The notes beneath the pieces are model-generated. The model did not search any database. It worked only from the letters and a program-made list of their open reading frames with translations, and was not told where the DNA came from. The translations under genes and the position numbers were made by a program. From the UHGV virus genome UHGV-2198042: 18,814 nt of DNA; one strand, 5' to 3'. Shown here one piece after another: positions 1 through 18,814 of the stretch. How positions within the stretch are numbered: position 1 is the first letter of the stretch; every line of letters begins with the position of its first letter. The stretch comes from a virus.

Positions 1-62
1 TGGTATCACTTAAAGGTATTAAAAACAACTTTTTGTCTTTTTACCTTCCCGTTTCGCTCAAG
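1..62. other. host chromosomal flank (attB arm) outside prophage
   Basis: Sequence next to the att core (ttaccttcccgtttcgctcaag) matches, in reverse complement, the bacterial arm of E. coli lambda attB as I recall it; no phage-like ORFs. Confidence 0.6.
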
Positions 63-77
63 TTAGTATAAAAAAGC
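63..77. repeat. att core (O) copy, attR-type junction (P-O-B' read on minus strand)
   Basis: ttagtataaaaaagc is the reverse complement of the lambda core GCTTTTTTATACTAA; host-like sequence on one side, P-arm-like sequence on the other. Confidence 0.85.
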
Positions 78-222
78 TGAACGCGAAACATTAAAAAACA
101 TTAATATCAATGTGTTACAATATCTTTAGTCTAAAAAATAGACTACATGATGCTACAAAACACAACATATCCAGTCACTATGAATCAACTACTTAGATAG
201 TATTAGTGACCTGTAACAGAGC
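78..222. promoter_or_regulatory. attP P-arm homologue with Int arm-type sites
   Basis: Close (not identical) match to the lambda P arm from memory, including the arm-type motif cagtcactatg and ...tattagtgacctgtaacagagc. Confidence 0.65.
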
Positions 223-265
223 ATTAGCGCAAGGTGATTTTTTGTCTTCTTGCGCTAATTTTTTG
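223..265 (+). terminator. sib/tI-like retroregulator hairpin-terminator
   Basis: attagcgcaag...cttgcgctaat 11-bp inverted repeat followed by TTTTTT; position and sequence resemble lambda tI/sib just beyond the P arm, on the strand transcribed from int in circular phage topology. Confidence 0.55.
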
Positions 266-662
266 TCAAACACATTACGTCGTTTGCTGAATTTACAACC
301 ATGCTCAGTATCTCGATAAGCGCAGAGAAATGATGCAATGGTGGGCGGACTGGCTTGATGAAAAGGTGGAGTGATCCACCTTAACCCATATCGAATAGAA
401 CAAAGTCTTGCAATCCAGTGCAAAGCTTTGTGCGCCTAAGTTTTGTCTAAGCGTTCTACTGAAAACATAGTAAAATCGGTAACGGCTGGAAATCATTCAA
501 TACTCGCACTATCGAAAGTTCGCCAGCCAGCCGTGGCACGTTCTTGCATACGACGTGCTACGGTTTCATTTATCTCCCGAAACTCCATTTGGATTTATCC
601 GGTGCGCCGTAAAACCCCGTCCTTCAGGGCGTGGAGGATGTCAACTGGACGCACTGGAGCTG

Positions 663-725
663 GTCGATACTTCCGGTGCGCCAGATATTGAATGGCCTAC
701 GCCTCCGGCAGTTCAGGCCAGATGA
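663..725 (+). pseudogene. vestigial tail-fibre-assembly C-terminus in inverted orientation
   Basis: + strand frame reads VDTSGAPDIEWPTPPAVQAR*, matching the conserved Tfa C-terminal motif (..DTS.APDI.WP..P); upstream in frame is not Tfa-like and hits a stop at 480-482. Overlaps the 3' end of the minus-strand tfa. Confidence 0.45.
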
Positions 726-1305
726 CATCCGGCGCGGTGCTGGTATCTGTTGCCGTCACCGCGTCAATGTAATCCAGCGCAGCGTTAAGTCGGGCGGTTT
801 CTGCCTGCGTCAGATTCCGTCCGGCCCGTAATTTCAGCTGAATCAGACTAATGGAAGCCATTGCTGCATCAATCAGTGACTGGCGCTTTACTTCTGCCGC
901 GTCTAGTGCGGCACTATGCTGTGCATCGGCATCCGTCACCCATTTTTGGCCATCCCATTTGTCGTATGGCGTATCAGGTGCTTTGGTGGTGGTTCCTTCC
1001 GGGTATTCTCCCAACTGTGAAACTGCCACAGGTTCTCCAGTTTCCGTGCTGTAAACGGTTTCGCCGCGATGGTCTGCAACATATTCCCAACCGGTCAAAT
1101 CAGCCGTCCGGCAAACAGCAAAGCCGTCCTTTTTGCTGATTGGCGCATCCACGCACGAATTGCCTGGAACACCAACGCCAACGGGAAGATATTCAACAGA
1201 TAAACCGATATATTCACGCGTCACGCCATCGTAATTATAAACAGTGATAACCCCAGATTCCGTGGCGAACCCGTTTTCATCCAGGTTGATTTCTTTTGTG
1301 GTCAT
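697..1305 (-). CDS. tfa: tail fibre assembly protein (Tfa family)
   Basis: 202 aa; C-terminus ...DTSTAPDVIWPELPEA typical of lambda Tfa / Mu gpU-type chaperones; immediately downstream of the tail fibre gene. Confidence 0.8.
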   Translation of the reverse strand: MTTKEINLDENGFATESGVITVYNYDGVTREYIGLSVEYLPVGVGVPGNSCVDAPISKKDGFAVCRTADLTGWEYVADHRGETVYSTETGEPVAVSQLGEYPEGTTTKAPDTPYDKWDGQKWVTDADAQHSAALDAAEVKRQSLIDAAMASISLIQLKLRAGRNLTQAETARLNAALDYIDAVTATDTSTAPDVIWPELPEA

Positions 1306-2189
1306 TATACCGCCCTTACAATGTAGTTGAATGCAATGTTGCGCGGACGGGTTTCTGAGCCGCCCACTTCGACGGTTGGTCGAGTATCGAAATTTACTAC
1401 TTTCCCGCTTGCATCTGCTGAAACAAGGTCATAGCCCCCAGTAGGATCAAAGGCGCTTAACCCCCATGTGCGATCAAAGTTATGGCTGTGGGATTTAAAC
1501 TCATCGTTCTGAGTAGACAGTAAACCGCGGCCATTATCCACACCGCGCCCGTCATCCCAGCCACGAATAAACTCACCACGTAAATCAGGCAATTTATTTG
1601 TCGGATAAGCCTTTGCTAGTTCCGGATATTCTTCAGCAGAAAAAGCCGCACCATTGCATTTCAACCAGCCTGTTGGCGGAGTGGCTGAAGGCCACGGAAC
1701 AGGCACCCCAACAGGTAATGCTGAGCCTTCTCCCAAACCAAGGTATGTGAGAATATCAGCAATAGTATTTTTCCCAATAATGTCACGGCCAACAGAAGTT
1801 AAATCAGTCTGCGCTGCTGTATCATTTCCAGTGAAATATGGGAGTTTATTTGCACCTGTTGCGAGCCCAGCTAATGCCGACAGCGTGGCATCAAGCGCCT
1901 GGAAATCTTTCCCGAAAGCGGTCCCCATTTTGGATATAAACCCGTTCAGGTCTCCATCATCAAGCACATCCAGCCCGCTTTTGTTGGCGGTGTACTGCGC
2001 CAACGCTGCCGCGATAAAGCTGGCTTGCCGAATAGCTTTGTTGACCTGTGCGCTGGATGCTTTACCTGCCGTAAACCCTGAAAGCAGAGCCGGAAGTGCT
2101 TCCCAGTCAGCTTGTGAGGTGACGTTAGCGTTCGGATCAAGCGCGAAAGGTTTAAAGTTGTTTATTGCCATTAGAGTATTGTCCCCCAT
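1305..2189 (-). CDS. tail fibre protein (P2 gpH-like N-region, tail-collar type C-terminus)
   Basis: 294 aa; segment DATLSALAGLATGANKLPYFTGND...VGRDIIGK resembles the P2 gpH conserved region; C-terminal GWLKCNGAAFS...PDLRGEFIRGW resembles the phage tail collar motif. Confidence 0.75.
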   Translation of the reverse strand: MGDNTLMAINNFKPFALDPNANVTSQADWEALPALLSGFTAGKASSAQVNKAIRQASFIAAALAQYTANKSGLDVLDDGDLNGFISKMGTAFGKDFQALDATLSALAGLATGANKLPYFTGNDTAAQTDLTSVGRDIIGKNTIADILTYLGLGEGSALPVGVPVPWPSATPPTGWLKCNGAAFSAEEYPELAKAYPTNKLPDLRGEFIRGWDDGRGVDNGRGLLSTQNDEFKSHSHNFDRTWGLSAFDPTGGYDLVSADASGKVVNFDTRPTVEVGGSETRPRNIAFNYIVRAV

Positions 2190-2851
2190 GCTCCAACATC
2201 GAACCCGCCGATGTATTCGTTATCCATATCAAACCCAAAGAATTTAGAGCCTTCTGACGGTGTTTCTACCGAAGGCGTTTCAACATCACCGGCCCATACG
2301 CCAGCTGATTTAACGGTGAGATAGCCCTGTTTGATAGCGGCGATCAGTTCGAGAGACACATCAGAAATATCAGTTTCAGGGAAAACCCAGACCGAAATCG
2401 TCATGTCCTGGTTGTCGACGATCTGCATCCTCAGGCCTGAGCCTGCGGTAGCAGCGTCAAGGATGGGAGGCAGAGAGTCGTTCCGACCGTCCCAGTTGTT
2501 GATAGCGATTTTCGCTTTCAGAATGATGCGGTACGTCTCATCGCTTAGCGTCGTATAGCCAGAATCAGGATCATATGGCCCTTGCCAGATGCCCTGGTCA
2601 TACCCAAGCCCGTCAGTGTCCAAGCTGAAATAAACTCCGCTAATTGGCTGGCTGACTATGCGACTGCGTCCGATCCACAGACCGAGGATGTCGAGCTGTA
2701 CACCGACAGCAGTATCGATATCGAAGGCTGTTATAAGCCCTGACATAGTGCTGGACACATCAATCAGCGGGCAGGTGCTCAGATCTATATGGTCAAAAAA
2801 GAGTGGCTTGGTAGCGTGGTAGTTAGTGATCAGTTCGGTGTATTTGCTCAT
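2171..2851 (-). CDS. baseplate protein (P2 gpI / Mu gp48-like)
   Basis: 226 aa ORF between the baseplate J-like gene and the tail fibre gene, with overlapping stop/start; assignment by synteny and size. Confidence 0.6.
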   Translation of the reverse strand: MSKYTELITNYHATKPLFFDHIDLSTCPLIDVSSTMSGLITAFDIDTAVGVQLDILGLWIGRSRIVSQPISGVYFSLDTDGLGYDQGIWQGPYDPDSGYTTLSDETYRIILKAKIAINNWDGRNDSLPPILDAATAGSGLRMQIVDNQDMTISVWVFPETDISDVSLELIAAIKQGYLTVKSAGVWAGDVETPSVETPSEGSKFFGFDMDNEYIGGFDVGAWGTIL

Positions 2852-4047
2852 GAGGTCACCGTGATACTGATATTCGCGGTGCTACAGGACGCTGAAGCAT
2901 CATAGGCAATATCAATGTTTGATGCCGATACGCTGCCAGACGACTTACCGATCAGCAGGTCGGTAATATCGTAATAGCGGGCATTCCCGCCGCTCACAAC
3001 GCCGAGGTTTGCCGGGGAATAAATACGGCTCAGCAGAACGTCGTCGCCAATTGTTAGGCCATTTATATAATCGGCAACAGCCTGTTTAATCTGCTCGCCG
3101 ATTTGAGAGGTATAGCCGGTAAAAACTTTCAGGGTAATGGCTACGAAAATTGGCACATCGGTAGAGCGCGAAAAACTGATGACGTGAGGATTACCATAAG
3201 TATCCGGCACTGTGACAGAAGTTTTACCGTAAGTTGCGGTTCCCTGCCCTTTATTCCCCCTGATGGTCTGGGCTATCTCGGTAACATCCCCTCCATCGAC
3301 GATGGCGGAAATAGAGTGTGGCGGCAGCCCGTTGCTGTCGGTTGCCCCAGTATCGTTCTTATATAGTTTGTGACGTGTCACGCCAGCAACATTAGCGATA
3401 GCACCGTCGACACCTTCAAACGGTGTGATCGATGGTAGCGCGACGCTTTGCCCCTGCCGAATGCGCAGCTCTGCGTCGGTTTCGGCTGGTGAACCGACAG
3501 TAGCCGCAACTGGATTGGTTACCGACACCCAACCTCGGGTCGGGGTGTTGATAGTGGTAATAGTCCCGGCCAGCGCCGCAACCGAACCGCTATTCGCACA
3601 TGTGGCCGTCACCAGCACAGTACCATCAACGCCGATCGCTACACTTGCGGGAAAATTCCAGATAATGCCGTTTTTATCCCGTGCGGAGCCATTCGTGATA
3701 GTCGTGCCTGCCGTACCGGTTAACAGAAGGTCAGCAGTAGAGTTTGTCGCTACTTTTCGCGTGATCCCGTTAATTTTCACATTGCTGCTAAGCGCTGCGG
3801 CCTGCGCTGTCGTCGGTGAAAAAGAGTTGTAGATCCCGATAGCGGTGTTGTTAGCGTCATGCACGGCAAGAGCCACCAGCGCGACCATCTGCCCGTCTTT
3901 GCTGTCTGGTTCGAGGTAGGCATCACTACCGTAAATCTGCCTGAAATAGCTGGTCAGTGTATCTAGGATTGTCTGGTAATCAGGCGCACTAATCCCCTGG
4001 GCGGTTACCGTTGCCGATAGCCCCAGCGTGTCGAGGTTCAAAGCCAT
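2848..4047 (-). CDS. baseplate J-like protein (P2 gpJ / Mu gp47-like)
   Basis: 399 aa; size, composition and synteny (after the gp25/W-like gene, before the gpI-like gene) fit baseplate J-family wedge proteins. Confidence 0.7.
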   Translation of the reverse strand: MALNLDTLGLSATVTAQGISAPDYQTILDTLTSYFRQIYGSDAYLEPDSKDGQMVALVALAVHDANNTAIGIYNSFSPTTAQAAALSSNVKINGITRKVATNSTADLLLTGTAGTTITNGSARDKNGIIWNFPASVAIGVDGTVLVTATCANSGSVAALAGTITTINTPTRGWVSVTNPVAATVGSPAETDAELRIRQGQSVALPSITPFEGVDGAIANVAGVTRHKLYKNDTGATDSNGLPPHSISAIVDGGDVTEIAQTIRGNKGQGTATYGKTSVTVPDTYGNPHVISFSRSTDVPIFVAITLKVFTGYTSQIGEQIKQAVADYINGLTIGDDVLLSRIYSPANLGVVSGGNARYYDITDLLIGKSSGSVSASNIDIAYDASASCSTANISITVTS

Positions 4048-4401
4048 TTATGCCTCGCTTGTTACAGTCGTCTGGCCGTAGATTGTGTCAATGGAGGAAG
4101 TGAAGGTGACGCGACGGCTGGTGCCGTCATAATTGGTATCGAAGGAAAGAATCGACAGAACGCCCGGTGTATCCTGTATGCGTTCGCGTATAGCCAGGAT
4201 GTAGACATCTGATCGCTGCTTCCCAAGCACTGACTGAACATACGGCGTGCCTTCCGTCAGATCGAGAAACCACTGACCGCGCCACAGCTCGAAACGGGTT
4301 TTTACGGCCTGGGCGACACATTCCGGACTGTCGATAAGGAAAGTATCGTCACCCTGGCCGAAAGTGTAATCGCCTTCAGTATCTTCGCGACGGTATCGCA
4401 T
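4048..4401 (-). CDS. small baseplate protein (gpW/gp25 or Mu gp46-like)
   Basis: 117 aa ORF tightly coupled between the spike and J-like genes. Confidence 0.5.
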   Translation of the reverse strand: MRYRREDTEGDYTFGQGDDTFLIDSPECVAQAVKTRFELWRGQWFLDLTEGTPYVQSVLGKQRSDVYILAIRERIQDTPGVLSILSFDTNYDGTSRRVTFTSSIDTIYGQTTVTSEA

Positions 4402-5141
4402 TATTGCGGCCCTCCGGTAGTTCCCCCGCCAGTCTGTACTCCGCCATGTTTATGCGTGGCGACACTGATACCAGAAGCTGTTACGTCATTCGTTACCGTC
4501 ACCGGCCCAAGCATCGTCGCAGTACCGCCGCTTTCGCCCATTCCCTGAGACAAGTTGCCATTAATCGTTACGTTGCCGTTCAGCGTGATAGTCGGGGATG
4601 TGATTGTCGTTCCACCTTCAGCCGTAGCTGTAAGCTGGCCCGGTGTTTTAATGGTGATGTTATGTCCTGCGGCGACTTCTACAAACGCCGCACCATCATC
4701 GGTTCGCAGCTGCGCGGCGCTGGTACTGATACCGCTGATTTTCCGTGCTTGCGACTGTGGGCCAACGATGGCGAACGCATCAGATAAGTCATGCTGGCGC
4801 GGGTCGACGGTCTCCTGCACGCCGCCGCTCTGCCACCAGAAATCGATGCAACGGTCGGCAAAGAGCAGCAGGCACTCGTCGCCTTCTTTAACCGGAAAAG
4901 TCAGCGTACAACCGCCGCCACGCGGGAAGATAACCGGCACATCCACCAGCGGTTTTAATTCGGTGGAGCCATCGCCAACGATACCGCGAAGCGCTACCTC
5001 TACCGTGCAGGTAACAGTGTCAGGATCGAACGACTGAATGATGCCGGGCATCGCTACGCGCATCTGGGTAGACACCGAATCGGCAATGGCCTGCGCGGTC
5101 TGCTGCTCACCGCCGATCTGTGATTGAGTTGGAATTGGCAT
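4401..5141 (-). CDS. baseplate spike/hub protein (P2 gpV / Mu gp45-like)
   Basis: 246 aa; N-terminal region ...PLVDVPVIFPRGGGCTLTFPVKEGDECLLLF resembles the gpV OB-fold; Gly/Thr-rich C-terminus; G-rich RBS before the ATG. Confidence 0.7.
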   Translation of the reverse strand: MPIPTQSQIGGEQQTAQAIADSVSTQMRVAMPGIIQSFDPDTVTCTVEVALRGIVGDGSTELKPLVDVPVIFPRGGGCTLTFPVKEGDECLLLFADRCIDFWWQSGGVQETVDPRQHDLSDAFAIVGPQSQARKISGISTSAAQLRTDDGAAFVEVAAGHNITIKTPGQLTATAEGGTTITSPTITLNGNVTINGNLSQGMGESGGTATMLGPVTVTNDVTASGISVATHKHGGVQTGGGTTGGPQ

Positions 5142-5152
5142 AAAACCCCCAT

Positions 5153-5180
5153 AAAAAAACCAGCCGAAGCTGGTTTGGTA
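5153..5180 (-). terminator. intrinsic terminator-like hairpin (minus strand) upstream of spike gene
   Basis: Minus strand reads aaaccagc-TTCG-gctggttt followed by ttttat; 8-bp perfect stem with a UUCG tetraloop and a U-run. Confidence 0.45.
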
Positions 5181-5242
5181 TCAATTATCTCTTAGTAACT
5201 AAGCTACATCAGTGTGAAGTAAGGCTTTTCCGCTGCAATGGC

Positions 5243-5259
5243 ACACATTCACAATGTGT
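5243..5259. promoter_or_regulatory. 7-bp inverted repeat (acacatt-cac-aatgtgt), operator-like
   Basis: Perfect palindrome in the intergenic region about 105 bp upstream of the + strand small ORF; -35-like hexamers (ttgcaa, ttgaaa) nearby. Confidence 0.25.
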
Positions 5260-5363
5260 ATTAGGATATGTTTGCAACAAGTAAGCATTGAAAATCAATT
5301 TCAGCCATGAAGCCGCCATAGAGTGGACCTGCACCATCGCATTATTGACTACAGGAGTAACAA

Positions 5364-5654
5364 ATGGGATTTAGATTTCGTAAAAGAATCCGGATTGCGC
5401 CCGGACTCGCGATCAACATTAGTAAAAGCGGAGTAAGCACTTCAATTGGTGGTAAAGGTTCCACCATTAACATCGGGAAAAAAGGCGTAAAGATGACAAA
5501 TGGCCTTCCCGGCACGGGGCTGTCGCATACCACTAACCTTTACTCTCCCGGGAAATCGACAGAAAAAAAACAACTTACTCATAAGCAAAAAATAATTAGA
5601 AACATCCTGTTCGTAATTATTGTGTTTATTATAATTAAAGCTCAATATTTTTGA
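5364..5654 (+). CDS. DUF4236-like small protein with C-terminal transmembrane helix
   Basis: 96 aa; N-terminus MGFRFRKRIRIAPGLAINISKSGVSTSIGGKG... resembles DUF4236 proteins from memory; C-terminal ILFVIIVFIII hydrophobic stretch; RBS aggagt 6 nt before ATG; antisense to all neighbouring genes. Confidence 0.55.
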   Translation: MGFRFRKRIRIAPGLAINISKSGVSTSIGGKGSTINIGKKGVKMTNGLPGTGLSHTTNLYSPGKSTEKKQLTHKQKIIRNILFVIIVFIIIKAQYF

Positions 5655-5658
5655 CGCA

Positions 5659-5690
5659 TGCCCGCCTATCTGGCGGGCTATTTTACTTTT
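5659..5690 (+). terminator. intrinsic terminator of the small + strand ORF
   Basis: gcccgcc-tatct-ggcgggc 7-bp GC stem followed by tattttactttt, starting 5 nt after the ORF stop; overlaps the stop codon of the convergent 296-aa gene. Confidence 0.55.
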
Positions 5691-6568
5691 CGGCAGTCGT
5701 ATGTTGCATACTGGCGCGGCGCGTCTATGCTGGCCTGCAACCACTGTGCGTTGAGAATAGCTTTTCCGTTGCGCTTGATGTACTCAAGCCCAACCCAGCG
5801 GCCGGGTTGATTAGTGGCAGCCATCCACTCCATCTTGATGTTATCCGGTTCCCCTTTGGTGCTACCACCAGAGCCGATTGGGCTAATTTTTTGCGTCTCT
5901 GGTTTTGCGCCATTAATTCTGGCCCAACCATCAGCAGAAGACAGATCAATCGTATAAGGACCACAGACTGTTTTGTAATTCACGCCAAGCTTTTCGTTAC
6001 TGTGAACATTACTACTTTTCTCGTAATCAGCCTTGGCTACGTCGTTCATTTTTTGATAGATGGCAGGTTGCTTCAGCGATAACTCATTTAGCTGTTTTAC
6101 AAAATTTTCTCGTGAAACCTCTGCAAGCCCCATGGGTTTTCTATCAATGATATAATCATCATAAATCTTTAATACAACAGCCGAAGAAGAAAGTTTCTTA
6201 GCTAAATCATTTACAAAATTGAGATAATTTAGCTGAGAATTATCTCTTACATCGATAGCCCTAACTCCACCTGTGCCGTACTCATGATATGCAGCATAAA
6301 AAGCTGGTATATTCTCCGGCTTTTTATTGATTGCCTTAATCAACCCGTCAGGACCACAGATCTCGCCACTCCAGTCAATTAGTGACTTCCCTTTAGATTT
6401 CCATGTCTGACAATCATCTGTCGATAAAATTACTATCGGCTGCCATCCTGGACGTCTTTTGTACTCAGCGTTCTGCGCGGAATTAAAGCCTGCACTCGCG
6501 CCCCCGGATAAGAGCAACCCGGAAAGAAAAAGTGCGCTATATCGAATTCCGTTCTTATTTGTACCCAC
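5678..6568 (-). CDS. secreted/periplasmic protein of unknown function (signal peptide)
   Basis: 296 aa; GTG start 7 nt after an AGGAGG RBS and directly after the upstream gene stop; N-terminus MGTNKNGIRYSALFLSGLLLSGGASA/GF is signal-peptide-like; AT-rich relative to flanking tail genes; shares a 17-residue motif with the tape-measure protein. Confidence 0.65.
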   Translation of the reverse strand: MGTNKNGIRYSALFLSGLLLSGGASAGFNSAQNAEYKRRPGWQPIVILSTDDCQTWKSKGKSLIDWSGEICGPDGLIKAINKKPENIPAFYAAYHEYGTGGVRAIDVRDNSQLNYLNFVNDLAKKLSSSAVVLKIYDDYIIDRKPMGLAEVSRENFVKQLNELSLKQPAIYQKMNDVAKADYEKSSNVHSNEKLGVNYKTVCGPYTIDLSSADGWARINGAKPETQKISPIGSGGSTKGEPDNIKMEWMAATNQPGRWVGLEYIKRNGKAILNAQWLQASIDAPRQYATYDCRKVK

Positions 6569-7636
6569 TTAATTTCCTCCTGAGCGAGCTATAGTCGACT
6601 GGCTAATCAGGTCACGAGCCCCACGCGCAAAACACATCAAATCCATGTACCACGCCTGACCTCTGGTGTCACCAGTATAATCGATAGCTTTGACGATATA
6701 AACGCCATCTGTCGCAATGCTGGCAGCCTGTGACGTTGTGCCGGTCAGTACGCGGTTGCCGTTCTCTTCTGTTTCGGTGATGCGACCGGGCGACTGTGCT
6801 ATTTCGCTATTACCGAGCGCGGCGCGGTACACCGAAGCCTGATCGAGCTGGATAAGACCATTAATACGGATGTTTGGGTTTATCAGGCACCGCACGTTTA
6901 CTCCGCCGCCCATCGTTTGTTGCGGCATACCGATCAGGCCAGTATCGGCATTCAACACAATGGCTTCGTGAATATATTTATCCTCCGGCACCATCTGGAC
7001 CTGACCATCCACCAGCTGCCATGTCGCTTTGCACTGCGCAGCAATATTATCCATCACGTTACGGGTGGATGAATAAATCGCACGGCCACGAGGAAACACG
7101 GTATCAGGAAAGTCACCGGTAATGCCCTGCGTCACGCCGAACGCGTTGAAATCCTGCATAGTCGCCCGGTGCAGGTCCGCAACGGTATAACCAGCGGCAA
7201 GCGTGGTGATGGTAGTCGCGTAGAGGAACGCTTCGTGGTTACTGATGGCCTGAATCAGCACCCAGGAATCGGTGATGTTGTCCTTCCCGGTGACGGTGAA
7301 GCGAATATCACCGTCAAATATCAGGCCGTAGTTCTGACCGTTCACCTGCCCTACCTGGTCTGGTGAAATCTCCCGGGCGACACCAACCTGGCTCGCATCA
7401 ACATCCGGCGCAATACCGTCATACCCGGCAATGATGCGAATTTTTGCAAACTCCTGCCCCAGTATCTTGTTCGTGGTATCGGTCGAAAGGTTGTAAATTT
7501 TCACGTTCGCCACGCGTGGCCAGCGTGTGTCTGCCCACTCGATCTGGAACGTGACCTTAAAGTCAGACAGGGAAACGCCCTGCCCGTTCTGGTCCAACAG
7601 TTGCAGCTCAAAATGGCGCATCCAGTTAAGAGACAT
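6569..7636 (-). CDS. tail/baseplate protein (Mu gpP/gp44-like position)
   Basis: 355 aa ORF in the tail module between the tape-measure region and the spike; assignment by synteny only. Confidence 0.5.
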   Translation of the reverse strand: MSLNWMRHFELQLLDQNGQGVSLSDFKVTFQIEWADTRWPRVANVKIYNLSTDTTNKILGQEFAKIRIIAGYDGIAPDVDASQVGVAREISPDQVGQVNGQNYGLIFDGDIRFTVTGKDNITDSWVLIQAISNHEAFLYATTITTLAAGYTVADLHRATMQDFNAFGVTQGITGDFPDTVFPRGRAIYSSTRNVMDNIAAQCKATWQLVDGQVQMVPEDKYIHEAIVLNADTGLIGMPQQTMGGGVNVRCLINPNIRINGLIQLDQASVYRAALGNSEIAQSPGRITETEENGNRVLTGTTSQAASIATDGVYIVKAIDYTGDTRGQAWYMDLMCFARGARDLISQSTIARSGGN

Positions 7637-7638
7637 TT

Positions 7639-7944
7639 CTACTCCTGTACGAAAATGAGGTGGCTGTATGTGCCGAGGTTGGTTTTGGTGGGCTCGTCTG
7701 GTGCGCCCTTATCGGTCGCCACCACCAGCGCGCCATCAATGCCAAGCTGTGGATATTGTCGTAAAAGGTTTACGCCGGTCAGTAGAGGTACGCCAGAGAG
7801 AAGCGCGGCACCGCCGCTATCCATCACGTCCATAATCCAGCCAGCCGCATCACGTCAGATGATCCTGAGTGTATACGTGGTATTGCCCAGCAAAACGCGG
7901 AACTGCTGATTGTCAGGAGAAAGCGGTATTTCGTTAAACTGCAT
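7639..7944 (-). pseudogene. small tail/baseplate gene split by a frameshift
   Basis: Two contiguous reading frames, 7855-7944 (MQFNEIPLSPDNQQFRVLLGNTTYTLRII*) and 7639-7833 (64 aa), overlap at about 7834-7860; together about 100 codons filling the gap between flanking tail genes. Confidence 0.4.
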
Positions 7945-7945
7945 A

Positions 7946-8548
7946 TCATCCCCCGAATGCTGATGTAACGCTTCCGCCCAGCTGGCTCAGCAAGGATTCG
8001 TTTGGCGGTGTAGTGGATTTCATCCCGGAATTCTGCACCGCCGATGTGCTGACGCCATCCTGCATATCTGATTTATCTGCAACGCTAACGCTCTGCGTCT
8101 GCGACATGATCACTTCACGCAGGGTAAGCGTGCAGTTCAGCACGTTCTCGCTGGTTTTATCCGTTGTCACCTCGATGGCTCGCACCAGCATATTGCTGTA
8201 AACCCGCTTTCCGGTCACTACATCGAACGGCACCCGAGAGGACTGGAGATCCAGTAGTTGCTGATAGGTCTCTTTCGGGCTAAGTCCGGCGCTGAGGCCG
8301 ATTGACGATGTATCAATGAAGTCCAGCAACGAACCGCCACCTGCGAAGCCGCATTCCATCGTGACTTCGCTGGGGCGCTTATACGCATGATCGGCGATGA
8401 AACCCGACGCGCTATTCGTTGTTGGCTTCTCCACCGGGTGCTCAGTAATTTCGAGCGCATCAGAATGCTTTTCGGAAACGACCACGCTGGGGATCAGCAG
8501 GCCAATTCGCCGGGATTGCTGGCGAAAAATCGCTGATAAAATATCCAT
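7946..8548 (-). CDS. tail protein of unknown function
   Basis: 200 aa ORF immediately downstream of the tape-measure gene; family not recognised. Confidence 0.45.
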   Translation of the reverse strand: MDILSAIFRQQSRRIGLLIPSVVVSEKHSDALEITEHPVEKPTTNSASGFIADHAYKRPSEVTMECGFAGGGSLLDFIDTSSIGLSAGLSPKETYQQLLDLQSSRVPFDVVTGKRVYSNMLVRAIEVTTDKTSENVLNCTLTLREVIMSQTQSVSVADKSDMQDGVSTSAVQNSGMKSTTPPNESLLSQLGGSVTSAFGG

Positions 8549-10185
8549 TATCTCGGTCCTGCGGGGAGTTGCTGGGTTAACTGTGAATTCACGCCCTTTT
8601 GACGGTCAACAGTCAAACGGGCAGCCTCGCGCGGATCGGAAACGCCGTGGATGTTAATGTTCGTTTCCTGCTGAATCACCGGGGCGCTGGTGGGCATATT
8701 GCTCATCACTTTCGGAATGTAGTTGCGCGTTTCCTGCGGCATTAGCCCCATTCCATAACGCTTAACATTCCCGATCCCCCAGTTATATGATGCCAGTGCT
8801 TTGCTAAGGTCTCCGCCGTTCTGCCGCAACAGCTGGCTGAGGTACTTAGCGGCTGCCTGAGCTGACTTTTCCGGGTCGAATACATCATTCCCACGCAGGC
8901 CCATGTCGCGCGCCGTGCCATCCATAAACTGAAACAGTCCTTTCGCGCCTGCGCCGGATATGGCGAACTGGTTACCACCCGACTCGGTGATCGCCACGCT
9001 TTTCAACAGGCCAGCTGGCAGCTGATAAAGCGACTCCAGTTTATTGAACATTGGCCCCATCCAGTCGAGCAATACCTTGCCCTGGGCCGTCGCCTGAGGT
9101 CGCTTAACCGACTGCGCTCGCTGCTCCGGCTCCAGTCCCATCTCCTGAATTTTTCGCTGGATTTGCTCATCAGTGAAAAAGTCTTTGCCGGGATTTTCCT
9201 TTCTCAGCGCCTCATATGCCTGCTGCCTTTCAGGTACGATATTGCTGCCTATACCGCCAATCGACGCCATTTCTTCACTGGTGGTCGGCGTATTGTTGGC
9301 AGGAATGAACATAAGCAACCATGGATTCTTGATTGCCAGCTGTGCGATCCCCTGCGCCAGCTTACCCAGCCCACCAATAGAGCCGCCAATTGCCTTACCA
9401 AGCCCCATAAATCCGGCGACAAGTCGCCCGATGCCAGTGAGCATGGAGACCAGCTTCGCACCAGCCAGAAAGCCAAACAGGATGGTGAGCGTATTTTTCC
9501 AGCCGCCGAGGTTGTCCTTGAGCTCCAGAAACTTATCGCGCAGCCACTTGAACACCTTCTTTGCCTGCTCAATTTCTGGCTGCCATTTGGACCAGTCAAT
9601 CAGGCTTTTACCGCCCTCTTTCCACGTCTGGTAATCGTCGTACAGCAATCCGATCGCCAGAATCAGTGTGGTGATAATTCCAATCGGGGATTTCAGGAAC
9701 GCAGAATTAAGCAGACGCCATGCGACCAGTAGAGCACCGAATATTTTCAGCAGATTTTTACTGCCATCGTCAAGACGCTTCCACCAGTCGATGACAGAGC
9801 CAGCGCCCTGTATCAGCCGCCACGCCATTCTCGTGAATGCGTTCGCAAGCCAGATCACGCCTTTAATAACTCTGGTCAGCGTCTCTTCAATCTTCGGGAA
9901 ATTGTCGAGGATGCGCCGCCGCAGGCTGTCCAGCGAACCAGCCAGGCCACCAGCGAGGTTTGAGCCGATCTTGTCCCGCATGATGCCGAACAGCGACGTA
10001 AGCCCGCGCATGGACGTCATGAATTTGTTGGACTGAACAGCCGCTTTATCAGCGTTGAACCCTGTCTTTTGCAGCATCGACTGGTAATCGGCGGTAAAGC
10101 CATTCATGCCGCGCCGCATCGCCATCAGCGTGTTTTCATCGATGCCAAGCATCTGCGCGTATTGTTTCGCGCGGTAATACGGCAT
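8548..10185 (-). CDS. tail tape-measure-like protein with C-terminal lytic transglycosylase (SLT) domain
   Basis: 545 aa; several Gly/Ala-rich hydrophobic segments; C-terminal ESGGNQFAISGAGAKGLFQFMDGTA...ASYNWG resembles SLT-family transglycosylase motifs; position before the baseplate genes. Confidence 0.65.
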   Translation of the reverse strand: MPYYRAKQYAQMLGIDENTLMAMRRGMNGFTADYQSMLQKTGFNADKAAVQSNKFMTSMRGLTSLFGIMRDKIGSNLAGGLAGSLDSLRRRILDNFPKIEETLTRVIKGVIWLANAFTRMAWRLIQGAGSVIDWWKRLDDGSKNLLKIFGALLVAWRLLNSAFLKSPIGIITTLILAIGLLYDDYQTWKEGGKSLIDWSKWQPEIEQAKKVFKWLRDKFLELKDNLGGWKNTLTILFGFLAGAKLVSMLTGIGRLVAGFMGLGKAIGGSIGGLGKLAQGIAQLAIKNPWLLMFIPANNTPTTSEEMASIGGIGSNIVPERQQAYEALRKENPGKDFFTDEQIQRKIQEMGLEPEQRAQSVKRPQATAQGKVLLDWMGPMFNKLESLYQLPAGLLKSVAITESGGNQFAISGAGAKGLFQFMDGTARDMGLRGNDVFDPEKSAQAAAKYLSQLLRQNGGDLSKALASYNWGIGNVKRYGMGLMPQETRNYIPKVMSNMPTSAPVIQQETNINIHGVSDPREAARLTVDRQKGVNSQLTQQLPAGPR

Positions 10186-10291
10186 GTTGTTGAGCTTTTG
10201 CCCAACCCGCCCTGATAGCTGCCTGTGTGGCGTTTAAATCTTTCAGGTACTCACGGGCAAACAGCTCTTGTTTGTCGGTGAGCTTTGCCAT
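10136..10291 (-). pseudogene. terminase small subunit N-terminal stub
   Basis: 51-codon frame MAKLTDKQELFAREYLKDLNATQAAIRAGW... matches the conserved terS N-terminal HTH motif, then loses similarity and stops; overlaps the tape-measure start in another frame; GGAG RBS upstream. Confidence 0.5.
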
Positions 10292-10531
10292 TGTTGGCTC
10301 CGTTTATCCGTTAAAAGGGATATCAGTTAAGTTATCCCGTGCAGGGTATAAGCCATTGTCGAGACCACTCATTGAATGGCCTCTGCAATAACCGATGTCT
10401 TTCCATCAGCCCGCCACCACAAAGAATCTTTTTTGCCATAAGGCTGGAGGTTCATCTTTCAGTGGCTGCCAGTGTTATTTCCCCACTTACTGGCTTGGGT
10501 TGCTTCGTGGTACTGCCGTAACTGGTGGTGC

Positions 10532-10551
10532 ACAGATTTAGTTAAATCTGT
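10532..10551. promoter_or_regulatory. perfect 9-bp-arm palindrome acagattta-gt-taaatctgt
   Basis: Seen directly in the roughly 350-bp noncoding region between the 85-aa ORF and the terS stub. Confidence 0.25.
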
Positions 10552-10643
10552 TCTCGCCTGAACTATCTTTTACATACCCGGATTGTGGGGATGTAAATCA
10601 CGGTTTCATTATCAAGCCCACCCGTAGATGGGCTTTGTAATGG

Positions 10644-10901
10644 CTACTTCGCTTTTGCTTCCGCTCGCTTACGCCGGCGCTCTTCTTTCCTCTCGGCTTT
10701 TGCCATGTCCATGAATGCCTGCATGATCGAGTTCCGCATCATGTAGCTAACAAAGTGATGATTGACACAGCCGTTGAGGCGCAGCTGCTCGCCAAACTCA
10801 TCCACCGAGGCCAATGCTTCCCTCATGCCCTTCTCGCCTTTCATGAACTCTGAGAAGTCGCGCCCCGCTCTGGAGGCGCATTCAATGACACGATCACTCA
10901 T
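10644..10901 (-). CDS. hypothetical protein with basic C-terminal tail
   Basis: 85 aa ORF whose start overlaps the KilA-N gene stop (ATGA); C-terminus AKAERKEERRRKRAEAKAK; hairpin after the stop. Confidence 0.45.
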   Translation of the reverse strand: MSDRVIECASRAGRDFSEFMKGEKGMREALASVDEFGEQLRLNGCVNHHFVSYMMRNSIMQAFMDMAKAERKEERRRKRAEAKAK

Positions 10902-11395
10902 CCCGGAAGCCCGGGGATCGTAATCTGCAGCTGGTTAGCCAGGGAGTTAATCTCAGCGACCAACACTGGCTTCGTATAGCGCCATGCTGCCAGCCCTTGT
11001 CCGCAGAAGCTCGCCATGTCTTTCTTCTGGTCAAACTCATGACATTTCATGTTGAGCTGCGCACTTAAGCTGTTGCGATGCTGAAGTTCTCCGGTGAAGT
11101 AGTCATCGAGGACTTTATAGGCCGCGTACTTGAACCCGGGGTTTAACCAAGCCGCATAATCGTAAGCAACAAACTTCCCGCCATATGTTCCACCGTGTAC
11201 ACCGCGCTCAGTAAAAACCACAGATTCGTGGTTTTTCTCCAGCTCGGCTAAGAACTCTTTGGTCTGCTTGTTTCGCAGGTAGTGGTAAGGCGATTCAGAT
11301 TCACTTTTACCACTAGCTTTCCACATATCAGTGAGGCAGATCATGCCATCTTCACCGATACGAATTGGTTGATTGAAGAGGGTTAATGATTTCAT
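10898..11395 (-). CDS. KilA-N domain protein
   Basis: 165 aa; N-terminal LTLFNQPIRIGEDGMICLTDMWKASGK...YHYLRNKQTKEFLAELE fits the KilA-N DNA-binding fold pattern from memory. Confidence 0.55.
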   Translation of the reverse strand: MKSLTLFNQPIRIGEDGMICLTDMWKASGKSESESPYHYLRNKQTKEFLAELEKNHESVVFTERGVHGGTYGGKFVAYDYAAWLNPGFKYAAYKVLDDYFTGELQHRNSLSAQLNMKCHEFDQKKDMASFCGQGLAAWRYTKPVLVAEINSLANQLQITIPGLPG

Positions 11396-11509
11396 AGCGT
11401 GTACCTACTCTTTGAAATGAACCTTTGCCGCACAGGAAACCAGCCCACCGAGGCTCGCCAGCACTAACTGGTATCCTCAAAGGCCCATTCCAAAGGGGCA
11501 GGTTCGGTG

Positions 11510-11566
11510 TAAAAAACATGCGTTGCGGTACGCATTTATTGCAAAAAGCCCCGCATCGCGAGGCTC
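11510..11566 (-). terminator. tandem intrinsic terminators downstream of Rz
   Basis: Minus strand: agcctcgc-gat-gcggggct + ttttt, then atgcgt-accgca-acgcat + gtttttt. Confidence 0.5.
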
Positions 11567-11596
11567 ATTAAATGGACTTTGTGATTTGCAAAAAAA

Positions 11597-12064
11597 TTAT
11601 TTCAGGCATTGCGTCCTGATGTATTCCTGCAGGTAGTTAACCTGCGCGGTTATCTTGTCGATTCCACTTCGTAGACGGTAATAATTGAGTTCAGCATCTG
11701 CTGTAAGTCTTGGGCTTTCTCCATCGCCCATGCTGCTGGCTCCGGTCGTTGACTTTGCACAGGTGGCGGCGACTTGCAGGCGCTTACGGCCAGCAATGAC
11801 ATCGCTATGCAGACGCTCAATGGTTTCTTTCGCATCAGCCAGTTCTCCGGTGTATTTGGCATCCAGTGCAGCGACATCACGCTGGCGGGTCTGCATGTCT
11901 TTAATGGTGGCGGTCGCCAGGAGGAGTTTCTCAGTGGCCTTATCGCGCTGGTCTCTGTAAGTGATGGCGTTGTCGCGGTAGTGGTTCACGAAGAAAGCCA
12001 GTGCGCCGATTAACGCCAGCACCAGCAACTGCAGCCAGTAACGCTTAACCAGTGCGCTAATCAT
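11597..12064 (-). CDS. Rz: i-spanin Rz
   Basis: 155 aa; N-terminal TM helix then ...[18 protein letters not shown]...[20 protein letters not shown] closely resembles lambda Rz; start overlaps R stop. Confidence 0.85.
11650..11835 (-). CDS. Rz1: o-spanin Rz1 (embedded in Rz, +1 frame)
   Basis: Internal start [20 protein letters not shown] with a lipobox (LAVSAC) and Pro-rich mature region, fully nested in Rz as in lambda. Confidence 0.7.
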
Positions 12065-12510
12065 GACAGGAACAGAGCTCGCTCTGCCTTGCGGCGATTC
12101 GTGAGCCCCGGCATCACCTTTCCGCCTGATTTATTCCAGCGCAGAAATTCATCTGCCGCGCCTTTTATATCGCCAGCATTCAGCTTTTTCAGCAGTGTAG
12201 ATGTGGAAAGAGCACGCGACCCAACGTTGTAAGCGAACGACACCAGTGCGTCGAACTGGCCTTGTGTCAGCTTCACCCTGACAACTTTCAGCACGTCATT
12301 CTCATAACCAACAAGCCCTGTTTTCAGAAGCCTGTCAGCGGTTTGCTGGTCGATAGTCATACCGCGCTTTACTGGCTTTCCGTCAACCGGATGGGTCCAG
12401 CCATAGCCGATGGTCCACGGCGCATCTCCCGTTCCGGGGTCGGGGTAAGCAGTCAGCCGACAACCTTCAAATTTTTTTATCAGAGCAATTCCGTCAGGAC
12501 TGGTTTGCAT
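12061..12510 (-). CDS. R: endolysin, T4/P22-type lysozyme (GH24)
   Basis: From internal Met [16 protein letters not shown]... about 149 aa; ...[14 protein letters not shown]...[11 protein letters not shown] matches the P22 gp19-type lysozyme from memory; the ORF-track N-terminal extension overlaps the holin gene. Confidence 0.85.
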
Positions 12511-12817
12511 CGTCAACTCCCGCCTTTTTTGCTGCAAGTTTTTTAATAAGATTGCCGATCGAATCGGTGCCGATGTATCCAATAAAGACGCTGGCTATGT
12601 AGGCGAGGTTGCTGCTCAGGCCGATAAAGTCCAGAAGGTCACGAACGAACCAGGCAATCATCGCGCACATCAGCGCATCAATTAGCGTTTTTGTTACCGC
12701 GCCGCCGTTATAGCGACCACGCAGATACGCCATGATAAAAGCCAGCATTGCACCAATACCCTGCTCCTTGGCGGCAAGTAGCGCAGCGATGAAATCTTGT
12801 TTGTATGGCATTTTCAT
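12494..12817 (-). CDS. S: class I holin, lambda S-like (dual-start MKM)
   Basis: [39 protein letters not shown]... is near-identical in pattern to lambda S; GGAGG RBS; the ORF-track upstream start (12826) is probably not used. Confidence 0.85.
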
Positions 12818-13025
12818 AGGCCTCACCTCCGATTTTCCGGATGGTGCTGTGTGTGTGTTTGAAAAGGGTCAGGCTTCACGGGCTGGATTTATCAACAAAG
12901 CACGTAGCGGATGATTCCCGTGAGCCTGAAATTGATGAATATGTCTGAAATAACTAGACCATTAGTAAAACAACTCGATAAATGTGGTTAAATGAGACTA
13001 CGTTCTCACAACTTAATTAGTACCA

Positions 13026-13196
13026 ATGATTATCAAGCCCTGCCCCTACTGCGGAAAGTTAATTAACCCAGAATCACTTGTGTGTAGCCACTGCCGGATA
13101 GTGAATCCTTTTGTGAAGGCCAGCAGAAGAGAAAAAGCGAAGAATGTATTAGTAATCGCTCTCGTTGCTGCTTTTTTAATTTGGATGATTCTCTGA
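13026..13196 (+). CDS. small zinc-ribbon protein with C-terminal TM helix
   Basis: 56 aa below the ORF-track cutoff: MIIKPCPYCGKLINPESLVCSHCRIVNPFVKASRREKAKNVLVIALVAAFLIWMIL; CxxC...CxxC plus hydrophobic tail; no strong SD. Confidence 0.4.
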   Translation: MIIKPCPYCGKLINPESLVCSHCRIVNPFVKASRREKAKNVLVIALVAAFLIWMIL

Positions 13197-13633
13197 GTTG
13201 CCAGTTTTCAATGAAGATAATGCGGGCAAAAAAAGCCTGCTCGGACGAACAGGCATGAAAAATAACAATACCGTCAAGGAGGTGGCGCCGGGTGCCTCCC
13301 GGTGGAACAGCCCCAGCCGACTAGTTCCGCGCAAACAAACCTGGACAAAAAAGTTTGACTGGACGCCCCGCCGCATAGGGGGATTCACCACGAACCAAAA
13401 GATAAAATCATCCGGTGACCGGGGCAATATCTAACCGGAACTTTTCAGAATCACTTATTGTTTCCTGGAGAGTACATGAGCGTTGGTGAATTCACGTGAT
13501 GCTTTTGGATGAGCGCTGAACCCAAAGGTCAGTATTTTCACACAGCAATTTTGCAAAAAGCAGCGCCCATTCAAAACCAGGTCGCTTTCCAGTCACTCCG
13601 GGGAACCCATCATCGCAGACTGGAAAGCTTTTA

Positions 13634-13662
13634 CTGGAGCGGGCAAAGGAATCGAACCTCTG
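13634..13662 (-). tRNA. tRNA-like 3' fragment (T-arm plus acceptor-3', tRNA-Gly-like)
   Basis: Minus strand reads ...agaggTTCGATTcctttgcccgctCCA, resembling the 3' end of E. coli tRNA-Gly; no complementary 5' acceptor strand found upstream, so likely a relic. Confidence 0.3.
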
Positions 13663-13671
13663 ACGCGCAGC

Positions 13672-13926
13672 TTATTTCCAGCTTTCGCCATTTAAGGCTG
13701 AAAGCACTGTTTGATGTGTTACACCAAACATTCTCCCTAGCCCTCTGGCTCCATAAACCTTATGTCGTGGAATGTAGTTTTCTCTGATGAACTGGACGCT
13801 GTCCATTGTTAGCTTGCTCATACCATTCAGCTCACCAGCTACTAAGTAGCTAAGGTCAAATTTGGTTTTCTGAATGTGGCATGCAGAACATAGTAGTTGG
13901 CACTTTTCAACCTCAGCATAAAACAC
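13672..13926 (-). pseudogene. HNH endonuclease C-terminal fragment with HTH
   Basis: 84 aa starting at GTG directly after an in-frame TAG; contains CQLLCSACH (zinc-binding half of an HNH motif) and an HTH-like segment, but lacks the N-terminal catalytic part. Confidence 0.4.
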
Positions 13927-14133
13927 CTAATCTGAGTGATAGTGCATCTCGCTTACATTTGCTGATTTGGTGGAAGGGTCTATGTGGTCAAACTGAAGCG
14001 AATATTCGGATCCGCAACTCGCGCAACGACCACCCAACTTTTCCACGGTCTTAGCAAGCCTAGCCCTTCGATTAAGATAGTAATCTTTGCTCGGCATTTA
14101 CCACCTCTACCATTGGAGCTAAACCAGCATGTT

Positions 14134-14208
14134 TGGCGGGATAGCGTGGACTCGAACCACGATAAGAAGGTTAACAGCCTTCCGTAATGACCTTTATACG
14201 ACTGACCC
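14134..14208 (-). tRNA. tRNA-like element, anticodon GUU (Asn-like), probably degenerate
   Basis: 75 nt on minus strand: acceptor gggtcag, D-arm with A14 and GG, anticodon stem gaagg/ccttc with loop cuGUUaa, T-arm cgtgg-TTCGAGT-ccacg, 3' ctatccc-g-CCA; acceptor stem has 2 central mismatches. Confidence 0.35.
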
Positions 14209-14298
14209 AAATAAAAAAGCCACCGTTGCAACTTAAGAGTCACTAACGGCAGCTTATGCGAATAGTGTTGCTCATTTGCTCAATGATGTCAACACGTT

Positions 14299-14787
14299 CT
14301 ATGCTACATGTTTAATTTTCTCTACACGTTTCCGGTTTTTAAACGCACTATCCAGAACCGGGTAAATCATAAACAACGAGGCATTGAGGATTTCGTCAAC
14401 TTCCCGACGACAGGTTGCGAGCGATGGTTTTTGAATGCGCCCTCCGCCCCGGCATAACATCTTGCGAGGTCTTGCGACGCGATGATAGTAAGATGCAATG
14501 GCGTGCTTGGAAGATCCATGGGCGTAGTAGCTGAGGAGGATGCCAAAGGCTTTCTTGTCAATGTACATGACGGAATCGACGACCTGAGAAATCAACATTC
14601 CATCATCATCATTGCACATTGGCCTTGTCATAACTCTTCCCGGCTCTACGCTCTCCATGAACTTCGCTATTACGCTGCTCATGCGCTTTTCAAGACGACC
14701 TGAATAAACCCATGCCCCCCACAGTTCAAGCCAGCCATTCAGCCACTCGTGCTGCTCTTTGGTGAGGTTTAGTTCTCTTATGCCCAT
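14299..14787 (-). CDS. Q: late-gene antiterminator Q (non-lambda Q family)
   Basis: 162 aa ORF immediately downstream of ninH and upstream of the lysis cassette; several Cys/His; no similarity to lambda Q itself but the size fits small Q proteins (phage 21 type, from memory). Confidence 0.6.
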   Translation of the reverse strand: MGIRELNLTKEQHEWLNGWLELWGAWVYSGRLEKRMSSVIAKFMESVEPGRVMTRPMCNDDDGMLISQVVDSVMYIDKKAFGILLSYYAHGSSKHAIASYYHRVARPRKMLCRGGGRIQKPSLATCRREVDEILNASLFMIYPVLDSAFKNRKRVEKIKHVA

Positions 14788-14972
14788 CGTCTTCCCCTCT
14801 TGCCCTGTTTGACCATCAGGACGCCGTTAACTATTACGTGACGCTCGCCTTTGCTGTCTCGGTTGTACTTAAGCACTGTTCCTCTTGCGCAGGAAAGCAT
14901 CCTTGCCACTTCGGTCTGATTGCCTCGTGTCTGGATAAGAAGCTCTGGTATCGTTTGAATTGTGGCGTTCAT
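14778..14972 (-). CDS. ninH: NinH
   Basis: 64 aa; ...TIPELLIQTRGNQTEVARMLSCARGTVLKYNRD...HVIVNGVLMV closely matches lambda NinH as I recall it. Confidence 0.8.
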   Translation of the reverse strand: MNATIQTIPELLIQTRGNQTEVARMLSCARGTVLKYNRDSKGERHVIVNGVLMVKQGKRGRRWA

Positions 14973-15331
14973 ACGTTCTCCAGTTCGGTGATTTTTATTC
15001 CAAGCCGTCCGCCTGGTACTTTCACGCCACGAATTACGCGAATGTCATCGAATTGCTCGTCGTCTTCCGCAAATCCGGCGTGGATAAGGGAGTCGAGTAA
15101 ACCTTTCAGGATGTTGTCGAGGTCGCGGCGGCGGGAGTCTGGAACGTCTGCGATGACTTTGATGCGGAGTCGTGATTTGGTGAAAATGTCTAACTTAAGT
15201 TGGCGGATGATTTGCTGAACGTCTTTTCGGTATTTCTGGCCTTTATCGCTGATGTAGTATTGGCTTCCCCGTCTTCGCCAGTAGGTATTCACCGACGGCG
15301 GGTATGGAAGCACAAACTGATATTCGTTCAT
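14969..15331 (-). CDS. rusA: Holliday junction resolvase RusA
   Basis: 120 aa; LPYPPSVNTYWRRRG... and catalytic-region motif RRRDLDN match the RusA family. Confidence 0.85.
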   Translation of the reverse strand: MNEYQFVLPYPPSVNTYWRRRGSQYYISDKGQKYRKDVQQIIRQLKLDIFTKSRLRIKVIADVPDSRRRDLDNILKGLLDSLIHAGFAEDDEQFDDIRVIRGVKVPGGRLGIKITELENV

Positions 15332-15618
15332 GACTTAATCTTCCCCTCCTTCAGCAGTATCGCCTGCGTCCTGATCACGCCTTCGAGGTGGTAAAGCCTG
15401 GCGTCTTTGTTGTCGAGATTATGGGTGCGTCGGTCGATTTCATCGTGACACGCGCTACAAGCCCATGCGCCGATCAGGTCGTCAGGCTTCATTCCCGTTC
15501 CGCAAATTCCAGCCATCCGGTAATGTGCCAGAACTGTAGTTTCAGGGTTGCCATTGCATACGCCGTAAATACGTACCTGGCATTCTCTGCCGCGCGCTTC
15601 TTTGCGTAGGTTAGCCAT
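15328..15618 (-). CDS. YbcO-like DUF1364 protein (nin region)
   Basis: 96 aa; RKEARGRECQVRIYGVCNGNPETTVLAHYR...ACSACHDEIDRRTH resembles E. coli DLP12 YbcO from memory; start overlaps rusA. Confidence 0.65.
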   Translation of the reverse strand: MANLRKEARGRECQVRIYGVCNGNPETTVLAHYRMAGICGTGMKPDDLIGAWACSACHDEIDRRTHNLDNKDARLYHLEGVIRTQAILLKEGKIKS

Positions 15619-16340
15619 TAAGCAGCCTCTCCTGTTACTTTCAGCATTCCGTTATCGAGCAACTTTCTGGTCAGCCACTGTTGACCGCGCCCGGTGATTT
15701 TTGTGGTGAACGATATCTGTATTCCGTGATTTGTATTGACCGCTGTTTCTTTCACTGTGAAATAGCCGCGATCCATATATTCCTGCATTGGCACATTGCG
15801 CCGGGAACCTGAAGCAATAAGGATTTTGTGATCGCGCATCCACGCAAACAGTTTGTTTGGACCAATACCGACAACCTTTGCAAAGTTTCCAATCAAAATT
15901 CCGCTGGCCTCGCCAACGCGATCGGCAAACTCAACTTTAGGTGCGGCAATTGCGAGCTGGTTTTCCAGTTGCATTTTCTGCTCAGCAAGATCAGCAGCAA
16001 GGCGCAACGCTTCTGGTAGCGTTTTGGGGATATTAACCGCAGCTTCTTCAAGCTCTCGCCAGCGGTCAACAAGGCGAGCGGTGAATTCCGGCGACAACTG
16101 GGCAACAACGACAATACTGTCTCGCTTACCTTGTTCGCCTTCGAAGACGTAATGCTCGTACTGAACATTGAACCCTAAGTTATTGATTCTTTCGGAAACC
16201 TCAATTTGAGGAAGCCGGATAACACCATTTTTAGCCAGCGTTTCGATGGTACGTTTCACATTGTCATGACGCTTACCAACCAACTCAGCGATTTCAATGC
16301 TTGTCATTTTGATGGCATTGCCATTTATTAACTCATTCAT
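15618..16340 (-). CDS. Rha-family regulatory protein / antirepressor with KilAC C-terminal domain
   Basis: 240 aa; N-terminal MTSIEIAELVGKRHDNVKRTIETL (Rha-like), C-terminal ...FAKVVGIGPNKLFAWMRDHKIL...TTKITGRGQQWL (KilAC-like). Confidence 0.7.
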   Translation of the reverse strand: MNELINGNAIKMTSIEIAELVGKRHDNVKRTIETLAKNGVIRLPQIEVSERINNLGFNVQYEHYVFEGEQGKRDSIVVVAQLSPEFTARLVDRWRELEEAAVNIPKTLPEALRLAADLAEQKMQLENQLAIAAPKVEFADRVGEASGILIGNFAKVVGIGPNKLFAWMRDHKILIASGSRRNVPMQEYMDRGYFTVKETAVNTNHGIQISFTTKITGRGQQWLTRKLLDNGMLKVTGEAA

Positions 16341-16503
16341 CGTCTTCTTCCTCGTGCATCGAGCTATTCGGATCGCTCATCAGTTCTGCGCAGCAGTGCT
16401 CACACACGTGAACTTCCAGCACATGCAGCTTCTGACCGTAGTTAGCGCACGTTAAAGCTCGCTCGACACTTCCTTGTTCGTAACTTCGATTTTGGTCAAT
16501 CAC
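16333..16503 (-). CDS. ninF: NinF-like zinc-binding small protein
   Basis: 56 codons below the ORF-track cutoff, GTG start after a GAGGA RBS: ...SVERALTCANYGQKLHVLEVHVCEHCCAELMSDPNSSMHEEEDDE, near-identical in pattern to lambda NinF from memory; stop overlaps the Rha gene start. Confidence 0.6.
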   Translation of the reverse strand: MIDQNRSYEQGSVERALTCANYGQKLHVLEVHVCEHCCAELMSDPNSSMHEEEDDE

Positions 16504-16524
16504 CTTGTTTTCCTCGCACGTTCT

Positions 16525-17559
16525 CTAATCGACCAGAATCATGCCAACACATCCTTTTTCTCGCTTGATTCGACGACTTTCGCTGACGATTTGAGCCAGA
16601 GATAATCCCGGCGTGTCGTCGATGTAAAGCAGGTCGATTTCACTCAAGCGATTGGCTGTTTCGATCGCCCTGTTGAAGTCACCATCGTAATCACCCTGAT
16701 AGCCGTCATCAGCGTCATTTGTCGCCGGAATGTAAAAAATATTCGGGTTAACACCTGACTTCTGTCCTACCAGCTTTTCCAGTATCTGGTCGCCTGGCAT
16801 TTCAAGACTGAACATCAGAGCGGGCTTTTTCTCATGCACTGCGCAGTTGATTGCCATCTGGCTGTATAGCGTCGTTTTCCCCATCTTAGGGCGAGCGCCA
16901 ATGACGAACAGAGAGCCTTTCACCAGACCTTTCGGTGACAGCATCCTGTCCAGAGATGGGATCCCTGTGCTCATTCCTCGTTGTTCGCCTGACGGGTCAA
17001 ATCGCTTCTCAAGGTCGCTAACCCAGTCTTCCATGACCTCACCAAATGAGCGAAGGCCGCGACGCGATCCGGTTTTTGCATGGTCTGTCAGTTGCGTGAA
17101 AATCGCCTGAATAGCTTCGTACTTCTGCGTTGCAGTCATTCCGTTGCGGGAATAGAGCAATTCCGTCGCTTCAGTCATGCGGTTGATGGCGTAGCGTTCC
17201 ATTGCGGTTTCACGAACCTGCATTGCATAGGCAACGATGTTTGCTGCGCTTGGCGTGTTCTTTGCGATCTCAGCGATATAAGCAAAACCGCCAACAGACG
17301 CCGTTAACGATTTACGCTCCAGTTCATCGAAAAGCGTCAGGCCATCTACTGGCTTTTGCTCCCGGTGCATTCTGGTTATTTCTTCGAAAAGGATTTTGTG
17401 TGGTCGGCTGTAAAATGAATCAGGCTTCAGCATCGCCAGAACTTTCTGGACGCGCTCACTGCTGTCATCATCCAGAAGCAATCCACCAATCACCGCCTGC
17501 TCTGCCTCGATGCTATGGGGCGGCGCATAAAAATTATCGGTCATCGTGTTCACCCTCAC
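16525..17559 (-). pseudogene. DnaB-like replicative helicase (P22 gene 12 type), 3'-truncated at Walker B
   Basis: 344 aa; Walker A GARPKMGKT present; ends ...GCVGMILVD* exactly where the DnaB Walker B motif (hhhhDYLQ) should continue; about 100 C-terminal residues missing. Confidence 0.7.
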
Positions 17560-18115
17560 GAACTTTCAGGTAGGTATTATCGTTAAGCAGGAAATCAAAT
17601 CCCTTTTTGTGCCAGACGGTTCCGCGTTGATGGTTTGGGCGCTCTTCGAACATCCATCGGCAATTTTCGCCAACGTAGCTCAAATAATTTCTCCAGTCCT
17701 GCATCGTGAACCCATGCCCGTCAAGTTGGCGTGTTATTACTCCGGCTTTGCGCCAGAACGTTCGGATCTGGTTTTTACGCTTGTCATTCAGTGCGCGGAT
17801 TCTTGGCGCTTCAGGAAGGATTTCGTGGTAAGCATCGACAACATCCTGACAGCTGACGGAAGGTTTTTTCTTGTCAGACTTTTTGTCTGCTGTGGCACTC
17901 TCTAATACGTCAGTATTAGAGATATTATTTATATTATTGTTTATGGACAACTGTTGGACAACCGTTGGACAATCTCCGCTGAGAGCCGCACCATTACTGG
18001 TGTTTGCGTTGGACAACCGTTGGACAACCGTTGGACAATTTTTTGACTGAAAATCGTCATATTTAACGATTGTAAACAGGCTAAATTTCTTCCCCATCGC
18101 GCAAATATTAAGCAT
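17534..18115 (-). CDS. replication initiator (O-like, iteron-containing); start codon uncertain
   Basis: Overlaps helicase start as in O-P / gene 18-12 arrangements; contains the iteron cluster in its 5' part (repeated CPTVVQRLS); the ORF-track N-terminal 37 codons overlap the int-homologous segment, so an internal Met (about 18115 or 18097) is more likely. Confidence 0.5.
   Translation of the reverse strand: MLNICAMGKKFSLFTIVKYDDFQSKNCPTVVQRLSNANTSNGAALSGDCPTVVQQLSINNNINNISNTDVLESATADKKSDKKKPSVSCQDVVDAYHEILPEAPRIRALNDKRKNQIRTFWRKAGVITRQLDGHGFTMQDWRNYLSYVGENCRWMFEERPNHQRGTVWHKKGFDFLLNDNTYLKVREGEHDDR
17944..18038. repeat. replication origin iterons: six copies of an 11-bp unit NNGTTGGACAA in two triplets, flanked by an AT-rich tract
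   Basis: Seen directly: atggacaa/ctgttggacaa/ccgttggacaa and gcgttggacaa/ccgttggacaa/ccgttggacaa; AT-rich tattagagatattatttatattattgtttat adjacent (about 17900-17943). Confidence 0.7.
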
Positions 18116-18217
18116 CCCTTTCGACTCAAAAGTCCGTAATAAGCTCCGAACTTTGTTGTCGGGGATGAATGTTTCTCTGACCAGCGACGGGCGTCCAGTT
18201 GTCCGATAGCTCCCTGT

Positions 18218-18664
18218 ACCGGGCAACGAGTCGGTGATTTATGCGAAATGAAGTGGTCTGATATCGTAGATGGATATCTTTATGTCGAGCAAAGCAAAAC
18301 GGGCGTAAAAATTGCCATCCCTACAACATTGCATGTTGATGCTCTCGGGATATCAATGAAGGAAACACTTGATAAATGCAAAGAGATTCTTGGCGGAGAA
18401 ACCATAATTGCATCTACTCGTCGAGAACCGCTTTCATCCGGCACAGTATCAAGGTATTTTATGCGCGCACGAAAAGCATCAGGTCTTTCCTTCGAAGGGG
18501 ATCCGCCTACCTTTCACGAGTTGCGCAGTTTGTCTGCAAGACTCTATGAGAAGCAGATAAGCGATAAGTTTGCTCAACATCTTCTCGGGCATAAGTCGGA
18601 CACCATGGCATCACAGTATCGTGATGACAGAGGCAGGGAGTGGGACAAAATTGAAATCAAATAA
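18218..18664 (+). pseudogene. int: integrase C-terminal fragment (lambda Int residues about 209-356)
   Basis: Translation ...TGQRVGDLCEMKWSDIVDGYLYVEQSKTGVKIAIPT...HELRSLSARLYEKQISDKFAQHLLGHKSDTMASQYRDDRGREWDKIEIK* is near-identical to the lambda Int C-terminus from memory; upstream of about 18218 the frame is unrelated and hits a stop at 18140-18142. Confidence 0.85.
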
Positions 18665-18737
18665 TGATTTTATTTTGACTGATAGTGACCTGTTCGTTGC
18701 AACAAATTGATAAGCAATGCTTTTTTATAATGCCAAC
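18665..18737. promoter_or_regulatory. attP P'-arm homologue with Int arm-type sites
   Basis: tgactgatagtgacctgttcgttgcaacaaattgataagcaatgcttttttataatgccaac matches the lambda P' arm from memory. Confidence 0.7.
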
Positions 18738-18752
18738 TTAGTATAAAAAAGC
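18738..18752. repeat. att core (O) copy, attL-type junction (B-O-P' read on minus strand)
   Basis: ttagtataaaaaagc followed by aggcttca..., matching the attB B arm from memory. Confidence 0.85.
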
Positions 18753-18814
18753 AGGCTTCAACGGATTCATTTTTCTATTTCATAGCCCGGAGCAACCTGT
18801 GAACACATTTTCAG
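18753..18814. other. host chromosomal flank (attB arm) outside prophage
   Basis: Sequence beyond the core has no phage features and begins with the attB B-arm motif. Confidence 0.6.

Follow-up and report, generated by a model that had tools for sequence, protein, structure and literature searches.

The replicative helicase gene of UHGV virus genome UHGV-2198042 (18,814 nucleotides, analysed over its whole length and referred to here as the window) is very probably a deletion-truncated pseudogene in a relic prophage, cut at a point at which this helicase allele breaks recurrently, with an IS3-family transposase and the E. coli IEE protein as candidate agents. The endpoint on the helicase side, ...GGTCGATTA|CC, is common, to the nucleotide, to 14 distinct junctions that have different partners and lie in independent prophages, i.e., at least 13 other independent prophages are broken where the window is. 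A deleted lambdoid relic with a dead helicase copy is ordinary prophage decay in itself, and the dead gene is one more of its kind in a decaying prophage; what makes the case interesting is the hotspot.

The truncated helicase gene

The features around the truncation are as follows.

16525..17544, minus strand: DnaB-family replicative helicase gene of the HK022/HK542 'P' type, truncated to 339 codons plus TAG (ORF list, Pfam, alignment)
16525..16529, minus strand: deletion junction (three-way alignment of the window, the HK542 helicase and the HK542 ninF upstream region)
16504..16524, minus strand: ninF leader, 21 nt with a ribosome-binding site (GAGGAAAA), the same as the sequence directly upstream of the annotated ninF CDS in HK542
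16333..16503, minus strand: ninF, 56 aa, intact, with a GTG start at 16503-16501 (Pfam NinF)

At the junction, the minus strand reads GGC ATG ATT CTG GTC GAT TAG AGA ACG TGC GAG GAA AAC AAG GTG ATT GAC, and the helicase ORF terminates as ...GMILVD-TAG, with GAT (Asp) at 16530-16528 as its final codon and the stop TAG at 16527-16525. The N-terminal DnaB domain is present (PF00772, E 1.9e-31 in the Pfam scan, matched over residues 13-117 of the scanned 344-aa GTG-start ORF, i.e., 8-112 when numbered from the ATG), and the C-terminal ATPase domain is incomplete, given that only positions 1-136 of the 255 in the DnaB_C profile (PF03796) are covered. Both Walker motifs, A (GARPKMGKT) and B (GMILVD), are kept, and the ORF stops at the Walker B Asp.

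The full-length homologue P0010 can be aligned end to end with E. coli DnaB (PDB 6bbm), with GMILVDYLTLM opposite GLIMIDYLQLM, and motifs H3 (QLNR) and H4 (the DNA-binding loop), together with the arginine-finger region (SDSRDTGQIEQD), fall within residues 340-478 of the full-length protein, which are missing from the window. The helicases of intact relatives have 476-478 aa, 478 aa being typical among thousands of them, and the ORF corresponds to the 5' 71% of an HK022/HK542-type gene, with 98% nucleotide identity to nt 1-1019 of the HK542 helicase. Given that half of the RecA fold, H3/H4 and the arginine finger are missing, and that it probably has no dedicated promoter, the remnant would be a non-functional pseudogene, as judged from its sequence.

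The junction with ninF

The sequence is derived from the helicase gene down to 16529, the TTA at 16528-16526 is common to both parents (helicase GGTCGATTA|CCTGAC and ninF upstream region GGTGGCTTA|GAGAACG), and the ninF upstream region begins at 16525, which means that the codons of the Walker B Asp-Tyr are fused to position -21 of ninF at a 3-nt TTA microhomology and that the TAG stop was made by the join itself. The leader, seven codons in frame with the helicase, is native to ninF, and both it and the GTG start are identical to those of HK542 ninF. The ninF product matches PF05810 (1.2e-09, 38.3 bits against a cut-off of 27.5), and the exact protein belongs to a NinF cluster of 508 members.

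In a megablast search against 375 phage records, homology ends at query position 1125, i.e., window position 16526, and HK542 is matched in two pieces that span 2,488 bp in HK542 and 1,401 bp of the query. The earlier note had proposed that the helicase ORF runs in the same frame into the ribosome-binding site and GTG of a NinF gene, which is confirmed by the sequence, the Pfam matches and three samples, and that a deletion took the C-terminal part of the helicase with the proximal nin genes, which the alignment also bears out: the 1,087 bp missing relative to HK542 comprise helicase codons 340-478 (29% of the protein), ninB and ninE. As no direct ancestor of the relic with an intact helicase was found, the size of the deletion is stated relative to HK542-like phages.

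The TAG is one base away from the normal Tyr codon TAC, which by itself would suggest that a nonsense or frameshift mutation has struck a helicase gene that is whole in all other respects. The comparison of a single-nucleotide change with a deletion, which the earlier note had put forward as a check, came out for the deletion, as homology to the helicase stops, and homology to the HK542 ninF upstream region starts, at 16526. Past the TA, the sequence is unlike the helicase and identical to the ninF leader, and the window lacks the last 417 nt of the helicase gene (its final 139 codons) as well as ninB and ninE, which leaves a point change with a negligible probability; the truncation was produced by a single deletion and not by a point mutation.

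The window is known from metagenome assemblies only, and its junction was found neither in 5,426 complete E. coli genomes nor among the GTDB representatives, as might be expected of an assembly chimera. On the other hand, the junction and its flanks are 100% identical on contigs L002, L003 and L004, which come from three independent samples and two assembly pipelines, a k-mer assembler cannot be misled by a 3-nt microhomology, and analogous junctions exist in complete, closed chromosomes, so that an assembly artefact has next to no chance of being the explanation.

A relic prophage with several deletions

The window holds the whole of an 18.7-kb relic of a lambdoid prophage at the att-lambda site of E. 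coli, bounded by two 15-bp att cores, and its remaining features are listed below.

18738..18752, minus strand: att core GCTTTTTTATACTAA on the ybhC/gal side (prophage attL), an exact match with 0 expected by chance
18217..18664, plus strand: 3' part of a lambda-type integrase gene, with an ORF at 18248-18664 for no more than the C-terminal 138 aa
18204..18216, minus strand: junction filler between int' and O' (three-way alignment)
17534..18203, minus strand: 5'-truncated O-like replication initiator gene (homology to HK542 O from codon ~74; PHROG 345)
17944-18039: ori iterons (TTGTCCAACGG repeats), still present inside the O-like gene
14299..16340, minus strand: nin/late-regulation genes downstream of the junction (Pfam; colinear with HK542, 94% identity), made up of the next five entries
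15618-16340, minus strand: roi/antirepressor
15328-15618, minus strand: ybcO
14969-15331, minus strand: rusA
14778-14972, minus strand: ninH
14299-14787, minus strand: Q antiterminator
10204..10291, minus strand: small terminase gene fragment, joined at 10204-10206 to an internal part of the tape-measure/SLT gene
8548-10185: tape-measure/SLT gene (SLT protein of 545 aa here versus 755 aa in strain 81)
63..77, minus strand: second att core at the opposite end of the window (attR if in the lambda orientation), exact match

The adjoining host genes on L002 are ybhC and ybhJ (99.6% identical to E. coli), with ybhC beside int'. A related relic is present in strain 81 at the same site, between ybhB and ybhC, where the homology of the window to the locus (L007) begins 29 nt past the end of ybhB. 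In strains other than that of the window, the att-lambda site is taken by a full prophage or by a relic with other deletions. All that is known of the E. coli strain with the relic comes from metagenome contigs, none of them longer than 50 kb, and the relic was not found in any of the 5,426 complete genomes.

At least three internal deletions (helicase-ninF, int'-O' and terS'-SLT') were found, and the helicase lesion is therefore one of several and not the sole defect of an element otherwise able to replicate. The statement of the earlier note that ori and the initiator were left behind holds for ori, the iterons being present, and fails for the initiator, as the O-like gene lacks ~74 N-terminal codons and its promoter, and PHROG 345 ('replication initiation O-like') is matched from profile position 74 of 297 only. 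No convincing promoter was found upstream of the truncated O, and everything that lay upstream of O (pR, cro, cI) is gone, with further deletions adjoining the truncated int.

The filler between int' and O' forms the centre of ACAGGGAGCTATCGGACA, an 18-nt island that occurs within longer conserved sequence in other lambdoid prophage loci (L031, L054, L077 and L141), and in L141, the one locus checked, the feature-table coordinates would place it in a cro-like HTH gene; the filler suggests that two or more deletions took place separately between int' and O'. The integrase remnant covers positions 44-168 of the 172 of the Pfam Phage_integrase profile and is 99% identical to the att-lambda integrase genes of E. 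coli genomes, with homology stopping at 18217.

At the third internal deletion, the homology of the tail module stops at 10206 and that of terS begins at 10204, the terminase fragment matching PHROG 51 (terminase small subunit) over profile positions 86-118 of 261 only; the large terminase, head and tail-shaft genes were removed. The modules of an inducible prophage are thus incomplete: cI/cro/N, the whole immunity and early-left region, terL, the portal and the head genes are absent, only the 3' part of int remains, and both O and the helicase are truncated.

A recurrent break point in the Walker B codons

TA lies at the crossover in all nine cases in which the parent sequences could be recovered, within microhomologies of 2-7 nt (TA, TTA, CGATTA, TCGATTA and TTACC), and in four junctions the parents have only TA in common. 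Both in deletions and in one inversion, the ends on either side of this same TA are precise to the nucleotide, the partner sites are 1 to about 20 kb distant, and the prophages broken at the site carry differing integrases. No described hotspot at this position was found in the literature.

Among complete E. coli genomes, 370 of the 380 records with the helicase allele are intact across the site, nine break within 30 nt of it and one is unclassified; all of the seven breaks that were checked lie at the site, six at the same TA and one, a join to IS629, one base inside. In L158, contigs assembled with SKESA stop 12 nt beyond the site. Three matched control GATTA sites in the same gene showed no rearrangements in IMG/VR, against three events at the hotspot, which speaks against the GATTA pentamer alone as the cause (the 14 matches at one control site are synonymous changes in homologous alleles). 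Only events that keep the left half were seen in IMG/VR, and two that keep the right half were found in complete genomes, which show that the site is used on both sides and led to the rejection of a reciprocal, strictly one-sided model.

Several known elements and signals were also considered. Neither an insertion at nt 1019-1022 nor an intein or homing element at Walker B occurs in 135 loci, the sole insertion in the helicase gene being a P-loop intein at nt 667-672 that is unrelated in sequence to the hotspot, and no Rfam family was found at the intein insert or at the break point. By eye, and against consensus sequences, the break showed no match to half-sites of Hin/Gin/Cin-type invertases, to the lambda att core or to the integron GTTRRRY core, while a Chi-like octamer 4 nt upstream (TCTGGTCG, matching Chi at 6 of 8 positions), the gyrase consensus T^GGTCG, which would cut 5-9 nt off the break, and a loose, gapped resemblance to the P22 pac sequence were set aside.

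The earlier note had also allowed for a family of naturally short helicases ending at this point. Many genes do end exactly here, but what follows the end differs from gene to gene, both in sequence and in reading frame; these genes are independent deletion products at the hotspot and not such a family. A natural or domesticated 'half-helicase' kept by selection, for example as a dominant-negative form against the helicase of superinfecting phages, would account for the recurrence of truncations at exactly this residue, some of them widespread (P0122 on 216 contigs; truncated and partial forms mixed among the 209 members of the cluster represented by P0012), and the part that is kept includes the N-terminal domain, which contacts the primase and forms oligomers. 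This is highly improbable, given that the C-terminal tails are unlike one another, be it in sequence, frame or length (some genes have a stop, some 12-19 junk residues and others a fusion to fragments of tail-needle, gp10 or phosphatase proteins), that selection on a protein cannot pin a DNA endpoint to one nucleotide, that events keeping only the right half use the same site, that the operon promoter is lost in this window, and that a truncated RecA fold is unlikely to fold.

Candidate mechanisms of break and joining

The best current candidate for both the break and the joining is the transposase of an IS3-family element (IS629/IS1203), acting at the site together with the IEE PrimPol-helicase of E. 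coli. A DNA end finishing in ...GGTCGATTA-3', or its counterpart starting with TACCTGAC, would be produced repeatedly in this helicase allele, and would then be joined elsewhere in the prophage, mostly downstream, through a terminal microhomology of 2-7 nt always including TA, either by microhomology-mediated end joining or by the switching of a primer strand. Such a transposase and IEE bring about the scarless loss of the IS and, at short microhomologies, deletions next to it that can exceed 40 kb (PMC9943667; bioRxiv 10.1101/2023.06.07.543989).

What points to these enzymes is the IS629 end joined at the site in one genome, that of STEC strain 2013C-4361, which is arranged as int'-IS1203/IS629-ACCTGACAC..., with the right end of the IS one base inside the usual break point and non-matching flanks. 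The presence of an IS at the site in only one of the 380 complete genomes weighs against the IS model, which would have had to involve at least a dozen visits of an IS to one and the same nucleotide, and IEE in vitro elongates microhomologies of 4 and 6 nt and not those of 2 nt (PMC9943667; bioRxiv 10.1101/2023.06.07.543989). No genome was found with IS629 inserted at the site and the left flank kept; two records of O111 strains have IS1203 inside the helicase gene, but with 78 and 413 nt between the left flank and the end of the IS. The site bears only a weak likeness to the terminal repeat of IS629, TGAACCGC, in the form of TGAC at +3 and TGACCGC at +12, the window has no IS, and no genome with an IS at the site that is ancestral to the junctions was found.

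A site-specific nuclease that cuts the Walker-B coding sequence of the allele, with repair of the ends by microhomology joining, is the alternative, at well below even chances; the enzyme might be a nickase, a nuclease that serves in defence, or a homing endonuclease that a competing phage encodes as a free-standing gene. Cutting of this kind would fit the precise endpoints on both sides of the TA and its constant place in the terminal microhomology, as short 3' overhangs would give, and the absence of an IS at 13 of the 14 junctions. Homing elements classically target conserved ATPase motifs, the P-loop of this helicase holds an intein of the LAGLIDADG type in other prophages, and HNH genes are frequent in these phages. 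On the other hand, no candidate enzyme was found, nothing is inserted at or beside the site in the 135 loci, the known DnaB intein sites are the P-loop and H4 and not Walker B, and the only junction with a mobile element carries IS629. CRISPR self-targeting was not supported, as no spacer-sized matches to the site occur in the 5,426 complete E. coli genomes, where the weakest match has 120 nt.

The site may also be considered as a structural hotspot, at which a hairpin or replication pause stalls the polymerase and causes a template switch, or SbcCD cuts the loop. The break coincides exactly with the 5' boundary of the loop in a quasi-palindrome (GGTCGATTA-CCTGACAC-TAATGACC), and the junctions look like primer-template switching, but the hairpin is weak and no better than shuffles (dG -3.6 to -4.2 kcal/mol, z-score -0.06 to -0.6), the partners lie 1 to about 20 kb off and not just beyond a hairpin, and the same site is used by the events that retain the right half and by the IS join, which makes such an origin improbable.

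With either the transposase or a nuclease in mind, it may tentatively be proposed, at well below even chances, that the Walker-B codons (GGTCGATTA^CCTGAC) of a widespread lambdoid/P22-like helicase allele are specifically broken by an activity for which this site has no published precedent, be it a phage or host nuclease or nickase, or the use of the site as a surrogate end or preferred target by IS3-family transposases. The break would repeatedly trigger large one-sided deletions, and would in this way time and again disarm E. coli prophages and turn them into relics. The shared break point is a natural and abundant record of one break-and-rejoin process acting on prophages in wild E. coli, with 14 independent junctions and microhomology use readable in nine. 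If the transposase and IEE are responsible, the site offers a means, already at hand, of assaying surrogate-end activity and end joining of the IEE type as they occur in nature, and if a nuclease is, it reveals the target of the enzyme and a mechanism of inter-phage or host-phage conflict that turns functional prophages into harmless relics.

Comparison with known systems

The P genes of HK542, mEp235, HK75, HK022 and Stx phages (VT2-Sakai) have 98-99% nucleotide identity to the remnant over the first 1,019 nt, and, as in the relic, these phages have an O-like initiator with iterons upstream and nin genes downstream; their helicase is intact (478 aa), whereas the relic has lost codons 340-478 and ninB-ninE. 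In the nin deletions of lambda (nin5), the region just downstream of the replication genes is lost and the later nin genes and Q are brought closer. The deletion of the relic differs in that it starts inside the helicase gene and ends before ninF, in an element without N, pR or functional replication.

Cryptic lambdoid prophages (of the DLP12, Rac and Qin type) and the relic of strain 81 are, like the present one, multiply deleted, non-inducible and bounded by att sites; the cryptic prophages and the relic alike have kept the nin/Q/lysis genes and some tail genes, but the set of deletions is different.

The Int-promoted deletions of lambda, reportedly described by Parkinson, Davis and Huskey in 1971, are said to start at att and to have a fixed endpoint and variable second endpoints. 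This pattern is shared by the hotspot, but its fixed point lies in the helicase gene and not at att, and the 2 nt that are always in common, in prophages with differing integrases, do not fit a tyrosine-recombinase reaction with a 7-bp overlap.

The recurrent use of one nucleotide, which is no described property of IS629, sets the hotspot apart from the deletions caused by IS629/IS1203 and IEE in EHEC and other E. coli. These deletions nevertheless resemble it in having one fixed endpoint, in their case set by the transposase, and one that varies, and they occur at short microhomologies, extend from a few nt to tens of kb and leave no IS behind (PMC9943667; bioRxiv 10.1101/2023.06.07.543989).

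Truncation of the helicase by a deletion

16525-17544, minus strand: truncated DnaB-type helicase ORF, with 339 codons from ATG or 344 from an upstream GTG

The genes under discussion are all on the minus strand. The helicase ORF ends in ...REKGCVGMILVD followed by a TAG stop at 16527-16525, and a GTG at 16503, which is 21 bases past this stop, in frame, and preceded by GAGGAAAA, opens a second ORF of 56 codons. According to Pfam, the first ORF is a DnaB-type helicase, with an N-terminal domain (1.9e-31) and a C-terminal ATPase domain that covers only profile positions 1-136 of 255, and the second is NinF. E. coli DnaB (PDB 6bbm) and P0010, a relative of full length (478 aa), can be aligned over their whole lengths, which places the GMILVDYLTLM of P0010 opposite the GLIMIDYLQLM of DnaB; the window ORF therefore stops at the Walker B aspartate, in agreement with the earlier note.

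When window 16250-17650 was compared with 50,697 phage records using megablast, nearly all of the 375 matches ended at query base 1125, i.e., window 16526. The intact phage HK542, whose genes run in the order O, helicase (478 aa), ninB, ninE, ninF, roi, ybcO-like, rusA, ninH, and Q, was matched in two pieces, with 2,488 bp of the phage corresponding to 1,401 bp of the query. The base-level alignment of the join is as follows.

Window: ...CTGGTCGATTA / GAGAACGTGCGAGG
Helicase parent: ...CTGGTCGATTA / CCTGACACTAATG
ninF-upstream parent: ...CCGGTGGCTTA / GAGAACGTGCGAGG

The helicase and the ninF-upstream region share a TTA microhomology at the join, which itself created the TAG stop. In comparison with HK542, the window lacks 1,087 bp. 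This stretch contains ninB, ninE, and codons 340-478 of the helicase, which encode QLNR, the H4 loop, and the arginine-finger region (SDSRDTGQIEQD). The alignment to both parents confirms the deletion that had been suspected, and this, together with the two-piece match, rules out a point mutation as the cause of the stop. The junction is real, since contigs from three independent samples, assembled by two pipelines, all carry it with 100% identity, and it was not found in 5,426 complete E. coli genomes, nor in the GTDB species representatives.

The window gene belongs to the HK022/HK542 'P' helicase group in truncated form, with no complete ATPase domain, H3/H4, or arginine finger. Outside the window, the sole record of the exact truncated protein is a metagenome-derived 'Caudoviricetes sp.' entry. 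The arginine finger of DnaB acts in trans and, given what is established for DnaB, a product without this finger and half of the RecA fold would be unable to make an active hexamer.

A relic prophage at att-lambda

63-77 and 18738-18752: two copies of the 15-bp lambda att core, GCTTTTTTATACTAA
18200-18217: 18-nt island, ACAGGGAGCTATCGGACA, between the truncated int and the truncated O
17944-18039: ori iterons, retained
10204-10291: small-terminase fragment, whose fusion point with an internal part of the tape-measure/SLT gene is at 10204-10206

On longer contigs, the int end is adjoined by ybhC, ybhJ, and ybhI, with 99.6% identity to E. coli. Given this flank and the two att cores, the window is the entire 18.7-kb remnant of a cryptic prophage that occupies att-lambda of E. 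coli, with ybhB on one side and ybhC on the other. The lambda-type int is reduced to its 3' part, with homology stopping at 18217, and N, cI, cro, cII, and pR are missing, which implies at least two deletions in the int'-O' region. The initiator had been thought to be retained together with the origin, but the O-like gene begins only at approximately codon 74, so that this part of the earlier reading does not hold, and no convincing promoter was found upstream of O' in the window. The nin, Q, and lysis genes that follow ninF remain colinear with those of HK542. The tape-measure/SLT protein has 545 aa, versus 755 aa in E. coli strain 81, and the fusion of the terminase fragment into its gene means that the large terminase (packaging), head, and tail-shaft genes are missing. 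In other E. coli strains, this att site is occupied by a complete lambda-like prophage, or by a relic that shares the tail module but has a different set of deletions. The helicase lesion is thus one among several decay events.

The island ACAGGGAGCTATCGGACA is present in several other lambdoid prophage loci and, by coordinate arithmetic in the one locus checked (L141), apparently lies inside the cro-like gene; it was left behind either by two deletions in succession or by a switch of template. Three other features were observed between Q and the holin gene.

14134-14208, minus strand: tRNA-Asn (GTT) gene, directly downstream of the Q antiterminator gene
13672-14097, minus strand: HNH endonuclease gene between Q/tRNA and holin, interrupted in frame by a stop at 13927-13929
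13224-13416, minus strand: sequence matching the STnc100 sRNA family over its full length (Rfam RF02076; 71.7 bits, gathering score 47), located between the holin gene and the HNH remnant

Each half of the HNH gene matches PHROG 4234, and the gene is probably a further pseudogene. In lambdoid phages of the Stx type, tRNA genes are frequent at the post-Q position.

Recurrence of the helicase-side endpoint

A protein search with the truncated product, in which the normal helicase length is 476-478 aa, returned relatives with at least 98% identity and odd lengths (P0001/P0012, P0002, P0003, P0006, and P0008), which diverge straight after ...GMILVDY and run on into differing sequences, and P0122 (216 contigs) was found among the members of the P0012 cluster. 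At the DNA level, these loci read ...GGCATGATTCTGGTCGATTA and then, at once, unrelated DNA.

Table. Junctions at the helicase-side endpoint, retaining the 5' (left-kept) or the 3' (right-kept) side of the helicase (L, DNA loci)
Left-kept; partner Rz; L008, L013
Left-kept; partner P22 gp10; L009
Left-kept; partner tail needle gp26; L010
Left-kept; partner NinI-like phosphatase; L011
Left-kept; partners without assigned identity; L012, L062, L137, L138
Left-kept; closed E. coli chromosome, strain PCP06173; L015
Left-kept; P0122 type; L023/L127
Left-kept; inverted cII, by inversion plus deletion; L141, strain N273
Right-kept; N' joined to TTACCTGAC...; L140, four porcine ETEC genomes
Right-kept; int'-IS1203/IS629 joined to ACCTGAC...; L157 (2691-4000), STEC E. 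coli 2013C-4361

With the window included, there are 14 distinct junctions at the site, and the left-kept events with visible gene content are colinear rightward deletions of 1.1 to ~20 kb. The undeleted partner could be recovered from other loci for nine junctions, all of which have TA at the crossover, within microhomologies of TA, TTA, CGATTA, TCGATTA, or TTACC; the chance of finding TA in all eight unrelated left-kept partners is ~(1/16)^8. A single defined DNA position is used from either side, and the joins are made via a terminal microhomology that includes TA, to partners that share no other motif.

Among 120 IMG/VR loci, chosen solely by the 20-mer to the left of the site, the gene had three other isolated discontinuities (L017, L092, and L134), and the sole other recurrent one was the in-frame P-loop intein at nt 667-672. 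The same probing of the three other GATTA pentamers in the gene gave 0, 0, and 14 matches, with no rearrangement, all 14 being synonymous TAT>TAC changes in homologous alleles, versus three events at the hotspot in this database. In complete E. coli genomes, 380 records have the 240 nt around the site, with 370 spanning it, four having the left side only, five the right side only, and one unclassified. The breaks in the one-sided records are all within 30 nt of the site, and the seven examined (L015, L141, four of the L140 type, and L157) all break at the site itself, six using the same TA and the IS629 join of L157 falling one base inside. The protein list has five distinct events at this position versus four elsewhere in the 1.4-kb gene (P0005, P0007, P0055, and P0124).

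Other discontinuities in the gene

The P0055 and P0124 fusions diverge within one codon of each other (…NDADDG/K… and …NDADDGY/R…), at helicase codons ~283-284, some 170 nt upstream of the main hotspot, which may be a minor second breakpoint cluster. Several contigs of draft assemblies break off in ...GATTACCTGACACTAAT, 12 nt beyond the hotspot (L158 4020-4031, from NCBI GCA_032411685.1, and the partial proteins P0125 and P0127), which points to another branch point, or the edge of a repeat, at this position in those genomes. A mosaic boundary lies at nt ~1226, beyond the DYW codons (L142-L154), past which several diverged homologous versions of the C-terminal part follow the same 5' sequence.

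The same helicase allele may also have an in-frame insert of ~1 kb in the P-loop, as in L014 1592-4072 (E. coli MS20674), and in L064, L082, L087, L104, L106, L109, and L115. It reads GARPKMGK/AQPLN...THN/TTLYSQ, has LAGLIDADG-like motifs, and gives an ORF of 826 aa, while RefSeq annotates the gene as two pseudogene halves; the insert is an intein, with Ala as its first residue, and its position is the 'b' site already known for DnaB inteins.

Possible origins of the hotspot

The pattern fits a DNA end of defined position (...GATTA-3'), from which short homology is used for priming or annealing. A recombinase recognizing two sites does not fit one fixed position, microhomology that includes TA, and partners with no other common motif. 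A local hairpin was not supported: although the break coincides with the 5' edge of the loop in GGTCGATTA/TAATGACC, shuffled sequence folds at least as well. The DnaB intein sites described in the literature are those of the P-loop and H4; no homing element was found at the site, and no CRISPR spacers against it were detected.

One source of such an end may be an IS transposase acting with the IS-excision enhancer (IEE), a PrimPol-helicase present in more than 30% of E. coli assemblies, which, with IS3-, IS1-, and IS30-family transposases, removes the IS and deletes neighbouring DNA, from a few nt up to over 40 kb, seeking microhomology from a 3' end beside the IS (PMC9943667; bioRxiv 10.1101/2023.06.07.543989). 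The sole junction that still carries a mobile element, L157 (IS629 IRR-ACC-TGACAC...), has non-matching flanks (ATA/ACC), and resembles an IS3-family circle junction, its surrogate left end supplied by helicase sequence, or else a former ACC-target insertion followed by IS-IS recombination. However, an IS is found at the site in just one of the 380 complete genomes, IS629 lies beside the retained left flank in none, and the IS1203 copies in this gene in O111 strains (H252 and H253, the two records found) are 78 and 413 nt from that flank. The site is also only weakly similar to the IS629 end, and IEE extended microhomologies of 4 and 6 nt in vitro, but not of 2 nt (bioRxiv 10.1101/2023.06.07.543989). 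The IS-transposase/IEE origin is thus a tentative, thinly supported proposal, albeit the best available fit; a break made by a site-specific nuclease or nickase is a somewhat less probable candidate, and structural or other causes take up what remains.

Comparison with known systems

The observation and the deletion in the earlier note have stood, unlike its initiator, and the truncation it described is ordinary prophage decay, in a locus of the same type as typical cryptic lambdoid prophages. The interest of the case rests on the recurrence of the endpoint rather than on the single dead gene; this recurrence is nucleotide-precise and well supported. No description of the hotspot was found in the searchable literature, a weak indication that it may be novel. 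The Int-promoted deletions of lambda and the IS/IEE deletions are likewise families with one fixed end, but the fixed point here is inside a helicase gene, with no element left there.

Follow-up and report, generated by a model that had tools for sequence, protein, structure and literature searches.

The window analysed here (the whole stretch of DNA, 18,814 nt) is one 18.7 kb defective lambdoid prophage of E. coli at the lambda attachment site (att-lambda), and close to its right-hand end three blocks of homology, to an O-like replication initiator gene, to cro and to the 3′ part of int, follow one another directly. These blocks, their exact limits, their collinearity with intact relatives and the absence of an IS or repeat were observed directly, and we infer the number of deletion events behind them and the functional consequences. 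In our judgement the site is somewhat more probably than otherwise the scar of a deletion of about 10.2 kb that took place as a single complex event. The coordinates of the features are collected in Table 1.

Table 1. Features of the defective prophage and of its composite joint (window positions)
Feature	Position	Strand	Remarks
attR core (TTAGTATAAAAAAGC)	63..77	.	left prophage end; lambda-like P arm after it
Truncated DnaB-like helicase	16525..17559	-	344-aa ORF, 339 aa from ATG, versus 478 aa in mEpX2
O-like initiator, 3′ three-quarters	17534..18203	-	mEpX2/Sf6 gp43 type; codons 76-296 kept, 1-75 deleted
Origin-like iterons, repeated TTGGACAACCGTTGGACAA units	17943..18041	.	inside the O remnant; direct reading
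cro island TGTCCGATAGCTCCCTGT	18200..18217	-	exact 18-nt lambdoid cro piece, cro nt 75-92 of vB_EcoP-683R2
int 3′ fragment	18217..18664	+	int nt 624-1071, codons 209-356 and stop; lambda type
Sole startable ORF in int fragment	18248..18664	+	138 aa, Met219-Lys356
attL	18665..18752	.	P′ arm, 0 mismatches to lambda; 15-bp core 18738-18752
O/cro joint sequence			GTCCAGTTGTCCGATAGCTCCCTGTGTGCAT
cro/int joint sequence			CCCAATGTCCGATAGCTCCCTGTACCGGG
Composite window-type junction sequence			CCAGTTGTCCGATAGCTCCCTGTACCGGGCAACGAG

The defective prophage between ybhB and ybhC

The right-hand end of the element consists of the int fragment and, next to it, an att site with Int arm sites, after which bacterial DNA towards ybhC starts at 18753; contigs with the same int fragment run on into ybhC, ybhJ and ybhI. 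The ybhB side was identified against E. coli strain 81. At the left end, the P arm (59-198) is 83.6% identical to the P arm of lambda attP, while the P′ arm at the other end is identical to that of lambda, an observation that points to different histories of the two arms and a mosaic attP.

The DNA between the att sites comprises tail-fibre and baseplate genes and genes for an SLT-domain tail protein, KilA-N, Rz, lysozyme, holin and Q, together with those for NinH, RusA, YbcO, an antirepressor-like protein, NinF, the truncated DnaB-like helicase and the initiator fragment. No xis, cI, cro gene or N is present in the window. The element thus has the make-up of a defective lambdoid prophage, being bounded by attL and attR between ybhB and ybhC, with its genes for excision, immunity and replication lost or truncated. 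Judging from this gene content, the element would be unable to excise, there being no Xis and only an Int fragment that has neither the DNA-binding domains nor a translatable Arg212; it would be neither inducible nor able to confer immunity, since the repressor cI, Cro and N are gone; and it would not be expected to replicate, with both O and the helicase truncated. Excision by Int and Xis acting in trans may be conceivable, both att cores being intact.

The SLT-domain tail ORF of the window comprises 545 aa, compared with 755 aa in the prophage of strain 81. In strain 81 this ORF is followed by genes for the tail tube, sheath, neck and head; the window lacks these and has KilA-N and the lysis cassette instead. 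At least one further large deletion joint should fall in about 10186-10900.

The truncated int, O and helicase genes

In an ungapped nucleotide alignment, 18217-18752 matched lambda at 98.7% (7 mismatches in 536 nt), the corresponding lambda positions being 28259-27724 (NC_001416, int 27812-28882), an agreement far beyond chance, and the homology continued without a break past the int stop, across the P′ arm and the att core, and on into the ybhC flank. The breakpoint on the int side is at 18217/18218, that is, int nt 624/625 (codon 209); identity of the int-type protein begins at Thr209, and of the 148 residues from 209 to 356, 146 are those of lambda Int. The first-pass annotation, made from the sequence before any alignment, had placed the mid-gene start of int homology at about 18218, which was right to within one base. 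It had also described the frame upstream, opening after a stop at 18140-18142, as devoid of resemblance to Int, and indeed the alignment to lambda int was random upstream of 18217; Int homology upstream of 18218 was searched for by alignment and not found. No homology to int nt 1-623 was detected anywhere in the window by nucleotide alignment with lambda int.

Compared with lambda, the window keeps codons 209-356 of int with their stop, and beyond it the P′ arm and the 15-bp core, but lacks xis and codons 1-208, which encode both DNA-binding domains (arm-binding and core-binding) and the beginning of the catalytic domain. The DNA that lies between int and O in lambda and carries the native int promoters is likewise absent from the window, these promoters being placed, as we take it from lambda, inside the deleted interval. 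The proposal of a deletion junction inside int has therefore held, with codons 1-208, xis and the native int promoter regions lost and a presumably dead 3′ fragment, the last 40% of the gene, remaining. Pfam found only the catalytic domain in this fragment (PF00589, E=7e-33, profile positions 30-168 of 172), which agrees with the earlier statement that the N-terminal DNA-binding domains are missing; the arm-binding and core-binding domains (PF09003 and PF02899/PF22022) do occur in split and intact int genes of other genomes.

The plus-strand frame from 18143, preceded by stops at 18137-18142, reads APNFVVGDECFSDQRRASSCPIAPC up to the joint and TGQRVGDLCEMKW beyond it; read on from these stops, it begins APNFVVGDECFSDQRRASSCPIAPCTGQRVGDLCEMKW and ends at the stop at 18662-18664. 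The first in-frame start of the int fragment is the ATG at 18248 (Met219), and no ATG, GTG or TTG occurs in frame between the stop at 18140-18142 and this ATG. The catalytic residues of lambda Int are Arg212, Lys235, His308, Arg311, His333 and Tyr342. The Arg212 codon is present at 18227-18229, upstream of any start codon and hence outside the 138-aa ORF, and the others (Lys235 to Tyr342) all lie inside it, so that no single translatable int ORF contains the complete catalytic set. The window from 18217 to 18814 is 100% identical to int, attL and flank in E. coli KTa005, where int is intact; the seven positions at which the window departs from lambda thus represent allelic variation, and no sign of decay later than the deletion is seen. 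Taken on its sequence, the int piece is probably a pseudogene fragment, of which no function is expected.

A consensus promoter scan gave 4 matches against 2.4 ± 1.8 expected, which is the level of chance, and the matches of the promoter and terminator scan as a whole were no better than chance. This result is consistent with the earlier assertion that the int fragment has no promoter, but is no proof of it.

On the other side of the joint, 16526-18203 is 98.3% identical to mEpX2 in nucleotide sequence and about 98% identical to the replication modules of mEpX2, Sf6, HK106, HK629 and vB_EcoP-683R2. BLASTP of the O fragment against O of mEpX2 gave 219 identities in 221 residues, starting at residue 76 of 296. 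The initiator, aligning only from residue 76, is thus likewise truncated and without its true 5′ region; the first-pass annotation was mistaken in taking the strand opposite the joint for the 5′ region of the initiator gene. By register, the start of a full-length O (296 aa) would lie at window position 18424, which is now int DNA. Against phrog_345 ('replication initiation O-like'), an intact O spans profile positions 1-292 of 297 and the 193-aa called product of the window only positions 96-292 of 297, so that the window copy is not a full-length O-like initiator. This assignment was made with PHROGs, Pfam giving only a sub-threshold match to DUF7376 for the initiator. The iterons inside the O remnant contain 30-nt self-matches (17944-17973 and 18010-18039), and the Sf6 record annotates an origin-like repeat region at their position.

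The helicase gene breaks off after 16526, where it runs into the final codons of ninE immediately before ninF. At this joint the dnaB parent reads GGTCGATTA followed by CC, and the ninE parent reads GGTGGCTTA followed by GAGAACG; the two have an exact TTA in common, inside an imperfect 14/18 match. In another remnant, situated beside sbcB (L015/L016), the helicase gene is broken after the identical base and joined to the 3′ part of a GH24 lysozyme gene (4560-4620 in L015; the window counterpart is 16500-16560). The window and L015/L016 copies show 25 differences in 1,678 nt and are not especially close, each being at least as close to intact phages as it is to the other. Their common helicase breakpoint may reflect a hotspot or a shared history, and we prefer neither.

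The C-terminal part of lambda O contacts the helicase loader. The 193-aa called product is an N-terminally truncated O that retains the C-terminal part and lies beside intact iterons. It is conceivable, if very improbable, that this O′ product, the iterons and the truncated helicase could interfere, by poisoning or titration, with the replication machinery of incoming phages that have the same O and ori type (mEpX2, HK106, HK629 and Sf6). In that case the host would gain an exclusion at the level of replication that outlasts the loss of cI immunity, and the presence of an O′-dnaB′ pair in the unrelated L015/L016 remnant would be due to retention rather than accident.

The cro island and the course of the deletion

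At the joint, O homology is exact up to 18200, with a mismatch at 18201 and matches at 18202-18203, and int homology starts at 18217, leaving 16 bases (18201-18216, GTCCGATAGCTCCCTG) between the last exact O base and the first int base. A search of the window, lambda, mEpX2, HK629, HK106 and the int-fragment loci revealed no source of this 16-mer, only chance matches with three mismatches in ybhC. A scan of IMG/VR with the 16-mer found it in at least 119 contigs, of which 116 represent one cro sequence family, and BLAST puts that family in the cI-cro-cII immunity region (Louie, vB_EcoP-720R6 and vB_EcoP-683R2). In vB_EcoP-683R2 (L140), positions 2887-2904 correspond to window 18200-18217 at 100%, inside the annotated cro and on the same strand, and the island lies 939 nt past the O breakpoint on the side towards int. 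Its orientation was as in the window in all of 12 IMG/VR contigs with the same O type, and in the five of them whose O homology extends as far as the breakpoint, it lies 927-933 nt from that point. Both the orientation of the island and its order between O and int are thus ancestral. The chance expectation is about 2e-6 for the 16-mer in 10.2 kb on one strand (10,236/4^16) and about 1.5e-4 for the 13 bases without a match in O or int, and the island is therefore a real remnant, or a copy, of the cro of the ancestor. The earlier reading of the site as a deletion joint stands, but not as a plain two-way join, since the DNA coding for '...SSCPIAPC' includes the 18-nt cro piece.

Two intact prophages at att-lambda found in IMG/VR (L086 and L066) carry O, the cro type of the island and int in the order and orientation of the window. 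In L086, the O homology extends to 1369, the island is at 2295-2312, and int homology runs from 11621 through attL into ybhC at 99%; its ORFs comprise an intact 296-aa O, others of the sizes of cII, cro and cI, a 72-aa ORF of xis size and an intact 356-aa int. Measured against L086, the window is without 928 nt on one side of the island (O codons 1-75, a small ORF, cII and the 3′ part of cro) and 9,308 nt on the other (the 5′ part of cro, cI, N, recombination and accessory genes, xis and int nt 1-623). The typical gene content of the deleted interval is seen in HK629 and HK106. The ancestor probably resembled L086 and L066, with an early region that we reconstruct from mosaic relatives, and its gene order would have been dnaB-like helicase, O, small ORF, cII, cro, cI, N, recombination genes, xis, int and attL. 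The island identifies the immunity type of this lost ancestor, and the scar of its decay is composite.

Inspection of the joint revealed no IS end, direct or inverted repeat or hairpin, and a direct reading of the sequence around 18190-18230 showed nothing att-like (T-rich core). Deletion mediated by an IS or by Int was accordingly rejected, and the joint is one of illegitimate recombination. The first-pass annotation had proposed a check for microhomology, which gave 1 nt per joint: O and cro share T18200, with an imperfect TnTC, and cro and int share T18217. A simple two-ended microhomology deletion does not account for the joint, O and int being separated by 16 cro bases, and what was found has the form of a complex deletion with a short patch, the patch consisting of cro from the deleted interval with a T in common at each end.

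The loss took with it int nt 1-623 and xis, the leftward early operon in its entirety and the immunity region, as well as cII and O codons 1-75, and left an 18-nt scrap of cro, in its original orientation, between two large breakpoints. In a single event, a broken end or nascent strand may have been joined, or may have switched, twice at 1-nt microhomologies, thereby copying or retaining the 18 nt of cro. The competing explanation is that two successive deletions, one of about 9.3 kb (cro to int nt 623) and one of about 0.93 kb (O codon 75 to cro), left the 18 nt by accident, and we regard this as the less probable of the two but a substantial possibility. The island has the native orientation and order that a leftover would have, 1 nt of microhomology per joint suits ordinary illegitimate deletions, and the prophage has suffered other, separate deletions (the dnaB/ninE joint at 16526 and the loss of the head genes and part of the tail genes); however, endpoints placed at random over about 10 kb would have to stop short of an earlier joint by no more than 18 nt, at about 18/10,000 per event, and no intermediate with one deletion was found in the complete E. 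coli genomes, IMG/VR or the JGI metagenomes. We moderately prefer a single illegitimate event because two deletions need this unlikely coincidence and because no such intermediate was found. No observation contradicts the reading as a deletion scar as such. The preference for one event is an argument from parsimony only, namely that two random deletions rarely leave 18 nt between them, and the missing intermediates carry little weight, given how rare the junction itself is in the databases.

Two further explanations were considered. That the 13-18 bases are untemplated filler or local divergence that resembles cro by coincidence is hardly credible: the segment is short, and the 18-mer receives only E=0.018 when the whole window is compared with a single locus by BLAST, but all 18 nt agree with cro on the correct strand, the match falls within the sole interval able to hold a remnant, in phages and prophages with the same O and int, it has the chance expectations given above and no alternative source in the window or the other loci, and the 18-mer is not common in unrelated E. 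coli DNA, 116 of the 119 IMG/VR matches listed belonging to the cro family.

The other explanation concerns the reality of the junction. L014 and L017, contigs from two separate metagenome assemblies, ERZ28810828 (a 50 kb contig) and ERZ773108, agree with the window at 100% over 4,281 nt and 2,341 nt, respectively, the joint included, and five further similar places were reported. Since the identical joint occurs in independent assemblies, it is no assembly artefact. Searches of 5,426 complete E. coli genomes, the GTDB species representatives, IMG/VR and the JGI metagenomes did not find the junction; it is real but belongs to a rare lineage. A look-up of the 230-aa TTG-start ORF across the junction returned no record, and that of its 193-aa ATG-start version retrieved the identical contigs. 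Lambdoid phages are mosaic, and the absence of the junction from all complete E. coli genomes searched would suit either a chimeric assembly or a natural mosaic boundary of a working phage; yet, given the identical contigs, the cutting of both genes in mid-domain, the lack of all genes needed for lysogenic control, excision and replication, and the position of the element between an intact attR and attL in the chromosome, we consider both exceedingly unlikely.

Relation to other prophages and prophage remnants

Lambda-type int has been disrupted independently at other loci, close upstream of Met219, and in L006, L007, L008 and L013 the gene concerned is an int at att-lambda. L006 (5960-5990) has a 98-nt deletion inside int (nt 527-624) that ends 1 nt from the breakpoint of the window, L007 (120-170) has an insertion at int nt 619 whose end reads like the IS3 family, L008 (40-110) has one at int nt 598 whose end reads like IS2, L013 (900-940) has a +2 frameshift, and int is broken at nt 464 in L005 and at nt 427 in L004. 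A hotspot of int breakage was considered and rejected: these loci were retrieved through the exact 138-aa Met219 product, and their clustering is probably a matter of ascertainment because this product is called mainly where there is a disruption just upstream, Met203 being an in-frame alternative start. L004 (5100-9600, GCA_021916285.1) carries an identical 138-aa int fragment, with int homology from nt 427, that does not lie beside ybhC; it adjoins a 202-aa gene of the Phage_Wedge1 family, and on the other side are gtrA, gtrB and glucosyltransferase genes and a P22-type tailspike gene.

A related prophage with baseplate and tail genes is present between ybhB and ybhC in E. coli strain 81 (NZ_CP088131.1; L003 3000-19300) and is also heavily deleted. 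In that element, int and xis are intact, and its deletion joins a fragment of a head-tail adaptor gene to cIII. It represents an independent decay of a related prophage and shows that decay has occurred repeatedly at att-lambda.

Among intact relatives, L086 and L066 have the O/dnaB-like module (about 98% identity), the cro type, int, attL and the ybhC flank in common with the window, and HK629, HK106 and vB_EcoP-683R2 have the same O/dnaB-like replication module, again at about 98%. All of these keep the 10.2 kb that the window has lost, with a 296-aa O, a 356-aa int, cII, cro, cI, N, the recombination genes and xis complete.

The element is a textbook case of ordinary prophage decay; features of this kind are already known, and its modules are known from sequenced phages. 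The sole detail out of the routine is the composite joint, in which an 18-nt patch reveals the immunity type of an early region that has vanished. For annotation, the 138-aa 'integrase' and the 193-aa 'replication protein' are fragments that should be labelled pseudogenes, and the element should be labelled a locked prophage remnant; beyond annotation, its importance is small. As a point of method, unexplained bases at a joint proved traceable to a gene that is otherwise wholly lost, and if such patches are common in the scars of prophages, they could be used for the reconstruction of ancestors and for the study of how bacterial DNA is deleted without homology.

To our knowledge, no short cro-like patch at a joint has been described for the cryptic lambdoid prophages of E. 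coli K-12. The window differs from these also in its site, att-lambda between ybhB and ybhC, and in its breakpoints. Nevertheless, it is of the same kind as DLP12, Rac and Qin, listed among the cryptic or 'grounded' lambdoid prophages of K-12 in a review (PMC6379469), in that deletions have stripped an integrated lambdoid genome of its excision, immunity and replication functions, and this genome is passed on as part of the chromosome.
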